From an uncultured bacterium (GTDB lineage Bacteria; Patescibacteriota; Minisyncoccia; Moranbacterales; GWC2-37-73), in contig CAISKQ010000035.1 of NCBI GenBank assembly GCA_903885965.1, forward strand, positions 3,926-67,925: a DNA stretch of 64,000 bases, read 5' to 3'. The notes below the pieces were generated by a model, which made no database searches, was not told where the DNA came from, and saw nothing but the letters and a program-made list of their open reading frames with translations. Shown piece after piece: positions 1-64,000 of this stretch. Numbering within the stretch: the first letter of the stretch is position 1; every line of letters starts with the position of its first letter. A program made the translations under genes and the position numbers.

Positions 1-133
1 CAAAAAGGACATCCTTGCCACACTTGAGCAAATGGAAAAGTCCGGCCAAATGAACAGCCACCAAGTTTTTGAAGCCAAGAAAAGACTGGGACTATTATAG
101 TCTCGGTTTTTTTAAAAATATTTTGCTAAAATT

Positions 134-574
134 ATGAAACTTTATCATGGATCTAAAAGGGACATTATCTTAATAGAAAGAAGGCAGGCTGGAAAGGCTG
201 ATAGCGTTGTAGTTCCAGAGACGGAATTACAAAATGCAATTTACTTGACGCCAGATTATGGTTTTGCTTTAGCTTGTGGAGCAAGGCCGAATGGAGTTAC
301 AACAATAGATAATGACAATAAGACTATTAACTTTGAAAATCCCGATCTATTTGATTCTAATGCAAGAGTTTTTGTATATGAAGTTGATGCTGGTAATATT
401 TCAAAAGAAAATATAGAACAGATTGATGAACGGCAATTTGTCGTGAGCAACATGGAAAGCTTGTCGTTTGAAAATAAATTTGTTCACAAAGCTGGTGATG
501 TTCAGAAATATTATGAGTTAAATAATTGGAAAGAAAAGCCAAGGGATACTAATATGGGCTTTAAAATAAGATAA
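134..574 (+). CDS. Hypothetical protein; N-terminal 'LYHGS' motif reminiscent of DUF3990-family proteins
   Basis: 146 aa intact ORF. The motifs were read by eye from the translation; no confident family assignment. Confidence 0.35.
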   Translation: MKLYHGSKRDIILIERRQAGKADSVVVPETELQNAIYLTPDYGFALACGARPNGVTTIDNDNKTINFENPDLFDSNARVFVYEVDAGNISKENIEQIDERQFVVSNMESLSFENKFVHKAGDVQKYYELNNWKEKPRDTNMGFKIR

Positions 575-809
575 ATGGAAGCAGTTACTCCAGTCGGAAA
601 ATACACTAAAATACTCTGCTATTAATTAAAAAACAAAAAAAGGCTTGAAATAAACAAAGTTAAAAAAGAGGTCACTTTGTGAGCTGGAAATAGAAAATTT
701 TCATACCTTTAGCTTATAAATTAAGAGAAACTTTGTTAAAATATTTTTTAGTTAGCTATAATTAAATTCACACCTATAAATTAATATATGGGTGTGGAGA
801 AGAAATCAT

Positions 810-1223
810 ATGAAGTTATGTAGCGCCTGTCTGTTGGGTTTGAAGTGTCGTTATAACGCCGCATCCAAGCCCGATGAAAAAGTTTTGAAATTAGCCAAAG
901 ATGAAATCTTGATTCCAGTTTGCCCCGAGCAACTTGGCGGATTATCAACTCCACGAAAACCTGCCGAACAGCAAGGTGAGAAAGTCATGACTAAAGATAG
1001 CAAGGATGTGACTGAAAACTTCCAGCGCGGTGCTCAGCAAACCTTGGAAATTGCAAAATTATACAAAATCAAAACTGCAATTTTGAAACAAAAAAGTCCT
1101 TCTTGCGGTTGTGGGCAAATTTATGACGGAACTTTTTCGGGAACTATTATTGTTGGTGACGGAGTGACTGCCAAATTGCTCAAAGAAAATGGGATTGAAG
1201 TTTTAAGTGAAGATGATTTATGA
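810..1223 (+). CDS. DUF523 family protein (TudS-like Fe-S thiouracil desulfidase family)
   Basis: Translation has conserved Cys residues in CSACLLG...CRY...PVCPE...GGL...SPSCG, a pattern typical of DUF523/YbbK. The start at the internal ATG (MKLCSAC) is preferred over the ORF-track start at 792. Confidence 0.55.
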   Translation: MKLCSACLLGLKCRYNAASKPDEKVLKLAKDEILIPVCPEQLGGLSTPRKPAEQQGEKVMTKDSKDVTENFQRGAQQTLEIAKLYKIKTAILKQKSPSCGCGQIYDGTFSGTIIVGDGVTAKLLKENGIEVLSEDDL

Positions 1224-1242
1224 TTAACACACTTAGCTTATT

Positions 1243-1776
1243 ATGAAATATTCATATCAAAATCTTATTAACTTGAACCCAGCTGCTAAAACTTTTCTTG
1301 ACCTTGGTTGTGGGCAGGGTTTTGTTTCCCTTTATGCTTGTGCTAGAGGTCTTCAGGTTGATGCGGTAGATATTGAAAAAGTGACTCCCTTGGCAATTCA
1401 AGATTTGAAAACTGTTAACTATATTTCTGCAGATCTTAATAGTTGGCAACCTGCTGATAAATACGATATTATTGTGGCGCATCACAGTCTTCAATTTTTA
1501 TCAAAAAAGTATGCTTTGAATGAGTTTATCCCAAAACTGTGTGCCTCACTTAATCAGGGCGGACTTTTGGAAATTTTTTCTTTTACGCCAGAGGAGGAAT
1601 TGAATGTTCCGACGAAATATACCCTCGAAGAAATTTTAGCAGCGCTGAATTTTGACTTAGAAGTTATCAAGCAAGAAGTTCTCTCTTATGAAGGTTTGCA
1701 TAAGAAATTAGGAAAGCATACTTTTCATGAACTCCATGTCATTGCGAGGAAAAAAGTTTATTTTAAAAAAATATAA
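1243..1776 (+). CDS. Class I SAM-dependent methyltransferase
   Basis: Motif I 'LDLGCGQG' near the N-terminus; 177 aa small methyltransferase fold. Confidence 0.7.
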   Translation: MKYSYQNLINLNPAAKTFLDLGCGQGFVSLYACARGLQVDAVDIEKVTPLAIQDLKTVNYISADLNSWQPADKYDIIVAHHSLQFLSKKYALNEFIPKLCASLNQGGLLEIFSFTPEEELNVPTKYTLEEILAALNFDLEVIKQEVLSYEGLHKKLGKHTFHELHVIARKKVYFKKI

Positions 1777-1782
1777 AATTAT

Positions 1783-2115
1783 ATGGCAACCTATGAAGAT
1801 TTTCAAAAATTAGACATTAGGGTAGGGAAGATTATTGAAGTAGAAGATTTTCCTGAGGCGAGAAAACCATCCTTCAAACTCAAAATTGATCTTGGACCAG
1901 AAATTGGGATCAAAAAATCTTGCGCTCAGCTTCCGCAAAATTACAAAAAAGAGCAGTTGCTTGGCAAACAAGTTTTGTGTGTGGTAAATTTTCCGCCTCG
2001 CCAAATCGGCCCTGCTGTGTCTGAAGTTTTGACCCTCGGTTTGCCAGATGAAAATCACGAATGCATCTTGATAGCTCCCGACCAAGAAGTTCCCCTGGGT
2101 GGAAAGCTATACTAA
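1783..2115 (+). CDS. tRNA-binding domain protein (CsaA/YgjH/EMAP-like)
   Basis: 'DLRVGKIIEVE' signature of the Myf/tRNA-binding OB domain; 110 aa. Confidence 0.7.
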   Translation: MATYEDFQKLDIRVGKIIEVEDFPEARKPSFKLKIDLGPEIGIKKSCAQLPQNYKKEQLLGKQVLCVVNFPPRQIGPAVSEVLTLGLPDENHECILIAPDQEVPLGGKLY

Positions 2116-2143
2116 TCCTAATTAATCAATGTGGTTGTGTTAT

Positions 2144-2169
2144 ACTTCCATATATCCATTTATGGAAGT
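2144..2169. promoter_or_regulatory. Palindromic operator-like site ACTTCCATA-N8-TATGGAAGT, copy 1, upstream of the YerC/YecD-like gene
   Basis: Perfect 9 bp inverted repeat. The identical 26-28 nt sequence recurs at 2693-2720. Confidence 0.5.
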
Positions 2170-2266
2170 GGAGCTATCTTTTATAAAGAAGAAATAAATT
2201 ATATATAATAAAAAGCTCTTATCAGATAGCAGAATTATAAAAATTAAAAAAATAAAATAAAATTAT

Positions 2267-2674
2267 ATGTCGAAGGTAAAACCCCATATGATTGATCCGA
2301 ATGAAAAGTTTCAAGCAATTGATAGTTTGTTCGAGGTCATTTCAAAACTAAAAACTAAGCAGGAAATTGTTGATTTTTTTCTGGGGCTCTTTACCGCCAG
2401 TGAATCCTTGATGATGGCACGCAGAGTTCAAATTGCTAGGATGCTCTTGAGTGAAAAAAGCTATGATGAGATAATGAAAAAGTTGAGGGTTAGCAGTCAA
2501 ACTATCAATGCTACTGACAAATGGTTGCACAAGGGAGATGAAAAATATACAGCTTGGCTCAAAAGTAGAGTCTCAGCTGTTGAAAATATAAAGACTTCAA
2601 AAAAAGATTTGACCTATGCAAGTCTGCTGGATAAATATCCCTATCATAGATTTATCAAAAATCTTTTTGACTAG
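2267..2674 (+). CDS. YerC/YecD family TrpR-like DNA-binding protein
   Basis: 135 aa. Matches the Trp-repressor-like YerC/YecD family by length and a helix-turn-helix region ('SYDEIMKKLRVSSQTINATDKWL'). Confidence 0.6.
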   Translation: MSKVKPHMIDPNEKFQAIDSLFEVISKLKTKQEIVDFFLGLFTASESLMMARRVQIARMLLSEKSYDEIMKKLRVSSQTINATDKWLHKGDEKYTAWLKSRVSAVENIKTSKKDLTYASLLDKYPYHRFIKNLFD

Positions 2675-2692
2675 TAATTAGCAAGAGTCCAA

Positions 2693-2720
2693 TACTTCCA
2701 TATATCCATTTATGGAAGTA
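2693..2720. promoter_or_regulatory. Palindromic operator-like site TACTTCCATA-N8-TATGGAAGTA, copy 2, between the YerC-like gene and the NUDIX gene
   Basis: Perfect 10 bp arms. Sits 19 nt after the YerC-like stop and 27 nt before the NUDIX start. Confidence 0.5.
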
Positions 2721-2746
2721 AGGAAATAGCTTGTGAAATATAAAAT

Positions 2747-3244
2747 ATGAATGATGAAATTGTTTTGGAAAAACTTTTGCAAGAATTTTCGGAAAAGTTG
2801 CCGAAGTTTGAGGATGGAAGAATTGACTATTCAACTTCCGACAAAGCACCGGTTTTGAATTGCTTTGTCAAATTTGAAAGTCAGATTTTGATTTTGAAGC
2901 GTAGTGACAAAGTTCGTGCTTATCAGGGACTTTGGAATTCTATTGGTGGCTATTTGGATGAACCTGTTGCGCTTGAGGAAAAAGTGTTGGAAGAACTCAG
3001 GGAAGAACTTGGTATAATGCCCGACTTGATTTTGCAAATAAAAAAGGGAAAGCCTTATGAACTTTTTGATGACGAAATTCAAAAAACGTGGTTTATTTTT
3101 CCAATTTTGGCAGAACTGAAAATGCAGCCAGAAATCAAACTAGACTGGGAGCATACTGAGTTCAAATGGATTAATCTTGGGGATTTGAAAGATTTTGAAA
3201 CTGTGTCAGGATTGGAAAAGATTTTAGAGGCAGTATTAAAATAA
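2747..3244 (+). CDS. NUDIX hydrolase
   Basis: Nudix box 'GGYLDEPVALEEKVLEELREELG' (G-X5-E-X7-REUXEEXGU). Confidence 0.7.
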   Translation: MNDEIVLEKLLQEFSEKLPKFEDGRIDYSTSDKAPVLNCFVKFESQILILKRSDKVRAYQGLWNSIGGYLDEPVALEEKVLEELREELGIMPDLILQIKKGKPYELFDDEIQKTWFIFPILAELKMQPEIKLDWEHTEFKWINLGDLKDFETVSGLEKILEAVLK

Positions 3245-3289
3245 GTTAAATACAAATGATATATATGAAAGTATATTTTTTTTAAAGTT

Positions 3290-3733
3290 ATGAATGTAGA
3301 AGAATTTAGAAAAAAAATTAAAATAGATTTGAGAATAGTTGTTGATAATCAGATTTTTAAAATTGAGCAGCTAGTTAAATTTCGTTACGATGATGGTAGT
3401 TTTTATATTAAATGCTATTTACAAAACGGTTTTGTTTTGGCAGATGATTTGAATGATAATATTTTTGTATTCGTGAAAGAAATTCAAAGTGATATCCAAT
3501 TGCCTTTTTCAGAGAATTTAGAATTTGACGGAAAGAAATTTGAATTCTTGTTTGAGGCGCATGCTGTAGCTGAGGAAATCTGGGGGAAAGAACTTTTCAA
3601 AAAGAGTGAGGGAGAAAAATTTTGGGATTATAAAAGCGAGGATGAATCATATCTTAGCCTTGGTATTCACGATGAAACAGGTAAAAGGCAAGATTTTTAT
3701 GGAAAAATAATTAAGGATGTGGAGTTTTTATAA
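3290..3733 (+). CDS. Hypothetical protein
   Basis: 147 aa intact ORF; no confident family. Confidence 0.4.
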   Translation: MNVEEFRKKIKIDLRIVVDNQIFKIEQLVKFRYDDGSFYIKCYLQNGFVLADDLNDNIFVFVKEIQSDIQLPFSENLEFDGKKFEFLFEAHAVAEEIWGKELFKKSEGEKFWDYKSEDESYLSLGIHDETGKRQDFYGKIIKDVEFL

Positions 3734-3841
3734 TTTTGCTGTTTTATATTGCCATAATAGACTTAAATTGGTAAGATTGATTTATAAGAAATGTCAGCAT
3801 TAATGAATGTCATCTCGAACTCCATAGCGATGCGGCATGGT

Positions 3842-3920
3842 TGTCGTGTTTCAGGATTGAGGATGTATAAAGCTAGTTGAGATAAAAGAGGTAGATTCTG
3901 AAATAAATTCAGAATGACAC
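3842..3920 (+). repeat. Partially degenerate copy of the TGTCAT/ATGACA hairpin-pair intergenic element, ending 13 nt before the pheS ATG
   Basis: Contains 'ATTCTGAA-ataaa-TTCAGAAT-GACAC' (hairpin 2 plus terminus) and a remnant 'TGTC...TTTCAGGAT' of hairpin 1. Compare full copies at 29069-29154 and 42518-42605. Confidence 0.5.
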
Positions 3921-3933
3921 TCTAGCGAAGAAT

Positions 3934-4962
3934 ATGTTAAAAGAAAAAATTGTTAAAATCAAAGAAGAGGCACGGGTTGCAGTTGAAAACGCCAAAACTG
4001 TGGAAGATGTTTTGCAGCTCGAGATTCAGTTCTTGGGACGCAAAAGCGAGTTTGTGGGAATTTTAAGGCAACTTAAAGATGTTTCAGCGCAGGAAAAAAA
4101 AGAGGTTGGGCAACTGGCCAATTCTGTTAAGGTTGAAATTCAAAATCTGCTAGATCAAAAGAAAAAAAATCTCGCTTCAACTTTTGACGCAAAGGCGGAG
4201 AAAATTGACGTCACTGTTCCAGCCATCAAACTGCGCCAGGGACATCTCCATCCCTTGACTCAAATTCAAAATGAAATTGAAGACATTTTCACTTCGATGG
4301 GTTTTGAAATTGCCGATGGACCGGAAGTGGAAACAGAGTTCTATAATTTTGATGCTTTGAATATGCCTAAGGATCATCCAGCGCGTGATATGCAAGATAC
4401 CTTTTGGTTAAAAGCGGAAGCAGGAAAAGAAAAAATCGCACTTCGTCCAATGACTTCAGCAGTTCAAGTTCGTTATATGGAAAAACACCAACCGCCTTTT
4501 CGGATTATTGCGCCTGGAAGATGTTTTAGGAATGAAGCCACTGATACAACTCACGAGCATTCATTTAATCAATTCGAAGCTTTAGTCGTTGGTGATGATA
4601 TTAATGTTGGGAATATGAAATATATGGCCGAACAATTTTTTTCAGCTTTTTTCAAGCAAGAAGTTAAAGTTAGGTTGCGACCAAGTTATTTTCCATTCAC
4701 GGAACCAAGTTTTGAATTTGATATAAGTTGTTTAGTTTGTGGGCATAAAGGCTGTTCTTCTTGTCGAGGAGCTGGCTGGATAGAACTTGGTGGGGCTGGC
4801 ATGGTAAATCAAAATGTTTTTGTTGCTTCCGGTTATCCAAGAGGGAAATACCAAGGTTTTGCCTGGGGATTTGGACTTGAACGCTTGGCAATGATGAAAT
4901 ACAAAATTGACGACATTCGTCATTTTCACAGCGGCGATTTGAGGTTTATTAAACAATTCTAA
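3934..4962 (+). CDS. pheS: Phenylalanine--tRNA ligase alpha subunit
   Basis: Class II aaRS motifs including 'FNFDALNMPKDHPARDMQDTFW' and 'GFGLERLAMM'. Confidence 0.95.
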   Translation: MLKEKIVKIKEEARVAVENAKTVEDVLQLEIQFLGRKSEFVGILRQLKDVSAQEKKEVGQLANSVKVEIQNLLDQKKKNLASTFDAKAEKIDVTVPAIKLRQGHLHPLTQIQNEIEDIFTSMGFEIADGPEVETEFYNFDALNMPKDHPARDMQDTFWLKAEAGKEKIALRPMTSAVQVRYMEKHQPPFRIIAPGRCFRNEATDTTHEHSFNQFEALVVGDDINVGNMKYMAEQFFSAFFKQEVKVRLRPSYFPFTEPSFEFDISCLVCGHKGCSSCRGAGWIELGGAGMVNQNVFVASGYPRGKYQGFAWGFGLERLAMMKYKIDDIRHFHSGDLRFIKQF

Positions 4963-4969
4963 AAGACCC

Positions 4970-5036
4970 TACGAAAATACAAAATAAATACAAAAGTACA
5001 AAAAGTTTCTCATCGCATTTATTTCGTATTTTCGTA
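4970..5036 (+). repeat. Long intercistronic stem-loop between pheS and pheT (22 bp inverted repeat, 2 mismatches, 23 nt loop) built from TACGAA/TTCGTA units
   Basis: 4970-4991 pairs with 5015-5036. Checked base by base. Confidence 0.6.
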
Positions 5037-5041
5037 TTTTT

Positions 5042-5072
5042 GCCTGCCTCGACGGTAGGCGGGTAAAATTTT
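5042..5072 (+). terminator. Hairpin GCCTGCC-tcgac-GGTAGGC followed by TTTTGTAA; possible attenuator or partial terminator between pheS and pheT
   Basis: 7 bp stem with one G-U pair. The same stem sequence plus 'TTTTGTAA' recurs at 20583-20620. Confidence 0.35.
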
Positions 5073-5115
5073 GTAATTATGTAGGTGCTAAAGTAAATTT
5101 GTAATTTGTAGAACT

Positions 5116-7533
5116 ATGAAATATTCTTACAGTTGGCTAAAAGAAATATCAGGAACAAAATTATCACCAGAAGAATTAATCCAGGGTATCACAATGCATG
5201 CGCTTGAAATTGAAGGCGTGGAAAAAGTTGGCTCAGATTTTGAAGGTGTGGTGGTGGGAGAAATCTTGGAAATATCCAAGCATCCAAATGCTGATAAACT
5301 GCAACTTACCAAAGTCAATATCGGAGACAAAGTCTTGGATATTGTTTGTGGTGCCAAAAATATTTCAGTGGGAGAAAAGGTTCCTGTGGCGCAGATTGGT
5401 TCAGTTCTGCCAGGTGATTTCAAGATCAAAGAAGCTGAAATCCGGGGTGTCAAATCCTTTGGTATGCTTTGCGCCCCAGATGAACTGGGGCTCGGCAGTG
5501 ATCATAGCGGTATTTTACTTTTGGAAAAATCTTTGAAAATTGGAACACCTCTAAGTGCATTGTTTGATGAGAAAGATCAAATTTTGGAAATTAAAGTATT
5601 GCCCGATAGGGCTCATGATGCAGTTAGTCACGTTGGGCTTGCTCGCGAAGTTGCTGCGCTTGATGGAGATATTATTGAATATGATTATGACGGCTTGAAA
5701 CTTGCGAAAAAGAAAACCTCGAGCATCACGGTTTCTATTGAAAATAAAGATTTGTGCGAGCGATATATTGCCGCAAAATTGGATAATGTAACCATTAAGC
5801 AATCTCCACAATGGATTTCAACTCGCTTGGAGAGGTGTGGAATCAGGTCAATCAACAATGTGGTTGATGTGACAAACTATGTAATGCTAGAACTTGGTCA
5901 ACCGATGCATGCATTTGATTTTGCACAAATTTCAAGCGGTGAAGTGGCGGAGATAATCATCAGGAATGCGAAAAAGGATGAAGAAATCGTGATTTTGGAT
6001 GGCAGTGTGAAAAAAATGTCCAGTGATGATGTTGTCATAGCAAACAAAACAGACGTGCTTGCGCTGGCTGGTGTTATGGGTGGCAAAAAAAGTGGAGTTA
6101 GCGAAAAAACCACGAGTATTATGCTTGAGTCAGCAACTTTCAATCCAACCTCTATTCGTAAAACAAAAAATAAGTTCACGCTCCAGACAGACGCTGCTAT
6201 GCGCTTTGAAAAAGGACTTGATCCTAATATTGCGGAAAAAGCGATGGTGCGAGCAATTGAGCTTTTAACCCACATTACTGACGCTAAACTGGCTGGAATT
6301 GTTGATGAGTATCCAACCGTTAAAAAAACTTGGACGATTAAACTTGATTTAAAATACGTAAATTCATTGCTCGGAGAAGAGATTCCTGCAAGTGTTAGCA
6401 AAAAAATTCTCACTTCGCTTGGCTGCGAGGTAAAAAACTCTGGAAAAGACTTGATAGTAACAGTTCCAACCTTTAGGCTTGATTTGCTCACGCAGGAAGA
6501 CTTGATTGAAGAAATCGGCAGAGTTTATGGTTATGAGAAAATTGTTGCAACGCCGCAAATGGTTTCCATAAAACCTCCTGTAGCTAGTGAAAAAAGAACT
6601 TTTGTCAGGAGCGTTAAAAATGTCCTGGTTGGGCTTGGATTTTCAGAAGTATACAACTATGCCTTTTATGGACGCAAAGACGCTGAGGCAGCAAAATTAC
6701 AAACATTCAAGCACTTAGAACTCGAACTCCCAATGAATTGCGAGCAGTCTATCTTGCGCGTGAGCTTGATCCCGAATTTACTGAAAAATGTACGGGAAAA
6801 CTTGAAACACACAAAGGAGATGCATATTTTTGAAATCGGAAAAGTTTTTCTGCCAAATGATGCCAAAGCTTTGCCAGCTGAAAAAAATATGCTCTGCGGC
6901 ATCGTGGTGCTTGAAAAGAAAGCAAACAAGAAAGGTGCTCAAGAAGATTTACAGCAAACTTTGTTTTTTTCGGCCAAATCCCTGGTAAACAATTTAATGA
7001 TACAGTTTGGCATAACAGATCAATATTACGCAGCCATGGAAGATGGCTTTGCACAAATTTCAAAAACTTTTTGCCATGAAGGTCGTGCCAGTGAGATTAA
7101 AATTGACGGAAGTGACCAAGCAATTGGTTGCATTGCAGAAATAAACCCGTTAGTTTTGGCTGATTTTGACGTCAGCGGCAGGGTGGCATTTTTCGAATTT
7201 GACCTTGAATTACTGCAAAACATTTCCAATGCTCAATGTGAGTTCAAATCAATTCCAAAATACCCGAATGTTATGAGGGATATTGCGATGATTGTCTCAG
7301 GAGGCCAGAGAGTGGATGATATTTTGGCTGTTATTCAAGCAGAAGGTGGAGATTTGATTGTGGATGCCGATTTGTTCGATATTTTTGATTTTGCCGACGG
7401 GACCTCGAATTATGCGTTTCATATCATGCTAAATGCTGAAAATAGGACGCTAACAAGCGAAGAAGTCGACATTATTATGAAAAAAATAGCTTCTAAATTG
7501 GAGGAAAAACTGGAAATTAAAATCAGAAAGTAG
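5116..7533 (+). CDS. pheT: Phenylalanine--tRNA ligase beta subunit
   Basis: 805 aa. N-terminal tRNA-binding domain 'KVNIGDKVLDIVCGA', B3/4 and B5 regions, and a C-terminal FDX-ACB-like domain. Immediately downstream of pheS. Confidence 0.95.
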   Translation: MKYSYSWLKEISGTKLSPEELIQGITMHALEIEGVEKVGSDFEGVVVGEILEISKHPNADKLQLTKVNIGDKVLDIVCGAKNISVGEKVPVAQIGSVLPGDFKIKEAEIRGVKSFGMLCAPDELGLGSDHSGILLLEKSLKIGTPLSALFDEKDQILEIKVLPDRAHDAVSHVGLAREVAALDGDIIEYDYDGLKLAKKKTSSITVSIENKDLCERYIAAKLDNVTIKQSPQWISTRLERCGIRSINNVVDVTNYVMLELGQPMHAFDFAQISSGEVAEIIIRNAKKDEEIVILDGSVKKMSSDDVVIANKTDVLALAGVMGGKKSGVSEKTTSIMLESATFNPTSIRKTKNKFTLQTDAAMRFEKGLDPNIAEKAMVRAIELLTHITDAKLAGIVDEYPTVKKTWTIKLDLKYVNSLLGEEIPASVSKKILTSLGCEVKNSGKDLIVTVPTFRLDLLTQEDLIEEIGRVYGYEKIVATPQMVSIKPPVASEKRTFVRSVKNVLVGLGFSEVYNYAFYGRKDAEAAKLQTFKHLELELPMNCEQSILRVSLIPNLLKNVRENLKHTKEMHIFEIGKVFLPNDAKALPAEKNMLCGIVVLEKKANKKGAQEDLQQTLFFSAKSLVNNLMIQFGITDQYYAAMEDGFAQISKTFCHEGRASEIKIDGSDQAIGCIAEINPLVLADFDVSGRVAFFEFDLELLQNISNAQCEFKSIPKYPNVMRDIAMIVSGGQRVDDILAVIQAEGGDLIVDADLFDIFDFADGTSNYAFHIMLNAENRTLTSEEVDIIMKKIASKLEEKLEIKIRK

Positions 7534-7572
7534 GAAATTTGGATTGGTAACTTATAAATAAAATAGAGCAAG

Positions 7573-7598
7573 ACGTAATCCCCGGATTGCGTTTTTTC
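7573..7598 (+). terminator. Rho-independent terminator after pheT
   Basis: 8 bp stem (one U-G pair) with loop CCCG, followed by TTTTTTC. Confidence 0.6.
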
Positions 7599-7616
7599 AT
7601 CGATTCTTGAAAAAGA

Positions 7617-7647
7617 TTGACAAAAATTCATAATGTGTTAATATAAT
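7617..7647 (+). promoter_or_regulatory. Candidate sigma70-type promoter TTGACA-N19-TATAAT
   Basis: Consensus hexamers. The -10 overlaps the TTG codon proposed as ORF start at 7648, which argues for the ATG at 7687 as the true start. Confidence 0.4.
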
Positions 7648-7686
7648 TTGAACCTTAATATATTAAGATATTGTAATATAAGCGAT

Positions 7687-8742
7687 ATGAAAAATGTGAT
7701 TACTGAAGAAAAAAAGGCTCCAGTAGAAAAGGGATTCTTTTCTGCGGCCTTAAATGCGATTATTTGCGATTTATCAATGAGGTCGCAGGAAATAATTTTT
7801 AGTCGCTATGGTATTCATGGAGACGGAGCACTGACTCTTGAGGAAATAGGTGGGAAATATACCATCACCAGAGAACGGGTCAGGCAAGTCATTAGAGAAG
7901 CTTTGAAAAAAGTTCGAGAAAAAAACAATCATCCTGAATTTGTGAAAGTTCGAGAAATTGTTATTTTGGCTATTGCAAAAAACAGTGGTATAATTAGCAG
8001 GAAGAAACTTCTGGAGGTTCTTGGAAATGATAATCTTGCTGAACAGGCTGCCGTTCGTTTTTTTCTTGAATGTATTAATCAAATCAAGAGTCATGAAGTT
8101 AAAGGAGAATTATCTTTTTCTTATGCGCTTTCCGATTTTGATATTGAACATTGGCGCAAAACTAAAAATGCAACTTTGTCAGTCTTGAAAAAAGAGAAGA
8201 AGCCTTTGACAGCAGAAGAACTTTTTGAATTCGCAGTTGGCGAGTTGGAAAGCGATTTAAGCAAAGATCATTTTGTTTATCACCTTGAAATTTCACAAGA
8301 AATAAAGCAAAATAATTTTGGCAAATGGGGCGCTATCAAATGGAAGGAAATTTCACCTAAAGGCACGCGCGAAAAGGCCTACCTTGTTCTCAAGGAAGCA
8401 GGTAGCCCGCTTCATTTCAAAGAAATTGCAAAAAAGATAGACAAGCATCACCTCAATAAGAAAAAAACTCATCCACAGACAGTTCACAATGAACTAATTA
8501 AGGATAGTAATTTTGTTTTGGTTGGTAGGGGAATTTACGCACTTTCAGAATGGGGTTATCAAAAAGGAACCGTGAAAGATGTTATCAAAGAAATTATTCT
8601 GAAAAATTCAAAATCATTAAATAGAGATGAAATTCTGAAAAAAGTTCTCGAAATCAGACAAGTCAAGAAATCTACAATTGTAATAAACCTCAACAATTTT
8701 TTTTCCAAGTCAAAAGATGGTTTATATTGCCTCAAAAAATAG
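7687..8742 (+). CDS. DNA-binding protein with a sigma-70 region-4-like HTH (N-terminal) and a HARE-HTH-like winged helix (C-terminal)
   Basis: 'LTLEEIGGKYTITRERVRQVIREALKKVR' resembles sigma70 region 4.2. The C-terminal 'HFKEIAKKI...FVLVGRGIYALSEWGY' resembles the HARE-HTH of the RNA polymerase delta subunit. The ORF track gives a TTG start at 7648; ATG 7687 is preferred. Confidence 0.55.
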   Translation: MKNVITEEKKAPVEKGFFSAALNAIICDLSMRSQEIIFSRYGIHGDGALTLEEIGGKYTITRERVRQVIREALKKVREKNNHPEFVKVREIVILAIAKNSGIISRKKLLEVLGNDNLAEQAAVRFFLECINQIKSHEVKGELSFSYALSDFDIEHWRKTKNATLSVLKKEKKPLTAEELFEFAVGELESDLSKDHFVYHLEISQEIKQNNFGKWGAIKWKEISPKGTREKAYLVLKEAGSPLHFKEIAKKIDKHHLNKKKTHPQTVHNELIKDSNFVLVGRGIYALSEWGYQKGTVKDVIKEIILKNSKSLNRDEILKKVLEIRQVKKSTIVINLNNFFSKSKDGLYCLKK

Positions 8743-8839
8743 ATAAGTGGCGCTGGAAACTATATAATTGTTATTGAATTTGTAAACCTGAGGCGAACTT
8801 CTATTTCGCTAAACAATAAAAACAGCAAACATAAAAATC

Positions 8840-10120
8840 ATGGATATTATTTCAAGCTCACTGAATGAAATTATTGCGTCCACAAAAATGGCAGGGCAAG
8901 TTTTCGGTTATGTGTGGTTTTTTATCTTACCCCCAGTTTTCTATTTCTTGTTTAAAACTCTTTGGATGTATCATGTTCAAGAAGCTTTTTGGGCCTCAGC
9001 TAGCTGGGTAGTTTTAGAAATAATTCCTCCCAAAAATATTGAAAAAAGCCCGAAACCCATGGAATCTCTTTTTGTGGGTTTTGCTGGTGTAGAAAAAAGC
9101 TTTAACACGCTTGAGGAATTTGTCGAAGGTGGATTTCCGGATTACATGAGTTTTGAGATGGTCAGCGATCAAGGTTCGGTGCATTTTTATGTGCGCTCGA
9201 TGAAAAAATATCGTCATCTAATTGAGGCTCATCTTTATGCTCAATATCCTGACGTGGAAATCGTTGAAGTGCCAGATTATGTTGATAATGTACCTAAGCT
9301 TGTTCCTAATTCTCAATGGGACCTTTGGGGTACTGACATAGCAATGACAAGAGATCATGATGCTTACCCGATTCGAACCTATCCAAGTTATGAAGAATCA
9401 GTAAGTGGGACCATGATTGATCCTTTGGCAGGATTAATTGAAGTTATGGGAAAGCTTGGGCCAGGTCAACACAGTTGGCTACAATGGGTAATTTCACCAG
9501 CTTCTCCAAAATGGAATAGCACGGTCGGAAAAATGCTCGTAGAAAGGCTCAAGGGAAAAGAAAAAAAGAAGGTAGGTATTTTAGATACGATGTGGAAAGA
9601 TTTATTAGAAGTTTTTGGTAGCATATTTAAATATCTCAGCGCACCCGTTGAATTTGAAGGTGAGAAGAAAAAGGATGAGCAGCCACTGGACACACGTCTA
9701 TCTCCAATGGAAAGAGATGTGCTCAAAGCTGTTGAAACAAATTTGGGAAAAATTCAATTTTCTACCAAAGGCAGATTTATTTATCTTGGCAGACGTGAGA
9801 ATTATGACAAATCACTCGGCGTCTCCGCTTTTTGGGGAGCTTTAAAACAATTCGGCGACGATAATTTGAATGGTTTCAAGCCAGATGGAGATTCTAAAAC
9901 TTTTGCAAATTATATTTTTAAAGTTTCACGTTTGAGATATCGGCAACGAAAACTTTTCCGCAGATATAAGAACAGAAGTAGGGATGGGGTCACAACAGTA
10001 TTAAGCAGTGAGGAACTGGCTACAATATATCACTTGCCAGATATGAATGTTATGGCTCCATCAATTTCACGAGTTGAAGCAAAGCGTGGTGGCGCACCTT
10101 CAAATTTGCCAATTGAATAA
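8840..10120 (+). CDS. Membrane protein (N-terminal TM helices) of unknown function, immediately upstream of the TraD/TrwB-like ATPase
   Basis: Hydrophobic N-terminal segments 'VFGYVWFFILPPVFYFLF' and 'SWVVLEIIPP'. Soluble remainder with no recognised domain. Confidence 0.45.
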   Translation: MDIISSSLNEIIASTKMAGQVFGYVWFFILPPVFYFLFKTLWMYHVQEAFWASASWVVLEIIPPKNIEKSPKPMESLFVGFAGVEKSFNTLEEFVEGGFPDYMSFEMVSDQGSVHFYVRSMKKYRHLIEAHLYAQYPDVEIVEVPDYVDNVPKLVPNSQWDLWGTDIAMTRDHDAYPIRTYPSYEESVSGTMIDPLAGLIEVMGKLGPGQHSWLQWVISPASPKWNSTVGKMLVERLKGKEKKKVGILDTMWKDLLEVFGSIFKYLSAPVEFEGEKKKDEQPLDTRLSPMERDVLKAVETNLGKIQFSTKGRFIYLGRRENYDKSLGVSAFWGALKQFGDDNLNGFKPDGDSKTFANYIFKVSRLRYRQRKLFRRYKNRSRDGVTTVLSSEELATIYHLPDMNVMAPSISRVEAKRGGAPSNLPIE

Positions 10121-10135
10121 GCTAGCTGCTAGCTT
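10119..10135. repeat. Perfect palindrome AAGCTAGC-T-GCTAGCTT overlapping the stop codon of the membrane-protein gene; further TAGCT repeats follow
   Basis: Seen directly in the sequence. The short palindrome is unlikely to be an RNA hairpin (1 nt centre), so a protein-binding site is more plausible. Confidence 0.3.
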
Positions 10136-10201
10136 CATTAGCTGTTAGCTTTTAGGAAGTAAAATAATTTTTTTCAATAATTTCTAAACGACAACGATCG
10201 T

Positions 10202-12238
10202 ATGAATAATAGTGAAATTGCTTTTTTTGCAAAAACTAATTTTCGAAATCAAGAGAGGGTCTTCGGAATCAAAACCGACGATAGACGAAGGCATATGTAT
10301 ATCATCGGAAAAACCGGTATGGGAAAAACTAACCTGCTGGAAAATTTGGTGGTGCAAGACATTCGCAATGGGCATGGAATTTGTTATATCGATCCTCATG
10401 GTGACACAGCCGAGAAACTGCTCAAAGCAATTCCGACGAACAGAATAAATGATGTTATCTATTTAAATCCTTCCGATCAAAATTTTCCACTGGCTTTCAA
10501 TGTTATGGAATCAGTTGATCCAGATTACAGGCATCTTGTCTCATCTGGACTTATTGGGGTTTTCAAGAAGATTTGGGCCGATTCATGGGGACCTCGTTTG
10601 GAATATATCCTGCGAAATGCAATCTTGGCACTTTTGGAATATCCAGGCAGCACATTGCTCGGAGTGACTCGAATCTTGGTGGATAAAAAATATCGAGAAA
10701 GAGTAGTTGATAAAGTTACTGACCCAGTAATCAGACAATTTTGGGTGGATGAATTCCCGAAATGGAGCGACAAAGTTTTGCAAGAAGTCGTCTCGCCGAT
10801 CCAAAACAAAGTCGGTCAATTTCTTTCAAGTTCACTCATTCGAAACATCGTTGGTCAAACTCAGTCATCTTTTGATATTCGAGATATTATGGATTCTCGG
10901 AAGATCCTTATTTTAAACTTGTCCAAGGGGCGTATCGGAGAAGACAACAGTGCGCTTTTGGGGGCTATGATGATCACGAAAATTCAGCTAGCTGCCATGG
11001 GTCGCGTTGACATTGAAGAAGACACCCGAAATGATTTTTATCTTTATGTGGATGAGTTTCAAAACTTTGCTACAGAGTCATTCGCAAACATCTTATCGGA
11101 AGCTCGAAAATATCATCTTAATTTGATTTTAGCAAATCAATATATTACCCAGATTGATGAAAAAGTTCGCGATGCCATCTTTGGTAATGCCGGAACAATA
11201 GTTTCTTTTCGCGTTGGCGCAATGGATGCAGAATTTTTGGAAAAGGAATTCGAACCAGTTTTCATGCAAAATGATATTGTCAATTTGCCGAAATATAACG
11301 TGTATCTGAAATTGATGATTGATGGTATTGCAGGGGATGCATTTTCTGCAAAAGTTTTACCGCCGGTACGTATTGAAGATACAATAGAAAATGAGCAGAA
11401 AATAATTGCTGCCTCAAGAGAAAAATATGCCTCAAGCAAAGATGAAGTTGAGGATAAAATCTCAAGATGGTCAGGGATTATGCCAGCAGCTGGCTTTCAG
11501 ACTGTTAATAAGCCACCCGTGGCTTCATATGGCCCGAACCCAGTCATTATTCAGCAACAGCAGCGCCCTCAGCAGGCTTATGCGTCTCAAACTCAACCAG
11601 GGTCAAATCCAAGGCCCATGGCGCAACCAGTGTTTAATTCTGCCCCTGTCAGGCCTCAGCAGGCCACTGTCGCCCAGAAGGCGCCCTTAGTCAATCAGCC
11701 ACAGCAATTTCAACAAGCTCCGGCACCCGTGACTAAACCTCAAGTGCAACCCATTGAGGAAAATCAAGATTATTACGTTAAACCGATTGACACCCGGCCT
11801 AGGTTTGATGCTATTTGTGATATGTGCAATGATCATATTCAAGTGCCATTTCAACCAGACGGATCGCGTCCAACTTTTTGCAAAGATTGTTTAAAGGAAT
11901 ATCAGCGCATGACTGCCAAAGAAAAACTTATGCAGGAACAAAAAATGCAGCGACAACACGAAGATAAACAAGGGGATGAATATCAGCAACAACCAGCTGC
12001 GCAGCCAAGCAGGATTCCTCGACAGGAGGTTCCACGGGTAACGCCGCAACCCACTAGCGAACCTGCTCAAAAAAATGTGCAGCAAAAAACCTATGCGCCG
12101 CAAGAAAGACCTATGTCACTTTCGCAGATGCAATATATTGCTCCAAAAAAATTCAACTCGCAGCGTCAACGGCCGAATGTAAATTTGGATGAAGTTCGCA
12201 GTTTGATAAATTCTTCACAGCAAAGAAGGGAAGAATAG
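10202..12238 (+). CDS. TraD/TrwB/VirD4-like (type IV secretion coupling-protein family) P-loop ATPase with a Q/P-rich C-terminal region and a terminal CxxC...CxxC zinc-ribbon-like motif
   Basis: Walker A 'IIGKTGMGKT' followed by 'YIDPHGD', and a DExx-like 'LYVDEF'. Residues ~430-600 are low-complexity Q/P-rich. The C-terminal 'CDMCNDH...FCKDCL' is zinc-ribbon-like. Confidence 0.6.
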   Translation: MNNSEIAFFAKTNFRNQERVFGIKTDDRRRHMYIIGKTGMGKTNLLENLVVQDIRNGHGICYIDPHGDTAEKLLKAIPTNRINDVIYLNPSDQNFPLAFNVMESVDPDYRHLVSSGLIGVFKKIWADSWGPRLEYILRNAILALLEYPGSTLLGVTRILVDKKYRERVVDKVTDPVIRQFWVDEFPKWSDKVLQEVVSPIQNKVGQFLSSSLIRNIVGQTQSSFDIRDIMDSRKILILNLSKGRIGEDNSALLGAMMITKIQLAAMGRVDIEEDTRNDFYLYVDEFQNFATESFANILSEARKYHLNLILANQYITQIDEKVRDAIFGNAGTIVSFRVGAMDAEFLEKEFEPVFMQNDIVNLPKYNVYLKLMIDGIAGDAFSAKVLPPVRIEDTIENEQKIIAASREKYASSKDEVEDKISRWSGIMPAAGFQTVNKPPVASYGPNPVIIQQQQRPQQAYASQTQPGSNPRPMAQPVFNSAPVRPQQATVAQKAPLVNQPQQFQQAPAPVTKPQVQPIEENQDYYVKPIDTRPRFDAICDMCNDHIQVPFQPDGSRPTFCKDCLKEYQRMTAKEKLMQEQKMQRQHEDKQGDEYQQQPAAQPSRIPRQEVPRVTPQPTSEPAQKNVQQKTYAPQERPMSLSQMQYIAPKKFNSQRQRPNVNLDEVRSLINSSQQRREE

Positions 12239-12383
12239 CAAGCCATTGCTTGAAAGAATATGGAAAAAGATGCGTAGAACTGATTATGTGCAAGTATATC
12301 TATATTGAATTGAATTAAGCAACAAATTTAAGAAAATAAATCTGATTCTTTCTAAGAGACTCAAATCTTATTTAAAAGAGTGT

Positions 12384-12605
12384 ATGAAAAATAAGTTTTT
12401 AACTTTTTTGTTAATAATTGGCTTGCCAATAGTTGTTGTAGCTATTATTTATATTAACCTTTCCAAAAATTCAAGTCAGGACGCTGCAAGTCCAGCTTCC
12501 TCATCGGTCAGTAGTAGCACTTCCTCCAGTCAAAAGAGTTATGCAACATCTACACAATCAACAAAAAATTCCGCACAACCGACAAAAAGTACGCGTGTTT
12601 CCTAG
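12384..12605 (+). CDS. Small signal-anchored Ser/Thr-rich protein
   Basis: 73 aa. Hydrophobic N-terminus 'FLTFLLIIGLPIVVVAIIYI' then a low-complexity S/T-rich tail, followed by a clean terminator. Confidence 0.35.
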   Translation: MKNKFLTFLLIIGLPIVVVAIIYINLSKNSSQDAASPASSSVSSSTSSSQKSYATSTQSTKNSAQPTKSTRVS

Positions 12606-12625
12606 GAATTAGTAGACATAAGATT

Positions 12626-12668
12626 AAAACATCTCACTAATATAACAGTTGAGATGTTTTTTGTATCG
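12626..12668 (+). terminator. Rho-independent terminator (AAAACATCTCA / TGAGATGTTTT + T-run)
   Basis: 11 bp perfect stem, 13 nt loop, then TTTTTTG. Confidence 0.6.
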
Positions 12669-12721
12669 CATAACTGGCAAATCTGATATAATAAATAACA
12701 TAAATACAAATATATTAATAT

Positions 12722-13792
12722 ATGAATCGGAAAATAATCGAATTAACTTTGAGTATATTGACAATGGTTTTTGCATTTATATCTTGGTGGTCTGTTGCTC
12801 GAATCTTTGATGTTTCCGGTGCAAGTAGTTGGACGTCTTCAATGATATCTTTTATATTCTATCTTGTCTTGATTTGTTTGGATATTGCATTATTTACTGA
12901 TATTGTTTTGCTAGAACTATTGTTGACTGGTTCTCTAGTCTTGGGCGTGGTCTTTACGGGTAGCTTGTGGCATCTTTTGGGTGCAATTATTGGCAGTTAT
13001 TTTTTGTTTTTATCTTCTCGAAAAATTCGTCGAGATTTTAAATTGAACGTGAAAATTGATTTTCAAAAATCACTTCGGGCTGGAAAGGCAATGATGATTC
13101 TAGCGATTTCACTTGTTATTTCAGTTCAATATTTTTCGATTGTGAATCGGCTCGATGGTCAGATACTAATTCCGCGCATGGCGATAGGTGGTATTTCCAG
13201 TAAGATTGCTCTTAAGATTTTATCTTTAACCGATCAAAATTTTAAATCACTGGAAAATGCGAACATTACAGTCGATGACTTTATCCTGCAAACTCAAAAA
13301 AATCAAATCGCAAAGCAAAATTTGCAAACTTCTGATTCCAGTGTTTCTCAAATGGTTGAGCAGGAATTGGATAAACAAAACATATCTCCAGCTGATCGTG
13401 AGCAACTTCGAGCTCAAGCAGCTGATAAAATAAATAATTTAAATTCGCAGATTAACAGCGATGAGCAAGCACTCATATTGAAGGGTGGGAGAGATCAACT
13501 ATCAACACTTGTTGGTAGAAACGTTCAAGGATCTGAAAATGTTTCAAACGTCATGGCAGAACTTGTTAGCAAAAAAATTGAAAATACTTTCACTCCTAGC
13601 GTCACTGGGCAGCAGCGCTCATCTTCTTTTGCGGGAGTACTTGCTGGGATATTATTCTTCACTGTCCTTTCTATTGGCTCTTTGCTAAGTTTCATTTTTT
13701 TTGGTCTGAGTTGGCTAATATTTTTACTTTTAACTAAGTTTAAATTTATTGAAATCAAAACGATAACAGTCGAAAAGGAAATAATCTTGTAG
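12722..13792 (+). CDS. Membrane protein with central coiled-coil/Q-rich region, unknown function
   Basis: Multiple hydrophobic segments at both ends with a polar Q/N/S-rich middle; no recognised domain. Confidence 0.45.
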   Translation: MNRKIIELTLSILTMVFAFISWWSVARIFDVSGASSWTSSMISFIFYLVLICLDIALFTDIVLLELLLTGSLVLGVVFTGSLWHLLGAIIGSYFLFLSSRKIRRDFKLNVKIDFQKSLRAGKAMMILAISLVISVQYFSIVNRLDGQILIPRMAIGGISSKIALKILSLTDQNFKSLENANITVDDFILQTQKNQIAKQNLQTSDSSVSQMVEQELDKQNISPADREQLRAQAADKINNLNSQINSDEQALILKGGRDQLSTLVGRNVQGSENVSNVMAELVSKKIENTFTPSVTGQQRSSSFAGVLAGILFFTVLSIGSLLSFIFFGLSWLIFLLLTKFKFIEIKTITVEKEIIL

Positions 13793-13807
13793 TTGCGACG
13801 TAGAATT

Positions 13808-13847
13808 AATTAGCACTCATCATTAGGGATTGCTAATTTTTTGTTTT
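13808..13847 (+). terminator. Rho-independent terminator (AATTAGCA / TGCTAATT + TTTTTTG)
   Basis: 8 bp stem, 15 nt loop, T-run. Confidence 0.5.
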
Positions 13848-13949
13848 CAAGGTAGACTATTTTAAGTAGAGTATTATCCCTGAAAAATATGTCAAAATAG
13901 AACTTATGTGCTTGCCCTTATAAATGTAATAAAAGTATCAATAAAATAT

Positions 13950-15065
13950 ATGGCAAAAGATTTATATGAAACTCTAGGTGTCAACAAAGGCGCCAATGAT
14001 GATGAAATAAAAAAAGCATATCGGAAACTTGCGCACAAGCATCATCCAGATAAAACAGGCGGAAACGCTGATAAGTTCAAGGAGATAAATGCTGCTTATC
14101 AAGTTCTCTCAGATAAGGAAAAACGTAGCCAATATGACCAATATGGGCAGACTTTTGAACAAGGGCAGCGTGGCGGAGGCGGTCAAGGCTTCGGCGGTTT
14201 CTCCTCACAAGGTTTTGATTTTTCCGGCTTCCAGCAAGGCGGAGGTGGTCAAGGCTTTGAATTTGGTGGCGGTTTCGAAGATATTTTTTCTGATATTTTT
14301 GGAGGTGGTGGAGGTCGAGGGGGAAGTTCTCAAAAAGCTGGTCGCGACATTCAGATTGATGCTGAAATAAGTTTTGAAGAAATGGTCAAAGGCGCACATC
14401 GAGAAGTCTCATTGCTTCGCAGAGTCGTTTGCGGTCTGTGTAAGGGAAGTGGTGGCGAGCCTGGTGCAAAAGAAGAAAACTGTCATACTTGCAAGGGTTC
14501 AGGTCAAATCAAACAGACCGTGCGGAGTTTTTTTGGCACATTTGTTCAAGCCTCAACTTGTCCGACATGCTCAGGCAGCGGAAAAACTTATGCTAAAAAG
14601 TGCCATAAATGCAGTGGTGAAGGCCGAGTTCGAGAACAGCAATCAATAGCTTTTGACATTCCGGCAGGAATTTCTAATGGTCAAACTATTTCACTTCAAG
14701 GTCAGGGCGAGGCTGGAGAAAGAGGTTCTTCTAATGGAGATTTATTTGTTAACATTCACATAAAGCAGCATAACTTTTTTGAGAGAAAAGGCAACGATAT
14801 TTTGTCGACTGAGCACATCTCATATTCTCAGGCTGTCCTGGGTGACAAGATAAGCGTGCGAACAATTAATGAGAATATCAGCATTAAAATTCCTGCCGGC
14901 ACTCAAGGCGGCGAAACATTTCGCATCAAGGAGCAAGGCGTGCCGCAACTTGGCAGAAACTCTGCTCGCGGTCATCAATTAGTTAAGATTATTGTAGACG
15001 TGCCAAAAAATTTGAGTCGCGATCAAAAGAAACTCTTGGAAGAATTGAAGAAAAGTGGATTATAA
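13950..15065 (+). CDS. dnaJ: Molecular chaperone DnaJ
   Basis: J domain with 'HPDK'; G/F-rich region; four CxxCxGxG zinc-finger repeats. No adjacent dnaK/grpE in this window. Confidence 0.9.
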
Positions 15066-15098
15066 ACTATCATACGATGTTATTTTTGGGTATATAAA

Positions 15099-15124
15099 GC
15101 GAGCAAAAAATGCTCGTTTTATAC
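15099..15124 (+). terminator. Candidate rho-independent terminator after dnaJ
   Basis: AAGCGAGCA-aaaaa-TGCTCGTTT stem (one G-U pair) followed by TTTTAT. Confidence 0.45.
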
Positions 15125-15197
15125 ATTTTACGGATTTCTAAAAAAAGGGTATAATAAAAAAAATAATAAACCTTAACTTAAAATACAAATAAAAATA

Positions 15198-17267
15198 ATG
15201 AACAATGAAACACTAGGAATTTTGTTTGCTCCAAAATCAATTGCTATTGTTGGTGCTTCAAATAAAAAAGGCAAAATAGGTACCGTGCTGGCAGACAACA
15301 TAATAAAACTTGGATACAAAGGAAAGGTCTATTTTGTAAATCCTTCATACGGGATGATTGGCCTGCGAAAATGCTATGCAACGCTGGAGGAAATTCCAAA
15401 GGAAGTTGATTTGGCAATTCTAGCCATTCCGGCCAAATTCGTGCTTGAGACAATCGAGAAATCTGCAAATAAAGTTAAGAATTTTGTCATAATTTCTGCG
15501 GGTTTTTCAGAAACGGGTGCAAGTGGAAAAAAGCTTGAAGATAAAATTAATCAATTAGCACGGAGCAAAAAACTTAACATTCTTGGACCGAATTGTTTAG
15601 GCTTTATTGCTCCTACAGTTAAGCTTAACGCTTCTTTCGCTGGTGGCATGCCTGCGGTTGGGAATATTGCTTTTGTGTCACAATCTGGAGCGCTTGCAGT
15701 AGCACTGATGGATAAGGCAAAGAAAGAGAATTTGGCTTTTTCAAAAATTGTTTCAATCGGAAACAAGATGCAAATTTCAGAGTCACAATTGATCGAATAT
15801 TTGGGAAATGATGAACGTACGAAAGTTATTGGGATGTATTTAGAGGGAATTAAGGATGGGGAAGCATTTTTGAAAGCAGCTAGCAAGGTTTCAATGAAAA
15901 AACCTATCGTAATTTTGAAAGCGGGAAAAACAGCCAAAACTTTGCTCGCAATAGCCTCGCACACAGGAGCAATGGCAGGAAGTGATGAAATTACAAGTGT
16001 TGCGTTTGAAAAGGCTGGCGTGATAAGGGCAAATGATTTGGATGAATTTTTGAATTTGCTTAAATTGATTAGCAATTGCGATTCTCCGAAAAGCTCTTTA
16101 TGTGGCGTCATCACCAATGCTGGAGGCGCAGGTGTTTTAGCGACAGATGCTTTCAAAGATAAAAACTTAGTACTGGCAGATATCTCTGCTGCTGCAAGAA
16201 AGAAATTAAAAAAAATCCTCCCAGCCGAATCTTCAATTGAAAATCCGATTGACCTTTTGGGTGATGCTCAGGAAGATCGCTATCAGGATGTGTTGGAAAT
16301 TTTGCACAAAGAAAAAATCGAAAATATCTTTTGTTTACTAACCCCTCAGGGTCAAACGAGAGTTGAGCAGATTGCCATTACTGCGATGACATTTTCTCGG
16401 AAAAGAGATATAAATATCATTCCTGTTTTTATTGGAGGCGAAAAAATTGCTAAAGCGCTTAGGGGTTTCGCAACAGAAGGTTTGGTAAATTTTGCCACAC
16501 CTGAAACGGCAATCAGTTCGCTGGAAAAATATCGAATTTGGCAGCTATTTGCTGATAATAGTGCAAAAGTCTCGAATTTGAAGCTTGATGATAGCAGAAG
16601 GCGGCAGTCACAGGCAATAATCACAAAAGCTATTTCTGAAAAACGTAAAGCGCTTTCTTTTGCAGATTCTGCAAAAATAATGGAACTTTATGGCATTGGG
16701 GCGGTTGCTCACGCAACTGTAACTGATGAAAATATAGACAATTTAAAACTCGGTTTTCCCTTGGCGCTTAAGGTTGATTCGGATTTGATTTTGCATAAAA
16801 CCGATCAAGGCGGGTTGCGTTTGGGTATTAAAAATGAAGAAGAATTGCAAGAAGCTTTCGGTGAAATGCAAAAAAGTTTTCCTGGAGAAATGATTATTGC
16901 GCAAGCCCAAGTTGATAAATTTGCAGAAATAATTTTAGGCATCAAGAGAGACCCAATTTTCGGACCAGTAATTGTCTATGGCCTGGGTGGTATCTATACT
17001 GAGATTTTCAAGTTGGTAAATTTCCTGCTGACTCCCATGAATCTCAAGGAAATTGAAGCGCAAATCCTGAAAAGCAAAATAAATTTTTTGTTCAAAGGCG
17101 CCAGGGGTCAGGCCGTATGCAATAGTAAAGAGCTGGCTAAAATTTTATTTGGGCTGATGTATTTCGCTCAAGAGAACCCTCAGGTAAATGAGTTCGACAT
17201 TAATCCGCTCTTTATATATAATAATGGGCAAGATGCATGTGCTGTTGATATTAAAATTATATTTTAG
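15198..17267 (+). CDS. Acetate--CoA ligase (ADP-forming), fused alpha/beta
   Basis: N-terminal CoA-binding 'IAIVGASNKKGKIG', succinyl-CoA-synthetase-like flavodoxin domain, and C-terminal ATP-grasp. 689 aa, typical of NDP-forming acyl-CoA synthetases. Confidence 0.8.
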   Translation: MNNETLGILFAPKSIAIVGASNKKGKIGTVLADNIIKLGYKGKVYFVNPSYGMIGLRKCYATLEEIPKEVDLAILAIPAKFVLETIEKSANKVKNFVIISAGFSETGASGKKLEDKINQLARSKKLNILGPNCLGFIAPTVKLNASFAGGMPAVGNIAFVSQSGALAVALMDKAKKENLAFSKIVSIGNKMQISESQLIEYLGNDERTKVIGMYLEGIKDGEAFLKAASKVSMKKPIVILKAGKTAKTLLAIASHTGAMAGSDEITSVAFEKAGVIRANDLDEFLNLLKLISNCDSPKSSLCGVITNAGGAGVLATDAFKDKNLVLADISAAARKKLKKILPAESSIENPIDLLGDAQEDRYQDVLEILHKEKIENIFCLLTPQGQTRVEQIAITAMTFSRKRDINIIPVFIGGEKIAKALRGFATEGLVNFATPETAISSLEKYRIWQLFADNSAKVSNLKLDDSRRRQSQAIITKAISEKRKALSFADSAKIMELYGIGAVAHATVTDENIDNLKLGFPLALKVDSDLILHKTDQGGLRLGIKNEEELQEAFGEMQKSFPGEMIIAQAQVDKFAEIILGIKRDPIFGPVIVYGLGGIYTEIFKLVNFLLTPMNLKEIEAQILKSKINFLFKGARGQAVCNSKELAKILFGLMYFAQENPQVNEFDINPLFIYNNGQDACAVDIKIIF

Positions 17268-17395
17268 TTCTAAATATTAATTGGTGAGAGATTTTTGTGT
17301 GCTGAGTTGCCTTTGATTTGTTAGGGCTATGTAAATTACAGTATTTGATATATAATGCATAGATAATATACAAAAGAAACATCGCAAAAACGTTT

Positions 17396-19129
17396 ATGGC
17401 AAAATGGCTAAGCAGAGAGCTAGTTGAGATTCCTTCTGAATTTTCACTGAAATTGCATTCCCTGGTAAAGCAAATTCTATTTTCTCGAGGACTCAAATCA
17501 GAAAAGGAGCTTCAGGCGTTCATTGCGCCAGATTATCAAACGGATTGTCTTAATCCGTTTCTTTTTTGTGAGATGGAAAAACTTATTGAAAGAATCAGGC
17601 TTGCGCGCGACCTCAAAGAAAAAGTGATAATTTTTGGCGACTATGATGCAGATGGTATCACCTCAAGTGCTATCCTGAAAGAAACTTTCAGTGAGCTTGG
17701 AGTTGACGCCGATGTCTACATCCCTGACAAGCGAACCGAAGGATATGGCCTTAATTTGCTAGCTATCGATATCTTTAAAATTGCCGGCGTGAAATTGATT
17801 ATCACTGTGGACTGTGGCATTACTAGTTTTGCTGAGACTGAAAAAGCCAAGCAGTATGGGATTGATGTCATCATTACCGACCATCATCATGTTCCAGAAA
17901 AGCTGCCAAATGCACTGGCAATTATTAATCCTCATCAGAAAAATTGTGGTTATCCATTTGAAGATTTAGCGGGAGTAGGAGTAGCTTTCAAGGTTGTGCA
18001 GGCGATTTATGAAAAATTGATGCCAGAAAAGATTGGACAGACAAAATGGATGTTGGACTTAGTTTCAATTGGAACCATAGCTGATTGCGTTCCCTTGATT
18101 GGAGAAAACAGATTATTCGTGAAGTATGGCTTAGTTGTTCTTTCGAAGACTCGCCGAGTTGGTCTTTTAGAGCTGTTTACTGTGGGTAGAATAGTTATTG
18201 ATGAATCTGCTATTCCTGATACGAAAAAAGTTTCTTTTTACATAGCGCCAAGAATAAACGCTGCAGGCAGAATCAATCATGCCAACTTGGCATACAATTT
18301 GATAGTTGAAAAAGATACGGTTCGCGCTCGAGATTTTGCCTTAGAGTTGGAAGAAAATAACATTGAGCGACAAAAGATTACGGCTGAAGTTGTCAAAGAA
18401 ATCAAGTCATTGGCTGAAAATTCTTATAAAAACAAAAAAATTATTTTTGCAATTAGCGATCATTTTCCAATTGGCGTAGTTGGCTTGGTGGCTGGAAAAA
18501 TTGCGCAAATGTTTAATAAACCGACAGCTATTTTTCAAAAGGGAACTGATGAAAGCAAGGGATCTTTTCGAAGCATTCCACAGATAAACATTATTGAATC
18601 CATCGGAAAGTGTAGTCATTTGCTGCTAAAATTTGGTGGACACAGTCAAGCCGCAGGAGTATCGGTGCGAAATGACCAAATGGAAAATTTCCAGAAGGCA
18701 TTAGAGGAAATAATTGAAAAGCAACTCGAGGGAATTGAATTAGAATCAGAAATTATTATTGATGGGCAGGTGGAAACAAAGGAAATAGGTTTCGATTTAA
18801 TCGCTGATATTGAAAAGCTTAAGCCTTTCGGAATGGGCAATGCTGAACCAATAATACTAGTAAAAAATCTAGTTATTAATGAAAAAAGATTCCTTGGATC
18901 TGAAAAGAAACATGTGAAATTCTTGCTCTCCCTAGCCGAAAAAAATTCCTCAGACAATGAAAGCATGCGAGTCTTTGAAGCGATTAGCTTTAATGGCGGT
19001 GAGAAATTTGCGTCGCTGAAAGAAAATGATCAGATTGACATTCTGTGCAACATCCAAAAGGACGACTGGAACGGGAATAGCAGAATTCAGCTTAACGTAG
19101 TTGATATGAGAATTAGCAAGATAAGTTAG
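17396..19129 (+). CDS. recJ: Single-stranded-DNA-specific exonuclease RecJ
   Basis: DHH motifs ('IIFGDYDADGITS', 'IITDHHH'), DHHA1 domain ('GGHSQAAG'), C-terminal OB-like region. Confidence 0.9.
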   Translation: MAKWLSRELVEIPSEFSLKLHSLVKQILFSRGLKSEKELQAFIAPDYQTDCLNPFLFCEMEKLIERIRLARDLKEKVIIFGDYDADGITSSAILKETFSELGVDADVYIPDKRTEGYGLNLLAIDIFKIAGVKLIITVDCGITSFAETEKAKQYGIDVIITDHHHVPEKLPNALAIINPHQKNCGYPFEDLAGVGVAFKVVQAIYEKLMPEKIGQTKWMLDLVSIGTIADCVPLIGENRLFVKYGLVVLSKTRRVGLLELFTVGRIVIDESAIPDTKKVSFYIAPRINAAGRINHANLAYNLIVEKDTVRARDFALELEENNIERQKITAEVVKEIKSLAENSYKNKKIIFAISDHFPIGVVGLVAGKIAQMFNKPTAIFQKGTDESKGSFRSIPQINIIESIGKCSHLLLKFGGHSQAAGVSVRNDQMENFQKALEEIIEKQLEGIELESEIIIDGQVETKEIGFDLIADIEKLKPFGMGNAEPIILVKNLVINEKRFLGSEKKHVKFLLSLAEKNSSDNESMRVFEAISFNGGEKFASLKENDQIDILCNIQKDDWNGNSRIQLNVVDMRISKIS

Positions 19130-19134
19130 TGGCT

Positions 19135-19170
19135 AGTTGTTTGCATAAGTTTCAAAATAAACAACTTTTT
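19135..19170 (+). terminator. Candidate terminator hairpin (AGTTGTTT / AAACAACT + TTTTT) between recJ and the glycosyltransferase
   Basis: 8 bp stem, 16 nt loop, T-run ending 2 nt before the next ATG. Confidence 0.4.
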
Positions 19171-19172
19171 CT

Positions 19173-20288
19173 ATGAAAATAGCTTTTGTTCATGATTATC
19201 TAGTACAACACGGGGGAGCCGAACGCGTCCTTGAGTGTTTTTTGGAAATTTATCCATACGCCCCGATTTATACAATCGTGCATAATAAAGAAGCTATGCA
19301 TGGTGCTTTTGAGGATAAGCGAATTTACACTTCATATTTGCAAAAAATGCCTTTTGTGAAAAATTGGCATCGAATTTTTCCATTGTTGATGCCGCCAGCC
19401 ATTGAGCAGTTTGATTTTTCCAGTTATGACGTAGTTGTTTCGGATTCTTCAAGTTATGCTAAAGGCATCATTACCCGTCCGGAAACTTTGCACATTTGCT
19501 ACATGCACACTCCGATGCGTTACGCCTGGGATGATTGTCAAAAATATACGCGAGATTTTTATTTCCCGCGTTTTGTTAAAAGCGTCATTCCATTTGCGAT
19601 GAACTATCTTCGTCTTTGGGACAGGGTTAGCGCCGACAGAGTCGATGTATTTGTAGCAAACTCAAATTTTGTGGCTAATCGAATAAAAAAATATTATCGA
19701 AAAAATGCTATCGTGATTCATCCACCTGTTGATACAAAAAGATTTTCTCCAGATGCCAGCATTGAAAAAGCTAAACCATATTTCTTGATGGTTGGCAGAC
19801 TAATCGCATATAAACGTCACGACATTACCATTAAAGCTTTTAATGAACTTGGTCTGACTTTGAAAATAATCGGACGCGGCCCGGAGCTCAAAAGACTTAA
19901 AAAAATAGCCAGACCGAATATTGAATTTTTAGGTCGAGTTGATGATGCGCAATTAAAAAAATATTATCTGGGTTGCCAAGGCGTTATTTTCCCCCAGGAG
20001 GAGGACTTTGGCATTGTGGCCATGGAAGCGCTTGCATGTGGCAAACCTCTTGTGGCATTTCGAGGAGGGGACATTCCTGAACACATGGAAGACCAAACTA
20101 TGGGCGTCTATTTTCAAGTACAAACTAGTCAAGCCATCATTGAAGCTGTGAAAAAATTTCAGACCTTATCTTTTGATCCCCAATATATTTCCAGCAAAGT
20201 CCAAAAGTTTAACCGTGAAATTTTCAAGGAAAGGATGAGGGGGATTATTGAGAACAAGCTCAGGGAGCACAAAACACGTAACGCATAA
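19173..20288 (+). CDS. Glycosyltransferase family 4 (GT-B, group 1)
   Basis: 'MKIAFVHDYLVQHGGAERV' N-terminus and a C-terminal EX7E-like region typical of GT4. Confidence 0.8.
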   Translation: MKIAFVHDYLVQHGGAERVLECFLEIYPYAPIYTIVHNKEAMHGAFEDKRIYTSYLQKMPFVKNWHRIFPLLMPPAIEQFDFSSYDVVVSDSSSYAKGIITRPETLHICYMHTPMRYAWDDCQKYTRDFYFPRFVKSVIPFAMNYLRLWDRVSADRVDVFVANSNFVANRIKKYYRKNAIVIHPPVDTKRFSPDASIEKAKPYFLMVGRLIAYKRHDITIKAFNELGLTLKIIGRGPELKRLKKIARPNIEFLGRVDDAQLKKYYLGCQGVIFPQEEDFGIVAMEALACGKPLVAFRGGDIPEHMEDQTMGVYFQVQTSQAIIEAVKKFQTLSFDPQYISSKVQKFNREIFKERMRGIIENKLREHKTRNA

Positions 20289-20299
20289 TATGAAACATG

Positions 20300-20620
20300 A
20301 AGCATGAGGAATTCAATTCCTAATGTCTAATGCTGGGCAGGAATTTTATATTTTTGCATCCCTCTCCGCACATTGTGCAGTGCGTAGGCAAAAGACGAGT
20401 GATGAGCGTTAAGAAATTTTCAGCGAGCTTTTTCAGCAGAAAAAGTGCAGCGGGAATTTTAATTGGCTTTCAAAATCTTTGATTTTGTCCAGACAATATA
20501 TACCCGGAGGGTGAAGCGAAGAGTGAAGTCTTTGCCCCAGCAACGCCTGTCCGCCTTGGGCGGGAGCACGTGTCGGGATTTCCCTGCCTGCCGGTAGGCA
20601 AGTTTTGTAACTTTTCTTCT
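20300..20620 (+). ncRNA. Candidate structured non-coding RNA or long structured 3' UTR of unknown class, ending in an intrinsic terminator
   Basis: 585 bp gene-free interval. The segment 20490-20600 is about 50% GC, against about 35% for the window, and has several local hairpins. A terminator (CCTGCC-tgcc-GGTAGG + TTTTGTAACTTTTCTTCT) lies at 20583-20620 on the plus strand. No match recognised to RNase P, tmRNA, SRP or 6S consensus. Confidence 0.3.
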
Positions 20621-20799
20621 AAAAGAAAAATTAACCCTTAATTTTGGCAAATAAAAAGAGATGGGCACACAAGCGTTAAAAATTGCTTGATTGTAGCACC
20701 CTATTATACTCCTTTTCCGCCCAAAAGTCAAGACTACCGCAAAAGCGGGGGATGGTATATGGTTAACTAAAGACAAAAGGCATTGTTATATTGATACAC

Positions 20800-20863
20800 T
20801 GTTACATTGTCAGGGATACAAAATAACAATGCGCATCTATAATAACAATATAGCAATGTAACA
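20800..20863. promoter_or_regulatory. Inverted repeat TGTTACATTG (20800-20809) / CAATGTAACA (20854-20863) plus AACAAT direct repeats, just upstream of the GT4 gene
   Basis: Perfect 10 bp arms, and each arm is itself near-palindromic. The right arm ends 11 nt before the ATG at 20874. Confidence 0.4.
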
Positions 20864-20873
20864 ATTTAGCAAT

Positions 20874-22022
20874 ATGAGAGTAGGAGTAGACATCCGTTGT
20901 TTGGTGGAGGGAAAAAATACAGGCGTTGAAGAATACACGACAAACCTTTTGCATCGTCTTTTCGAGTTGGACTCGAAAAATAGCTACGTTTTGTTCATAA
21001 ATTCTTGGCGTCAGCCAAAGGCACAACTAGGACAATTTAAAAAATACAAAAATGTCAGCATCGGGCAATTTCACATTCCAAACAAACTTTTGAACCTGAG
21101 TTTGTGGTATTTTCATTGGCCTCACATCGACAAAATGCTTGGTGGCGTCGACACTTTTTGGATGCCAAATATCAATTTTGTGGCACTTTCCAACGAGGTT
21201 AAGTTTGTTTTAACTATCCATGATCTTTCGTTTGAAATTTTTTCGCAGACTTTTTCGCTCAAACGCAGACTTTGGCATCATTTCATCAATACGAGAGCTC
21301 TTTGCAAACGAGCAGACAAAATTATCGCTGTTTCTGATTCTTCCAAAAATGATATTGTTAGTTATTATGGCATTGATCAGACAAAAATTGAACGTATTTA
21401 TAATGCGGTGTCTGAAGATGTTGGACAATTGGATCGCAATGACCCACATTTAATGGCAGTGAAGGAGAAATATCATCTTCCGTTTAATTTTATTTTTTAT
21501 CTTGGTACAGTTGAACCACGCAAAAATATTCCCGCTATTGTAGCAGCCTTTGACCAGCTAAAATCTTTGCAAAATCCCCAATTAGAAAAATTCAAATTGG
21601 TAATCGCAGGGGGAAAGGGGTGGGGAGTTGAAAAAATTCTTTTCAAAATGCGCAACGCCAAGAGCACAAGCGACATAATTTTTACTAGTTGCGTTACCAA
21701 TGAGGATAAAGCGGCTGTGTATACCTTGGCGTCACTCTTTGTGTATCCTTCATTTTTTGAAGGCTTTGGTATTCCCGTTTTAGAAGCGATGCGTTGCGGG
21801 GTGCCAGTAATAACTTCAAATGTCTCCTCGCTGCCGGAAGTTGTTGGAGATGGCGCAATTATGATTAATCCTGACAATCCGAACGAGCTATTCTTAGCCA
21901 TGAAGGAGTTATTACTAGACAGGAATCTATATGAACAAGTAAAAAATAAGGGCATGCGTCAATCAATCAGGTTTAATTGGGTGACTTCAGCCCGGGAATT
22001 GTTGGTAATTTTGGGTAAATAG
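20874..22022 (+). CDS. Glycosyltransferase family 4
   Basis: GT4 GT-B fold signatures ('FYLGTVEPRKN', 'PSFFEGFGIPVLEAMRCGVPVI'). Confidence 0.8.
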   Translation: MRVGVDIRCLVEGKNTGVEEYTTNLLHRLFELDSKNSYVLFINSWRQPKAQLGQFKKYKNVSIGQFHIPNKLLNLSLWYFHWPHIDKMLGGVDTFWMPNINFVALSNEVKFVLTIHDLSFEIFSQTFSLKRRLWHHFINTRALCKRADKIIAVSDSSKNDIVSYYGIDQTKIERIYNAVSEDVGQLDRNDPHLMAVKEKYHLPFNFIFYLGTVEPRKNIPAIVAAFDQLKSLQNPQLEKFKLVIAGGKGWGVEKILFKMRNAKSTSDIIFTSCVTNEDKAAVYTLASLFVYPSFFEGFGIPVLEAMRCGVPVITSNVSSLPEVVGDGAIMINPDNPNELFLAMKELLLDRNLYEQVKNKGMRQSIRFNWVTSARELLVILGK

Positions 22023-22057
22023 ATTGATTTTTCCTATATTTGTGCTAAAGTTGAATC

Positions 22058-22597
22058 ATGCAAAAAAAGAAAATATATATTGAAATACAAATTCCAGACC
22101 CTGTTAAGCGTCGTTTGGCGAAAAAAATTGAGATGTGGGGTGATTTGCCAATCAAGTGGAACAAAGAGGATAGTCTGCATTTGACTGTTTCTTTTGTTGG
22201 CTATGTAGATGAAAGTGTCATTCCGGAAATCTGTGCAAAGGTTAGTGAAGCAGTTGAAAACATTGAATCTTTTGATTTAGAGCTGACAAAAATTGTGCTA
22301 AGTCCAGATATTAATGACCCCAGGATGGTTATTCTTAGTGGTGAGGTTAGCAATGAGCTTGGGAATTTACATGGGGCTGTTCAAGACGCACTCGGCATGA
22401 AAACGCAGCAATACAAGCAATTTAGACCAAATTTAATGCTTGGAAAAATCAGAAAAGAAAAATGGGATCAACTTGCTGAAAAACCGGTTTTTGATGAAAA
22501 AGTTCACATTATTGTCCCAGTTGACTATGTGAGTGTAATGGAAAGCAAGGGCGGTGGCGCAGCATATGTTTCACTCGAGGATTGCCCATTAGGATAG
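22058..22597 (+). CDS. 2H phosphoesterase superfamily (LigT/ThpR-like) protein
   Basis: First H-x-T-x motif 'LHLTVSFVG' is present. A canonical second HxT motif was not found by eye, so activity and family are uncertain. Confidence 0.45.
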   Translation: MQKKKIYIEIQIPDPVKRRLAKKIEMWGDLPIKWNKEDSLHLTVSFVGYVDESVIPEICAKVSEAVENIESFDLELTKIVLSPDINDPRMVILSGEVSNELGNLHGAVQDALGMKTQQYKQFRPNLMLGKIRKEKWDQLAEKPVFDEKVHIIVPVDYVSVMESKGGGAAYVSLEDCPLG

Positions 22598-22704
22598 AAC
22601 ATGTAATACCAACTTAACTTAATTAGTTGTAGTTTGCTATCCCAGAGCTTAGCTCCGTCCCAATATAACACTAATTTAGTTAATTCGGTATAACATGTAA
22701 CATA

Positions 22705-23442
22705 ATGAGAATACTTGGTGTTAGAATTGATAATCTTAGCAAAAAAGAAATTCTTGAAAAGATAGAATTTTTTTTGATTGAAGAAAAATTCCATCAAATT
22801 GCAACCGTAAATCCAGAGTTTATTTTGGCTGCGCAAGCAGATGCTGACTTTCGGAAAATATTAAATGATTGCGACTTGAATGTTGCAGATGGAGTTGGAA
22901 TTTGGTATGCATTTTTGAGATTCGGAAAATTTTTACAGGGCAGATTTGCCGGAGTTGATCTTCTGGCTGAAATTTTGCAAATTGCCAGTGAAAAAAAATT
23001 AAGTATTTTTCTAGCAATTAGCAAAGATGGTCTCAGCTCATTTGCTGAAATTAAATCTATAATTCAAAAAAAATATCCAGATTTAAAAATTGAAGGAGCT
23101 GATATTGGGATAAATAAGCAGTCATCAGTCATCAATCATCATGGCATGAAGTCCAATAGTCAATTTAAAATAAATGATTGTGACATATTAATTTGCAATT
23201 TCGGTGCACCGTGGCAAGAAAGGTTTATTAAAAACGTAAAAAGTGCTAAAATAAGATTAGCCATAGGGGTTGGCGGTAGTTTTGATTTTCTCACTGGCAA
23301 AATTGCGCGTGCTCCAATCTGGTTACGAAAAGTTGGACTTGAATGGCTGTGGCGTTTTGCTCAAGAACCAGTTTACAGAAGTAAAAGAATCTTTAAGGCA
23401 GTAATAATTTTTCCTATTAAGATATTATTTTCAAAAAAATGA
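22705..23442 (+). CDS. WecB/TagA/CpsF family glycosyltransferase (GT26)
   Basis: 'MRILGVRIDNLSKKEILEKIEFF' N-terminus and a C-terminal 'GLEWLWR' motif characteristic of TagA/WecG. Confidence 0.8.
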   Translation: MRILGVRIDNLSKKEILEKIEFFLIEEKFHQIATVNPEFILAAQADADFRKILNDCDLNVADGVGIWYAFLRFGKFLQGRFAGVDLLAEILQIASEKKLSIFLAISKDGLSSFAEIKSIIQKKYPDLKIEGADIGINKQSSVINHHGMKSNSQFKINDCDILICNFGAPWQERFIKNVKSAKIRLAIGVGGSFDFLTGKIARAPIWLRKVGLEWLWRFAQEPVYRSKRIFKAVIIFPIKILFSKK

Positions 23443-25079
23443 CAAATCAAGAAAAAAAAATTAGAGTGCGTTTTGCACCATCTCCGACTGGGTATTTGCA
23501 TATTGGTGGCCTGCGAACGGCACTTTATAACTATCTTTTTGCCAGAAAACATGAAGGAGTTTTTGCTCTTCGAATTGAAGACACGGACCAGAAAAGATTC
23601 GTTGCCGGTGCAGTTGAAAATCTCATCAAGGCACTTGAGCAAATGGGATTAAACTGGGATGAGGGCGTTTTTGAAGACGCTCAAATCCAAAATATCAAAT
23701 CAGCCAAAAAAGAAAACTCAAAAACATATCCTGGCATAATTGAAGCTGGTGAATTTGGGCCGTATGTTCAATCTGAAAGACTAGAGCTTTACAAAAAATA
23801 TGCCGAGCAATTGGTTTCAGACGGGAAGGCTTATTATTGTTTTTGCGATTCAATCAGACTGGAAGAAATGCGCGAAAAGCAGCAAAAAGAAAAACTTCCA
23901 CCGATGTACGACCGTTATTGTTTAGATACTCTAACTCCAGAGGAAGTTGCTAAGAAATTGGAAACAAAAATTCCAGTAACTATTCGTTTGAAAGTTCCCA
24001 AAAATGAAGTTATAGAATTTGAAGACATTGTACGTGGCAAGGTAAAATTTAATACTGATAACATTGACGACCAAGTTTTGTTCAAGTCTGATGGTTTTCC
24101 AACCTATCATTTGGCGAGCGTTGTTGATGATCATCTGATGGAAATTACACAGGTTATTCGTGGCGAAGAATGGCTGCCAAGCACTCCAAAGCATATCTTG
24201 CTTTATCGCGCCTTTGGTTGGCAAGAGCCTGACTTTGCCCATATTCCACTCCTGCTCAACGCTGATAAATCAAAACTTTCCAAAAGGCAAGGAGACGTGG
24301 CAGTGGAAGATTATCTTAAAAAGGGATATCTAAAAGAAGCAGTCATTAATTTCGTAGCTATGCTTGGTTGGAATGAGGGGGAGGGAAGTGTGCAAGAAAT
24401 TTTTTCAATGGAAGAGCTTATCCAAAAATTTGATTTGAAAAAAGTTCACAAGGCCGGAGCAGTTTTTGACATAAAAAAATTAGATTGGATTAATGGCCAA
24501 TATATTAAAAAAATTCCAGTCGAGCAATTATATTCAAATGTGATAGTATTTCTTGCAGAAAAGGATTATTTTAAAATATGGAGTGCTGAACATGAGGCTT
24601 GGAATGAAACAGAAAAAGAAGAATACATCAAAAGGGTATTAACCATCGAGCAGGACAGACTTCAGAATCTATCCCAAGTTGGAGATGAAAACGAGTTCTT
24701 TTTCAGGGATATAAATTTCGACAAAAAGTTGTTATATTGGAAGGAAATGTCGAAAGAGAAACTTAATTACTCGCTGGAACATTCAATGGAGATTTTAAGT
24801 GATATTGACTGGGAAAACCAAGCTCCTGATATCGCAATTAACATCATAAATACAGCTCTTAATAAGGATCTTGAAGTCAGCAATACTATTAATCTGGTAA
24901 ATCCTGAATTAGATGAAAACAACAATGAACTGCATAAATTAAGTGTTGGAGAATTGTATTGGCCATTACGTGTAGCTTTAACAGGGCAACAAAAATCGCC
25001 ATCGCCTGCTGACTGCGCCTGGGTTCTTGGAAAAAAAGAAACTCTCAGGAGAATCGAAAATGCTTTGAGTAGTTTGTAA
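23439..25079 (+). CDS. gltX: Glutamate--tRNA ligase
   Basis: 'RFAPSPTGYLHIGGLRTALYNYLFARK' HIGH motif and 'KLSKRQG' KMSKS motif; 546 aa with a long anticodon-binding C-terminus. Confidence 0.9.
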   Translation: MTNQEKKIRVRFAPSPTGYLHIGGLRTALYNYLFARKHEGVFALRIEDTDQKRFVAGAVENLIKALEQMGLNWDEGVFEDAQIQNIKSAKKENSKTYPGIIEAGEFGPYVQSERLELYKKYAEQLVSDGKAYYCFCDSIRLEEMREKQQKEKLPPMYDRYCLDTLTPEEVAKKLETKIPVTIRLKVPKNEVIEFEDIVRGKVKFNTDNIDDQVLFKSDGFPTYHLASVVDDHLMEITQVIRGEEWLPSTPKHILLYRAFGWQEPDFAHIPLLLNADKSKLSKRQGDVAVEDYLKKGYLKEAVINFVAMLGWNEGEGSVQEIFSMEELIQKFDLKKVHKAGAVFDIKKLDWINGQYIKKIPVEQLYSNVIVFLAEKDYFKIWSAEHEAWNETEKEEYIKRVLTIEQDRLQNLSQVGDENEFFFRDINFDKKLLYWKEMSKEKLNYSLEHSMEILSDIDWENQAPDIAINIINTALNKDLEVSNTINLVNPELDENNNELHKLSVGELYWPLRVALTGQQKSPSPADCAWVLGKKETLRRIENALSSL

Positions 25080-25106
25080 CTGCAGAGAATTTTTTATCAA
25101 AAAAAT

Positions 25107-26429
25107 ATGTCAAGCGCAAAAAATAAAAAAACAAAAAATAACATCACTAAACTTGCTTTTCGAGGTAGTATTTTTTTGGCGATTGTATTTTTTGCAGTAA
25201 TCTCAAAAGAAAGAGCCGCTGCTACGGACACGACCATTCCTGTCACCAGCGATGCACAAGCAAAAATTAATGAACTTAACAGTCGAGCTGCTATCTATCG
25301 TCAAATTATTGACATCAAGAAAAAACAAAGCGAAACATTGGGAACCAAGATTTCTTCAATGAATTCAACTATTCAAGATGTGAAAGCTCAAATACGAGAT
25401 ACTGGAAGCCAAATTGATGATCTTAATGCTCAAATTGCAAAGCTTGAAAGCCAAATCAATGAAAAAAAAGCACTCATAGTCTCAAATAAGGAAGTGCTGA
25501 CTCAAATGATTCAGTCATATTATCAAATTAGTCAAACAAGTCCTGTTGCAATATATCTTTCAGATGACACTCTGGCATCATTCATGGTTAACGAGGATCG
25601 CATTTCTCAAACTGGAGACAAGATAAATCAAATGATTGAAACACTTAAAGATTTGAAAGCCAAAATTCAAGTTCAGAGCGATGAATTAGCAGGCAGAAAA
25701 GCTGACGTAGTCAGTGCTCATCAGGATTTACAAAGCAAAAGTGATAACTTTGAATCAATAAAGAAGCAGCAAACAGCGCTTTTAGTGCAAACACAAGGTG
25801 AGCAAGCTCAGTATTCGCAACTACTCAAAAATATCCAAGAACAGAAAGCTCAATTGTTGGATATTGACCAATTTTTTGCAGCTAGCGGTTTATCAGCATC
25901 ATCATATCCGAAACCAGATTCAAAATATTTCGCATCTACTAGCTGGTATTTTTCACAGTGGGATTCTAAGTGGGGAAATATGACAATTGGAAAAACAAAA
26001 ACATTGATGAAAAGTTATGGATGCGCCGTCACCGCAGTAGCTATGGTTTTCAAAGAACACGGTGGCTCAATTACTCCTGGCATGCTTGCAAAGGAATCAA
26101 TATTTTCAGGAGATCTTATTAATTGGCCAGCCACCTGGAATAGCCCTAAGTTAAGCTTGAGTAATGACGGAAAATCACACAAAAATATTGATTGGTCAAT
26201 TATCGATACTCAAATTGCTAAAAATATTCCTGTGATTGTATATATCGGGAAATCAAACGGATCAGGTGGTCATTATGTGGTGATTCATCATAAGGATTCA
26301 AATGGAAAATATGTTGTCCATGATCCATATTTTGGAGCTAATATTTTCCTGGACACCTCCAGAGCTCTTATTGGCGCTATGGGCTCAAGTGGTTCTACCT
26401 ATGTCGATCAGATGATTATTTATAACTAG
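25107..26429 (+). CDS. Secreted coiled-coil protein with a C-terminal C39-like (YvpB-type) cysteine peptidase domain; PcsB-like putative cell-wall hydrolase architecture
   Basis: N-terminal signal anchor, long heptad-like coiled coil, and a C-terminal 'SYGCAVTAVAMVF...GGHYVVIHH' Cys/His pair as in Peptidase_C39_2. Confidence 0.55.
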   Translation: MSSAKNKKTKNNITKLAFRGSIFLAIVFFAVISKERAAATDTTIPVTSDAQAKINELNSRAAIYRQIIDIKKKQSETLGTKISSMNSTIQDVKAQIRDTGSQIDDLNAQIAKLESQINEKKALIVSNKEVLTQMIQSYYQISQTSPVAIYLSDDTLASFMVNEDRISQTGDKINQMIETLKDLKAKIQVQSDELAGRKADVVSAHQDLQSKSDNFESIKKQQTALLVQTQGEQAQYSQLLKNIQEQKAQLLDIDQFFAASGLSASSYPKPDSKYFASTSWYFSQWDSKWGNMTIGKTKTLMKSYGCAVTAVAMVFKEHGGSITPGMLAKESIFSGDLINWPATWNSPKLSLSNDGKSHKNIDWSIIDTQIAKNIPVIVYIGKSNGSGGHYVVIHHKDSNGKYVVHDPYFGANIFLDTSRALIGAMGSSGSTYVDQMIIYN

Positions 26430-26480
26430 GCGGATGGTACTTTATATATATGACAGTCTTTTGATAATTAGTTATTTTAA

Positions 26481-26508
26481 AATACCCAATATGCTTGGGT
26501 ATTTTTTG
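26481..26508 (+). terminator. Rho-independent terminator (AATACCCAA-tatgc-TTGGGTATT + TTTTTT)
   Basis: 9 bp perfect stem, 5 nt loop, T-run. Confidence 0.65.
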
Positions 26509-27323
26509 TTGTCACATTTTTAGATGTAAAAGGTTGTGCGACACTAAAGTGGGTAAGTCATTGAGAAGAGGTGGTTGTATTTTCTGAATCCTAATCATGG
26601 CCGTAAGTTGCATTTGAAAGCGGTATTAATTTGAGATTTCCAATTGCTTTGATATGTGCTTAATTAAATCTATCATGCGCATATGTAAATTGGATTTTGT
26701 CGAAAAATATTTTTTTTAAAAATAATTATAAATATAATTACAAATTTGAATTTCATTGGCAAAATTTTAGATGATCCAAATCATTGAATTAGCTATATAT
26801 TTATCCTTAGAATAGCTTTTGCATAAAATGTGATACTTGAGTACCAAAAATGAATTATATGTCAGCAAAGGGTCAATATTTGGACCAAAAATAGCTAAAA
26901 ATCACCCAAAAAGACGCTCAAAATAATGGCTTATCTGAGCCAAAAAACGACGCTCAAAATTGACCTGCAAGGGGCCTTGGATTGAGAAGTGATACACTTA
27001 TACCACTACATATGGCTTATTTAAAGCTCAATTTTGGCCTAGGCATAATATTGATAAAAATATAAAAAGAAAGGGATATAGGTTAAGGAAATAAATAGAA
27101 AGCGAGCTAAATCTGAACTATTAATGGGTATGTAGGTGAGTGGGTAGTTACTGATGTATAAGTAGCTATATTATTGTAAACAGTTAAAGCTTCGAAGATG
27201 TGGTAGCATCTGTAAAATTGAATAATGCTTAGTAGGGACGCAGTTAAATTAATACTATGTCGTGAAAGATATATTGTGCGACGTTGTCTATAAAAACAAA
27301 ATAACAGTCACCTAACCCATTAG

Positions 27324-27710
27324 TTATTTTTTGTCTTGATAATTTTTAATGGCGGCATGCAAAGCATCAGCGGCAAGGTTACTGCAATGCATTTTTGCCG
27401 ACGGAAGACCACCCAACTCTTCAGCAACGCTTTTATTGGTGATGGCAAGTGCTTGCGAAATTGTCTTTCCTTTTGCTAGATCAGTAGTCATTGAGGAGGT
27501 TGAAATTGCTGCTCCACAGCCTAGTGTTTCAAATTTAACATCTTTAATTATTTCTTGCCCTTTTTTGTCTTTTTTAACCTTAATATAAAGACGCATAATG
27601 TCTCCACATTTTGGATTACCGACGGTTCCAATGCCATCAGCATTTTTAATTTTTCCCTGATTGTGAGGACGCGTAAAGTGCTCCATCACTTTTTTGGTGT
27701 ATTTTTGCAT
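27324..27710 (-). CDS. Fe-S cluster assembly scaffold protein (IscU/NifU N-terminal domain family)
   Basis: Three conserved Cys in 'NPKCGD', 'LGCGAAI' and 'HCS'. Confidence 0.85.
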   Translation of the reverse strand: MQKYTKKVMEHFTRPHNQGKIKNADGIGTVGNPKCGDIMRLYIKVKKDKKGQEIIKDVKFETLGCGAAISTSSMTTDLAKGKTISQALAITNKSVAEELGGLPSAKMHCSNLAADALHAAIKNYQDKK

Positions 27711-27716
27711 ATGTTT

Positions 27717-27825
27717 CTACGAATTACGAATTTTTACGAATGTACTAAGATGAAATAAATTATAGATTATTTTTTAACTGAAAACGAATCGAATTCGTAC
27801 ATTCGTACTCATTCGTAATTCGTAG
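27717..27825 (-). repeat. Long intercistronic hairpin filling the whole nifS-nifU gap (29 bp arms, 3 nt internal mismatch, 51 nt loop) built from TACGAA/TTCGTA units
   Basis: 27717-27745 pairs with 27797-27825, checked base by base. The 3' arm ends 6 nt before the nifU start codon. Confidence 0.6.
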
Positions 27826-27828
27826 TGA

Positions 27829-29052
27829 TTACCTAAAGTCTGCTAATACGTTACCGGATATTTTTCGAAGACGTTTTACGACTTCCTTAGTTTTAGTGAT
27901 AACGATATCCAACTCTTTCTTTGTGGTGTGCTTGCCAATTGTCAGTCTTAAACTTCCATGAGCTTGTTCATGTTTGAGTCCGAGTGAAAGCAGGACGTGT
28001 GATGGATCGAGCGCTCCAGATGAGCAAGCAGAGCCTGTGGATGCTGCAATTCCATCCAAATCAAGTGAGAGGATTAAGCCTTCGCCTTCAACATCGTCAA
28101 AACGAAAGTTAGCATTATTGGGAGATCTTTTCTCGGCAGAGCCATTAAGATATGACTTAGGAATTTCTTTCAAGACCTTCTTGATAAGATAATCCCGCAA
28201 TGCGGTTATTTCTTTGATATCTTTTTGCGTGGCTGGCGTTTTGATGGCGTTAATTGCTTGTCCCAAACCAACGATTCCTGGCACATTATGGGTTCCGGCG
28301 CGCATTTTGTATTCCTGGTCTCCACCATCCTGAATGCGCTTAATTGGAGTTCCTTTGCGAACATACAAAAGACCAACTCCTTTGGGTCCATAAATCTTGT
28401 GCGCTGACATTGAAAGCAAGTCGACTCCGATTTCATCAACATCGCAATTAAAATAATTGATTGCCTGTGTGGCATCAGTATGAAAAGAAATCCTTGGTAA
28501 TTTTTCCGTCGCTCGCTCAATGTTAATTTTTTTGAGTAATTTTCCGATTTCAGCAATTGGTTGAACAGTGCCAATTTCATTATTTACATACATCACGGAA
28601 ATCAAGATGGTATTGGCAGTAATAGCTGCCTTGATGTCTTTAACTGAGATAAGTCCTTCTTTGTTAGGAGAAATAAAGGTAACATCGGCAAGTCCATCTT
28701 TTTGGGCAAATTTGCATGCATCAAGTACGCAGTGATGTTCAAAAGCGGTAGTGATAATGTGAGGTTTCTCAGTTACCTTTCTAGTAATAGAATTATACGA
28801 ACGCAAACTCCCCTTTACAACTAAATTATTACTTTCAGTTGCGCCTGAAGTGAAAATAATTTCAGAAGGACTGGAGCGAAAAAATAAAGCTGCTTTTGCT
28901 CGAGCGTCATCTACTGCCTCCAGCGCCTCTTGCCCAAAACCATGCACACTCATAGCGTTACCAAAATTTTCGGAAAAATATGGCAGCATAGCCTCTAAAA
29001 CTTTTTTATCCACTGGTGTGGTGGCAGCGTAGTCTAAATATATTTTTTTCAT
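27829..29052 (-). CDS. Cysteine desulfurase (class V aminotransferase, NifS/IscS family)
   Basis: PLP-lysine motif 'SMSAHKIYGPKGVG' and active-site 'GSACSSG' loop. Confidence 0.9.
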   Translation of the reverse strand: MKKIYLDYAATTPVDKKVLEAMLPYFSENFGNAMSVHGFGQEALEAVDDARAKAALFFRSSPSEIIFTSGATESNNLVVKGSLRSYNSITRKVTEKPHIITTAFEHHCVLDACKFAQKDGLADVTFISPNKEGLISVKDIKAAITANTILISVMYVNNEIGTVQPIAEIGKLLKKINIERATEKLPRISFHTDATQAINYFNCDVDEIGVDLLSMSAHKIYGPKGVGLLYVRKGTPIKRIQDGGDQEYKMRAGTHNVPGIVGLGQAINAIKTPATQKDIKEITALRDYLIKKVLKEIPKSYLNGSAEKRSPNNANFRFDDVEGEGLILSLDLDGIAASTGSACSSGALDPSHVLLSLGLKHEQAHGSLRLTIGKHTTKKELDIVITKTKEVVKRLRKISGNVLADFR

Positions 29053-29068
29053 ATATGAAGATATTATA

Positions 29069-29154
29069 TGTCATCCTGAACTTGTTTCAGGATCTTCTTC
29101 ATTTAACACTGGATGCGCTAAATTTCTGGATTCCGGATCAAGTCCGGAATGACA
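29069..29154. repeat. Complete copy of the roughly 88 bp composite TGTCAT-hairpin1-spacer-hairpin2-ATGACA intergenic element, 16 nt upstream of the nifS start
   Basis: TGTCAT + ATCCTGAA-cttgt-TTCAGGAT ... ATTCCGGA-tcaag-TCCGGAAT + GACAC. The terminal inverted repeats TGTCATCC/GGATGACA are perfect. Confidence 0.6.
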
Positions 29155-29164
29155 CATGTTTATT

Positions 29165-29554
29165 TTATTTAATTAAATCACTCAACTTAATCCCATATAG
29201 CGTTTTTTGAATTTGCATTCCGAGCTTGTTCCAAACGATGCTTGATGGACATTTTTTTTCCATAGCGCAGAATTTTCCAACACATCTCATTGGAGAGATT
29301 GGACCATCAAGAATTTCAATAATTTCTCCTGCAGTAATCTTTCTCGGCTCTCTGGCAAGGATGTATCCCCCATTCTTACCCTTAATAGAATCAATTACGT
29401 CTCCATCCCTGAGTGTTCCCAATAGTCGTTCTAAATATTTCTGAGAAACACTTTCTTCCTTTGCAATTTCTTTAATGGTTTTTTGATTCGGATAACACTT
29501 AGCTAAGTTTACAATAGCCTTAAGACCGTACTCAGCTTTTGTTGAAAATTTCAT
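29165..29554 (-). CDS. Rrf2 family transcriptional regulator (IscR-like)
   Basis: 'MKFSTKAEYGLKAIVNLA...' winged HTH plus a C-terminal Cys cluster (C..C....C). The ORF track's TTG start at 29587 is rejected in favour of the ATG at 29554. Confidence 0.8.
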   Translation of the reverse strand: MKFSTKAEYGLKAIVNLAKCYPNQKTIKEIAKEESVSQKYLERLLGTLRDGDVIDSIKGKNGGYILAREPRKITAGEIIEILDGPISPMRCVGKFCAMEKKCPSSIVWNKLGMQIQKTLYGIKLSDLIK

Positions 29555-29691
29555 CCCGTAGTAGAAATTCCAGTGGGCTTTGCCCAAAAGATTTCATGCT
29601 TAAACTAATTATTAATTTTATAGTTGTTTTTGGATTTTGTAATCCAGTTTTATATTTAAACTGGAATTCTCACTACGGGATTGTCAATCCC
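29554..29691. promoter_or_regulatory. 5' region of the Rrf2 gene: inverted repeat 29554-29574 / 29660-29680 (9+9 bp with a 3x3 internal loop) abutting the start codon, and perfect palindrome GGGATTG-T-CAATCCC at 29677-29691
   Basis: Seen directly in the sequence. The palindrome is a candidate Rrf2 operator in the divergent region between the Rrf2 gene and the PD-(D/E)XK nuclease gene. Confidence 0.4.
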
Positions 29692-29839
29692 CACTAATTT
29701 AGTATACATTCATAATATCATCTTGATAATTTTCGTCAAGTCCTAATTTTTCTTGCCTCAAATCCCTCGTTTGGTATAATGTAATATACGATAATTGATA
29801 TTTATAGACTTTTAACATTATAACTATTAAACCATTATT

Positions 29840-30964
29840 ATGCGTATTTCGTACTCAGCTTTTGACACCTATCAAAATTGCAGCTTGAAATATAAATTTC
29901 AAAATATTGATAAATTAAAAGAGCCAAAATCAAAAGAGGCGGTTTTCGGAACCCTTGTGCATAGCACAATGAAATATATTCATTCCCCAGCATTAATCCC
30001 ACCAAAACTTGAAGAAGCTTTAGCATATTTTTCTAAAGATTGGAATAGTGACGTATTTGAAAATGAACTTGAAGAGCGAAGTGCATTTTCTCAAGGCGTA
30101 GCAATGATTCAAGATTATTATAAAAAAAATGATCCTGCTCAATCCATTGTAGTTGATTTGGAAAGTCGTTTTGCCATCGAGATAGGCACTGATAAAAATA
30201 AACACATCATTTCTGGCATCATTGACCGCATCGACAAAACTGAAGATGGCTATGAAATCATTGACTATAAAACCACCAAGAAAATGCCTTCACAGGAAAA
30301 AGTCGATAATGACTTGCAACTCTCTGTTTATTTAAACGCATTTTTGGCTCGTTATCCCAAAGAAATTGATCGCCTCGATAAAATCACTGTCAGTCTTTAT
30401 TATCTCAAACATGGGGTCAAACTTTCTTCAACCAGAACTCGCGAGCAACTGGAAAATTCCAAAAAACTTTTCTTGGATGTGATTGCTTTAATTGAGGAGG
30501 GAAAATTTGAGCCAAACGTAACTCCGCTTTGCGACTGGTGTGGCTTTCAAAAATTTTGTCCGATGTGGAAACATAAATTCAAGGAAGAAAGAAGAATTGA
30601 TAGTCAAGAAGTGGAAGCTGCTATCAGTGACTACATAAACCTTAAATCAGCAATCACTTCAACTAAATATCAATTAGCAGAACTTCAAGAAAAAATTTCG
30701 CAATATATGCAGCAAGAAGGTGTTGATCGAGTTTTCTCCGATGAAGGAATTATCGCCCAGACTCTTCGCAAGACCTATAAGTATGACAGTGCTCAACTTC
30801 GTGACATCCTGGAACCGCTCGACAAATGGGAGGCAGTTCTGAAAGTTGATGGCATAGCTCTTCGAAGCGTCATGAGTGTCCTCTCCCCTTCCGCCCGCAA
30901 GGATGTCGAAGCTGCCAAGATTTTGGACAAAGAAACGAAGGGTTTTAGCGTGAAAAAGAAATAA
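29840..30964 (+). CDS. PD-(D/E)XK nuclease family protein (RecB-nuclease/Cas4-like, with Cys cluster)
   Basis: 'IIDYKT' (D/E)xK motif. One N-terminal Cys plus a C-terminal 'CDWCGFQKFC' cluster, as in AddB/Cas4 iron-sulfur nucleases. Confidence 0.65.
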   Translation: MRISYSAFDTYQNCSLKYKFQNIDKLKEPKSKEAVFGTLVHSTMKYIHSPALIPPKLEEALAYFSKDWNSDVFENELEERSAFSQGVAMIQDYYKKNDPAQSIVVDLESRFAIEIGTDKNKHIISGIIDRIDKTEDGYEIIDYKTTKKMPSQEKVDNDLQLSVYLNAFLARYPKEIDRLDKITVSLYYLKHGVKLSSTRTREQLENSKKLFLDVIALIEEGKFEPNVTPLCDWCGFQKFCPMWKHKFKEERRIDSQEVEAAISDYINLKSAITSTKYQLAELQEKISQYMQQEGVDRVFSDEGIIAQTLRKTYKYDSAQLRDILEPLDKWEAVLKVDGIALRSVMSVLSPSARKDVEAAKILDKETKGFSVKKK

Positions 30965-30966
30965 AT

Positions 30967-31701
30967 TTAAAATTTCACAAACTTTTCCCACTTCTCAAAA
31001 AGTTTTTTAGTGGCCAGCAGATCACCAACGTTATATCTGGCAATGTCGAAAAATCTTTTTTCCAGGAAAAGTTGGCCAACTTGATCGCCAGAAACTCCAT
31101 TTGCCTTGGGACTTTCAATGCCAAAGGCTCGAGAGAAAAGATGCAGGCTTCCCTTTCGACGAACTGCGCCGTAAAAAGTCAATTGATCAAGCAAATCAAC
31201 ATGCTTGGCATTTTTTGGCTGGCTCGAGAGGTAGCGGTTGGCCATCAGATTTTTAGTTGGTCTGACGCCGAGAATAGCACTTCGCAGAAATAAGTATGGC
31301 ACATCAAATGTTCGGCCATTGAAACTAATGAATTCCTCATATTTTTGAGCTAAATTCCAAAACTGCTCAAGCATTTCTTTTTCACCTAGAACCCTGAATT
31401 TTATGTTATCTTCTTCACTATCAGTGATATCGGCATCTGGCGCTTGAAAATAAACAGCTCCCTTGTCTTTTTCAACATCATAAACTCCAATTGCCGCAAT
31501 TTGTCCCGTCAATGGAGAAAAACAAAGTCCATTTTTGATCTCCAGAAGCTGTTTTTCAGCTTCTTCTTCTGATTGCGTCAGCTTTTTAACCCAACGCGTC
31601 AAAGACTCTTGCGTAGTCTCGTCCAGACTATCAAAATCTTCCCCTATTGTCTCAATGTCAAATACTAGTTTACTCATATGCTTTTTGTATAGCATACTCA
31701 C
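30967..31701 (-). CDS. RNase H-like 3'-5' exonuclease related to the PolB exonuclease domain (DEDD type)
   Basis: 'VFDIETIG' Exo I motif, 'FNGRTFDVPYL' Exo II-like and 'YNVGDL' Exo III-like motifs. Confidence 0.55.
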   Translation of the reverse strand: MSMLYKKHMSKLVFDIETIGEDFDSLDETTQESLTRWVKKLTQSEEEAEKQLLEIKNGLCFSPLTGQIAAIGVYDVEKDKGAVYFQAPDADITDSEEDNIKFRVLGEKEMLEQFWNLAQKYEEFISFNGRTFDVPYLFLRSAILGVRPTKNLMANRYLSSQPKNAKHVDLLDQLTFYGAVRRKGSLHLFSRAFGIESPKANGVSGDQVGQLFLEKRFFDIARYNVGDLLATKKLFEKWEKFVKF

Positions 31702-31741
31702 AACTATTGTTCAAGGTCCGCAAATACGGTATGATTCATTA

Positions 31742-32200
31742 ATGAAAAAATCATTACAAAAAATTAAAAAGTTTTTCGTCCGATTCTTCACCTTGAAAGA
31801 TAGCGCACACAATATCGCTGGTGGCATTTCCCTTGGTGTTTTCTTTGGTATTCTTCCCGGAGAAGGTGTCGGTACAACCCTAGTCTTAGCTTCTATTCTG
31901 AGGCTCAATCGGGCAGCAGCTACGATGGGAATCTTGGCTAGCAATATGTGGACCACTTTCTTGACTTTGCCATTGGCCGTTTTTATTGGCGGTTCTCTTT
32001 TTGGCCAAACCAAGAAATCTCTATACGATCATTTCTATCAAACTTACAATCTCGGATGGAGATATTTCCTTAGTAAGGTAATTTTTTTTGATCTTGCTTT
32101 GCCACTCATTGTTGGCTATTTGATTGTTTCTATTGTTATCGCTCTGGTTTTTTATCTTACCATTTTCGTGTTGCTAAAATATTTTAAAGTGCAACAATAA
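31742..32200 (+). CDS. DUF2062-like small membrane protein
   Basis: 'HNIAGGISLGVFFGILP' motif and three hydrophobic helices. The upstream 69 codons of the ORF-track ORF overlap the convergent gene and are rejected. Confidence 0.5.
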   Translation: MKKSLQKIKKFFVRFFTLKDSAHNIAGGISLGVFFGILPGEGVGTTLVLASILRLNRAAATMGILASNMWTTFLTLPLAVFIGGSLFGQTKKSLYDHFYQTYNLGWRYFLSKVIFFDLALPLIVGYLIVSIVIALVFYLTIFVLLKYFKVQQ

Positions 32201-32205
32201 AGCGA

Positions 32206-32898
32206 TTATTTTATCACGGTTCCAACAAATTTTTCACCATTAAGATACTTTTCAAAATTTGCAATTTTATTGCCGTTAAGGATTGCAACTTCGATTCCTT
32301 CCTTGGCTGCTAACTTCGAAGCAATCGGGTCAAATGGCACATTGGCGCCCGGATCCCAAGTCTCACCAACTATCTTCTGAAAATCATCCCAACTAATTTC
32401 CTTGATTCTTTTAGCATCGGAATATTTTTGCGGATTCTTATCACAGACATAGTCAATATTAGAAAGATTGGCAATTTTTTTCACGCCGAATTGCTTTGCT
32501 AAAAGCACCGCAATGTAGTCCGTCGAATTTCCTGGTTTATATCCAGCTGCAATCAGAATAGACTCCTTCGCTTTCAAGAAACTCTCAAGATCGTAAGGAT
32601 TTTTATTGATAATAGGATGTGCATATTTCTTGAAAACGGTTCGCATGAAGTGGGCGTTAAGGCGCGTTGCATGAATTCCAAGCCAATCTTTGTCTTCGCC
32701 GTCTATGCCTTCAATTTTCGAACTTGCTTCAATATATTTTCGCGCCGTTTTTCCGCCACCAGTAATAATAATAAAGCGATAATCTTTTGCAATATTTTTT
32801 TCAATAACTTTTTTGAATTTCTTTACAAATTGCCAATCAATGTCTTGTGGCACAATTAGCGATCCTCCCAATGAAATTATGATAGTATTTTTGTTCAT
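32206..32898 (-). CDS. pyrH: UMP kinase (archaeal-type amino-acid-kinase family)
   Basis: 'IISLGGSLIV' and 'IITGGGKTARKY' nucleotide-binding motifs; 230 aa. Confidence 0.7.
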   Translation of the reverse strand: MNKNTIIISLGGSLIVPQDIDWQFVKKFKKVIEKNIAKDYRFIIITGGGKTARKYIEASSKIEGIDGEDKDWLGIHATRLNAHFMRTVFKKYAHPIINKNPYDLESFLKAKESILIAAGYKPGNSTDYIAVLLAKQFGVKKIANLSNIDYVCDKNPQKYSDAKRIKEISWDDFQKIVGETWDPGANVPFDPIASKLAAKEGIEVAILNGNKIANFEKYLNGEKFVGTVIK

Positions 32899-32936
32899 GT
32901 TTGTTAGTTCTTAAGATTTATGCATCTCCAGATTTT

Positions 32937-33272
32937 TTATTTTATATATTCATCGGCTTTCGACTTCGTCTGATGAAGCTTGGCCAGCGTATTTTCCATT
33001 TCCTCCTTAATGCTTAGAAACATTTCCAAACCTTGCTGTAACTTTGCAATGTCATTTTTATATTTGGCAATTATTTCTTCATCTTTTTTCTCACTTCCCT
33101 CTTGCAACCTCCTTTCTTTCTCTAAAAGCTCCTCTCCGAGCTTCAAAAAATTTTCAATTTCAGTAATTTCCATTCCAATCTGAATCAAATTAGTTTGCAG
33201 GTGTTCTTCGATTTGTTCAAATGATTTTACTTCACTAGCCATTGCTTCGTCGATCATAGTTTTCTTGTTCAT
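32937..33272 (-). CDS. Hypothetical coiled-coil protein
   Basis: 111 aa, charged heptad-like sequence; no domain recognised. Confidence 0.4.
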   Translation of the reverse strand: MNKKTMIDEAMASEVKSFEQIEEHLQTNLIQIGMEITEIENFLKLGEELLEKERRLQEGSEKKDEEIIAKYKNDIAKLQQGLEMFLSIKEEMENTLAKLHQTKSKADEYIK

Positions 33273-33302
33273 CTAATGATTATTTTTTTAATTCGATAAT
33301 AA

Positions 33303-33344
33303 TGACATTCACTTTGATACTTTCGAGTATCAAAGTGAATGTCA
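33303..33344. promoter_or_regulatory. Perfect 18 bp-arm palindrome TGACATTCACTTTGATAC-tttcga-GTATCAAAGTGAATGTCA, between the second YerC/YecD gene and the downstream gene
   Basis: Checked base by base. A related half-conserved copy lies at 33943-33982, upstream of the same regulator gene. Confidence 0.55.
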
Positions 33345-33356
33345 CATTCTTCTTGC

Positions 33357-33887
33357 TTAATGAATAAGTTTTTTGAGTTTGTGATATAGCTCAGTTTTTT
33401 CCTTAGACTTTTCAAGCTCAGCTATGACATTTTTGATTTTTTCTTTTTGCCTGCGACTTGAATTAGCAACAATATTTTCAAGCAAAAGTTCTGGCCAATA
33501 ATAAGCCGGGAATCTTTTTTTGATTGACCCCCAATTCTCACCAATACCGACTTGCTGTTTGTCATTATTTTGATTAATTTTTTTCTTAGTGCGGGCAATA
33601 GCCTTCTGATAGCCCTCACCTGAAATCTTTAGCCACTCTTGCACGCGAGCAATGGTTGAGGAGCTAACAAGCAATTGCTCCTCAATTTCGCCATAGGTAC
33701 TGCCGCCGATCAAATACTCCGCAATCTTTAGTCTTTTGGCGATCATTTCTGATTCTTGATATGAAAGCAAATCTCGCAGGAGCTCCGCAGCCTCGTTAGG
33801 ATCTTTGATTTCAGAAATTGCTAAGCAAAGTTGGTATAAAATTTTATCAATTTCCTTTTTTGAAAGTTTTGAATTGAATTTAGCCAT
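33357..33887 (-). CDS. YerC/YecD family TrpR-like DNA-binding protein (second paralog)
   Basis: TrpR-like helix-turn-helix 'STYGEIEEQLLVSSSTIARVQEWL'; 176 aa with a longer C-terminal tail. Confidence 0.6.
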   Translation of the reverse strand: MAKFNSKLSKKEIDKILYQLCLAISEIKDPNEAAELLRDLLSYQESEMIAKRLKIAEYLIGGSTYGEIEEQLLVSSSTIARVQEWLKISGEGYQKAIARTKKKINQNNDKQQVGIGENWGSIKKRFPAYYWPELLLENIVANSSRRQKEKIKNVIAELEKSKEKTELYHKLKKLIH

Positions 33888-33942
33888 TATCTTTTTATTT
33901 AAAATTTTATTTCCTCAATTTTATCTCTGATTTATTTTTTTA

Positions 33943-33982
33943 GCAAACGCTTTGATACTTTCGAGTATCGAAGTAAGTGTCA
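33943..33982. promoter_or_regulatory. Second, partly degenerate copy of the GATAC-TTTCGA-GTATC palindromic site, about 60 nt upstream of the YerC/YecD paralog start
   Basis: Core CTTTGATAC-TTTCGA-GTATCGAAG with a conserved right flank AGTaAGTGTCA. Confidence 0.45.
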
Positions 33983-34021
33983 TTTTTAACTTGGCTAAAT
34001 TTCTCGTTTCTTTACGTTGTG

Positions 34022-34450
34022 TCATTTGGTTGAGGCTGCACATTTGCTCTCCGTCCTTCCTTGCCCAATAGCCTGCGCTGCACTATTAAAGCATACCACA
34101 TTCTCAGGCTTGATGCGTTTGGCATAGGAACAAGTCGGCAGATAAAATTTATTAGAGTTCTTGCTGCCCACAAATGCACAATTGGCTGTTTTGGTTTGAT
34201 CGGCAGAACCTTGGGTACTGGCCTTTTGAACTAGTGCTGCGGCTTCAGAATTGGGCTTGTTTTGATTTTCTTGGCCGTTTGGCACATCAGTAGGTTTTTC
34301 AACAATAAGTGGCTTTTGCTGCCATTTTTGACCTTGAAGAACTCCAAATTCAAAGGAAACGGCTGAAATAAGGCAAAAAGCGACAACCAGCACGATTTTT
34401 TGCTCATTTTTGAGGAAAAAATCCTTAATTTTAAGAAATATTTGAGACAT
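34022..34450 (-). CDS. Membrane-anchored hypothetical protein with a C-terminal Cys-containing (metal-binding-like) motif
   Basis: N-terminal TM 'IVLVVAFCLISAV'. C-terminal 'CAFVGSKNSNKFYLPTCSYAKRIKPENVVCF..AAQAIGQG' resembles small C-terminal Cys modules common in CPR proteins. Confidence 0.4.
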   Translation of the reverse strand: MSQIFLKIKDFFLKNEQKIVLVVAFCLISAVSFEFGVLQGQKWQQKPLIVEKPTDVPNGQENQNKPNSEAAALVQKASTQGSADQTKTANCAFVGSKNSNKFYLPTCSYAKRIKPENVVCFNSAAQAIGQGRTESKCAASTK

Positions 34451-34502
34451 AAAAATAGCCTACATGTTTATACTTGATCAATTAAATTACTGCCAGCTGC
34501 AA

Positions 34503-34537
34503 GGAGGTTGAGCCTCCATTGGGGAGGCTCAACCTCC
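34503..34537. repeat. GC-rich perfect 15 bp-arm hairpin GGAGGTTGAGCCTCC-attgg-GGAGGCTCAACCTCC in a divergent promoter region
   Basis: Checked base by base; no flanking T-run on either strand. Confidence 0.5.
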
Positions 34538-34615
34538 AACGATTAGCTAATATGAATTAAATTGACTTAGTATCAAATGTTTACATGCTTAAATGTTTGT
34601 ATGCTTATAAAGTTA

Positions 34616-34643
34616 TTGACATTCCCGCTAATTCTGTTAGAAT
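34616..34643 (+). promoter_or_regulatory. Candidate sigma70-type promoter TTGACA-N16-TAGAAT, about 270 nt upstream of rpmA
   Basis: Hexamers read directly from the sequence. Confidence 0.35.
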
Positions 34644-34915
34644 AAATCCTGTAACACTGAGTGGCCTTTAAATTCAAATTGAGTGTCCGTGCGCGTGACA
34701 CACTTTATTGCCAAATAAAATCAATTATAATTTCAACTGCCACAACGACCCCGTAACCTTTTTCTCATTATATTATATTTATGGATATAATAAAAATGAA
34801 AAAAGTGTTTGCGGAAAGATATATTTAAAATTTAACTACTTTAATAATAATTACGAACTATTTCAATCCCCTACTCGGTTATTGATTATTGGTTATTGAT
34901 TATTGTTTGTTGCTT

Positions 34916-35374
34916 ATGGCACATCGTAAAGCCGGTGGATCTACCTCACTGGGCCGAGATTCAATCTCGAAAAGACTGGGCGTCAAGATCTTTGGAAATC
35001 AAAAAGTAAAAACTGGAAACATTATCATCAGACAACGTGGAACCAAATGGCACTCAGGAGAGAATGTGAAGCGCTGCAATGATGACACTCTAATGTCATT
35101 GGTAGATGGAACTGTAAGGTTTTCATCCAAGAAAGTCAGAAGTTTTACTGGACAATTGGTTCTTCGAAAATATGTTAGCGTTGTAAAATCTGACACTCCA
35201 GTCGTACTTAAACCTAAAAAAGTTGTTCTTAACAGAGTAACCTCTGCTCGTAAACTTCACCCAGGCAACAAACCTGGCAAAAGAAGTGGAGCCAAGAAAG
35301 TTGCTCGCAAGCCAAACATGCGCAAGACTGTCAGAAAGCATTTGGTTGCCCGAGAAGCAAAGAAGAACAAATAA
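34916..35374 (+). CDS. rpmA: 50S ribosomal protein L27 with a roughly 65 aa Lys/Arg-rich C-terminal extension
   Basis: '[27 protein letters not shown]...[11 protein letters not shown]' matches the L27 core. The ORF-track start at 34889 is rejected. No rplU upstream. Confidence 0.85.
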
Positions 35375-35464
35375 TTTTTCTGCGGATATGCACGGATTGA
35401 TGACGGATTTTCACAAATCACGGATCAATACAAAAAAAGAAACCTCTTGAGGTTTCTTTTTTTG

Positions 35465-36028
35465 TTAGCTTATTTTGCTGAGAAGATCTTTCTTTATCAA
35501 TCGTAAATTGTCCAACTTAGTGCTCCAAATATTTTGAGTGCTATTAACAGCATTTTCAATCTCATCAAAACTTCTCCATCTAACTTGCTGAACTTCACCG
35601 TCATTAAAAGATAATTCTTTGGTGTCTCTCATGTATCTCAAATAAAAAACATAGAAATACTCGCGGTTAGTAATTCCATCATGTTTCTTGCTAAAACCGA
35701 GAATTAAATCATCAAACTTGATATCCAGGCCAATTTCCTCTCTAATCTCAATCAGGGTTGTTTCTTTTATGGTGCTTCCACTTTCCACATGTCCTCCAAA
35801 TGAGGAAGACCATTTTCCAGGATTAGCATCTTTTGTCAGCGATCGCTGATGTGTTAGCAATTCTATTTGACCACAATCTTCTCTGAATAAATAGATATGG
35901 ACTGTTTGGTGCCACAGACCTTTGGCATGACAAACACTGCGAAGCTCTTTTTCGCCTGTAAGATTTCCATTTTCATCAATAATGTCAAGATATTCTTCGG
36001 ACATAAAATCATTTGAACATTTAATCAT
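35465..36028 (-). CDS. NUDIX hydrolase (second)
   Basis: Nudix box 'GGHVESGSTIKETTLIEIREEIGL'. Confidence 0.7.
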   Translation of the reverse strand: MIKCSNDFMSEEYLDIIDENGNLTGEKELRSVCHAKGLWHQTVHIYLFREDCGQIELLTHQRSLTKDANPGKWSSSFGGHVESGSTIKETTLIEIREEIGLDIKFDDLILGFSKKHDGITNREYFYVFYLRYMRDTKELSFNDGEVQQVRWRSFDEIENAVNSTQNIWSTKLDNLRLIKKDLLSKIS

Positions 36029-36085
36029 CTAAGCATCGAAACAAATACAACATTTACAACAGCTAGAACAATTAGAACGTATCTG

Positions 36086-37732
36086 CTATTTATTTTCCTG
36101 ATTTCGTTTTTTCGCAGCGCTGACAAAACCGAAGAAAAGTGGATGGGCTTTGAGTGGAGTTGATTTGAACTCTGGGTGAAATTGCGAGGCGACGAAGAAA
36201 GGATGCTTCTCACCTGGCAATTCAATAATTTCCATCAATTTTCCATCAGGAGACTTTCCAGAAAAAACGAGACCGGCAGTTTCAATTTTTGAGATATATT
36301 GCGGACTGACTTCCCAGCGATGTCTGTGACGCTCTGAAATTTCTGCTTGCTTATACAAAGTTGCAGCAATCGTTCCGGCTTCGAGCTTGGCTGGATAGGC
36401 GCCCAATCTCATGGTCGCACCGTAGTTTCCATCTTCCAGGTTTTTTTTCTGTTCGGGCATAATGTCAATAACGGGATTTTTTGTATCACGATTGACTTCT
36501 GTAGTGTTAGCATCTTCTAGCCCCAGAACGTTACGAGCATATTCAATTACAGCTAGTTGCATGCCATAGCAAATTCCCAAAAATGGAATTTTATTTTCTC
36601 TACAAAACTGAATAGCTTTAATTTTGCCTTCAATTCCTCTGCCGCCAAAGCCACCTGGCACCAAAACTCCGTCATACTGGGAAAGTGAACCAGTTTTTTC
36701 TGGCTCTTTTTCAAAAAGTTCACTGTTGATCCAATCTATTTTAGTTTTAACGCCTGCTTGATAGCCAGCGTGTTTAATAGCTTCAATCACTGACATATAG
36801 GCATCAGACAAAACAAAATCTCCCGTGCCAAAATATTTTCCCACAATTCCAATGGTAACGCTGTCTTTAGTAGCTTTGATTTTTTCCACTAAATTTTTCC
36901 AGGCTGAAAGATCCGAAGTTCTGGTTTCAAGACGCAATTTTTTCAAAATTGTTTCCGAGAGATTATCTCTTTCAAAATTAAGCAAAACTTCGTAAACATT
37001 ATCCACATCTGGAGCACTGATAACAAACTCTTCCCCAACATTGCAAAACATGGAAATTTTTTCTTTGCGTTTTTGATCCATGGGAACTTCACTGCGAGCA
37101 ATGATGAACTCTGGTTGGACGCCAGCGCTGTTGACTGTGCGCACAGCATATTGCGTTGGCTTGGTTTTCATTTCGCCGATTTTGTTGGGCATTGGCACAT
37201 AGCTGACCAAAACTGAAAGCACATCGTCTGGATTTTTGATTTTCATCATGCGTATTGTTTCCAAAAATAACACATTTTGATATTCACCCACGGTTCCGCC
37301 AATTTCAATCAAGGTTATTTCAGAGCCATCTTTCTCAGAGGCTTTCACGATTCGATCAATCACTTCCAGGGGAATGTGCGGCACTACTTCCACGCATTTT
37401 CCGCCATATTCAAGATTTCTTTCTCGATGAATAACCGATTCATATACTCTGCCCGTAGTCATGTAGTTTTCACGTGAAAGCTGGATGTCCATAAAGCGTT
37501 CATAGTTTCCCATATCTTGATCAGTCTCATCGCCGTCATTAAGCACAAAAACCTCTCCATGTTCAGTTGGATTCATTGTCCCGGCGTCCACATTGACATA
37601 AGGGTCAATTTTCAGAGCCGTTACCTTGTATCCCCTAGCCTTCAGAATTGCACCAATGGAAGAAGTCGTAATTCCTTTTCCGACCCCACTCATAACCCCA
37701 CCCATAACAAAAATGTATTTTCTGTTTTCCAT
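36086..37732 (-). CDS. pyrG: CTP synthase
   Basis: 'KYIFVMGGVMSGVGKGIT' N-terminus and a glutamine amidotransferase domain with 'GICYGMQ'. The start is taken at MENRKYIF. Confidence 0.95.
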   Translation of the reverse strand: MENRKYIFVMGGVMSGVGKGITTSSIGAILKARGYKVTALKIDPYVNVDAGTMNPTEHGEVFVLNDGDETDQDMGNYERFMDIQLSRENYMTTGRVYESVIHRERNLEYGGKCVEVVPHIPLEVIDRIVKASEKDGSEITLIEIGGTVGEYQNVLFLETIRMMKIKNPDDVLSVLVSYVPMPNKIGEMKTKPTQYAVRTVNSAGVQPEFIIARSEVPMDQKRKEKISMFCNVGEEFVISAPDVDNVYEVLLNFERDNLSETILKKLRLETRTSDLSAWKNLVEKIKATKDSVTIGIVGKYFGTGDFVLSDAYMSVIEAIKHAGYQAGVKTKIDWINSELFEKEPEKTGSLSQYDGVLVPGGFGGRGIEGKIKAIQFCRENKIPFLGICYGMQLAVIEYARNVLGLEDANTTEVNRDTKNPVIDIMPEQKKNLEDGNYGATMRLGAYPAKLEAGTIAATLYKQAEISERHRHRWEVSPQYISKIETAGLVFSGKSPDGKLMEIIELPGEKHPFFVASQFHPEFKSTPLKAHPLFFGFVSAAKKRNQENK

Positions 37733-37831
37733 GTGGAAATATTTCACAAATTAACTCTTGTTATTTCTCAAAGCTTCTCAAAAAAATACTAGAGCTAATT
37801 AATGATCAAATTTGTGTTAATTAGTTGTTTT

Positions 37832-37860
37832 ATCTAAGCAAAAAGTCGCTAAAAGCGACC
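37832..37860 (-). terminator. Candidate rho-independent terminator downstream of rplI (GTCGC-tttta-GCGAC + TTTTTGCTT on the minus strand)
   Basis: 5 bp GC stem plus T-run, about 95 nt after the rplI stop. Confidence 0.4.
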
Positions 37861-37952
37861 CCCTAACCCCATTATTACACAAAACGTTGCGGGCGGGCTT
37901 TTTTAATATCAATAAAAAGATGCTGCCCCTATTTGTCATTATATACTTTTTT

Positions 37953-38390
37953 TTAAGCTTGTTCAACTAGTACATTTATGGAAACCACAATGTCGTGATC
38001 AAGCGTAATTTTCACCTCGTGTGATCCAAGGTCTCTAATATGTCCGGCAGAGATTGCCTTTTCCGGAACTTCCAATTTTAATTTTTTGATTTCAGCTGAA
38101 ATATCCTTTGCCGTTATTGACCCAAAAAGTTTCCCGTCTTTGGAACGTGCTTTTACAATAATTTGTTTCTTATTAAGTGATTCAGCCAGGCTCCTGGTTT
38201 GCGCTCGCTGCTGATTCAAAAGTGCTTGTTTTTTCTCATCTTCTTTCTGAACAATTGCAATTCCGCCTGGCGTTGCAACTGCTGCCATTTTTTTTGCCAA
38301 CAAGAAATTTCGACCATAACCATCTGGTACTTCCTTTATTTGTCCCTTTTTGCCAATATTTTTAACATCCTGCAGAAGAATAATTTTCAT
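37953..38390 (-). CDS. rplI: 50S ribosomal protein L9
   Basis: 'MKIILLQDVKNIGKKGQIKEVPDGYGRNFL' is the canonical L9 N-domain. Confidence 0.85.
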   Translation of the reverse strand: MKIILLQDVKNIGKKGQIKEVPDGYGRNFLLAKKMAAVATPGGIAIVQKEDEKKQALLNQQRAQTRSLAESLNKKQIIVKARSKDGKLFGSITAKDISAEIKKLKLEVPEKAISAGHIRDLGSHEVKITLDHDIVVSINVLVEQA

Positions 38391-38449
38391 AAATAGTAGT
38401 CTTATAATTTTTAACCTTTTATTTAATATACATCAAGCCGATATAATTT

Positions 38450-39163
38450 TCAAGCGATACTTCCTTTGTCATTCATCCCGTCATGTTCGCGCTCTTTTTT
38501 ACTTATGAGCACAAAAAGAAGCAACGCTTGCATCGCAATGACTTTCATGGTCTCCAGATCGCTGCTACTTTGCTGGGGGGGTTTCTTTTTTAGGATTATG
38601 CACGAATATACATTGTCCATAGTTTTTGGTGATGGTATAGCGAAAAATTGATCATTTTCAAAAATTTGGACATCTGGATTGCAATTTTTTTGAGTAAAAT
38701 TTATAGCAACATCAGAATTACTTTTAACCTCTTTCAGAACATCTCCGCTGCGCAAATCTGCAAAGCGAATCACGAATTCATCTGATTTTCCAAACAGCTG
38801 GACAGCCTCCATAATTGAGTTATAAAATTCTCTTTGTTTTTTTGGGGTAAGTTGTGAACTCTCTGGAAACCCAAGCGCTATGTCCATCATTATATCAAGC
38901 TTTCTATTAACTTCCCCAATGTAGGAATACGAATGAGTCAAGTCCTTATTAGTTTGATTCATCTGCCTAATCATTTTAAATTTCTCTTCCCGTTCTTGTA
39001 ACATTTTTCTTTCTAAAGTGGTGAAAAGAATGAATCCGAATATTCCTAGACATAAAATCGCAAATTCCTGCGCTTGAACAACACTAAAACCCAACACGCC
39101 TTTTGAGACAATGGTTGGAATAAAAACTATAAAGGTGAAGATAATGAAATATATCCAATACAC
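38450..39163 (-). CDS. Hypothetical membrane protein
   Basis: Two N-terminal TM helices, a soluble middle region and a C-terminal hydrophobic helix; no domain recognised. Confidence 0.4.
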   Translation of the reverse strand: MYWIYFIIFTFIVFIPTIVSKGVLGFSVVQAQEFAILCLGIFGFILFTTLERKMLQEREEKFKMIRQMNQTNKDLTHSYSYIGEVNRKLDIMMDIALGFPESSQLTPKKQREFYNSIMEAVQLFGKSDEFVIRFADLRSGDVLKEVKSNSDVAINFTQKNCNPDVQIFENDQFFAIPSPKTMDNVYSCIILKKKPPQQSSSDLETMKVIAMQALLLFVLISKKEREHDGMNDKGSIA

Positions 39164-39300
39164 AATTTTGCAAGTAATAGTTTGATATATTTTATGCTTA
39201 CATGTTCATGTTTGATAGCGACGCAGTATTTACACGCAGCCCCAGTATAATTGTTTCGATTAATACAAAACTGCTGCTGCATATATTCTTAATGTAATTC

Positions 39301-39330
39301 AAATAAAAAACCCACCAAGTGGCGGGCTTT
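39301..39330 (-). terminator. Rho-independent terminator after galU (CCCGCCA-ctt-GGTGGG + TTTTTTATTT on the minus strand); also T-rich on the plus strand
   Basis: 7 bp stem with one G-U pair when read on the minus strand. Confidence 0.55.
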
Positions 39331-39336
39331 TCATTT

Positions 39337-40206
39337 TCATTTTTTGCAATAAAGCTTGTTTATATATTGATCCAAGTCCTCTCTTAATTCTTCTCTGTCG
39401 AAAGCATATGCAAGTGTAGCTTTCAAATAATTCAATGGATCTCCAGTAGTGAGCCAATCTCCATCCTTAAGCTCCTTGGCCAGAAAAATTCCTCCACTCT
39501 TAACGTACGTTTTAATTGCGTCAGTGACCCAAAGCTCATTTCCCTTTCCTAGCGCTGTTTCTCTTAAGATGTTTATAAAATTTTGGTCAAGAATCATGCG
39601 TCCAAAATCAGCGAGTTGAGAAGGCGCTTCTTCGATAGAAGGTTTTTCAATAATGTCTTCAATTTCATTGGTTCCTTCTCTCAACTTTACGATACCATAA
39701 CGGCTAACGACTTCCTTTGGTACTTGCTGAACGCCAATCATAAGTTTTCCATTTTTTTCATAATCCTCAATCATCTGCTTAGTAAATGATACTTTAGATT
39801 TAACCAAATCGTCGCCCCACACGAAAACAAATGGCTCGTTGTCAACAATAGAAGCAGCTGATAAAACAGGCGTACCATTTCCGTAGGGACCTTTTTGCCG
39901 CACATAAATAAAATTAGCCATATCTGCAATGCCCTCAATCATGCTGGCGTATGTTTCTTTGCCATTTTTCCGTAAATCATCTTCAAGTGCTGTACTGTGA
40001 TCAAAATGATCTTCAAGTGGTTTTTTGTCCCAACGAGTCACAAAAATAATATCCTTGATTCCAGCCTCAACCAACTCTTCCACCACCAGCTGAATAATTG
40101 GCTTGTCTACAATCGGAAGCATTTCCTTCGGCATGGACTTAGTGGCTGGCAAAAGTCTCGTTCCTGATCCTGCAACTGCAATAACTGCTTTTGTTATTTT
40201 ACTCAT
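39337..40206 (-). CDS. galU: UTP--glucose-1-phosphate uridylyltransferase
   Basis: 'KAVIAVAGSGTRLLPATKSMPKEMLPIVDKPIIQ'. Confidence 0.85.
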   Translation of the reverse strand: MSKITKAVIAVAGSGTRLLPATKSMPKEMLPIVDKPIIQLVVEELVEAGIKDIIFVTRWDKKPLEDHFDHSTALEDDLRKNGKETYASMIEGIADMANFIYVRQKGPYGNGTPVLSAASIVDNEPFVFVWGDDLVKSKVSFTKQMIEDYEKNGKLMIGVQQVPKEVVSRYGIVKLREGTNEIEDIIEKPSIEEAPSQLADFGRMILDQNFINILRETALGKGNELWVTDAIKTYVKSGGIFLAKELKDGDWLTTGDPLNYLKATLAYAFDREELREDLDQYINKLYCKK

Positions 40207-40224
40207 TTTTTTATGTATGAATAA

Positions 40225-41019
40225 TTAATTTAGTTTTTTCTTGCTAAGGATTTTTAATTCTTCGTTAAATTCGTTAATCGCTTGATCCAAAATTGGATGA
40301 AAATTTTTGCTAATGCCTTTTTCTTTGACTATTAGTCCTGCTTCCAAGAGTGAATCCGGAGTTCCAGCATCAAGCCATTGTCCCTCAAAAATGGTAACTT
40401 CTAAACTTTTCTTTTTTAAATATGCCTTATTAACCTCAGTAATTTCAACTTCGCCTCTCTCAGAAGGTTTAATGTTTTTAGCAATGTTAACACAATCATT
40501 ATCATAAAGGTAAAGACCTGTTACCGCATAGTCGCTAATCCATGCCTTTGGCTTTTCAACGATCTCAATTGCTCGATTATTTTTGTTAAACTTCACCACG
40601 CCAAATCTCTCAGGATCGGGAACCTTTTTAGCAAAAATATGTCCTCCGCTGCGAAAATCTTTTATTTGTTTAACGAAATCATCCTCGAAAATATTGTCGC
40701 CTAGGATAAGTGCCACATTGTCATCGCCAACATGGTTTTCTCCGAGTGTTAATGCTTCCGCAAGTCCTTTAGGCGTTGATTGAACTTCGAAAGTAATATG
40801 GATGCCGTGTTTTTTCAAAAGCGAACCAAGTAGATTCAAAAATTGACCAGAATGTTCAGGAGCAACAATAATCAAAATATTTTTAATTCCAGCTTTAATA
40901 AGCGTGTTTAGTGGATAAAAAATCATCTGTCTGTCATAAACCGGCAAAAGTTGCTTTGACGTTGTGGCAGTCATTGGGAAAAGTCTTGTTGCTGTTCCAC
41001 CGGCCAACACAATTCCCTT
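40225..41019 (-). CDS. rmlA: Glucose-1-phosphate thymidylyltransferase
   Basis: 'MKGIVLAGGTATRLFPMTATTSKQLLPVYD'. The start is taken at MKGIV rather than the upstream in-frame ATGs. Confidence 0.85.
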   Translation of the reverse strand, partial: KGIVLAGGTATRLFPMTATTSKQLLPVYDRQMIFYPLNTLIKAGIKNILIIVAPEHSGQFLNLLGSLLKKHGIHITFEVQSTPKGLAEALTLGENHVGDDNVALILGDNIFEDDFVKQIKDFRSGGHIFAKKVPDPERFGVVKFNKNNRAIEIVEKPKAWISDYAVTGLYLYDNDCVNIAKNIKPSERGEVEITEVNKAYLKKKSLEVTIFEGQWLDAGTPDSLLEAGLIVKEKGISKNFHPILDQAINEFNEELKILSKKKLN

Positions 41020-41062
41020 CATTTTTCTTCTTTTTGGCTTTATAATTTCTTCCCCCATATGA

Positions 41063-41176
41063 ACTAAATCACCAAGATACAAGAAACAATAACCAAATAA
41101 TTTTTCAAATTAAAACAATTTTGATTATTGAATTTTGTGATTTGTTTGTATCTTGCTTCTTGATTATTGGTTATTT
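41063..41176 (-). promoter_or_regulatory. Conserved leader/intercistronic element upstream of rmlA, with inverted repeats built from CAAGATACAA / TTGTATCTTG and AATAACCAA / TTGGTTATT
   Basis: Shares these word blocks with 48096-48240 (upstream of rmlB) and 34865-34915 (upstream of rpmA). Confidence 0.4.
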
Positions 41177-42418
41177 TTAAACAGTTGGATATATCGGATA
41201 TTTTTTGCAAAATATTGTTACCTCTTTTTTAATTTGAGCAAGAATTTTTTTATCATCGTGTGCAATAATAATCTCTTCAATCCAGCCAGCAATCATTTTG
41301 ATTTCTTTTTCTTTCATGCCTCGACTTGTGATTGCTTGGACTCCAATTCTAATTCCGCTTGGATCCATCGGAGAGCGAGGATCATCTGGAATCATATTTT
41401 TGTTAACGGTAATACCTGACTCGTCCAGCGCATGCTCTGCTTGTTTGCCAGTAATTCCCTTGCTACCCATCACGTCAACTAGGATCATATGATAATCGGT
41501 TCCGCCAAACATAATTTTAAAATCTCTTTTCGTAAGTTCAATTTCAAGCACTTTCGCATTTTTAATTACTTGTTTGGCATATGATTTAAACGCGGGCCTC
41601 AAGGCTTCGCCAAATGCTACAGCTTTAGCGGCAACATTATTCATGTGCGGGCCTCCTTGAAAACCAGGAAAAGCAGACTTATCAATAGCTTTAGCAAACG
41701 CTTGTTTACACATAATCATTCCACCGCGAGGACCTCGAAGCGTCTTATGTGTTGTGGTCGTCACGATATCAAAATATGGAACTGGATTTTCAATTGCTTT
41801 TCCAGCAATCAAGCCTGCAATATGCGCAATATCAAACATAGAAATTGCGCCAACTTTTTTGGCAATCGCTTGGAATTTTTTGTAATCAAACTGTCGAGTG
41901 TAGGCCGAAAAACCAGCTAAAATAAGTTTTGGCTTGTGCTCGAGGGCCAATTTCTCAAGCTGCTTATAATCAATTTCTCCGGCCTGGTTCGTTTTGTAAC
42001 CGATGAAATTATATATTTGAGCTGAAAGTGTGAGCGGATGACCATGCGTCAAGTGTCCTCCATGAGAAAGGTCCATACCAAGAACCGTATCGCCCGGTTT
42101 CAAAATCGCATTGTAGGCAATCATATTAGCTGGCGCTCCAGAATGAGGCTGCACATTGACATGCTCGGCGCCGAAAATTTTCTTTGCTCGCTCAATAGCC
42201 AAGGATTCAACTTGATCGGTAAATTGCTGGCCTCCGTAATATCTTTTGCCAGGATAACCCTCGGAATATTTATTCGTGAAAACACTGCCAAGCGCTTCAA
42301 GCACGGCCTTGGAAACATAGTTCTCACTGGCAATAAGTTCCATCCCCTCTTGTTGGCGTTTGATTTCGCCAGTAATGGCAGCGTATATTTGTTTGTCTTG
42401 TTTTTTCAAATTTTGCAT
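41177..42418 (-). CDS. glyA: Serine hydroxymethyltransferase
   Basis: PLP-lysine motif 'TTTTHKTLRGPRGG'; 413 aa. Confidence 0.95.
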   Translation of the reverse strand: MQNLKKQDKQIYAAITGEIKRQQEGMELIASENYVSKAVLEALGSVFTNKYSEGYPGKRYYGGQQFTDQVESLAIERAKKIFGAEHVNVQPHSGAPANMIAYNAILKPGDTVLGMDLSHGGHLTHGHPLTLSAQIYNFIGYKTNQAGEIDYKQLEKLALEHKPKLILAGFSAYTRQFDYKKFQAIAKKVGAISMFDIAHIAGLIAGKAIENPVPYFDIVTTTTHKTLRGPRGGMIMCKQAFAKAIDKSAFPGFQGGPHMNNVAAKAVAFGEALRPAFKSYAKQVIKNAKVLEIELTKRDFKIMFGGTDYHMILVDVMGSKGITGKQAEHALDESGITVNKNMIPDDPRSPMDPSGIRIGVQAITSRGMKEKEIKMIAGWIEEIIIAHDDKKILAQIKKEVTIFCKKYPIYPTV

Positions 42419-42517
42419 ATCTATAAAATTTGCTTAAGTTAATTAAGAATAAAAACGATATTTAGAATACTTAAGCCAGGCGATTAGATCATAGTATTGG
42501 TAAAATTAAAATAATCA

Positions 42518-42605
42518 TGTCATGCTGAACTTGTTTCAGCATCTTTATTATAGAGAACTTTATAAAACAAAGAAAATAGATCCTGAAATAAATTCAGGAT
42601 GACAC
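42518..42605. repeat. Second complete copy of the composite TGTCAT-hairpin-spacer-hairpin-ATGACA element, between glyA and rmlD
   Basis: TGTCAT + ATGCTGAA-cttgt-TTCAGCAT ... ATCCTGAA-ataaa-TTCAGGAT + GACAC. Relative to copy A, hairpin 1 carries compensatory changes C-G to G-C. On the minus strand, hairpin 2 plus a T-rich spacer look like the rmlD terminator. Confidence 0.6.
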
Positions 42606-42610
42606 GGGAA

Positions 42611-43543
42611 CTATTTTATGCCTTTTAAATATTCCCTGAGCGCAAGTTTATAACTTCGCATTGGGTTAAGCCGAGTGTTAATCAAAGTTGAAACATAGGG
42701 CCTCTGAGCAGGACGCGGAAACTCATCACTGTTAACCGGAATCACCTTAGTTTTAAGTTTAGCCATCTTATATAATTCTACAACTGCCTCAAACCAAGTG
42801 CAAGCACCTTCATTGACAACATGATAAATTCCAAAGGGTTTATTAGCTTCAATGATTTCCTTGGTTTTCTTGGCCAAATCAGGAGCATAGGTGAAACAAG
42901 ATGTTTCTTCATCTACAACTTTTACTTCTGCGTTCTTTTTCCCCACCTCCAGCATAACATCAAAGAAACTTTTTTTGGCCGTTTTTGATTTGGCAGGCTT
43001 ACCAAAAAGTTTTGAAAGTCTGATAATGTAATATTTTTCTCCGCTTTTTTGCACCGCCTGCTCCCCCATCAATTTTGTTTTGCCATATTTTTGAACTGGC
43101 TTCGTAATCGCATCTTCATCGAACCCGATTTGAGGCACGAAACCCTCATGTAAGCTACAAGAACTGCAAGAACCTCCGCAACCAGCTGGCTCTGGAAGCT
43201 CTGGCATACCAGAGAAGACATAGTCTGTTGAATAATGTACCAAAGTAGCATCAAGCTTCTTAGCGACCTTTGCAAGGTATCCTGGAGCTTTTCCGTTAAG
43301 CTTCTTGGCTTTTTCAAATTCAGCCTTATCTTTTTCACACAAATCAACTGCATTATAGGCGGCTGCATTTAGGATGATATTTGGCGCAAGTTTGTTAATT
43401 TTTTCTTTAGTTTGATTTTCATCAGTGATGTCAATTTTATCGAAATCCCAAGCTGTCACCTTGTACTGCTCATCACTTTTGAAAATTGAAACTAGCTCTT
43501 GCCCAAGCATTCCCTTAGCACCGATTATTAGAACTTTTTGCAT
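42611..43543 (-). CDS. rmlD: dTDP-4-dehydrorhamnose reductase
   Basis: 'KVLIIGAKGMLGQEL' Rossmann motif, 'HYSTDYVF' and 'YGKTK' catalytic motifs. Has an unusual Cys-rich insert 'PEPAGCGGSCSSCSLHEG'. Confidence 0.8.
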   Translation of the reverse strand: MQKVLIIGAKGMLGQELVSIFKSDEQYKVTAWDFDKIDITDENQTKEKINKLAPNIILNAAAYNAVDLCEKDKAEFEKAKKLNGKAPGYLAKVAKKLDATLVHYSTDYVFSGMPELPEPAGCGGSCSSCSLHEGFVPQIGFDEDAITKPVQKYGKTKLMGEQAVQKSGEKYYIIRLSKLFGKPAKSKTAKKSFFDVMLEVGKKNAEVKVVDEETSCFTYAPDLAKKTKEIIEANKPFGIYHVVNEGACTWFEAVVELYKMAKLKTKVIPVNSDEFPRPAQRPYVSTLINTRLNPMRSYKLALREYLKGIK

Positions 43544-43607
43544 ATATTTAAATCTTAAAATTTTATCATTAAGTTCCTGTATTGTTGCAAATTCTGAGCA
43601 AATTGTC

Positions 43608-43653
43608 CACTAGAAAGAAAAAATGGCAACCTCTCCAAGATTAAGAGGTTGCC
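43608..43653 (-). terminator. Rho-independent terminator on the minus strand (GGCAACCTCT / AGAGGTTGCC perfect 10 bp stem + ATTTTTTTCTTTCT), about 500 nt downstream of the GNAT gene
   Basis: Perfect inverted repeat with a 9 nt loop; T-run on the minus strand only. Confidence 0.55.
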
Positions 43654-44156
43654 AAGTGATATACATAGATATTCCAGTTCATTAATAATAAATGTCTGGA
43701 TTTAAAAAGTTTAAATCACCAAGGGTTCGGTATTTTCTCCATAAATAAACTACGCAGCCGCAAATAACAAAAGCAATCAGGGCGATTATATTCATAATAC
43801 TCCATAATTATTTCGTTACGATATTGAACACCATACAAGAAAGAACAATAGGAGCGGTCAATAGCATCTGAAATTGCCTTAAGCAAAAAATTAATGACTT
43901 CAAAGGCAGCTAAAAATTCATTCGTCGAGGTTGGCATAGGTCCTCCATGGAAAAAACGTTTAAAAAAAAGAAAGAACAAATCATGGCTTTATTAAAACAG
44001 AATCTGGGGAAAAGTCCAGCAAGAAAATTTTCCCTAAATTTACCTAAAGAAAAAAAGTAATCCGATTTCGCCTGCATAAAGAACAATTTCCAGAATTGCA
44101 GCTAAGTCAAGACTGAAGTATCGCGTTTTAAACAGTATTGATAATATCTTGCGTTA

Positions 44157-44666
44157 TCATAAGAACATTTCCATAACATGCTCATCAAAATATTGGGTAC
44201 CTATTTTTAATTCATTGTGGAGTGTACCAACAAGTTTGAAGCCGAGCTTTTCATAAAGCCAGACAGCAGAAAGCTGCGAAGTATTAACATTAAGATCAAT
44301 TTTTTCAATCCCTTTAAATGTTTTAATTTCTTCAATAAGTTCCACTAATATTTTTTTGCCAATGCCTTTTCCACGATAAGCTTTTTTCACATATACTCCC
44401 CAAACATAAGCAATATGGCGCATTTTTTCGCCTTCTTCCTGATAAGCTGCAGCAAGTGCAACTGTCTTGACACCATCGCGAGCAACCAACATTAAACTTC
44501 GTGGATTTTCAAATTCCTCTTGCCAGTGGCTATCATTAAATTGCAGTGATTCCCCATAGGAATCTCCGAAAGCTTCGCCATCCTCGCGAAGTGCTTCTAG
44601 TCTAATGTCTTTGTATTGTTCCCACTCAAGAGAAGAAAGCTTATACGTCTGAATGTTTGAGAGCAT
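44157..44666 (-). CDS. GNAT family N-acetyltransferase
   Basis: Acetyl-CoA binding motif 'RGKGIGKKIL' (Q/RxxGxG/A). Confidence 0.7.
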   Translation of the reverse strand: MLSNIQTYKLSSLEWEQYKDIRLEALREDGEAFGDSYGESLQFNDSHWQEEFENPRSLMLVARDGVKTVALAAAYQEEGEKMRHIAYVWGVYVKKAYRGKGIGKKILVELIEEIKTFKGIEKIDLNVNTSQLSAVWLYEKLGFKLVGTLHNELKIGTQYFDEHVMEMFL

Positions 44667-44684
44667 GTTTGTTTAACTTAAAAA

Positions 44685-46403
44685 TTACCAACCACCTCCA
44701 CCTCCACCTCCGCCACCTCCGCCAGAACTACCTGCACCACCGCTACCAGATGGAGCTGAAGTTGAGGAAGATATATCAGAAGAAAGATCATTGATGGTGC
44801 TGGCAAAACTATCAGCATTAAATGATGTTAAGTTGCCCACATACCAAAGGGGTGTATAATTTGTGAAATATTCAGAGCCATAAATTTCTTGAATTTTTTT
44901 GATCCAAAGCTTTGTCATGCCAAACAAAATCGCATATGGCAAACATTTTTCAAAAATGTTCTCCTTTTCATAAAATGCCGCTCTGTCCTTGTCGACCGTT
45001 TCCATAAAAAGTTTGAAACCTTTAATCTGCCAATCAAGCTCAGCTCCTCGGACTGTTTTTTGAGGCATGAATACGCCGAAGATAAGCATTATCAGCCCGC
45101 TAAGAAGTAAGTTAACACCCAGGAAAGTATAATTATTTAAAGCAATGATTGCAAAAGCAAATGAAAACATACTCAGGACATATAGACCCACGCAAATATT
45201 AATTCCCGTAATCATTATCAAGCCTTTGTTTTGTAAGTTATTTTTACCTACCTTCCAAATTGATTTTATTTTTGTGTAAAAATATTCTTTTAAATTCGAA
45301 ATCAAAACTGAATCTAATCCGCTAAATACGCTTTCCAGGATTAACTTTTGTGGATCATTAAGCAAAGCTTCAATTTCAGGCTTTCTATTTCTAATTAACT
45401 CATAGTCTTTACTTGAAAAAAATAGGATTTTGTTCTCTATTTCCTTGATTGTAATTAAACCTCTGCTAGCTAACCAAATTATTTCAGCCGTAATGAATGA
45501 CTTGTTATAACCACCACCCTTCATAAGCATTCCAGCTTCAATAGGTGAAAGGTTCTCTGGGATTTCATACTGTGCAATGATAGTTTTATTCACAACAGGA
45601 TCCTTGCCGTATTTTCGCCAAAGTGAAAAAACAATTACGAAAACAAAAACTGGAATTAAAAAGAAAAAATACTCGCCATACGATTCCCAAAAATTTGGCA
45701 CATAGGCAGTAAGAATATTTTTAGGAAAAATTATTGAGGCCGTAATGCCCTGTTTTTGAAACAACGTTTTCGTCGAATCAAACTCTAGGACATTAGACGC
45801 ATTCCATTTGTAGGCAGCCAAACTGTTCTCTTTGGAACCGGTACTGCCAGTATAATAATCAACCGTTGCATTCTGCTGCGTTATTTCCTCTGGAAACTTG
45901 ATAGTTGCGTGAAATTTATCAATTTGCAAATCCCAAAAATTTCCATTGAGATTCCAATAAAGTTCGTCGAAATTTTGGTTAGCAAAGCGAATTGCATTTT
46001 TTACTCGATAGTGAATAATGTAGACATTTACTCCATGCACTGAAGTCTTCGCATCTCCGATTTTCCATGTCACTGTGCCATTAGCTGAGTTTTTTGTGGT
46101 GCTATATTGATAGCCTTGTCCTTTTTCATTTGCAATACTTAATAGCTGAACGGGGGTTTGCACTTTTTTGCCGGCAATATCAAGCTGAGTTGGCAAAATT
46201 CTAAATATACCATGTTTATCAATTCCTGTTCCACAATCAGCAGTGATAGTTTCCGTAATGTCCAGCGAAGAATTTTTATTGACAACTATTTGAGAATCAA
46301 AATTTTTGATATACCAATCTGTGACATTCTCACGTGCCAAAGAGGTTTTCGGAAAAAGAAACATTATCACTGCAAACATTATCAAAAAGATTTTTTTAGA
46401 CAT
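44685..46403 (-). CDS. DUF2207 domain-containing membrane protein
   Basis: Signal peptide, extracellular N-domain, TM cluster, and a C-terminal poly-Gly tail 'GGGGGGGGGGGW' characteristic of DUF2207. Confidence 0.65.
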   Translation of the reverse strand: MSKKIFLIMFAVIMFLFPKTSLARENVTDWYIKNFDSQIVVNKNSSLDITETITADCGTGIDKHGIFRILPTQLDIAGKKVQTPVQLLSIANEKGQGYQYSTTKNSANGTVTWKIGDAKTSVHGVNVYIIHYRVKNAIRFANQNFDELYWNLNGNFWDLQIDKFHATIKFPEEITQQNATVDYYTGSTGSKENSLAAYKWNASNVLEFDSTKTLFQKQGITASIIFPKNILTAYVPNFWESYGEYFFFLIPVFVFVIVFSLWRKYGKDPVVNKTIIAQYEIPENLSPIEAGMLMKGGGYNKSFITAEIIWLASRGLITIKEIENKILFFSSKDYELIRNRKPEIEALLNDPQKLILESVFSGLDSVLISNLKEYFYTKIKSIWKVGKNNLQNKGLIMITGINICVGLYVLSMFSFAFAIIALNNYTFLGVNLLLSGLIMLIFGVFMPQKTVRGAELDWQIKGFKLFMETVDKDRAAFYEKENIFEKCLPYAILFGMTKLWIKKIQEIYGSEYFTNYTPLWYVGNLTSFNADSFASTINDLSSDISSSTSAPSGSGGAGSSGGGGGGGGGGGW

Positions 46404-46413
46404 AACTTTAAAT

Positions 46414-47094
46414 TTATTTTTTTAAAATGTTTTCTAAATATGTTTTGACTTCTAGTTGCTGCTCGAAGCTGTTTTCCATTTCAATGCTGATGTATTCTGG
46501 CAAATATTGCAGAAATTTTTCAATATAGTCCACTTCATCCATACTTATCAGATAATGAGAACCTGCTTTTTTTAAAAAACGAAACAAGGTGTTCTTAAGT
46601 TTTGGCAGGGGTGAAACATGACAGCATCCGATTGCAAATGCCTTAGCGCATTTTTCTGTTTTTTCTGCCACACTAGGCCTGAACTTTTTAGCCAGTTGCC
46701 AATGTTGAAAGTCTAAGCACATTCCAGCAACCTCATTTAGTTGATTTTCCGGAATTGCTCTATGTGGATGATTTTCAATATATACTTTATTGTTATATTT
46801 ATCCAAGAGCTCGATGTGACGTTCACCCATGTGAATATTATAAACCTGTGCTTTGTGCTTTTCAAACCACTGCATTTCCCATTCTTCCATATCCTCACCT
46901 CTCAAATGTACATGCGGAATAATCAGTCCTTCTATTTCATCAAGCATGGCATATAATTTTCTGCGTTGTGTAATTTTTAGAAAAGTCGGAAAAAGCGCAA
47001 TCCGAGTAATTCCAAATTTTTTCATTTCTTCAACTTTCGCATGCCAGTCAGACCCTGGCGTTGTCGTTAGCCCTAAGAGAATTTCATGTTTCAT
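46414..47094 (-). CDS. Hypothetical protein
   Basis: 226 aa intact ORF overlapping rmlB by 4 nt; no domain recognised. Confidence 0.4.
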   Translation of the reverse strand: MKHEILLGLTTTPGSDWHAKVEEMKKFGITRIALFPTFLKITQRRKLYAMLDEIEGLIIPHVHLRGEDMEEWEMQWFEKHKAQVYNIHMGERHIELLDKYNNKVYIENHPHRAIPENQLNEVAGMCLDFQHWQLAKKFRPSVAEKTEKCAKAFAIGCCHVSPLPKLKNTLFRFLKKAGSHYLISMDEVDYIEKFLQYLPEYISIEMENSFEQQLEVKTYLENILKK

Positions 47095-48095
47095 TTTTTG
47101 TATTGCTTATTATAATATTCTTGATATTGCCCACTCTTAACCCGCTTCCACCAAGCTTCATTTTCCAAAAACCAAGCGACGGTTTTTTGCATGCCTTCCT
47201 GAAAAGTCACTTGAGGCTCCCAGTCAAGCTCGTTTTTGATTTTGGAAAAATCAATCGCATAGCGACGGTCATGTCCCTTACGATCTTCGACATATTTAAT
47301 TGAACCTTCATTCTTTCCTAGCATTGATAAAATGGTTGTAGCAATTTCAAGATTTGGTTTTTCACTATTGCCTCCAATGCAATAAGTTTGTCCAATTTTT
47401 CCCTGATGAATAATCAGGTCAATGGCTTTGCAGTGATCTTCCACATAGAGCCAATCGCGAACTTGCAAACCGTCGCCATAAATTGGAATTTCTTTGCCCT
47501 CAATTAAGTTGGTAATAATAAGAGGAATGAGCTTTTCTGGAAAATGATATGGTCCATAGTTGTTGGAGCAATTGGAAATCGTGATTGGCAAATTGTGGGT
47601 GTGGAAATAGGCTCGCACGAGGTGGTCACTGCCAGCTTTGGAAGCACTATATGGACTGCGAGGATCATAGGGGGTGGTTTCGGAAAAGGGTGCCTCGTCG
47701 GCAGCTAAAGACCCAAAAACTTCATCTGTGGAAACATGGTGAAAACGCTTATTTCCTGCCTGCCTGGCCGCTTCCAAGAGGGTGTGGGTTCCAATCACAT
47801 TTGTGCGCACAAAAGCCTCTGAGTCCAAAATAGAGCGGTCTACGTGCGATTCGGCCGCAAAATGGACGACGACGTCAACTTTTGTCACTAATTCCTCAAC
47901 CAGGGCTTTGTCGCAAATATCGCCTTTTACAAAGGTATACCTAGGGTCAGCTTCAAACTCCTTAAGATTTTCTAAATTTCCAGCATAAGTCAACGCATCG
48001 AGATTGACAATTTCATAGTTTGGATAAGTTTTGAGAATGTGATGGACAAAATTGGATCCAATGAATCCTGCCCCACCGGTAACTAAAATTTTCAT
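47091..48095 (-). CDS. rmlB: dTDP-glucose 4,6-dehydratase
   Basis: 'MKILVTGGAGFIGSNFV' and the 'YSASKAGSD' YxxxK motif. Confidence 0.9.
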   Translation of the reverse strand: MKILVTGGAGFIGSNFVHHILKTYPNYEIVNLDALTYAGNLENLKEFEADPRYTFVKGDICDKALVEELVTKVDVVVHFAAESHVDRSILDSEAFVRTNVIGTHTLLEAARQAGNKRFHHVSTDEVFGSLAADEAPFSETTPYDPRSPYSASKAGSDHLVRAYFHTHNLPITISNCSNNYGPYHFPEKLIPLIITNLIEGKEIPIYGDGLQVRDWLYVEDHCKAIDLIIHQGKIGQTYCIGGNSEKPNLEIATTILSMLGKNEGSIKYVEDRKGHDRRYAIDFSKIKNELDWEPQVTFQEGMQKTVAWFLENEAWWKRVKSGQYQEYYNKQYKK

Positions 48096-48240
48096 AAAAA
48101 TTTTATCAAAGACACAATAACCAAGATACAAACACCAAACAAGATTTAATAATCAATTTTCAAATATTCAAACAGTTTGTATTTTTGGATCTTGAAATTT
48201 GGAATTTGTTTGGTTATTGCTTCTTGTGTCTTGGTTATTA
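48096..48240 (-). promoter_or_regulatory. Leader element upstream of rmlB sharing AATAACCAA / CAAGAAGCAA / ACAAACAAAT ... TTGTATCTTGGTTATTG blocks with the rmlA leader
   Basis: Minus-strand words 'ACCAAGATACAAAC' and 'TTGGTTATTGCTTCTTG' recur at 41063-41176. Confidence 0.4.
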
Positions 48241-48786
48241 TTAAAATGGTGAATTAAATCCTTCGAACGTCTGCGCTTTGGAATCTTTGTCTGATAAAAT
48301 CGGATTTTCAAGTGGCCAATAAATTTTCAGGGTTGGGTCGTTCCAAGCAATTGAGTGTTCGCTTTCAGGGGCGTAATAGCTGTCACATTTGTATTGAAAT
48401 TCGGTGTAGTCTTCTAATGTGCAAAAGCCATGCGCAAAACCGCGCGGCACAAAAAGCATCAAATGATTGTCGTCAGTCAGTTCAAAACTTTCCCATTGTC
48501 CGAAAGTTGGCGAATCTTTGCGCAAGTCCACAATCACGTCGTAGGCGGCTCCTTTCGTCACTCGAACAAGTTTGGCTTGAGTGTGTGGCGGATTTTGAAA
48601 ATGGAGTCCGCGCAGTACACCTTTGGTGACTGACATGGAATGATTGTCTTGCACAAAATCGGTTATGATGCCGATTTCTTCAAACTTCTTCTTTGAGTAG
48701 GTTTCTTCAAAAAAACCTCTTTCATCCTGAGAGACCTTGGGTTTAATAAGGTATGCACCGTTTAAGCTCTTTTTTATAATTTCCAT
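48241..48786 (-). CDS. rmlC: dTDP-4-dehydrorhamnose 3,5-epimerase
   Basis: 'YLIKPKVSQDERGFFEETY' and 'GVLRGLHFQ' cupin motifs. Confidence 0.9.
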   Translation of the reverse strand: MEIIKKSLNGAYLIKPKVSQDERGFFEETYSKKKFEEIGIITDFVQDNHSMSVTKGVLRGLHFQNPPHTQAKLVRVTKGAAYDVIVDLRKDSPTFGQWESFELTDDNHLMLFVPRGFAHGFCTLEDYTEFQYKCDSYYAPESEHSIAWNDPTLKIYWPLENPILSDKDSKAQTFEGFNSPF

Positions 48787-48913
48787 GTATATTAGTTTTT
48801 AGCAAATATTGATACGATAAACCACGTATTTATCATAATATATTTTAGAGAAAATAAAAAGAGGCAGCCACTTCCCCATAAGTAGCCACCTCTTTAAAAA
48901 ATGCCTAAGAATC

Positions 48914-50296
48914 TTATTTAAAAACTACATCACTATTTAGTGCTTTTGAAAATCCATCAGTTGAAGCATCTGGCTTTATTAAATGAAAAGTTACTGGAAC
49001 TTCATTCAGGCCTGCTTGTTTTTGAACTTTCAAATTATAATTTTCACCAATAGATTCTGGTAAGGTGTAATTGATTTCGACAGTTTTAGTCGTTCCAATT
49101 GGTACACGAACAATTGCGCCAAAATATTTTTTGCCTAATTCATAGCCAAATTTTGCACTCTCAAAGTTTTTCTGACTTACGAGCCATGAACCCTTCGGCA
49201 CATATACTCGAAGATAGTCGGTGTAATCCCGCGTCATCCAATCTTTAAGTTTAGCAGTATGTTCATATGTTATTTTCAAATGTGCCTCGGGAATTTTTTT
49301 AGACAAATCAACAGTATAGTCAATTGAGCGTTTAACGTAGTAATCACTTTTAAATGAACCAAGATTTGCGTCCACGGTCATGAGATAGTCACTGCTCCAA
49401 CTCTGGTCAAGATTTCCAGCCCAAGAAGCGTCCTGCGCTTTCTTTTGCAAATTAGAATCATGAAAATATAACTGAATGTCCTTTTTATCTAAATCCTCAA
49501 TCAAAACTTTTGCCAATTGAACTTTTTGAGAAGCAGAAAAAGAAAAAACTCTTTTTTCAATTTCCTTGCCCAGGTCATTCATTACTGATTTTCGATCTCC
49601 TCGAGAAATCCCTTGCTCTTCAAAAGCTTTTTCAACTTGATATTCAAGGGCAACAATAGCATTTGAACTTTCGTATGTTCCCGGATAGCCTTCAATTTGA
49701 ATCGGTCCGGTAATTTTCAAAATTGAGGTAAACATATTAGCCGTAACACCAACAACACCATCAAATTGCTCTTGCCCGCCTCCGAGGTAATAAAATGCTT
49801 CTGCTTTTTTAGCGTTAGTTTCAAAGTCTGGAGAATAGTTTGAATCACGAAGTTTCCAAGCATTAATATGCAGCGTTTCTTTCATTGGATATGGCGGCTC
49901 AAACGTGTCAGGGATGCGACCATCAAAATTTGAAAGGTCGTGCGTTTCCATTGACGAAATTTTTCCATCCTTCAACTTTACAACAGCAAAAGCACCGATA
50001 AAACCACCGCCTGGACGAATCTCTAAATTATTTTGAAACAAAACTAGCAAAGTTCGCTGTTTTCCGTCAGTAGAAAGAAAATACTCGCCAAATGTTGCCA
50101 GTGCTTTATATTCTTTTTTTTGCATTTCGCTTATTGGAAAAAATCCAACAACCTGAGAAATCGTTTCCCCAACTCCCTTATTCTTATAATTCCAAAATAG
50201 ATACCAACCGATCAAAAAGAGGCCAGCACATGTCCAAAAAATTATCCAAAATTTTAGTGAGTATTTTTTAATCATAAAAAATGAAGCATAGAACAT
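48914..50296 (-). CDS. DUF4012 domain-containing protein
   Basis: N-terminal TM and the 'FQNNLEIRPGGGFIGAFAVVK' motif typical of DUF4012 proteins found in polysaccharide loci. Confidence 0.65.
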   Translation of the reverse strand: MFYASFFMIKKYSLKFWIIFWTCAGLFLIGWYLFWNYKNKGVGETISQVVGFFPISEMQKKEYKALATFGEYFLSTDGKQRTLLVLFQNNLEIRPGGGFIGAFAVVKLKDGKISSMETHDLSNFDGRIPDTFEPPYPMKETLHINAWKLRDSNYSPDFETNAKKAEAFYYLGGGQEQFDGVVGVTANMFTSILKITGPIQIEGYPGTYESSNAIVALEYQVEKAFEEQGISRGDRKSVMNDLGKEIEKRVFSFSASQKVQLAKVLIEDLDKKDIQLYFHDSNLQKKAQDASWAGNLDQSWSSDYLMTVDANLGSFKSDYYVKRSIDYTVDLSKKIPEAHLKITYEHTAKLKDWMTRDYTDYLRVYVPKGSWLVSQKNFESAKFGYELGKKYFGAIVRVPIGTTKTVEINYTLPESIGENYNLKVQKQAGLNEVPVTFHLIKPDASTDGFSKALNSDVVFK

Positions 50297-50353
50297 GAAG
50301 CAGAAATATGAGATACATTTTTGCTGTATGTTCTATGTTTTATACTGTGGATT

Positions 50354-51427
50354 TTATAGTTCACCTTGCAGCAATTGATTAAGTCTTTTCTTTAGTTCCT
50401 CGGTAGTTGGTTCGTGAATTTTCTCTTTTGGAGTAGCATCATTTTCGAGCGCCTCAGCGCTTGGGCTTGGCGTCTCAGCATTTGATAGGCCAGTCTCCAT
50501 TGAAAAATCAGCAATTGGAAGATTATCCGGAGCAGCCGATTTTACCTGGCTATGAATTGGCATCTCTGGAAAATTTGGATATACCCCACGATTTGCTATT
50601 TCTTGCAAATGCACGATTTCCTCTGCTGCCACATTTTCCTGATGGGAAACAGTTTTGGTCAATACTTGATCAGCTACAGGCAAATCATTTTCAGTATAAG
50701 CACTTTGATTGTGCTCTTCTTCTTTGTACAAATTTTCTAAAGCCTCAATTGGCATTGGTTGATTGTTTTTTCTCGAAAAACTAAGATCTCGTAGTGGATT
50801 GTTCTTGTTAAGCATGTCTTGAAAATCAGTAGCTTTTTTTCTAATTATGGAAATTTGCCCAAGTGCTGCCGAAATTAAGCTTCCCAAAATAATACTAACT
50901 AATAGCATCAATGGCCATCCAACCACAACAACTCTTGTGATTGGTCCATCAATTATCCTCAAATCAACGTCTTCCTTAACATTGTAATATAAGCTTGTAG
51001 TGTCAAAAAGTGTCCGCACCGTCTTTGAAGCAATAAGATTTGAACTCGCCTCATTTTCACTGGACGCTGAAACTAAAATAGCAGAACTACCGCTGTCTGA
51101 TTGCTCAACTGAAAGCATACTATTCCAGATTTTTTTTCGCTGATCGGAATTTTTCCCGGAGGTAACATCTTTGATTGAATGATTTTCTCTCAACATTTTA
51201 TCATAGAATGAAAGCAGTCTTGGCAGTTGAATAAGGTTATTTAAAATCTGATTTTGCTGATTGATTGCATTTGCAGATTTTGCAATGACTAAAATAGTTA
51301 CCTCGCTTTGATATACCTTAAACTTTTCTACGCCAAGCAAGAAGAATGTCACACTCAAAACAACTGCCAAGACAACGGCCTGAAAGGAGAAGTGAATTTT
51401 TTTGAGTAGTTCTTTCATTATTTTCAT
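50354..51427 (-). CDS. Wzz-like (polysaccharide chain-length-determinant-like) bitopic membrane protein
   Basis: N-terminal TM, large extracytoplasmic segment, second TM with 'GWPLMLLVSIILGSLISAALG', C-terminal tail. The assignment rests on topology only. Confidence 0.35.
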   Translation of the reverse strand: MKIMKELLKKIHFSFQAVVLAVVLSVTFFLLGVEKFKVYQSEVTILVIAKSANAINQQNQILNNLIQLPRLLSFYDKMLRENHSIKDVTSGKNSDQRKKIWNSMLSVEQSDSGSSAILVSASSENEASSNLIASKTVRTLFDTTSLYYNVKEDVDLRIIDGPITRVVVVGWPLMLLVSIILGSLISAALGQISIIRKKATDFQDMLNKNNPLRDLSFSRKNNQPMPIEALENLYKEEEHNQSAYTENDLPVADQVLTKTVSHQENVAAEEIVHLQEIANRGVYPNFPEMPIHSQVKSAAPDNLPIADFSMETGLSNAETPSPSAEALENDATPKEKIHEPTTEELKKRLNQLLQGEL

Positions 51428-51439
51428 TTATATTGAATG

Positions 51440-52558
51440 TTAAGCCTCTTGATAAACCTCGATTGTTTTTTTCGCGATTGAATCCCAGCTATAATTTTCT
51501 TCAATTCTTTTCTTTGCACGCTCACCCATTTTTTTTACTTCATCATTGCGACTGAGTAGAAATGCCAATTGATCGCGCAAATCAATTATTGATTTTGAAG
51601 CGAATGTGAAACCCTCTTCCCCAATAGCTTCCTTGTTTTCTTTGATATCGCTCACGAGTGGCGTAAGTCCATACCCCATGGCTTCAAGAAGTGCAATTGA
51701 CATCCCTTCGGATTCTGATGGTTGCGCAAAGAGATATGCATGAGAGAACAATTGCTCCAATGATTCACCTGTTTGCGCGCCAGTAAAAATTATGTTATCG
51801 CGTCCTTCGCTAATAGTATGGAGATATTTGACATAATCATCAGTATAAAAACCATCTCCAACAATAACTAATTTAAAATTATTTAATATTTTTGCAGTAT
51901 CTTCAAGTTGTTTAAAGGCTTCAATCAGATAGTGCACACCTTTGTGTTTAATAAGTCTTCCAACCGAAAGAATATACTTCTTATCCTTAAGCCCCCATTG
52001 AGAAATGGAATCTACTTGGCTGCTATAACGAATATCTGCACCATTTGGGATTACAGTTGTTTTGCTGCCATATTTATCCTTTGCCAATTGTGACAATGAC
52101 TTACTCACAGCAATAGTCTTGTGCGGAACTTTGCATGTGATAATTTCACCAAAACGTAAGCTTGCGCGAGCAAATACGCCCCATTTCTGATGGTAATAAT
52201 CTTGACAGTGAAATGTTGCAATGACCTTAGTCCCTGGCTTTAGGATTCTTGGAATTATGCTTAAAATCGTCGGTCCGATGCCGTGATAATGAATAACATC
52301 ATAACGACACAGCAAAGCGTGCATACTTGCAAAGAAAGTATGGCTGATAGCTTCAAGATGCTTTGTTTGAATGCTAGGCAAATGAATAAGCTTGATACCT
52401 TTGTATTGCATCAATTCTTTTTCTGTATAGTTATTTCTAACATAAACAGAAACATCATGTCCTTGCTGCACCATTCGCACGGCAACTTCTTCGACATGCT
52501 TTTCAATGCCGCCTGATTTTGCTGGCAGACCTTTTTGTCCAATAAGTGCTATTTTCAT
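51440..52558 (-). CDS. Glycosyltransferase family 4
   Basis: 'MKIALIGQKGLPAKSGGIEKHV' N-terminus and a C-terminal 'ESEGMSIALLEAMGYGL' motif. Confidence 0.8.
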   Translation of the reverse strand: MKIALIGQKGLPAKSGGIEKHVEEVAVRMVQQGHDVSVYVRNNYTEKELMQYKGIKLIHLPSIQTKHLEAISHTFFASMHALLCRYDVIHYHGIGPTILSIIPRILKPGTKVIATFHCQDYYHQKWGVFARASLRFGEIITCKVPHKTIAVSKSLSQLAKDKYGSKTTVIPNGADIRYSSQVDSISQWGLKDKKYILSVGRLIKHKGVHYLIEAFKQLEDTAKILNNFKLVIVGDGFYTDDYVKYLHTISEGRDNIIFTGAQTGESLEQLFSHAYLFAQPSESEGMSIALLEAMGYGLTPLVSDIKENKEAIGEEGFTFASKSIIDLRDQLAFLLSRNDEVKKMGERAKKRIEENYSWDSIAKKTIEVYQEA

Positions 52559-52610
52559 ATAACTGCAAACTACATACGAATTTATAAGTAAACACCTCTC
52601 AATCCTAGCG

Positions 52611-53564
52611 TTAGTTGATTCTTAGAATACTTGAAATATTTCCCTGTTTTGTTTGATCGAAAGTATTGTTTTTCTGAGAAGTCAATCCATTCCAAATGCT
52701 GGCGCTTACATTGCCACGAGAGATACGAGCAATGGCATATTTGTCGTTGTTGATAAACTTTGATTTATTAACATCGATGCGACCTGTGCCACCGTAAGCA
52801 TTTATTTCAATTCCACTGTGTCCATTGCTTCGATAGGTGTTAGATTTTGTCCAAATGTCACTGTTATCCAATGTCGCGGAAATACCACTTCCGTTGTTAC
52901 CTTTAATTGTATTCTTTTCTATCCAAGCGCTTGATCCCGCAACCATGCTAATTCCATCACTATCATTGTTGGTGATTTCATTATTCATAATTACCAAACG
53001 ATGTTTTTGAGAAAAAATTCCTGAACGACCATTGTCCTTTATGATGCTATCCGTAATGTTGATGGCACTATTTTTCTTGGTCGATCCACTTTCAATTTTG
53101 ATTCCGTCTTTTTCATTATTCTTGATAACGCAGTCAATTATGGAAGCTTTGGCATTTTTCTTAATCCAAATTCCCTCATGACCATCTTTAATTGTAACCT
53201 TATTTATTTCAGTGTTGCTCTTCATACTCACCACAACTTTTCTATGGCTTTTGGCCTGAATCACAACTTCATCAGCGCTGGTACCAAATATTTTCACGCC
53301 GCTTGGGATCTCAATATTATCTTCATAAGTTCCCTTAGCTACGTGCACATCACTTCGATCATTCGCGTGAACCAATGCTTCAGAGATTGTGTGATATGGC
53401 CTGCTTACAGAACCATCTTCAACGCCTGATTTAGAGCCATCCACGTAAATATCATTTCGGGACGAAGCGAATATTAAAAAAGGAGCCACAAAAACAGCTA
53501 TCATGAGAAATCCTCCGATAAATTCAATTGTTGGCTTTTTAAAAGCATTTGTAAATTTTTCCAT
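52611..53564 (-). CDS. Secreted right-handed parallel beta-helix repeat protein
   Basis: Repeated 'N..I..N...GI' units ('ITNNDSDGISMV', 'IKGNNGSGISAT', 'IKDNGRSGIF') after an N-terminal signal/TM. Confidence 0.6.
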   Translation of the reverse strand: MEKFTNAFKKPTIEFIGGFLMIAVFVAPFLIFASSRNDIYVDGSKSGVEDGSVSRPYHTISEALVHANDRSDVHVAKGTYEDNIEIPSGVKIFGTSADEVVIQAKSHRKVVVSMKSNTEINKVTIKDGHEGIWIKKNAKASIIDCVIKNNEKDGIKIESGSTKKNSAINITDSIIKDNGRSGIFSQKHRLVIMNNEITNNDSDGISMVAGSSAWIEKNTIKGNNGSGISATLDNSDIWTKSNTYRSNGHSGIEINAYGGTGRIDVNKSKFINNDKYAIARISRGNVSASIWNGLTSQKNNTFDQTKQGNISSILRIN

Positions 53565-53630
53565 ACTTAATATTTTTTAGTAATTATTATCTAGAAAGCG
53601 ACTATAATAAAGGCTTTTTAACGGCATTTA

Positions 53631-54911
53631 TCATGACTTGATATCATAGCAAATTTCAACTGATGTGTCAACCCCAGAAGGGTCTTTTAATATTTGCTGG
53701 TATTTTTCTTTATCTGTCTGCGCGGTAAGAATATTCATCATCTTCTTCAAATACTGCGTTTCGCTATATTTTTCTGCATGACTTTTGATGTCATTTTGAT
53801 TGAAAATTTTCTTGTCTTGAGCAATTTCTTCAATCGCACTGATAAATTCAGTTTGATTTTCAACGATTGCCCCATCCACACTGTTTTCAATAATTTCTCC
53901 ATATGCCCCAACATTAAACCCAATAAATGGTTTTCCATTACTGAGAGCTTCCAGCGCAATCAGTCCAAATGTTTCTGGCAACTGTGAACCGGAAACAACG
54001 CATTTTGCAGATTCAAGGTATCTGCGCAATTGAGCTGCATTGAGAAAACCAAGATGTCTAATATTGGCGTTAGTTGGAATTTCAAAACCTTCTTCAATTT
54101 CACCGGCAAGATAAAGTTTCATCCCTTTAATATCTTTGAAAACATCACAGAGCAAGTCAACGCCTTTTTCTTTAGAAATTTTTCCCGGATAAATAGCAAA
54201 CTTTTCGGTTGCGAAATATATATTTTGCTTTTCGTCCTCATTATTGCTGGTTGAAATAAAATGTGGTAAGACAAATATTTTTCCCTCTTCAATTCCCCAC
54301 TTAATTAGTATACTTTTCGTAAACTGACTTGGCGCAATATACAAATCAATATTTTTTTCATAAGTTCCAAGCCAACCGTGCCAATACATCTCAGCACTGG
54401 CTAGAAAACTCTTCGCATATGAGTTCTTAATAGCCTTGTCCAAAAAGCATTGATAATATTTCTTATTAGCGCATCTTTCATATGCCTTTCCATTGAGCCT
54501 CAATGAATGATTAGGGTTGATGATCTTAAAATCATGCACAGTCATGACAATCGGAATATTTCTTTTTTTAATTTCAAACAAAATTGCCGGAGACATTTGA
54601 TGATAAATATTATGAATATGGACTATTTCAGGTTTAAAGTCATCCATAATTGCATTGATTTTTCTTTTAGCCTCAAGGGAATAAAACATTCGAAAAACGC
54701 CACCAATCTTTTGCCAAAATGAAAAAGCATCGCCATATCCAACCGATGAAAGGAAGTACTTGCTCCAAATCGATGGCTTATTGTCCGTTTGCCACATTGA
54801 AAAAGCTGCCACCTGATGGCCATCCTTTTCAAGCAGGTCAATCACATCCAAGAATTGCTTGTCTGCGCCACGCTTGGCATTGTAAAATTTATTGATTTCT
54901 AAAATTCGCAT
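53631..54911 (-). CDS. Glycosyltransferase family 4
   Basis: GT-B fold with 'ETFGLIALEALSNGKPFI'. Confidence 0.75.
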   Translation of the reverse strand: MRILEINKFYNAKRGADKQFLDVIDLLEKDGHQVAAFSMWQTDNKPSIWSKYFLSSVGYGDAFSFWQKIGGVFRMFYSLEAKRKINAIMDDFKPEIVHIHNIYHQMSPAILFEIKKRNIPIVMTVHDFKIINPNHSLRLNGKAYERCANKKYYQCFLDKAIKNSYAKSFLASAEMYWHGWLGTYEKNIDLYIAPSQFTKSILIKWGIEEGKIFVLPHFISTSNNEDEKQNIYFATEKFAIYPGKISKEKGVDLLCDVFKDIKGMKLYLAGEIEEGFEIPTNANIRHLGFLNAAQLRRYLESAKCVVSGSQLPETFGLIALEALSNGKPFIGFNVGAYGEIIENSVDGAIVENQTEFISAIEEIAQDKKIFNQNDIKSHAEKYSETQYLKKMMNILTAQTDKEKYQQILKDPSGVDTSVEICYDIKS

Positions 54912-54927
54912 AATTTGTAGGTTTAGC

Positions 54928-56373
54928 TTAAGCTATTTTTTCTCCATATAATCTTCGTAGCACTGCCAAATTTATCCAGAAAAATATTCCCAGCAGGTTG
55001 GCTTCCAAATATGGTTGAAACATGAAAGCCACAAATTGAAAGACTAAGATACCAAGACTCGCATATGCCGCAATTTGAAAAGTCTCATCTTTGAAACTAT
55101 ATTTAAAGACATTCCAACTCAAAAACACTAAGATTGTCAGGATCATTGAAAGTCCAAAAATACCCATCTGTACAAGTAGTACCAAAAATGAATTATGAAT
55201 ATTGCGAACCTCAACAAAATCCCGATAAGACCCAATCTCTACCGACACACTTTGACCAAAACCAATTCCGAGAACTGGGCTTTCTGCATATTTTTTGATA
55301 GCTGACTGCCATACTGCTCCTCTCCAAAAGATGCTTTCGTCACCGTTAGTGTTGGTAATTGATGTTACTCGTTTGCTAAGCATATTTGCTCCGCTACTAA
55401 GATTTTCATAAAAAGAAGATCGAGGAAACAAAAGCACCACGTACGTCACGATGATGGCAAGGATAATGAGAATTACGCCATACGAATATGCATAACGTTT
55501 CAGTTTCTCTTTTTGCGTTGATCCAAAAAGCACAATTACGCCAATGACTGAAACAAGTAAGCTAATCCAGAGATGTCTCATCATGGAGCCAATAATGCCG
55601 ATTGTCCAGATTGGCATCAGCACCAGCAGCCATCTTGAGAATGTGTCCTTCTTATGCGCAAGATAAATAAGCGCCAAGATAAGTGTCATTGAGAGATAGA
55701 ATCCATGCGTAAAGGCAAGCGTTCTGATTCCATCGGTAGAAAGTGGCGTAAAATCTGACCAAAGACCGTGCCTGACCGCTATGCCATAGACCACAAACCA
55801 AATTATTGCGATTGCTCCAGCAAAAATTGCACTGCCAAGTTCAACTAGGCGCTGCCTTGAATCAATTAAGATGAACACCACAAAATACAGCAATGAGTAA
55901 AAGGCATAATTTTTTGCACTACTGAAAGCCAGGGAAATATTCCCACTACTAAATAGAAGATTTCCAACAAAGTATGCCATCGAAAGAAAAATAAACAGCC
56001 CGGCAACAATATCAATCTTTTTCCAAACAATTTTTAGGTTGCCAGTAGCTATTTGAAAAATCATCCCAGCTATCACCCCGCAAAAAAGTACATCAATTGG
56101 ATAAAGCTTATATTCACTTCTTCCCATCGCAACGGGAACCAATGTGTAAAATCTTTCAAAAACGAAGGTCAAAAATATCATCGCATATAGCCCTGCTCGC
56201 GGATAAGCCAAAGCAACACCTGCCCCAACCAACATAGTAATCACATAGAGTGGCAAATTGAACCCGAAAAAATAATTCACGATTGCAAAAAGTGAAGAAA
56301 ACGCAACAACAAATATCGCGTAAATTATGTCTAGTGGAATTTTGTCAGTTAAGTGATTTTTCATATAGGTCAT
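54928..56373 (-). CDS. O-antigen ligase / Wzy-like polymerase family membrane protein
   Basis: At least 10 predicted TM helices with a central periplasmic loop, typical of the WaaL/Wzy family. Confidence 0.6.
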   Translation of the reverse strand: MTYMKNHLTDKIPLDIIYAIFVVAFSSLFAIVNYFFGFNLPLYVITMLVGAGVALAYPRAGLYAMIFLTFVFERFYTLVPVAMGRSEYKLYPIDVLFCGVIAGMIFQIATGNLKIVWKKIDIVAGLFIFLSMAYFVGNLLFSSGNISLAFSSAKNYAFYSLLYFVVFILIDSRQRLVELGSAIFAGAIAIIWFVVYGIAVRHGLWSDFTPLSTDGIRTLAFTHGFYLSMTLILALIYLAHKKDTFSRWLLVLMPIWTIGIIGSMMRHLWISLLVSVIGVIVLFGSTQKEKLKRYAYSYGVILIILAIIVTYVVLLFPRSSFYENLSSGANMLSKRVTSITNTNGDESIFWRGAVWQSAIKKYAESPVLGIGFGQSVSVEIGSYRDFVEVRNIHNSFLVLLVQMGIFGLSMILTILVFLSWNVFKYSFKDETFQIAAYASLGILVFQFVAFMFQPYLEANLLGIFFWINLAVLRRLYGEKIA

Positions 56374-56589
56374 ACACTATTAATATATAATTTCTAATTT
56401 TCAATCATATCCCAATGTCAACATTTTAAATTGTTGAACTATTAGAAGCTCATTGCAAATTATTAATCCATTATCAGCTGATAAATGGAAATTTATCAAT
56501 CTGGCAACCCTAGAATTTGAGTCATCTTAGGCATATTTGCCTAAACATAGCAAATATCAGAATATTTGAGATGACCATCAATTATAGCA

Positions 56590-56642
56590 TAGTTTAATAA
56601 AAATGTAAAGCCCCCAAGTCACTAGTGTGATTCGGGGGCTTT
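56590..56642 (-). terminator. Rho-independent terminator after the first island gene (AGCCCCC / GGGGGCT stem + TTTACATTTTTATT on the minus strand)
   Basis: 7 bp GC stem, 18 nt loop, T-rich tail on the minus strand. Confidence 0.5.
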
Positions 56643-56675
56643 GTTGTGGCGATTTACGCCGGGTTAGCAAAGAAC

Positions 56676-57545
56676 TTACTTTTTAGCAGGCGGAACTGAT
56701 GCACTAGACTTAGTATCAATTTTTTTCTCGATACTGTCGAGCTTGTCATGCACCGTTGATCTGCCATCTTTTGGATCACTAAGGGATTTGTGAACTTTCT
56801 TCACAACAAGGTGTGCCTCCTTGACAATCACCAATGTTTTCCTTGCTTTCTGATGCAAGGTTTTTTCATCCGCAGGGTCATCCTCACTTGGACGACCGAT
56901 TGAATTCATAACCTCCTCACAAGGTCCATCCTTCTTGATCACTTTAGGATAATGCGCTGGGACAACCGAATGACGAGAATCTTCAATGTTGGCTCTCTGT
57001 CTCTTTAAATGCACTGCCCGCTCATCGTCGCAATCACTATTGTCAATAGGTGACTCTGGTGAGTCGCCTGTGCCAGTGTAAACAAACATCGCACCACCAG
57101 AATTGGCGATGCTAGATGTTTTAAAACTCATGCCCATTTTAATTTTACCTGCAGTCCTGATTTTGCAATCAGGAACCCCTAGCCAGGCACTGGAGTTTTC
57201 CTCCTTTGTAAAATTAAGGCATGTGGCCCCATTCTGCAAGCCAAACTCATCCAGCTTGAATTTCAAGACGGCGCTATTTGTGCCGTCGGTTACTTCGAAT
57301 GGCATCACTGTTATTATTCGTTGCGCCGTGCTTCTCAGCCTATCCGGGCAATACTGCTGCAAGACAAGCCGGTCAATCGGTGACGAGCAATTCGTTTTGT
57401 CAACCAAAATGGTGACATCCCCGTGTCCTTCAGACGTAACCACCATCTTGTGTAATGTCGGAAATGGCACTGCGAGGGCCGCCGAACTTATCAATGTTAA
57501 TGCAAATAATGCAATCATCGATAATGACTTTGTAGACTTTCTCAT
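56676..57545 (-). CDS. Secreted hypothetical protein (compositional island gene 3 of 3)
   Basis: Signal peptide 'MIALFALTLISSAALA'. Cys-containing and no domain recognised. The local GC content is clearly higher (about 46%) than the window average (about 35%). Confidence 0.4.
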   Translation of the reverse strand: MRKSTKSLSMIALFALTLISSAALAVPFPTLHKMVVTSEGHGDVTILVDKTNCSSPIDRLVLQQYCPDRLRSTAQRIITVMPFEVTDGTNSAVLKFKLDEFGLQNGATCLNFTKEENSSAWLGVPDCKIRTAGKIKMGMSFKTSSIANSGGAMFVYTGTGDSPESPIDNSDCDDERAVHLKRQRANIEDSRHSVVPAHYPKVIKKDGPCEEVMNSIGRPSEDDPADEKTLHQKARKTLVIVKEAHLVVKKVHKSLSDPKDGRSTVHDKLDSIEKKIDTKSSASVPPAKK

Positions 57546-57625
57546 TTTTTCTCTCCTTGTTTTTGTTTAGTGCTTGATTTTTTGTTACAAGCACTAAACG
57601 GTTAACGTTACCTTTCCTTAATTCT

Positions 57626-58807
57626 CTACTCTTGATCAAGTGGCATTTTTGCAATCGTGACCACATCTTCTTTTGCACCAGGCAAAGTCCGATAAGATCC
57701 ATCACTGGATTTTTCAACCTTTAATTCCTCTGATGCAGAAGCAGTTGTGATTCCTCCTTTCCACTTAACTGCTTCTTCTCTTCTGTCAGCGTCAAACTTG
57801 CGAAGGTTGTCACTAACGTTGTAACCAAGACATATTCCGATAAATGGCCCACCAGCTGCAAATATTGAGCTAGCGCTTAAGCTAAAATTTCTATAGCCAA
57901 GAACAATTTGTGGCCCAACCCCGATAATAGGTTTACCATCAGAAATATTAAATGATAATACGCCACCACCCTTACCTAGGAAGTCAGGCGTGAAACGATG
58001 TTCGCCCATCGCTGCAAATGCTAAGTATGAATCCTTTGGAAAATACTGCCCATCAGCAGTAATAATGATTACATCTCGGCTATTCAACGAATGAGTAAAC
58101 TGCAGGTATGCGCCAGGCATAAAGCCACTCCGACTATTGTCAGTTATCCCAAACCGATAGAGCATTCTCATTTTAACAAGAATGTCATCTGATGGAGTGA
58201 AAGCTCGATAATAATCAAGGTTGACTCCTGGGGCAACATATCCCCAATGCCATGTGCCGCCTTTAGTTCCTCCGTAGTCAGTTCGCACCGTTGGACCATA
58301 CCCAAGGTTTTCAGCGTCTTCAAGACGCGTCAACCAATGAGTCATCTCTGAAAGAGTCCAAAAGCCACTAGACCCAGCTCCCATAGCATGCCATGCACCT
58401 GTGTAAACACTGTACTCGTTAAAGGATGCCTTAAACGAGTGATCAGGCCTTTCGGAAGGCGGAATTCCAGCTGGATGCTGGCTAACGATTGCATGTGCTA
58501 ACTCAGCCTCAACCGTTGGCACCCTTAGCTTCTTAACCGCCTCGGGTTGAGCTACAGTTGTTTGAACATTCTGCTCGCGAAATTTTTCTGGCAGAACCTT
58601 TACAGTGGCGGTAGCACATGGAACCTCAGCTTTTCCAAAAGCCGCTTCTCTGCGAGCTTTCAAAATGCGATACGTATACTCCGTATCTGAGTTGACCGTC
58701 CCAACTCCTGAGATGGTCGCCTTATTTTCCCTAGCATTTGCAGGCAAATTGCCAGCACACACCAGGAGCAAAAGCAATGAAATAGTTGTTATCCTGATGT
58801 TTTTCAT
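57626..58807 (-). CDS. Secreted hypothetical protein with amphipathic beta-strand-like C-terminal segments (island gene 2 of 3)
   Basis: Signal peptide 'LLLLLVCAGNLPANA'. Alternating hydrophobic patterns such as 'IIGVGPQIVLGY' and 'FIGICLGYNV'. Overlaps the upstream gene by 4 nt (ATGA). Confidence 0.4.
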   Translation of the reverse strand: MKNIRITTISLLLLLVCAGNLPANARENKATISGVGTVNSDTEYTYRILKARREAAFGKAEVPCATATVKVLPEKFREQNVQTTVAQPEAVKKLRVPTVEAELAHAIVSQHPAGIPPSERPDHSFKASFNEYSVYTGAWHAMGAGSSGFWTLSEMTHWLTRLEDAENLGYGPTVRTDYGGTKGGTWHWGYVAPGVNLDYYRAFTPSDDILVKMRMLYRFGITDNSRSGFMPGAYLQFTHSLNSRDVIIITADGQYFPKDSYLAFAAMGEHRFTPDFLGKGGGVLSFNISDGKPIIGVGPQIVLGYRNFSLSASSIFAAGGPFIGICLGYNVSDNLRKFDADRREEAVKWKGGITTASASEELKVEKSSDGSYRTLPGAKEDVVTIAKMPLDQE

Positions 58808-59715
58808 TTTTCTCCTTGTTTTCTTGATTGTTGTGCAATAACATTTTCTTCATTGAGTTGACGAATCACTTCGAGACGAAGTGCGCCAGTAAAACCACTA
58901 ATCTCACCCATCATGGCGCGATTAGGAATTTCTGAAAGATAATCCCACCCCTGAGATTTTGAAAAACCACCCTCAAGAATTGCCATGCCGATGCTCCAAA
59001 GAGTTGCCGGACTAGCACTAATTGTGATGTTGTTCTTCAGAATAATTTTGCCAAGCAAACCATAGCCGGGATTAATCCTAGCGATACGCTTGATAAAATC
59101 ATCACCGTAGGGCGTGAGGATGTCACCCTCATCTGTCCCGCACGGATGCCACTTGAGAATGCTATTCGCGAAACCAATCAGTTGCCTGCGGCTTCCAACT
59201 CGGCTGCCGTATTGCGCAATGATTTCGTTTTGATATTGCTCATCATTCTTAAACTTGGCAGTATCAATTTGAAAACATCCCCCTTCCAAGTTTCCAACAT
59301 AACCTCCAACGGATGAGAGGAATATAACCTTAGCATCCTTGACAATTTTTTTGTCGCCTTCAACTATGATGGCAAACATATACTCACCGGTTTTGTACAT
59401 CCCAATGAGCACAAACTGTGCGAAGATTTTTTGTCCATTTGGAAGCATCGCCAAACCGTTCCAGCGCAATCTTCCCGGATACATTTCGGCATTGACGCAC
59501 CGATCCGCAATTGGACCTTCCACAACTGTCACATTTCCAGAGGAAATATTTTCAGTCGCTTGAACACCAATTGATTGGACTGGTTTGACCAACAAGTCCA
59601 TTGGCTCTCCTTTTGAATTGAGAACACCTTTTACAACCAAGTTCTGCTTAGCCATTCCAGATGCTGGAAGCATCAGGAGGCCTAGCAAAAAGATAAAGAA
59701 AAATGAATTTCTCAT
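58804..59715 (-). CDS. Secreted hypothetical protein (island gene 1 of 3)
   Basis: Signal peptide 'FFFIFLLGLLMLPASGMA'; no domain recognised. Confidence 0.4.
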   Translation of the reverse strand: MRNSFFFIFLLGLLMLPASGMAKQNLVVKGVLNSKGEPMDLLVKPVQSIGVQATENISSGNVTVVEGPIADRCVNAEMYPGRLRWNGLAMLPNGQKIFAQFVLIGMYKTGEYMFAIIVEGDKKIVKDAKVIFLSSVGGYVGNLEGGCFQIDTAKFKNDEQYQNEIIAQYGSRVGSRRQLIGFANSILKWHPCGTDEGDILTPYGDDFIKRIARINPGYGLLGKIILKNNITISASPATLWSIGMAILEGGFSKSQGWDYLSEIPNRAMMGEISGFTGALRLEVIRQLNEENVIAQQSRKQGEK

Positions 59716-59885
59716 CGTATAACTCCCTTAATTTAATCCTAATTAATTTTTCAAGATAACAATTAAACCCAAAACAATTTCGAGTTTATTTGGGAGCTTA
59801 TGCTGTATTACCAGGATAAGCTCCTCGATCTACTCAAAAATTCAAATATATTTAATGCTCGTCTTTTGACAGAAGCAAGACTCCC

Positions 59886-60611
59886 TTAATACTCTTCGTC
59901 ATTCATAAAATTTCCAGATAATTCCATTCGATTCGGTGTAGAATAATTTTTCTGAACTTCCGGCTTGATAGTCAGTGTATTGCTCGAAAAAATATCTTTC
60001 TTTCTTCGGTTTTCTTTTGTCACAATCCAAAGCACACTCAGCATTGCACCCAGAATAAATCCACCAGCTGAAACTGCAAAGATATTTCCGACTGTTGGAT
60101 TCTTTTCAAGCACGGGACCTGAAAGAACCTTCACATCGATACTTTGTCCTTCCCCACGAAACAAACTATTTTTAGTAGTAAGTACTTGCTCCACAGCCTG
60201 TGAAGTAGCTAAAGATGTTTGTTGATTATTATCAAAGACTTCAACGGTTATGATTCCCAAATCTGGATTACGCCTGACTTGAATCATATCACTCCATTGT
60301 TTAAGTTTTTCCTTTTTGTCAAAGGGTAGAAATTCCGAATTGACTTTTCCAGTTTTCACCATCTCATTGATGAAGAGTTCACTGTAAATTCCCTCATTTA
60401 AAATGCGTCCAATATATTCTGCTGATTTTGAAAGGGTATAAAAATCCTGTGATCCGCTTTGATTTTGAACAATTAAATAATCCGAGCTCACCTTAAAACT
60501 TTTCTCCTTTGTTATAAGCGCGAAAAATGAAAGCGCACCTACAAGAAGACCGGCCAAAACAATGGTTCCGGCTTTTTTCTTTATTAAAGCCAATATTTGG
60601 TTATTTTTCAT
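59886..60611 (-). CDS. Wzz-like chain-length-determinant-like bitopic membrane protein (second)
   Basis: N-terminal TM 'IVLAGLLVGALSFFALI', periplasmic segment, C-terminal TM 'GGFILGAMLSVLWIV' then 'KENRRKKD'. Confidence 0.4.
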   Translation of the reverse strand: MKNNQILALIKKKAGTIVLAGLLVGALSFFALITKEKSFKVSSDYLIVQNQSGSQDFYTLSKSAEYIGRILNEGIYSELFINEMVKTGKVNSEFLPFDKKEKLKQWSDMIQVRRNPDLGIITVEVFDNNQQTSLATSQAVEQVLTTKNSLFRGEGQSIDVKVLSGPVLEKNPTVGNIFAVSAGGFILGAMLSVLWIVTKENRRKKDIFSSNTLTIKPEVQKNYSTPNRMELSGNFMNDEEY

Positions 60612-60805
60612 GCATTTTTATCTAAATAATAATCAACTTATTATATTAGCGCAAAAATCAATTTTTGTCAAGCTACATCTTAACAGGTCGACTTATGGCA
60701 GATTCATTGTGGCAATTCAACTAGCAATTAATCTCCTCAAAATAATATCAATGAACAAATATATAAACTTACCTTTGCTAAAGTTGTAACTTTGGTGGTT
60801 ATCAT

Positions 60806-60845
60806 AATTAATTAATTTAAAAAAATCCCGCATCGCAGGATTTTT
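60806..60845 (-). terminator. Terminator hairpin after the HtrA-like gene (AATCCTGC-gat-GCGGGATT + TTTTTTAAATT on the minus strand)
   Basis: 8 bp stem with one G-U pair when read on the minus strand. Confidence 0.45.
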
Positions 60846-60866
60846 GTAGGTAACTTTTCTTGGTTC

Positions 60867-62036
60867 CTATAACTTTACGGGAATTTTAATTTCATTTCCC
60901 GCTCTTTGTATGGTCAATTCAATGTTGTCACCTTTTTGATATTGATTGATCAGGTTTGAAAGTGGATTATTGATATCAACTTCTTTGCCATTAACTGCTG
61001 TAATAATATCGTTTATCTTAAGTCCTGCATTTTCGGCTGGAGAATTTGCAATGATTGCTAATCCTTGTTTTCCGGATGGAGAATAAATAAGCGCGCCACG
61101 ATCACGACTAAGACTGTTGACCAGTGCATACTCCTTAGATATTGAAACATAATAAAATCCGGTAAATGGCCTAGCATCGAATTTCCCATCAAGCGCAAAC
61201 TTGATGGATTCCTGGACTTCATTTGCAGGAATTTGGAAAAAATGATCTTGACCATCCATTGTAACTTTGCCAACAATGCCAATTAGCTCGCCATTATAGT
61301 TGATGATTGGCCCTCCTAAATATTTACTTTGATTATTGAAATCCATCTCGAAAACACCTTCATATTTTTCAGTAGAAGCAACAGCCAGACCATCAAGATT
61401 GAATGTTTTATTGATATTACTCAATAGACCAATCGCGAAACGATTCTGATATTCTCCGAAAGTATTGCCAATTGCAACTAATTTTTTCCCTGGCTGCACC
61501 GACGATGAATCACCAAAAGAGATTGCTGTCAGATTTGGAGCACTAACCTTCAGATAAGCAAGGTCAGTGAAACTATCTATTCCAAGCAAGGTAGCATCGT
61601 AGTAACTTCCGTCATATGTAGATATTTTGTAAGTCGCATCTTTTTCAATAATAGCTCCTCGATAAGTAACAATTGTTCCATCACTAGTAATAATTACACC
61701 GGTCCCGGTCTTATCTACCTGTTTTGTCAATTTAGACACGGAATCTTTTTGACTTGCCAGTGAAACGATGTTAACAGTAGCATTTGAGGCTTGCGAAGAA
61801 ATTTCATTTACCGATTCACCATCCTTTATTGTTATTTGCTCTGTTGTTTTAATTACCGTCACATTTTCGCCAATATGTTTGAGGAAGTCAATTTTTGAAA
61901 GATATCTATTAGTGCGCATGAATGGTAATACTTTTTGATCAAAATATACACCACCAGCACCCCCTATAATAAAAATGACAAACACAATCATTATCACCTT
62001 TAATACTTTCCCCGCCTTTATTTGGCTTATTTTCAT
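60867..62036 (-). CDS. HtrA/DegP-family (S1C) trypsin-like fold protein with PDZ domain; His and Ser of the catalytic triad substituted, so likely a pseudoprotease
   Basis: Aligned by eye to E. coli DegP. 'GTIVTYRGAI' replaces the His-containing 'GYVVTNNHVV'. 'DLAYLKV' retains the Asp. 'KYLGGPIINYNGELIGIV' replaces the Ser-containing 'GNSGGALVNLNGELIGI'. The PDZ domain is 'GLKINDIITAVNGKEV'. Confidence 0.6.
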   Translation of the reverse strand: MKISQIKAGKVLKVIMIVFVIFIIGGAGGVYFDQKVLPFMRTNRYLSKIDFLKHIGENVTVIKTTEQITIKDGESVNEISSQASNATVNIVSLASQKDSVSKLTKQVDKTGTGVIITSDGTIVTYRGAIIEKDATYKISTYDGSYYDATLLGIDSFTDLAYLKVSAPNLTAISFGDSSSVQPGKKLVAIGNTFGEYQNRFAIGLLSNINKTFNLDGLAVASTEKYEGVFEMDFNNQSKYLGGPIINYNGELIGIVGKVTMDGQDHFFQIPANEVQESIKFALDGKFDARPFTGFYYVSISKEYALVNSLSRDRGALIYSPSGKQGLAIIANSPAENAGLKINDIITAVNGKEVDINNPLSNLINQYQKGDNIELTIQRAGNEIKIPVKL

Positions 62037-62071
62037 ATATTTTACTATCTAAGAAGATTAAATTGCTTAAA

Positions 62072-62848
62072 TTATACAGCTGGAAACCATCTAGTGCTTG
62101 ACAATACCATCATCACGATAATACCCAAGAAGACCATATTAGCAACAATTCGTCTTTTTGACAATTTTTGCAGAAAATGGCATTGGATGATATCCCAAAA
62201 AACAAAGTACAAAACAAGCCCCGCAACACTAGTTGTTAAATATCCGAAAGGCCAAAAGCTTAGCACCCAGAAAATTTCCGTCATAATAAATCCCAAAATC
62301 AAACCGTAACTCAGAACCAGCATCTTATTTTCACAAACAAACAAAAGGTATTGAAAACTAATTAATGTCGTAATTACCATAATAGTTGCCATCAGAAACC
62401 ACAACGAAATTGCAAAGTTCAAATATATTCCATATGCTACACTATACAACAAAAAGATTGTAGCAATGCTCCCGGCGCTCATAACCCCGAGAGCGGTTTG
62501 ATCTTTCTTGCATGAACGCAAGCGATAAATGGCCAAGTGTATCAAATAATAAACAAAAGTACAAATTACGATAAAGCAATTTTGTTGCCAATGTGTTTGA
62601 ATAAAGTATAGTAATCCAAATGATCCCACTACAAACAAAACTGGTATCAGGGTCATATTGGAATTTCTGGATATTTTCTTTGAAACTTGATAGAAATACA
62701 CGAGCAATCCCAGAAAAATCAACACCGTAAAAAAGATGCTTTTATCTGACAAAAAAGCTAATTCGGAGCTAATGAAATCAATTGAGACAAATTCCAGTAC
62801 TCCTAAAAATATCAAGCTGTATAAGAATATCCTTACGTGAAAAAACAT
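62072..62848 (-). CDS. Hypothetical polytopic membrane protein
   Basis: About 8 hydrophobic helices; no domain recognised. Confidence 0.4.
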   Translation of the reverse strand: MFFHVRIFLYSLIFLGVLEFVSIDFISSELAFLSDKSIFFTVLIFLGLLVYFYQVSKKISRNSNMTLIPVLFVVGSFGLLYFIQTHWQQNCFIVICTFVYYLIHLAIYRLRSCKKDQTALGVMSAGSIATIFLLYSVAYGIYLNFAISLWFLMATIMVITTLISFQYLLFVCENKMLVLSYGLILGFIMTEIFWVLSFWPFGYLTTSVAGLVLYFVFWDIIQCHFLQKLSKRRIVANMVFLGIIVMMVLSSTRWFPAV

Positions 62849-62909
62849 TTTGCATTTTTAACTAAATTTAATTTAACACTGCTACCTTGATAATATAGCA
62901 GAAATTTAG

Positions 62910-64000
62910 TTAATTTGAAACTAAAACAATCTTATCTTCTTCAAGTTGGACCTTCACCGTGTCACCAGCTGTAATCTTTTTCTCAATTATTTCAAGCGCT
63001 AGCTCATCCAGTATTTCATTTTGGATAACTCTTTTTAACGGTCTAGCGCCATAAATACTGTCAAAACCCTTATTCGAGATGTATTCCTTAACATCTTTTG
63101 ATATCTTTAGTTTGATATTTTTTTCCGTGAGTCGTTTTTGAACGATGTCCAATTGTAACTGCACAATTTTTTCCAAGATTTTCTTACTAAGGGGATGAAA
63201 AATAATCAATTCATCAATACGATTCAAAAATTCTGGTTTGAAGTGCTCCTTAAGGCTTGCTTGAACTTTTGATCTCATCTCAGTTTCGCTCATACCATCC
63301 TCGTTCCTTTCTCCTTGAAAACCAAAGCCTTGGGCTTTGTATATTATATCCGAACCCACGTTGGATGTCATCACGATAACGGTATTTTTAAAATTAACTT
63401 CCCTTCCTTTAGCATCAGTCAATCTTCCATCATCGAGAATCTGCAATAAAATATTGAAAACTTGCGGATGAGCTTTTTCGATTTCATCAAACAAAATCAC
63501 GCTATACGGTCTTCTTCGAATTATCTCAGTCAATTGTCCACCCTCCTCATAACCGACATATCCCGGGGGCGAACCAACTAGCTTTGCAGTCGAATGAGAT
63601 TCCATATATTCGCTCATGTCCAATCGCACCAAAGACTTGGCATCATTAAACAAAAACTCAGCCAAAGTTTTTGCTAGCTCTGTTTTTCCAACCCCGGTTG
63701 GCCCAAGAAAAATAAATGAGCCAATTGGCTTGTTCTCTTCTGAAATTCCAGCCCTCGACCTGCGAACAGCATTTGAGACTGATTTAATTGCCTCATCTTG
63801 GCCAATAACTTTTTTAGCCAGTTCCTTTTCCATGTAAGCTAGCTTTTCAATTTCGCTGGCTAGCATCTTCGAAACTGGAATTCCCGTCCAACGAGAAACA
63901 ACTTGGGCGATATCTTCCTCAGTGATTTCTTCTTTAAGAATTGAATTTTCGCGCTGAATTTTTCCGAGTTTCTTTTCTTCCTCAGCAATCTTTTTTTCAA
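62910..64000 (-). CDS. clpB: ATP-dependent chaperone ClpB (C-terminal part; gene runs off the window end)
   Basis: AAA+ D2 module with 'GPTGVGKTELAKTLAEFLF' Walker A, 'ILFDEIEKAH' Walker B and sensor 'GARPLKR'. The reading frame stays open to position 64000, so the internal M at 63866 is not the start. Confidence 0.85.
   Translation of the reverse strand, partial: EKKIAEEEKKLGKIQRENSILKEEITEEDIAQVVSRWTGIPVSKMLASEIEKLAYMEKELAKKVIGQDEAIKSVSNAVRRSRAGISEENKPIGSFIFLGPTGVGKTELAKTLAEFLFNDAKSLVRLDMSEYMESHSTAKLVGSPPGYVGYEEGGQLTEIIRRRPYSVILFDEIEKAHPQVFNILLQILDDGRLTDAKGREVNFKNTVIVMTSNVGSDIIYKAQGFGFQGERNEDGMSETEMRSKVQASLKEHFKPEFLNRIDELIIFHPLSKKILEKIVQLQLDIVQKRLTEKNIKLKISKDVKEYISNKGFDSIYGARPLKRVIQNEILDELALEIIEKKITAGDTVKVQLEEDKIVLVSN

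Follow-up and report, generated by a model that had tools for sequence, protein, structure and literature searches.

We identified a conserved three-gene unit of Patescibacteria, in which a gene for an ATPase of the type IV coupling protein (T4CP) family directly follows a gene for a DUF8128 protein, which in turn follows a gene for a DNA-binding protein with Sigma70_r4 and HARE-HTH domains (designated sigHARE). The DUF8128 and ATPase genes are, very probably, the two halves of a protein that is a single chain elsewhere. This motor protein, split or fused, is conserved across Patescibacteria and also occurs, as a single chain, in Bacillus phages. Taken as a whole, this anatomy and the mechanism proposed below form the best explanation of the locus, with a probability of about 50% in our estimate. 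The unit was found in a stretch of 64,000 nucleotides from an uncultured bacterium (the window), in which the initial annotation had described five plus-strand ORFs at positions 7687–13792 as one module. All five ORFs were present at these positions, and the two motifs quoted from the ATPase, IIGKTGMGKT and YIDPHGD, were both located in the 678-aa protein. The features, in window positions, are:

7617..7644, plus strand: promoter-like site upstream of sigHARE, TTGACA-16 nt-TAATAT with TG before the -10 (consensus scan, 10/12 matches)
7687..8742, plus strand: sigHARE, 351 aa from ATG
8840..10120, plus strand: DUF8128 protein, 426 aa
10202..12238, plus strand: T4CP-type ATPase, 678 aa
12384..12605, plus strand: small S/T-rich ORF, 73 aa, outside the conserved unit
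12722..13792, plus strand: 356-aa membrane protein, outside the conserved unit

The split was revealed by natural fusions. With a concatenated DUF8128 and ATPase profile, at least 120 single-chain proteins were detected (824–1067 aa, query coverage 98–100%), bearing both PF10412 and PF26449, the DUF8128 family, which was assigned to the window protein from the precomputed annotation of an identical protein. The fusion junction consists of EELAT..H.P, approximately 25 aa, NLP, and I.FFA.TNFRN..GKTGMGKT, and it is collinear with the end of one window gene and the start of the next: C-terminal motifs of the DUF8128 protein are EELATIYHLP (nt 10010–10039) and PSNLPIE (nt 10097–10117), and Walker A of the ATPase is GKTGMGKT (nt 10307–10330). 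Together, the two genes thus encode one protein in two parts. The order along the chain is an N-terminal transmembrane (TM) helix, the cytoplasmic DUF8128 domain of ~350 aa, a short linker ending in PPxNLP, a VirD4/TrwB-type nucleotide-binding domain carrying a helical insert, and finally a C-terminal tail that varies: the window ATPase has a zinc ribbon here, and one fusion (P0393) an S1 domain. Assembly or gene-calling artefacts are an unlikely origin of these fusions, as they fall into at least 120 clusters of diverse origin. The 426-aa protein had been proposed as a membrane partner of the ATPase. The pairing is indeed conserved, but the protein is not an independent partner; given the natural fusions, it is a detached N-terminal domain.

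As initially annotated, the ATPase is a member of the coupling-protein (VirD4/TraD/TrwB) family. It matched TrwB_AAD_bind in Pfam (41.8 bits, cut-off 20.5) and, like other coupling proteins, TraG-D_C; a PDB sequence search placed it in the same family, and Foldseek matches of its moderately confident structure model (mean pLDDT 60, core 70–90) were DotL (4e-10), TrwB (~2e-9) and Cag-beta. Profile-profile comparison by hhalign gave 96% for TrwB (E 3e-9, 263 columns) versus 2.7% for VirB4. No Pfam match to FtsK_SpoIIIE was found, nor was a non-translocase family the best match, and the protein scored well under the cut-off of every curated NCBIfam T4CP subfamily. Walker A and Walker B (YLYVDE, nt 11039–11056) are separated by a helical insert, as in TrwB of R388, TraD of F, VirD4, DotL and Cag-beta, and the Walker A, Walker B, Arg and Gln residues were invariant in 41 orthologues. 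A Q/P-rich linker (~aa 430–528) leads to a treble-clef zinc ribbon, CxxC-x17-CxxC (aa 532–566, nt 11795–11899; present in 46/69 orthologues), and then to a conserved basic C-terminal tail. The known coupling proteins have a two-helix N-terminal membrane domain, whereas here its place is taken by the one-helix DUF8128 protein, encoded by a separate gene.

The DUF8128 protein contains a single N-terminal TM helix (~aa 20–46, nt 8897–8977) followed by a cytoplasmic alpha/beta domain, and a positive-inside charge count around the helix favours an N-out, C-in topology. In its AF2 model (pLDDT 86.8), the best PDB fold matches were TrwK chains (E 7e-5), with low TM-scores of ~0.33. VirB4 (TrwK) with VirB3 likewise combines a membrane helix, an N-terminal domain and a motor ATPase, and TrsD-TrsE of pGO1 has an NTD-like gene directly upstream of the ATPase gene; however, the motor in the window is TrwB-like. 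Phage G gp155, which is VirB4-like, matched DUF8128 with E 3e-6. Profile-profile comparisons of DUF8128 with the VirB4 N-domain alignment, TrsD, TrsE and gp155 were all negative, and DUF8128 (PF26449) was not mentioned in the literature searched. The ATPase domain was 57–82% identical where DUF8128 reached only 32–57%.

We further compared gene order across 80 species loci of Patescibacteria. The ATPase gene was immediately downstream of DUF8128 in 74/77 of them (median gap 16 bp), and sigHARE was immediately upstream of DUF8128 on the same strand in 66/76 (median gap 51 bp). This adjacency greatly exceeds chance, and the trio is kept together while flanking genes differ among lineages, so that the neighbourhood is conserved and not a chance adjacency. 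The conserved unit thus comprises three of the five genes. The five ORFs of the window are co-directional and closely spaced, with no convincing terminator between them, and a simple hydropathy scan predicted TM segments in three of the products (one in the 426-aa protein, one in the 73-aa ORF, five in the 356-aa ORF and none in the ATPase), features expected if all five formed a self-contained device moving DNA or protein across the envelope. But the last two genes do not belong to a common module. In phmmer and tblastn searches, the only homologue of the 73-aa ORF was in the closest relative (L084, 45% identity), with none in the other 80+ loci, and the 356-aa ORF was matched by nothing but a second assembly of this genome. 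The latter protein, which has a Q/N-rich central stretch in addition to its five TM segments and no Pfam or NCBIfam match, was missing even from relatives whose DUF8128 is 86% identical; in these, DnaJ is the next gene after the ATPase or is separated from it by one small ORF. Various housekeeping genes lie downstream of the ATPase in the 80 other loci. Moreover, each anchor protein of the conserved part brings a single TM helix, probably not enough by itself for a DNA pore, which makes the minimal translocation device suggested initially unlikely in general, and its five-gene form extremely improbable. The genes secD, secF or secG were often near the unit, in three different arrangements; this may reflect a protein-related role or merely old synteny.

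The first product of the unit is a DNA-binding protein, as the initial annotation had stated. It is soluble, with 351 aa from the ATG picked by the gene caller (translation might instead begin at a TTG, position 7648), and contains a Sigma70_r4 domain (aa 29–78, nt 7771–7920, Pfam 3e-11) and a HARE-HTH winged helix (aa 229–289, nt 8371–8553, Pfam 9e-17); sigma region 2 is missing. The promoter proposed at the start of the module corresponds to the site at 7617–7644. The match itself holds, but it is a sigma-70-like match at the consensus level, and with 28 promoter-like sites in the region versus 19.7 +/- 4.8 in shuffles it is weak evidence for a promoter.

Whether sigHARE belongs to the unit functionally depends on how its adjacency is read. 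It could be an RNAP-associated factor linked by inherited gene order only, so that the unit would be a two-gene split ATPase. In a PDB search, its family profile matched primary sigma factors at their region 4 (E 1e-20), the binder of the RNAP beta-flap; it also matched TIGR04567, the RNAP delta subunit, in which a HARE-HTH domain is found, and old synteny does persist in these genomes, secDF being an example. It was not beside the ATPase unit in 10/76 split loci and did not adjoin the ATPase in 5/7 fused loci examined (L098, L099, L100, L102 and L103). In published Tn-seq of Southlakia epibionticum, the Sigma70_r4 and HARE-HTH protein SEML1_0294 is essential (PMC10633639 supplement). The adjoining SEML1_0293 (921 aa, T4CP domain from residue 402), which on domain coordinates and synteny is the probable fused orthologue of the window pair, is non-essential (PMC10633639 supplement), with read values of 5817, 2940 and 1372, taken as successive time points (PMC10633639). 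An essential sigHARE next to a dispensable ATPase implies that sigHARE has at least some role that does not involve the ATPase. Against inheritance as the only link, the sigHARE-ATPase adjacency persists in the split forms, in the fused clade L097/L101 and in Saccharimonadia despite wholly different flanks, on the same strand and with short gaps, and transfer operons as a rule pair a DNA-binding accessory gene with the coupling gene. A purely inherited association is thus possible but rather doubtful. R388 offers an example of such pairing in trwA-trwB, where the accessory gene adjoins the coupling-protein gene as sigHARE does here.

With respect to T4SS genes, the ATPase stands alone, as had been noted. 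Pfam annotation of gene lists spanning most of the window contained no T4SS, pilus or competence genes, and no relaxase, T4SS, ComEC or pilus genes were annotated near the ATPase. Known coupling proteins occur with relaxase or T4SS neighbours, whereas this ATPase is chromosomal, phylum-wide and flanked by housekeeping genes. According to a recent survey (Quinonero-Coronel et al. 2025, PMC12102498), VirD4-like T4CP homologues are present in 2,918/3,035 Patescibacteria genomes (96%) and VirB4 in 2,417 (80%), only 148/5,713 T4CP hits are near virB4, relaxases are nearly absent, and the orphan T4CPs are proposed to have been 'exapted for other functions'. These orphans are probably the same genes as the ATPase described here; DUF8128, the split and fused forms, the sigHARE neighbour and the phage relatives are not described in the passages of that paper considered here.

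Such a distribution, in which T4CPs exceed VirB4, could point to a T4SS-independent chromosome motor similar to FtsK, SpoIIIE or TraB, with sigHARE providing sequence recognition in the manner of the FtsK gamma domain. The unit is near-universal and highly conserved and lies among housekeeping genes, the partner sigHARE has winged-helix DNA-binding domains, and in the window a terminus-like GC-skew switch is found ~15 kb away from the locus. However, the probable S. epibionticum orthologue is non-essential, and a better candidate for this role is SEML1_0142, a second T4CP/FtsK-like ATPase, which is essential and located beside gyrBA. In addition, coupling proteins rather than FtsK_SpoIIIE gave the best matches, and the phage relatives adjoin T4SS-like or relaxase-like genes. 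We therefore consider a chromosome motor unlikely.

The ATPase might instead be a protein-substrate receptor for the essential T4SS, or cooperate with Sec. DotL, Cag-beta and VirD4, which recruit protein effectors, were among the best fold matches, and both the near-absence of relaxases from Patescibacteria reported in PMC12102498 and the repeated Sec gene proximity would fit. But the T4SS genes of S. epibionticum are essential, unlike SEML1_0293, the C-terminal appendages (zinc ribbon, S1) are of nucleic-acid-binding types, the gene conserved next to the unit encodes a DNA-binding protein, and inherited gene order may account for the nearby Sec genes. This makes a protein receptor quite improbable. 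An anti-phage defence module, with a HerA/mad8-like ATPase and a sigma-like regulator, is suggested by PADLOC matches of the ATPase to mad8 (3e-18) and, weakly, to HerA models, and of the sigma-r4 domain to MzaA. These matches are at the domain level, with none in PADLOC for DUF8128 or the other neighbours; the locus is near-universal, shows synteny and strong conservation, and is neither patchy nor island-borne, and 2.9 million viral contigs yielded no more than a single fragment. A defence role is accordingly very improbable.

The single-chain architecture was also detected in Bacillus phage ATPases (the SPO1 gp27.4 family, 0305phi8-36 orf201 and phage G gp156), in which a DUF8128-like N-domain and a T4CP domain form one chain. 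Comparison by hhalign gave 100% for phage G gp156 (E 1e-39, 618 columns) and 99.2% for an SPO1-type 'VirD4-like' protein of the same architecture (621 columns). The phage genes also adjoin a gene for an HTH-containing DNA-processing protein, but they differ from the window genes in being fused, in having 24–30% identity to the window ATPase, and in their neighbours, which include Replic_Relax, VirB6-like, VirB4-like and actin-like genes and no sigma-r4/HARE gene. The arrangement has been described as a non-essential 'DNA translocation operon', dispensable in the laboratory (PMC3357382).

Separation of a coupling ATPase from its membrane anchor has a parallel in TraJ/TraI of pIP501, where a TM-less coupling ATPase relies on a separately encoded membrane protein. 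Unlike the window locus, the pIP501 system belongs to a full conjugative T4SS that includes a relaxase, and its membrane partner is small and, to our knowledge, unrelated to DUF8128.

We tentatively propose that the split ATPase is a hexamer docked at the membrane that serves as a nucleic-acid translocase or as a substrate receptor. DUF8128 would replace the classical two-helix membrane domain of coupling proteins and anchor a ring of six ATPase subunits to the cytoplasmic side of the membrane. This ring would bind and pump, or hand over, nucleic acid, most likely DNA, which we infer as the substrate from family membership, the tail domains and the neighbours. The C-terminal tail and sigHARE would select or present the substrate, similar to TrwA/TraM with TrwB/TraD, but without a relaxase. 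With a single TM helix in each anchor protein, the unit would need a conduit encoded elsewhere for any passage through the envelope, for which the Patescibacterial T4SS and the competence machinery are candidates.

We examined five plus-strand ORFs, every one of them present in the window, which the initial annotation had described as a five-gene module:

7687-8742, plus strand: 351-aa protein with sigma-r4 and HARE-HTH domains (sigHARE)
8840-10120, plus strand: 426-aa membrane protein containing DUF8128
10202-12238, plus strand: 678-aa ATPase of the type IV coupling protein (T4CP) type
12384-12605, plus strand: 73-aa ORF (ORF 4)
12722-13792, plus strand: 356-aa ORF (ORF 5)

A DUF8128 alignment was searched against one genome per species (GTDB representatives) and gave more than 587 loci. 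The best 80, from many Patescibacteria lineages, were kept, and ORFs were called in these loci and searched with the window proteins. The gene right after DUF8128 was that of the ATPase in 72 of the 77 loci with enough sequence, with two more recovered by tblastn across N-runs (median gap 16 bp), and a sigma-r4/HARE gene was directly upstream in 66/76 loci (median gap 51 bp). The 73-aa ORF occurred in a second assembly of the same genome and, by tblastn, as a 45%-identical copy in the closest relative alone, and the 356-aa ORF was matched solely in that second assembly when the 80 loci were searched; neither had a Pfam match. Relatives with 86%-identical DUF8128 had DnaJ next after the ATPase, directly or past one small ORF. 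These conservation counts therefore reduce the proposed module to a conserved unit of three genes, behind which lie insertions specific to the lineage: the first three genes were indeed kept together, whereas the boundaries that took in ORFs 4 and 5 were wrong, as these two did not stay with the trio across the 80 loci. A stand-alone device of five genes was excluded, alone among the rival explanations. The initial domain calls were borne out by Pfam and NCBIfam, with Sigma70_r4 and HARE-HTH in the first ORF and TrwB_AAD_bind in the third.

The coupling-protein family assignment of the ATPase was also right, as judged by Pfam scores above threshold, a TrwB profile match and fold matches. The protein matched PF10412 (TrwB_AAD_bind) with 41.8 bits (cut-off 20.5) and PF12696 with 27.7 bits (cut-off 22), and also had TraG-D_C and a CxxC-x17-CxxC treble-clef zinc finger. 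In hhalign comparisons, a profile of fused proteins (DUF8128 and ATPase in one chain) scored 96% against TrwB (E 3e-9, 263 columns) and 2.7% against TrwK/VirB4. Foldseek searches with a mediocre ATPase model, built from a less diverse alignment, returned DotL (4e-10), TrwB (~2e-9) and Cag-beta (2e-8), then HerA, and then the VirB4 C-terminal domain (2e-6). This model, of moderate quality, had a helical insert at aa 107-217 that matched the T4CP all-alpha-domain arrangement. All curated T4CP subfamilies in NCBIfam scored below their cut-offs, the best being SXT_TraD (50 bits vs 366), with CD1115 at 33 vs 250. Three other identities were rejected: VirB4, by the hhalign scores and by a fold match ranking below those of T4CPs; FtsK/SpoIIIE, by the absence of an FtsK_SpoIIIE match in Pfam or NCBIfam, of TM segments and of a gamma domain; and HerA, for which the DUF87 match covered only 45 residues at the P-loop, fold matches were weaker than those to T4CPs and no NurA-like neighbor was present.

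The window ATPase has a Walker A motif (GKTGMGKT) and a Walker B motif (YLYVDEF), and G36, K42, D284, E285, R302 and Q313 are invariant in 41 orthologs; these conserved residues show a TrwB-like motor whose catalytic residues are intact. The ATPase domain was 57-82% identical across loci where DUF8128 was only 32-57% identical, a difference that points to an active enzyme under strong purifying selection. C-terminal regions varied: 46/69 orthologs had a zinc ribbon, and other forms ended with a basic helix or with a motif of the 'KPGQVIKF' type. In one fused homolog (collection representative P0393; locus L097, 6001-9159), an S1 (OB-fold) nucleic-acid-binding domain replaced the zinc ribbon at the end of the protein. 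Lineages have thus swapped the C-terminal appendage, and the zinc ribbon and the S1 domain are both appendages of nucleic-acid-binding type.

By a simple hydropathy scan, the ATPase had no TM segment, the DUF8128 protein and the 73-aa ORF had a single one each, and the 356-aa ORF had five. Classical T4CPs carry two N-terminal helices in the same chain, whereas the window ATPase has none and its anchor is a separate, one-helix DUF8128 protein. The first residues of the ATPase aligned with DotL residues 105-140 and with TrwB from residue 118 onward, and in these alignments its predicted start is exactly the start of the soluble part of a classical coupling protein. We then searched the protein collection with a concatenated profile of DUF8128 and ATPase-domain sequences from 15 loci. 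The best 120 matches were all natural single chains of 824-1067 aa that covered 98-100% of the query, with PF26449 (DUF8128) followed by PF10412; their named sources included Jacksonbacteria, Berkelbacteria and other Patescibacteria. Such fusions surfaced only with the concatenated query, and none was found among the top 150 representatives of a search with DUF8128 alone. The fusion junction, '...LNTEELATIYHLP...(about 25 aa)...APVNLPIE...I.FFAQTNFRN..FGIK.DDR.RH.Y.IGKTGMGKT', was collinear with the end of the window DUF8128 protein, '...SSEELATIYHLP...GAPSNLPIE*', and the start of the window ATPase, 'MNNSEIAFFAKTNFRNQERVFGIKTDDRRRHMYIIGKTGMGKT', and EELAT and Walker A were 69-98 residues apart in the fusions (median 73). 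Rosetta-stone evidence of this kind shows the pair of window genes to encode a single functional protein, split in two. The earlier view of the 426-aa protein as an independent membrane partner was wrong, given that natural DUF8128-ATPase fusions exist.

Several additional features of these proteins were observed. Long DUF8128 proteins (P0271-P0390) had the C-terminal 'PPxNLP[IVF]' motif a second time, right where the chain ends, after a variable acidic/basic linker, often with 'DFDNDYFExRFA'; in fusions, the first copy marked the linker to the ATPase. PPxNLP[IVF] resembles a short linear motif for docking. Berkelbacteria-like genomes (L099, 2837-8925; L102, 934-6616) had two fused DUF8128-T4CP paralogs in tandem, with a 175-190-aa ORF of no known family between them and no sigma-r4/HARE gene beside them.

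DUF8128 corresponds to PF26449, according to the precomputed Pfam assignment for an identical protein (P0001) and all 120 listed homologs, although a Pfam scan of the window protein itself, with a model set that apparently does not include this family, gave no match; no mention of the domain was found in the literature searched. A confident AF2 model (pLDDT 86.8, pTM 0.83) began with a long N-terminal helix and continued into an alpha/beta domain. Lys and Arg residues around the TM helix averaged 0.3 before and 1.8 after it in 44 sequences, which favors a predicted N-out, C-in topology; the globular domain would then be in the cytoplasm beside the ATPase. A PDB search with the DUF8128 sequence profile gave no match. 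Comparison of the model with PDB folds ranked TrwK/VirB4 chains best (E 7e-5 to 1e-3, probability ~1, TM only ~0.33), and VirB4 structures consisting of the C-domain only were not matched. In a viral structure library, the model matched phage G gp156 (2e-18), proteins of phages JL and Slash, and gp155 (3e-6). The DUF8128 profile had no hhalign match to the single sequences of TrwK, TrsD, TrsE or phage G gp155, and scored 1.2%, i.e., nothing found, against a purpose-built profile of 12 plasmid VirB4 N-domains. Since all profile-profile tests were negative, the modeled resemblance between DUF8128 and the VirB4 N-terminal domain (NTD) is a fold-level, unconfirmed lead.

Among 32 sigHARE orthologs scanned, HARE-HTH and region 4 were each present in all 32, and neither sigma region 2 nor region 3 was matched. 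Region 4 was a very close match to its counterpart in primary sigma factors, with E 1e-20 for many SigA and RpoD chains. Because region 4 occurs without region 2, sigHARE is a sigma-r4-containing DNA-binding protein rather than a sigma factor. Its gene is frequently co-oriented with the motor genes. The protein possibly binds RNAP, and a rival explanation makes it only a syntenic RNAP factor next to the motor genes. Literature searches on HARE-HTH with sigma, and on TrwB_AAD_bind with CPR, found nothing specific.

The genomic setting was that of a chromosome. In gene lists covering most of the window, we observed housekeeping genes (PheST, DnaJ, RecJ, ribosomal proteins, CTP synthase) and a surface-polysaccharide cluster; T4SS, pilus, competence and relaxase genes were not seen in these lists, in agreement with the initial statement that other T4SS components were lacking, and no T4SS or relaxase association was seen in the flanks of 80+ loci. 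Scans of the window for Rfam families and tRNAs found none. The window proteins had identical copies in public assemblies, and their nearest named relatives were Moranbacteria MAGs. Other flanks included PheST upstream in Moranbacteria and MnmA, AlaS, Pgk and others downstream. The flanks are housekeeping genes, not a mobile element. Anti-phage defense was considered as a further rival, as the ATPase matched mad8 (3e-18) of MADS/HerA-type systems; however, it was the only protein of the unit to do so, its neighbors had no PADLOC match save that of sigma-r4 to MzaA, and a literature search on mad8 found nothing relevant. The defense idea was rejected on genomic context and on the occurrence of DUF8128 as just one fragmentary match in 2.9 million viral contigs.

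Sec genes recurred beside the unit. In 46/80 loci, the secD-secF pair came directly before the unit in the same orientation (among L003-L081; e.g., L033, 4490-6792; L049, 4730-7844), and this held even for loci without the sigma-r4/HARE gene. In addition, secF-secD was on the opposite strand beside the tandem fused paralogs (L099, 9940-12119; L102, 7614-9824), and secG was four genes upstream of the unit in another clade (L098, 1449-1670). These three arrangements may reflect either old synteny or a functional link. The recurrent proximity to secDF and secG could speak for a rival explanation, in which the protein would be a receptor for protein substrates.

Other observations concern the surrounding DNA. 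At 26400-28500 of the window, GC skew turns from positive to negative and genes turn from all-plus to mostly minus strand, a coincidence that fits converging replication forks, so this region looks like a terminus; the module is ~15 kb from it. Just past the skew switch (29840-31701), a PD-(D/E)XK nuclease gene (PDDEXK_1) converges with one for an RNase_H_2/DNA_pol_B_exo2 exonuclease-like protein. The window, a mere 64 kb of a reduced genome, also codes for two small proteins of the Trp-repressor family (PF01371; 2267-2674 and 33357-33887). In the closest relative (L084, 12567-15281), DnaJ is followed by an N6/N4 DNA methyltransferase and a SWI2/SNF2-ResIII helicase, a place taken in the window by a CoA ligase; the pair has the look of an insertion of restriction-modification-like type close to the module.

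Relatives of the fused protein were detected in Bacillus phages. The fused profile aligned end to end with phage G gp156 (100%, E 1e-39, 618 columns) and with a phage SP8 protein, the SPO1-type 'VirD4 component-like' one (99.2%, E 2e-19, 621 columns). Patescibacteria and Bacillus phages thus share a coupling-type ATPase whose N-terminal module is DUF8128 and which is split into two genes in the window. In phage G (L104, 86975-98198), a TrbL/VirB6-like protein (gp153), a VirB4-like protein with a P-loop_TraG domain (gp155) and the DUF8128-T4CP protein (gp156) are encoded one after another, in effect a T4SS-like cluster in miniature carried by a jumbo phage. In SPO1-type phages (SP8, L105), the ATPase has an actin-like protein on one side and a Replic_Relax protein on the other. 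A 'DNA translocation operon' was described in phages 0305phi8-36 and SPO1 (gp27.3/gp27.4), in which an HTH-relaxase gene is adjacent to a coupling ATPase whose N-terminal domain has no TM helices, and its deletion did not affect laboratory growth (Pathria et al. 2012, PMC3357382). The location of the phage relatives beside VirB6-like, VirB4-like or relaxase-like genes supports a DNA-transfer-type role for the family. No relation was detected between sigHARE and the products of the genes neighboring the phage ATPases (actin-like, TrbL-like, Replic_Relax).

According to a recent survey, 5,713 VirD4-like T4CP homologs were present in 2,918 of 3,035 Patescibacteria genomes (96%), only 148 of them near virB4; VirB4 was found in 2,417 genomes, relaxases were almost absent, and exaptation of T4CP was raised as possible (Quinonero-Coronel et al. 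2025, PMC12102498). In the Tn-seq study of Southlakia epibionticum (Wang et al. 2023, PMC10633639 supplement), SEML1_0294 (349 aa; Sigma70_r4 27-72, HARE-HTH 225-283) was essential at every time point. Its neighbor SEML1_0293 (921 aa; TrwB_AAD_bind 402-719) was scored non-essential, with read values falling from 5817 to 2940 and then 1372, taken as successive time points. SEML1_0293 has a 377-aa N-terminal extension relative to the window ATPase, and domain coordinates and synteny make it the probable fused form of the window pair. The T4CP excess over VirB4, the few relaxases and the non-essentiality in Southlakia argue that the role is not simply that of the coupling protein of the essential T4SS. 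A second T4CP/FtsK-like ATPase, SEML1_0142 (1019 aa), was essential and encoded just upstream of gyrB-gyrA (PMC10633639 supplement); its ~380-aa N-terminal region has no domain assignment there. This type may explain the approximately two T4CP matches per genome in the phylum. A chromosome-handling motor is another rival explanation, and the idea that the protein replaces FtsK was downgraded because S. epibionticum has this second, essential ATPase and because papers on TM7x mention ftsK.

The DNA-transfer-type role could be realized as follows. The motor would assemble as a hexamer, as in TrwB, held under the membrane by DUF8128, and would act on nucleic acid, most likely DNA. The C-terminal tail and sigHARE would present the substrate, much as TrwA and TraM serve TrwB and TraD. 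With a single helix as anchor, any envelope crossing would need a channel encoded elsewhere. We assign a probability of about 15% to the full reading, in which DUF8128-T4CP, guided by the essential sigHARE, is a relaxase-free, T4SS-independent pump for DNA or nucleoprotein across the Candidate Phyla Radiation, e.g., a cytoplasmic motor drawing in or handing out DNA during epibiotic life on a host cell, and in which the layout of helix, VirB4-NTD-like domain and TrwB-like motor is an ancestral form linking VirB4 and VirD4.

Patescibacteria, with their tiny genomes, account for a large part of bacterial diversity. Even so, the survey reports a coupling-type ATPase in more of their genomes than a T4SS (PMC12102498). 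Our analysis connects these ATPases, in split and fused forms, with a DUF8128 N-terminal domain with which they were previously unconnected, with relatives in Bacillus phage 'DNA translocation operons', and with the company of a sigma-r4/HARE-HTH protein. To our knowledge, S. epibionticum is the only species among them that is genetically tractable, and the sigma-r4/HARE-HTH protein is essential there. Testable handles are thereby gained: interaction partners, a phage model, and a deletion mutant that Tn-seq pools already contain. Should the motor indeed move DNA without a relaxase or dedicated channel, this would bear on how epibionts exchange or acquire nucleic acid and on the evolution of the VirB4/VirD4 ATPases.

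Follow-up and report, generated by a model that had tools for sequence, protein, structure and literature searches.

A previously undescribed, multi-copy family of structured non-coding elements in Moranbacteria

What occupies the interval 20289-20873 between two GT4 glycosyltransferase genes (19173-20288 and 20874-22022, assigned with Pfam) of an uncultured Moranbacteria genome? First-pass annotation of the window (the whole 64-kb stretch of DNA that was analysed) had marked 20300-20620 as GC-rich, terminator-capped, and possibly a structured RNA of a class it could not recognise, with a long structured 3′ UTR of the preceding gene as the alternative. The tiny genomes of CPR bacteria (Patescibacteria) leave little DNA to spare, and to our knowledge almost nothing is known of their non-coding RNAs. 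We found that the interval holds one copy of a multi-copy, structured, non-coding family of these tiny uncultured bacteria, a family previously undescribed; the papers searched for CPR or Moranbacteria repeats and structured RNAs contain no description of it.

The flagged interval and its dispersed relatives

The interval contains only short open reading frames (ORFs), in line with the first-pass annotation. Those overlapping the region are 36-105 aa long, and the longest (105 aa, minus strand, 20459-20776) spans a promoter and a terminator and has no Pfam match. Such ORFs, together with the high variability of intergenic DNA here among relatives, might suggest the remains of a decayed gene, or GC-rich filler that arose by chance, without any selected structure. 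However, stops interrupt all six frames, the frames differ from copy to copy, and the element covaries and is conserved at orthologous sites, as described below; we rejected a coding or pseudogene origin and consider remnant or filler extremely improbable. The GC content, as had been noted, is raised (up to 0.64 at 20500-20599 vs. ∼0.35-0.40 in the surroundings), and a consensus-type scan called a terminator-like plus-strand hairpin with a T-run at 20583-20600. The plus-strand fold was more stable than shuffled sequences (z = -3.6; equalled by 0/100 shuffles). The window contains no tRNA or tmRNA.

A comparison of the intergenic region with 80 related GT4 loci (blastn and nhmmer) recovered only a minus-strand promoter block and the flank that follows the GT4 stop codon. 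A 29-mer of this promoter was present in 11 related loci with ≤5 mismatches, driving cargo that differs among them; locus L002 carries ∼150 nt of additional sequence between the promoter and the shared terminator hairpin. The hairpin AGGAATT-c-AATTCCT (20309-20323), one of those proposed at the outset, does exist, but it lies outside the element, in the post-stop flank common to relatives. This synteny search gave a first impression of non-conservation, which was overturned when dispersed copies were found. A 20-mer common to the window and contig L083 retrieved 24 homologous copies from metagenome contigs, including several on a single contig, and profile and covariance-model searches added divergent ones (second copies in L094 and L091 and the copies in L039 and L034). 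About 28 copies are present in the fetched Moranbacteria (CPR) contigs, with at most three per contig, and the unit is a rod of ∼150-200 nt and 39-50% GC.

The window holds a single copy, even in a filters-off search. It matched the family profile at 20352-20636 (nhmmer, E = 1.3e-51) and scored 99.1 bits (E = 4.7e-23) with covariance model R1, which was built from other copies, a match far beyond chance. The conserved unit lies at 20349-20637, slightly offset from the stretch marked by the annotation. Near-identical copies occur several per contig and also across samples, and they break assemblies; the element probably caused the hybrid contig L083. Two “compensatory SNPs” in L083, once taken as within-strain covariation, are now read as a paralogue difference in this probably chimeric contig.

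The 3′ UTR reading offered by the annotation fits this locus: the element is co-oriented with the GT4 gene and begins 60 nt past its stop codon, with no promoter or terminator call in between. Its place directly behind the GT4 gene would also suit a regulatory 3′ UTR or riboswitch-like element specific to the GT4 operon, and the divergent L034 and L039 copies likewise adjoin GT4 orthologues. However, the orthologous GT4 site is empty in the four closest relatives (L001-L004), and the element is absent from 76 other Moranbacteria GT4 loci if the copies that lie upstream and antisense in L034 and L039 are set aside. The genes beside most copies are unrelated. Such a GT4-specific role is largely refuted by this distribution, and we regard it as very improbable. 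Likewise, the idea of a single-locus RNA fell away, and the check on conservation gave a divided answer, with nothing at the orthologous site in L001-L004 but covarying homologous copies dispersed elsewhere. Its absence from these four sites implies that the element comes and goes like a mobile repeat.

Table 1. Features of the window copy and of its flanks
Feature	Positions	Strand	Sequence, pairing or remark
Upstream GT4 glycosyltransferase gene	19173-20288	+	Pfam Glycos_transf_1 and Glyco_transf_4; same direction as element
Whole copy	20349-20637	+	5′ leader, rod, three inserted modules, 3′ AU-rich hairpin
P1, 5′ strand	20366-20371	+	CCGCAC; pairs with 20570-20576 (GUGUCGG), one bulged U
P1b, 5′ strand	20374-20376	+	UGU; pairs with GCA 20566-20568
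P1c, 5′ strand	20381-20383	+	UGC; pairs with GCA 20540-20542
P2, 5′ strand	20387-20396	+	GGCAAAAGAC, one bulged A; pairs with 20528-20536
GA-rich internal loop, 5′ side	20397-20412	+	GAGUGAUGAGCGUUAA; faces 20515-20527
P3, 5′ strand	20413-20420	+	GAAAUUUU; pairs with 20453-20460
P4, terminal hairpin	20425-20448	+	GAGCUUUUU-CAGCAG-AAAAAGUGC
P3, 3′ strand	20453-20460	+	
Module A	20461-20514	+	∼53 nt, three small hairpins; at P3/GA-loop junction
GA-rich internal loop, 3′ side	20515-20527	+	AGCGAAGAGUGAA
P2, 3′ strand	20528-20536	+	GUCUUUGCC
Module B	20545-20564	+	GC hairpin CCGCC-uug-GGCGG; in 4x4 internal loop between P1b and P1c
P1, 3′ strand	20570-20576	+	
Module C	20583-20609	+	GC hairpin GCCUGCC-GGUAGGC, then U-rich tract; terminator-like
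3′ AU-rich hairpin of long-form subfamily	20603-20637	+	UAACUUUUCUU-cuaa-AAGAAAAAUUA; one C.A mismatch here
Terminator (hairpin and T-run) of small minus-strand unit converging on element	20645-20696	-	Common to L002
Strong minus-strand promoter	20703-20731	-	TTGACT-17-TATAAT, conserved spacer; 11/12 consensus matches

A covarying rod with inserted modules

The family fold is one long irregular rod, made up of P1, the short conserved helices P1b, P1c, and P2, a GA-rich loop, P3, and P4 and often followed by a 3′ AU-rich hairpin (Table 1). The same rod was recovered by minimum free energy (MFE) folding of single copies. In a structure-blind MAFFT alignment, 96.7% of cells pair, compared with 29-48% when partners are slid, and both-side changes occur in nine pairs; 0/500 shuffles attained the observed values. 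Overall, both-side changes were found in 19 of 32 pairs among 27 distinct sequences, a count to be read with the knowledge that the sequences are related, that they were found through one exact 20-mer (which biases the family alignment toward copies carrying it), and that alignment A3 was fitted to the model. Compensatory changes, thus, exceed those in the controls, and G.U pairs outnumber A.C combinations (67 vs. 13), which identifies the plus strand of the window as the folded strand; its fold energy is -59.3 kcal/mol, compared with -48.4 for the complement. This strand asymmetry is no proof of RNA, because single-stranded DNA also tolerates G.T pairs.

P1 closes the rod; copies differ in its sequence, yet complementarity stays, with both-side changes in six pairs. 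A CGCAC..GTGCG pairing suggested earlier found no support, CCGCAC pairing instead with GUGUCGG. P1b and P1c were found by RNAalifold as well as in single-copy MFE folds, and compensatory swaps turn U-A into A-U in L103 and G-C into A-U in the divergent L091 copy. P2 covaries, with CAC/GUG and GCGC/GCGC in the second L094 and divergent L091 copies, respectively, UUC/GAA in L039, and CCAAAUUUU/GAAAUUUGG in L034. RNAalifold also proposed a local P2-like hairpin (GCGAAGA/UCUUUGC), which we rejected in favor of the long-range P2 because the second L094 copy has a C-to-G change that disrupts the local hairpin but is matched by a compensating change in the long-range helix. P3 shows an A-U to G-C compensatory swap in L111 and becomes CUCC/GGAG in L039. 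The P4 stem is highly variable yet paired across copies (CUUUGUC/GACAAAG, CCGUC/GACG, CGCC/GGCG), although the hairpin is missing from the L092 and L103 copies; the hairpin GCTTTTTC..GAAAAAG (20427-20447) picked out by the first-pass annotation is this genuine, covarying family helix. In L034 and L039, entire helices have been exchanged through compensatory changes.

The GA-rich loop is almost invariant in sequence among copies. It holds a 2-bp mini-helix (G20406-C20517 and C20407-G20516), which undergoes a G-C to A-U swap in L101, and L034 and L039 have a 6-bp Watson-Crick helix in place of its 7x7 non-canonical part. By-eye comparison with the K-turn, loop E, and hammerhead motifs gave no clean fit. 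The 3′ AU-rich hairpin is kept in all long-form copies, is seen exclusively inside family copies, and covaries or is lengthened in L039 and L103; a short-form subfamily is without it. Ahead of the long-form copies lies a conserved leader, rich in pyrimidines, in which YGYAUU units recur.

The window copy carries three inserts, and the GC peak and terminator-like cap are due to two of them. Module A was seen in four family copies (those of the window, L102, and L111 and the divergent one of L086) and nowhere else. Module B accounts for part of the GC peak, and a related insert at its site was seen only in L093. Module C is common to L093 alone, and L111 has another strong hairpin at the corresponding place; a consensus scan predicts module C to be an intrinsic terminator, with a GC-rich stem-loop and a U-run (tail CAAGTTTTGT). 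Every insertion sits in a loop, bulge, or junction of the fold. The GC-rich core and terminator cap that had drawn attention to this locus are copy-specific insertions rather than conserved structure; CGCC-ttg-GGCG (20553-20563) and the terminator hairpin are present as proposed but belong to modules that few copies share. The conserved structure lies mainly in the less GC-rich part, 20366-20460 with 20515-20544 and 20565-20576.

The core is highly conserved, unpaired nucleotides included. Copies that follow rpsI in L100 and L110 share 84% identity, compared with 71-78% for flanking coding DNA, and those that follow an HI0933-like gene in L094 and L087 share 79%, compared with 78-83%. Judged from these sequence identities and from the compensatory helix exchanges in L034 and L039, the element is kept by selection, its orthologous-site copies being as conserved as neighboring genes or more so. 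We are highly confident that the window copy is a real, selected, structured member of the family.

Genomic context and possible role

At every copy, at least one gene 3′ end faces the element, and none of the copies lies between divergent gene starts; this context suggests an association with 3′ ends. The downstream gene is convergent on the element in 20 of the 24 copies, and the neighbors are unrelated housekeeping genes (rpsI, dnaK, dnaJ, cysS, ileS, tsaE, obg, recO, rplY, atpG). Many copies adjoin a neighbor’s bidirectional terminator, five of these terminators having T-runs on both sides. Of the four copies that lack a convergent neighboring gene, those of the window and L111 carry a terminator-like hairpin of their own, as does L093, which has such a neighbor. 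Upstream of the copies, we saw no consistent sigma-70-type promoter and no consensus at a fixed distance.

We propose that the element acts at the RNA level. Here, it would form the tail of the GT4 mRNA and end at its own module-borne terminator; at other loci, it would be made by read-through or from weak, unrecognised promoters and end at the neighbor’s bidirectional terminator. Read-through fails, however, to account for a folded-strand transcript at nine copies, whose upstream genes are divergent. Once folded, the rod would set or shield the 3′ ends of RNAs or serve as an insulator between convergent transcription units, probably with a protein bound at its GA-rich loop; ERIC, REP, and Correia-type intergenic hairpins act comparably in other bacteria. 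Family membership and mechanism taken together make up our best explanation, to which we give a little under even chances; the 3′-end or insulator mechanism taken by itself is a tentative, rather doubtful proposal.

The copies could instead be stand-alone genes for trans-acting small RNAs (regulators or ribonucleoprotein RNAs), each with its own promoter and a shared or own terminator. The folded strand aims at the convergent neighbor’s terminator in most copies, and the terminator-like hairpins of the three copies named above, the conservation of unpaired core nucleotides, and the YGYAUU leader of the long forms would all suit such genes. However, they would be expected to show the fixed-distance promoter consensus that is missing here, and the second L094 copy begins right after the upstream gene’s terminator, which abuts P1 and leaves no room for a promoter. 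Moreover, the rod takes up nearly all of the RNA and so leaves no obvious single-stranded seed region. We consider small-RNA genes distinctly unlikely.

A selfish, non-autonomous mobile DNA repeat is another explanation; its hairpin would act in single-stranded DNA during transposition or recombination, with the enzyme encoded elsewhere, and would be tolerated only at harmless places behind genes. This would account for the presence of the element in the window and its absence at the same site in L001-L004, the near-identical copies within contigs and across samples, the broken assemblies and probably hybrid L083, the avoidance of divergent promoters, and the lack of an own promoter, and the G.U bias fits G.T pairs in single-stranded DNA equally well. 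In L100 and L034, the element even shares its intergenic spot with a second repeat family. However, the stem arms vary (CCGCAC, GCAC, GUAC, GUGCC, GUACC, and long AU-rich extensions, complementary throughout), and therefore, there are no conserved terminal inverted repeats. No shared or duplicated motif (TA or other) flanked the longest possible P1 in 16 copies, although this comparison of occupied sites could have missed a very short target-site duplication. No transposase, reverse transcriptase, or nuclease gene adjoins any of the ∼28 copies, a scan of viral contigs with two core patterns gave no match, and the copies show no significant preference for either orientation with respect to local GC skew (15 vs. 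7). Orthologous copies are at least as conserved as flanking coding DNA, and compensatory substitution in the internal helices implies a fold kept by selection over the long term, not one copied recently. A selfish repeat is, on balance, unlikely. We assign a similarly low probability to a new class of conserved RNA, structured, multi-copy, and specific to a CPR lineage, that acts as RNA subunit or decoy of a GA-loop-binding protein or else spreads through genomes without classical transposon ends (inverted repeats, target duplication, or a nearby enzyme gene); purifying selection in the host would act in either case.

Whichever role applies, this repeated and strongly structured element, which selection maintains and which all current RNA family models miss, makes a concrete candidate for an RNA family of its own. 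Its covariance model is ready for the annotation of CPR genomes, and the element explains assembly breaks at such loci. It also offers a handle on how transcript ends are shaped, or small repeats move, in CPR bacteria.

Known RNA families and repeat classes

The suggestion of a structured RNA of unrecognised class gained support from the covariation-backed family fold and from Rfam 15, whose 4227 models (6S, SRP, RNase P, and tmRNA among them) gave no family match at the gathering threshold for the window or for canonical, short, and divergent copies. Twelve family loci returned only tRNAs. With the threshold relaxed to E = 10, only weak matches to eukaryotic miRNAs, snoRNAs, lncRNAs, and unrelated sRNAs appeared for the window interval and a canonical copy, all far below gathering; with E ≤ 1, nothing matched the short and divergent copies. 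RNase P was detected in L039, and therefore, the models work on these genomes.

Like 6S RNA and multi-copy small-RNA families, the element is ∼150-200 nt long with a 5′-3′ closing stem and conserved internal loops in a rod, has several paralogues per genome, and shares terminators with neighboring genes. It lacks a large central bubble, however, does not match the 6S model, and has no recognisable promoter, and its copy number and presence/absence variation exceed what is usual for small-RNA gene families.

The element also resembles IS200/IS605-derived PATEs and omega RNA, which have strand-specific hairpins without terminal inverted repeats or target duplication and are structured, ORF-free, and ∼150-200 nt long. 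Unlike PATEs, it lacks similar subterminal hairpins at both ends (it has a 3′ hairpin only, and only in long forms), and tnpA, tnpB, and iscB adjoin no copy, the neighbors being housekeeping genes. Any transposon guide-RNA families among the Rfam models gave no match, and no reverse transcriptase, which a retron non-coding RNA would have beside it, was found among 43 neighboring proteins scanned. We know of no IS element related to the Moranbacteria element.

The REP/BIME sequences of proteobacteria, for which roles in mRNA 3′-end protection and termination have been proposed (PMC3184786), are similarly extragenic, lie behind genes or between convergent genes, and are mosaic and modular with orientation-specific hairpins. 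REP units, however, are GC-rich palindromes of 20-40 nt, whereas the element is a rod of 150-200 nt and 39-50% GC with several conserved loops, and no RAYT-type transposase adjoins any copy.

The MITE-type intergenic repeats ERIC, Correia/nemis, RUP, and BOX (reviewed in PMC3184786) offer another parallel, and repeats of this type can alter mRNA stability via RNase E or RNase III (PMC3184786). They too are intergenic long imperfect hairpins of ∼100-200 nt in many copies per genome, frequently at gene 3′ ends, where they are cotranscribed with the gene; they have variants with internal insertions, and they promote rearrangements and break assemblies. The multiple copies of the element and its presence or absence at an orthologous site are likewise MITE-like. 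Its arms, in contrast, are not conserved terminal inverted repeats but a closing helix that varies and covaries, and its orthologous copies match or exceed coding DNA in conservation. Moreover, its internal loops are conserved, non-canonical, and GA-rich, and its host is a CPR bacterium.

The interval between the two GT4 genes

Two family-4 glycosyltransferase (GT4) genes flank an interval that holds only short ORFs (see table). The longest (105 aa, minus strand) spans both a promoter and a terminator and had no match in a Pfam search, in keeping with the first-pass annotation, which saw no credible ORF here; that the interval is a gene remnant is essentially excluded. GC content peaks at 0.64 at 20500-20599, and a plus-strand terminator-like hairpin is predicted, confirming the GC-rich segment and the terminator that the annotation described. 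The plus strand of the interval folds better than its shuffles (z = -3.6). The proposed Rfam check found no family at its threshold in the entire window, a permissive Rfam scan of the interval gave only noise, and a search of the window for tRNA and tmRNA genes found none.

Using the upstream GT4 protein as query, we collected 80 loci with conserved synteny from GTDB genomes; most belong to Candidatus Moraniibacteriota (Moranbacteria, CPR). Protein identity is 84-90% in the closest. Comparison of the intergenic DNA across the loci found no counterpart of the flagged region at the site, not even in L001-L004, the nearest relatives. What is widely conserved in the spacer is a strong minus-strand promoter. 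From these comparisons, the spacer behind the GT4 gene appears to be a variable spot, and the flagged segment at first looked like unconserved filler, an impression overturned by dispersed copies elsewhere.

The promoter is near consensus, with a conserved spacer (TTGACTTTTKGGYGRAAAAGGAGTATAAT), and occurs across many Moranbacteria, in most cases immediately behind the GT4 gene and facing back at it (the window, L001-L004, L006, L008-L010, L012, L018, and L059). Its 29-mer, found again in 11 loci, drives differing small ORFs or nothing: ORFs of 86 aa (L001), 106 aa (membrane-like, L008), 320 aa (L010), and 188 aa (L059), and a terminator only in the window, L006, and L012. A minus-strand hairpin with a T-run, also present in L002, terminates the unit. 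The arrangement resembles a fixed site of expression whose small genes can be swapped.

Repeat units of 8-nt period extend to the downstream GT4 gene's start codon, with inverted copies (ATTGTTATATTG) 40-90 nt upstream; they recur in L090 upstream of its element copy. No Shine-Dalgarno sequence is visible at this gene, and the array could bind a regulator or form an unusual translation-initiation region. Straight after the first GT4 stop, 7-nt tandem units, variable in number among relatives, lie on either side of the palindrome AGGAATT-c-AATTCCT; 7-nt tandem repeats of other sequences occur in intergenic DNA near copies in L089, L094, L102, and L105. Farther along the window, sizeable ORFs are all on the plus strand up to 26429 and almost all on the minus strand from 27324, so that the blocks converge; the cumulative GC skew climbs on the plus strand within the profiled part (18500-22500). 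This switch could mark a replication terminus or the edge of an inversion.

A dispersed family

Exact look-ups of both GT4 proteins retrieved independent assemblies of the same organism that break within the element: contigs end at 20406 (L081/L082) and restart at 20431 (L084). Another contig, L083 (ENA ERZ18648719 scaffold_61262), follows the window up to 20461 and continues with a shorter GC-rich part and the unrelated gene tsaE. We searched JGI metagenome contigs for a 20-mer that both versions contain, GAAGTCTTTGCCNCAGCAAC; it matched 27 loci, three of them by chance in coding DNA. The remaining 24 carry a conserved element of ~150-200 nt, at times two or three on one contig, which identifies the window segment as one member of a dispersed family. 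L083 joins the 5′ half of the window copy to the 3′ half of a paralogue beside tsaE, as in L102; the join is probably an assembly chimera caused by the repeat, which would also account for the contig breaks, or conceivably a real rearrangement between copies.

Head-to-head pairs of a canonical and a divergent copy, on opposite strands with 5′ ends 30-40 nt apart, occur in L086 and L091, and the divergent L086 copy has a 53-nt module also found in the window copy. These genomes also carry another small dispersed repeat, unrelated to the rod element; at times it adjoins a rod-element copy (L100, L034), and in L002 it occupies the variable spacer behind GT4.

Structure and selection

We tested a 32-pair structure on A2, a MAFFT alignment of 16 sequences built without structural information. 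Paired cells amounted to 96.7% (29-48% in slid controls), 9 of the 32 pairs changed on both sides, and the covariation score was 0.252 against 0.128 in shuffles, with 0 of 500 shuffles attaining the observed values, for copies that are related and were found via one exact 20-mer. The covariance model from A2 scored the window copy at 99.1 bits (E = 4.7e-23), also recovered divergent copies (L034, L039, and a second one in L091), and found none in L001-L004. In A3, a wider alignment of 27 distinct sequences fitted to the model, 19 of the 32 pairs changed on both sides, and pairing holds in 93.5% of cells. P2 swaps GAC/GUC for CAC/GUG, GCGC/GCGC, or UUC/GAA, and its GG/CC end is inverted in L034; A-U becomes G-C in P3 of L111, and G-C becomes A-U in the mini-helix of L101. 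In L034 and L039, a 7x7 non-canonical stretch gives way to a 6-bp Watson-Crick helix unrelated in sequence (GCUUUU/AAAAGC and GCGGAC/GUCCGC). There are 67 G.U cells against 13 A.C cells, and the plus strand folds ~11 kcal/mol better than its complement, which marks out the window's plus strand as the folding strand. A class A bacterial RNase P RNA was matched ~1.5 kb from the divergent L039 copy, a positive control that Rfam models function on these genomes.

Alignment, RNAalifold, single-copy MFE folds, and scrutiny of the divergent copies all converge on a single long rod. The three extra blocks of the window copy all fall within a junction, internal loop, or linker, and each is present in few other copies only; the second and third give rise to the GC peak and the terminator-like cap. 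The annotation's main interpretation, a structured RNA of unrecognised class, is supported, although the cues it used, GC core and terminator cap, are decorations of this copy. Among other copies, L090 has a further hairpin inserted at the P2 bulge, and L102 has one within the 3′ hairpin loop.

Anatomy of the rod element and locations of other features (window coordinates unless a locus is named)
Feature	Location	Strand	Sequence or remark
Upstream GT4 gene	19173-20288	+	
Interval	20289-20873		
Downstream GT4 gene	20874-22022	+	
Window copy of element	20349-20637	+	
P1	base of rod		CCGCAC/GUGCGG in long forms; AU-rich helix, 13-25 bp, in short forms
P1b	above P1		UGC/GCA
4x4 internal loop	P1b to P1c		
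P1c			UGC/GCA
3x3 loop	P1c to P2		GUA/CCA
P2			GGCAAA[A]GAC/GUCUUUGCC
GA-rich internal loop	between P2 and P3		GAnUGAUGAGCGUAA opposite AGCGAAGAGUGAA; includes 2-bp mini-helix
P3			AAAAUUUC/GGAAUUUU
P4	tip		variable hairpin, usual cap CAGCAG
3′ AU-rich hairpin			UAACUUUUCU-auua-AGAAAAGUUA; extra in long forms
Extra blocks of window copy	20461-20514, 20545-20564, 20583-20602	+	
Terminator-like hairpin	20583-20600	+	predicted
Promoter	20703-20765	-	TTGACT-17-TATAAT at 20731..20703
Hairpin with T-run	20645-20696	-	
8-nt-period units	20780-20873; L003/L004 ~5440-5520		TAACAAT / TAGCAAT
7-nt tandem units	20296-20332; L001 ~5125-5175; L003/L004 ~5110-5215		CATGRAA then TCTAATG
Orientation switch	~26430-27324		
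Head-to-head pairs	L086:4035-4437; L091:3684-4013		
Second dispersed repeat	L002:5140-5245; L098:2746-2780 and 3512-3549; L089:9716-9742; L100:9793-9813; L034 ~3700-3760		..GGATTGC..ATGATTACATNCTCGCAATGACAAAT..
Class A RNase P RNA	L039:1578-1951	+	104.5 bits

Two pairs of copies occupy orthologous sites in different genomes. After rpsI (L100/L110) the element is 84% identical, against 71-78% for flanking coding DNA; after an HI0933-like gene (L094/L087) the corresponding figures are 79% and 78-83%. Since neutral intergenic DNA would no longer align at such divergence, purifying selection acts on the core, and these copies descend vertically. The orthologous site in the window's nearest relatives has no copy, so copies are also gained or lost; the conservation that the first-pass annotation sought in homologous intergenic DNA was found in dispersed copies elsewhere. 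The element is strand-specific, selectively maintained, multi-copy, structured, and new to Rfam 15, and we are highly confident that the window copy is a real, selected, structured member of the family.

Genomic setting and possible function

The downstream gene converges on the element in 20 of the 24 copies with a callable downstream gene, the upstream gene is co-oriented in the other four, and none of the copies is flanked by divergent gene starts on both sides. The split of copy orientation with respect to local GC skew (15 vs 7) is not significant. Many copies adjoin the convergent gene's terminator, often bidirectional; at the second copy in L094, the terminator of the gene upstream leads directly into P1. 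The window and L111 copies, which have no convergent neighbour gene, bear their own terminator-like hairpin, as does L093, which does have such a neighbour. Neighbours share no common theme (tsaE, rpsI, HI0933-like gene, dnaK, dnaJ, cysS, ileS, nusA, recO, obg, rplY, atpG, and others), and a regulator specific to GT4 is essentially excluded. No sigma-70-type promoter was found upstream of the copies; that this multi-copy family consists of stand-alone genes for trans-acting small RNAs, one of the two leading alternatives, seems improbable. In the other, dispersed copies that are gained and lost might be a selfish single-stranded-DNA repeat, which we consider unlikely; no transposase, reverse transcriptase, Cas protein, or mobile-element nuclease was found among the neighbouring genes checked, and viral contigs scanned with core patterns gave no matches.

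We infer that the rod element acts as RNA. A gap of 60 nt, in which neither a promoter nor a terminator is predicted, separates the window element from the GT4 stop; here the GT4 mRNA would carry the element as a structured tail that ends at 20585-20609. Family-wide, copies are constantly associated with gene 3′ ends and share or acquire terminators, and the GA-rich loop, a likely protein site, is conserved; these features suggest a protein-bound hairpin that would define or protect transcript ends or insulate convergent units. This 3′-end or insulator mechanism is a tentative proposal, plausible without being the probable outcome.

Among the papers searched on structured RNA or repeats in Moranbacteria, Patescibacteria, Parcubacteria, or CPR, none was found to describe the rod element, and it has no affiliation with IS200/IS605, retrons, or Rfam. 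MITEs are defined by conserved terminal inverted repeats and target duplication, whereas here the P1 arms do not form inverted repeats that are conserved across copies, and no target duplication is visible at copy flanks. We place the element with intergenic structured repeats and give something more distinctive a small but appreciable chance. It represents a new, well-supported structured RNA family from an understudied bacterial radiation. Although REP units are much smaller and simpler, by analogy it may find its closest functional likeness in intergenic hairpins of the ERIC and REP type; ERIC, Correia, and REP elements in other bacteria show transcript-end or insulator behaviour of the kind proposed here (PMC3184786).

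Follow-up and report, generated by a model that had tools for sequence, protein, structure and literature searches.

A palindromic hairpin between iscS and iscU of a Moranbacteria genome as a probable copy of a dispersed heptamer foldback family

Several systems are known in which short repeats form hairpins between bacterial genes or in which long hairpins separate cistrons. The REP, BIME, and REPIN repeats of proteobacteria, mobilised by RAYT (Y1) transposases, are short extragenic modules that occur as inverted pairs, as solo copies, and in clusters. The bacterial MITEs, namely Correia in Neisseria, RUP in pneumococcus, and ERIC/IRU in enterobacteria, are about 70-150 bp long and possess terminal inverted repeats of about 26-32 bp. 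Correia, RUP, and ERIC insert beside genes at TA-type targets, vary between strains, and form mRNA hairpins that can be cut by RNase III or RNase E; like REP sequences, they are transcribed along with adjacent genes. The STRRs of cyanobacteria are long direct tandem arrays of heptanucleotide repeats, for which we know of no function. Integron attC sites are palindromes with imperfect pairing, in which conserved 7-nt boxes are combined with unpaired spacers and a variable loop; they lie directly after genes and act as folded single strands. At the RNase III sites of phage T7 and in the shunting of the CaMV 35S RNA, a long stem with internal loops is positioned between cistrons, with a stop codon just before its base and a restart just after it.

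Here, we compare with these systems a hairpin between the Fe-S assembly genes iscS and iscU, located in a window of 64 kb (the whole stretch of DNA that was analysed, 64,000 nt). We consider it probable, at roughly 60%, that this hairpin is one copy of a dispersed DNA foldback family of the REP/BIME or MITE kind in Patescibacteria, which is not tied to Fe-S genes.

The homologues of its IscS place the window in Candidatus Moranbacteria (Patescibacteria). On the minus strand, the gene for a cysteine desulfurase (iscS/nifS, 27829..29052, 407 aa, Aminotran_5, stop codon at 27829-27831) is followed by the gene for a scaffold protein (iscU/nifU, 27324..27710, 128 aa, NifU_N, ATG at 27708-27710), and an Rrf2-family regulator is encoded upstream of iscS in the same orientation (29165..29587, minus strand). 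The 118-nt gap between iscS and iscU is occupied by a palindromic element of 109 nt (27717..27825, minus strand), which leaves free only 3 nt next to iscS and 6 nt next to iscU, with TCA and AAACAT as the flanks. Its arms, 27717-27748 and 27794-27825, are 32 nt long, 88% complementary, and 45 nt apart, and constitute the top inverted repeat of the whole 64-kb window. The original prediction, made from the sequence alone, had given arms of 29 nt with 26 pairs, which are contained in the 32-nt arms, and had placed the start of the repeat 3 nt after the nifS stop and its end 6 nt before the nifU ATG, which are the distances that follow from the ORF coordinates 27829-29052 and 27324-27710.

Each arm consists of four heptamers. 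The 5' arm of the mRNA, which adjoins the iscS stop codon (27793..27825), reads C-TACGAAT-TACGAAT-GAG-TACGAAT-G-TACGAAT on the minus strand, with the canonical spacing of 0/3/1 nt between the units. The 3' arm of the mRNA, which adjoins the iscU ATG (27717..27749, belonging to the same minus-strand transcript), reads C-TACGAAT-TACGAAT-TTT-TACGAAT-G-TACTAAG on the plus strand, with the fourth unit degenerate. Both arms exhibit the 0/3/1 unit spacing, and the order is an arm of TACGAAT units (F), the loop, and an arm of ATTCGTA units (R). The variable, AT-rich loop (27750..27792, minus strand) contains the extra degenerate units AACGAAT and CGAAT as well as the block TTAACTGAAAACGAA. Seven of the 11 exact TACGAAT/ATTCGTA heptamers in the window lie inside the 109-nt element. 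Folding of the minus-strand RNA of 27700-27840, a check proposed together with the original prediction, yielded one long hairpin of -38.8 kcal/mol, compared to a mean of -19.1 kcal/mol (sd 3.5) for shuffled sequences (z = -5.7), and none of 200 shuffles folded as well.

A second, decayed copy of the family was found in the pheS-pheT gap (4969..5111, plus strand), 6 nt after the stop codon and 4 nt before the ATG. Its F arm comprises TACGAAA/TACAAAA units at 4970, 4978, 4989, and 4997, and its R units, TTTCGTA/ATTTGTA, are located at 5022 and 5030 (inner) and at 5097 and 5104 (outer), followed by G. One arm of this copy contains an insertion of about 60 nt, which carries a GC hairpin. It had been noticed at the outset that the iscS-iscU hairpin shares units with the pheS-pheT hairpin; the four F and four R units found there bear this out, and this clue was the key to the family.

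Metagenome contigs of JGI were scanned with the three-unit pattern CTACGAAT-N0-4-TACRAAT-N0-6-TACRAAT, which was matched in at least 120 contigs. This pattern forced C-TACGAAT in unit 1, and TACRAAT in units 2 and 3, of one arm per contig, so that statistics on units 1-3 and on the outer C are biased, and left free the fourth unit, the spacings, the partner arms, and the orientation. Among the matches listed, 109 of the 144 distinct arms had a spacing of 0/3/1 or 0/4/1, out of the far wider range that the pattern permitted. The unforced fourth unit, which follows after one spacer base, had C at position 3 in 143 of these 144 arms, and G or A at position 4 in 105 and 29 of them, respectively, again among the matches listed. 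The arm is therefore defined as C-TAC(G/A)AA(T/A) repeated four times, with spacings of 0-1, 3-4, and 1 nt, and both arms in the window fit this definition. Throughout the family (L088-L207), C3 of the unit is almost invariant and the adjacent G is replaced by A in about 20% of the unforced units; in two contigs (L118 and L124), the variant is present in all four units of one arm and not in the partner arm. Apart from position 2, the heptamer is also similar to the tRNA T-loop TTCRAAT, probably by coincidence.

The pairing of the arms was strongly polar. Among the matches listed, close-lying arms were arranged as F-R in 63 cases, R-F in 1, FF in 5, and RR in 1, with loops of 0-165 nt (median 19) whose sequences were unrelated, and 103 of the 240 arm clusters had no partner within 250 nt. 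Even the three copies on one contig (L102) had unrelated loops, although their arm spacers were alike. Among the matches listed, the loop of the window copy was shared only by an orthologous copy in a relative (L005), in which the block TTAACTGAAAACGAA is present in inverted orientation; a 12-mer in common with another contig (L123) could be due to chance.

The GC content of the contigs that carry family members ranged from 0.32 to 0.65 among the matches listed, and one of these contigs (L150) belongs to the Komeilibacteria/Parcubacteria. Judging from these assignments, the family is found in Moranbacteria, Komeilibacteria/Parcubacteria, and further contigs. Its density varied, with up to seven arm clusters in 14 kb (L102 and L107) and two elements in the 64-kb window, and it was absent from most of 80 unselected genome loci. 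A stricter four-unit pattern had no match in the IMG/VR viral contigs, and blastn with the element had none in phage and plasmid collections. The arm sequence was not found in the searchable literature, and a search for reports on repeats in this phylum returned none that was relevant. The TACGAAT heptamer foldback family is widespread and apparently undescribed.

The original prediction had treated the hairpin as a feature of the Fe-S gene pair. This part was not supported, as the same inverted arms of four heptamers were observed at the S3-L16, L14-L24, S8-L6, infA-rpmJ, ftsX-like, and pheS-pheT sites and at further unrelated junctions. Among the matches listed, 13 of the 52 paired elements were closely flanked on one strand, by a stop codon no more than 15 nt upstream and a start codon no more than 15 nt downstream, and a start codon was this close in 28 of the 52. 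After 68 of the 214 distinct outer arm ends among the matches listed, an ATG-initiated ORF of at least 80 aa began within 25 nt, with the distance from arm end to start codon peaking at 4-10 nt. For comparison, gaps of 30 nt or less make up only 1.6% of the non-coding DNA in the window. Instead of targeting, this strong bias toward stop-start junctions could be due to selection for a function.

The S10-spc-alpha ribosomal-protein cluster accounted for 13 of the 120 contigs among the matches listed. One of these (L102) carries intact elements at S3-L16, L14-L24, and S8-L6, and eroded ones at tuf-S10 and L15-SecY. Where they held an element, orthologous ribosomal junctions were 77-121 nt long, compared to 0-20 nt in some other genomes, and the genomes differed in which junctions of the ribosomal operons carried elements. 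In the S10-spc-alpha cluster of L102, about 10 of the 23 junctions were structured and 60-240 nt long, which is unusual in this operon, where coupling is normally tight.

A composite subtype with a GC clamp, CCGAAAGCG...CGCTTTCGG-T-ATG, was observed at no fewer than three different junctions, namely infA-rpmJ (L088), ahead of an ftsX-like gene (L133 and L188), and elsewhere (L200), and also in L141. The presence of this subtype at several junctions indicates that whole elements, and not only units, were copied between loci. In this subtype, two ATTCGTA units are placed inside the loop of the clamp. A single base separates the clamp from the start codon in L088, L133, and L188, where the stop codon lies 3 nt upstream of the element (TAA-CCC-element-T-ATG).

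The search for the same arms in other genomes of the lineage, which had also been proposed as a check, gave a divided answer: a homologous element was kept at the iscS-iscU junction in two relatives, flipped in one of them, whereas six held other repeats or a 47-nt remnant, and gaps of 6-17 nt were seen further out. The junction was identical in three other metagenome contigs. In 80 loci from species-representative genomes, the gap ranged from overlapping genes to 176 nt, and at least five unrelated repeat types were present at the junction in relatives. The two homologous elements are those of L004 (92% IscS identity), which consists mostly of TACAAAT/ATTTGTA units with the pairing retained, and of L005 (90% IscS identity), which is an eroded copy. 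The L005 copy was identical to the window antisense strand at 87 of 110 positions, compared to 73 of 120 for the sense strand. As it aligns well only in reverse, the element was evidently flipped in place or re-inserted.

The relatives that appear close in protein terms are old in DNA terms, since their identity to the window at four-fold degenerate iscS sites is just 0.41-0.48. The elements of the window and of L005 are 79% identical, while the four-fold degenerate iscS sites are saturated (0.42 identity), so that the element must have been conserved above neutrality or homogenised. Either would fit a host function as well as a selfish element.

In the six other relatives (87-93% IscS identity), the element was replaced or absent at iscS-iscU. 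The gap of L084 contains a different hairpin, those of L085, L087, and L006 contain repeats of TATAAAGTY units, and that of L086 is 47 nt long, with the arm reduced to its first ~14 nt. L086 was considered as an empty site and rejected, because the retained ~14 nt of the arm identify it as a deletion derivative; no true empty site with alignable flanks was found. Some further relatives have hairpins of yet other units or GC-rich repeats at this junction, and the short gaps of the distant relatives are A-rich and lack a Shine-Dalgarno sequence. The gaps in relatives point to an iscS-iscU spacer of about 9-16 nt before insertion, and the gap into which the window copy lodged was probably about 9-13 nt.

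The family shares several features with REP, BIME, and REPIN sequences beyond the inverted pairs, solo copies, and clusters. Its copies lie within operons between genes and would be co-transcribed as hairpins, are multi-copy, vertically inherited, and slowly eroding, and have a GTAG/CTAC motif at an end. In contrast to REP, the TACGAAT arm is an array of four heptamers that does not form a palindrome by itself (0 and -3.0 kcal/mol for the folding of single arms), the GTAG is located at the 3' end of the module instead of the 5' end, and the distance between the arms is free (0-165 nt). An association with RAYT was rejected, because GC-rich hairpins such as AGTCGAGGACGGTCCTCGACT, and not TACGAAT arms, border the RAYT-like genes of L087, L113, and L188. 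The L087 locus contains an IS200-like gene (10125-10535) and a RAYT-like Y1 transposase gene (12310-12948), both bracketed by the REP-like hairpin AGTCGAGGAC(G/C)GTCCTCGACT, and the RAYT-like genes of L113 and L188 have GC-rich flanking hairpins of their own.

The element is similar to MITEs in its size, its location beside genes, its variable presence, and its terminal inverted repeats (32 nt, 88% complementary), which here end in C-TA...TA-G. It differs from them in that the internal sequence is not conserved between copies, being shared across loci only in the GC-clamp subtype, in that the arms are composed of tandem heptamers, and in the extreme bias toward stop-start junctions. Unrelated loops within one contig, between arms with similar spacers, are likewise unusual for MITEs. 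No direct repeat was seen at the ends beyond the ambiguous palindromic C-TA...TA-G itself, of which the outer C was partly forced by the scan pattern, and the fetched loci contained no parent insertion sequence that shared these ends.

The resemblance to the cyanobacterial STRRs lies in the intergenic repeated heptamer units, and plain tandem arrays occurred among the scan matches in L182, L184, and L106. In contrast to STRRs, the TACGAAT family has exactly four units per arm, a fixed unequal spacing, and an inverted partner. As in attC sites, there are boxes, unpaired spacers, and a variable central loop, whereas the arms contain no GTTRRRY and four boxes instead of two, the flanking genes are core genes and not cassettes, and no integrase is evident. 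The geometry is also similar to that of the T7 and CaMV hairpins. This resemblance would be functional only; those are unique, orientation-specific RNA signals and not dispersed DNA repeats. TIGR-Tas guide arrays, which are 36-nt dual-spacer units beside a Tas gene, were considered and rejected as they do not fit.

The window contains additional repeats in its spacers. Another repeat type, TGTCAT-CC(G)GA...TCAGGATGACA / GTGTCATCCTGAA...TTCAGCATGACA, forms intercistronic hairpins at 29053-29164 and 42419-42610, the former of which occupies the Rrf2-iscS gap (-34.5 kcal/mol, z -4.6). The gap-filling spacers 41083-41176 and 48132-48240 have AATAACCAA.A..CAAGAAGCAA.A.ACAAACAAAT in common and form long, weak hairpins of a further repeat family. 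The spacers 2116-2266 and 2675-2746 share the hairpin ATACTTCCATATATCCATTTATGGAAGT, and the spacers 33273-33356 and 33888-34021 share the hairpin GATACTCGAAAGTATCAAAG, with a perfect 19-bp stem (33303-33344) in 33273-33356. A hairpin of TARCAAT/ATTGNTA heptamers at 8-nt spacing (20777-20873) abuts the ATG of a glycosyltransferase gene; it is kept in L085 with a different unit count and is replaced in L084 and L086 by a solo ATTCGTA arm and a GC-rich repeat.

Although the genome is otherwise compact, the 894 nt at 26430-27323, downstream of iscU, lack any ORF of at least 50 aa. Within this region, a block of about 125 nt (26899-27043) has approximately 80% DNA identity in eight relatives, which include L008 and L010, whose IscS is only 74-75% identical to that of the window. 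Because synonymous sites are saturated, this block is conserved. Two copies of TTAAATAAGCCAT and a GGTATA..TATACC stem lie inside it; Rfam gave no match for it, and it may represent a small RNA or a site on the DNA. In L084-L086, an acetyltransferase gene separates iscU from this block; the window has no such gene there, and L087 has an unrelated 218-aa ORF in its place.

Other explanations of the iscS-iscU hairpin have to be weighed against the dispersed DNA family. The stems start 0-6 nt past stop codons and end 4-10 nt ahead of start codons with striking regularity, as would suit a selected RNA element, that is, a stop-start bridge for termination-reinitiation, an RNase III-type processing site, or a stabiliser that sets the IscS:IscU (and ribosomal-protein) ratios. 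The F-R arrangement reads alike on both strands, so that a stem forms in every transcript whichever the orientation; as the transcript has UACGAAU in its 5' part and AUUCGUA in its 3' part either way, the inversion in L005 is compatible with such an element. The same reading is favoured by the persistence of the window, L004, and L005 copies despite saturated synonymous sites, by the three TACAAAT/ATTTGTA unit pairs of L004 in which pairing is intact, by the unrelated hairpin families at the junction in other relatives, and by iscU, which has no Shine-Dalgarno sequence outside the stem (GUAGAAACAU-AUG). In addition, the stem is laid out as a 15-bp stem, a 3x3 internal loop, and a 15-bp stem, which we take to be similar to known RNase III substrates. 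However, in 37 elements for which the direction of transcription was deduced from the flanking ORFs, the folding of the sense strand did not differ from that of the antisense strand (15 lower, 22 higher; Wilcoxon p = 0.71), and the sense strand had no excess of G-U over A-C pairs (78 vs 75 G-U pairs). Several copies, among them those of L118, L124, and L172, gave a good fold only on the antisense strand. Among 25 canonical 4+4 elements, a G/A variant at position 4 of a unit went without a matching change in the partner unit (Fisher p = 1), variants of one arm being uncompensated in the other, and the arm spacers were complementary at 18 of 83 positions, which is chance level. These folding and compensation tests lend no support to a stem selected in the transcript and point to a constraint on the heptamer units. 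The frequent arms without a partner among the matches listed, the six relatives that at a similar distance have no element, and the distant ones that manage with gaps of 6-17 nt also count against an RNA element. Rfam 15 gave no match in the window at gathering thresholds, and the sub-threshold matches were only miRNA-precursor hairpins (25.8 and 22.3 bits against thresholds of 70 and 83). Taken together, a selected RNA element is a rather unlikely explanation.

Alternatively, the heptamer arrays may be a host site at the DNA level, bound by a conserved protein (nucleoid-associated, of the gyrase/IHF type as at the E. coli BIMEs, or an attC-type recombinase), with the hairpin being secondary. 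The conservation is polar and at the level of the unit, with C3 near invariant and G4 changed to A in 29 of the 144 unforced fourth units among the matches listed; the arm spacing is fixed although the spacers are not complementary; variants are often homogeneous in one arm only (L118 and L124); inversion is tolerated (L005); and the boxes, unpaired spacers, and variable loop recall attC. In contrast, the free distance between the arms is ill-suited to a fixed complex on double-stranded DNA, no candidate protein gene is linked to the arms, the neighbouring genes have core housekeeping functions and are not cassettes, and the absence from most of the 80 unselected loci is odd for a general chromosome-organising site; we consider this explanation improbable. 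An operator for IscR/Rrf2 was rejected because the same arms occur at ribosomal-protein, pheST, ftsX-like, and other junctions. The loop contains TATAAT on its minus strand and long stems can pause RNA polymerase, either of which might suggest a transcription signal in the gap, be it an intrinsic terminator, an attenuator, or an internal promoter located within the loop. A consensus scan of 27711-27828 gave no sigma-70-like promoter and no terminator-like site, and the stem is AU-rich and lacks a U-tract, being followed by GAAACAUAUG, unlike the ordinary terminators of this genome, which have a GC stem and a U-tract (e.g., 35375-35464 and 39164-39336). Since, in addition, the loops are unrelated between family copies and the loop is flipped in L005, we give a transcription signal very little credence. 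Even less credible is a palindrome that arose by chance or was made locally, by heptamer slippage and an inverted duplication in place unrelated to other loci. AT-rich intergenic DNA readily yields short tandem units and the junction hairpins of relatives are built of different units, but none of the 200 shuffled sequences folded as well and the same four-unit architecture recurs in at least 120 contigs across the whole range of GC content.

According to the dispersed-family reading, modules of four TAC(G/A)AA(T/A) heptamers, two of which face each other with their CTAC ends outward around an arbitrary loop, would constitute a copy-and-paste DNA element that settles preferentially in very short stop-start gaps of operons, and whose copies would in time come and go, be inverted, and erode. 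That the dispersal is due to mobility is our inference. No transposase or partner protein and no autonomous element with these ends was found among the fetched loci, and the 64-kb window contains no Y1 transposase. F...R arms about 1.3 kb apart (the far-apart pairs in L088 and L143) were considered as an autonomous element and rejected, as they enclose S11/S13 or other ordinary genes and no transposase.

One such element would have lodged in the short iscS-iscU gap. In the mRNA, the base of the stem would bring the iscS stop codon and the iscU start codon together, and a ribosome that ends on iscS, 3 nt before the stem, would open the base and free the strand upstream of the AUG. This ribosome could then restart on iscU, and translational coupling would survive the insertion. 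Restart across the stem base would explain why the insertion is tolerated. In this model, the mRNA hairpin is probably a by-product that still allows coupling. Cleavage by RNase III is possible, and some effect of the hairpin on coupling, processing, or stability is plausible, because it lies in a co-directional Rrf2-iscS-iscU string and would form in a polycistronic mRNA.

A more far-reaching reading, which we hold as a tentative possibility, is that the TACGAAT family is a lineage-wide functional module of Patescibacteria that would be sequence-specific, placed at stop-start junctions, and read by a protein or a nuclease, or else a new junction-homing mobile element with heptamer-array ends. 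As a functional system, it may organise the expression of long operons via hairpin-bridged reinitiation or cistron-separating cleavage.

Because the genomes of Patescibacteria are very small and densely packed, the expenditure of about 100 nt on an intergenic hairpin needs explaining, and this need is greatest in the ribosomal-protein operons, which usually show tight translational coupling. The family provides a handle on the spread and persistence of repeats in reduced genomes without recognisable transposases, as well as on the translation of downstream cistrons without Shine-Dalgarno sequences. In annotation, such hairpins should not be taken as gene-specific regulators. If the family were indeed a functional system or a new mobile element, it would mean that the genome and operon architecture of bacteria with reduced genomes has a layer not yet described.
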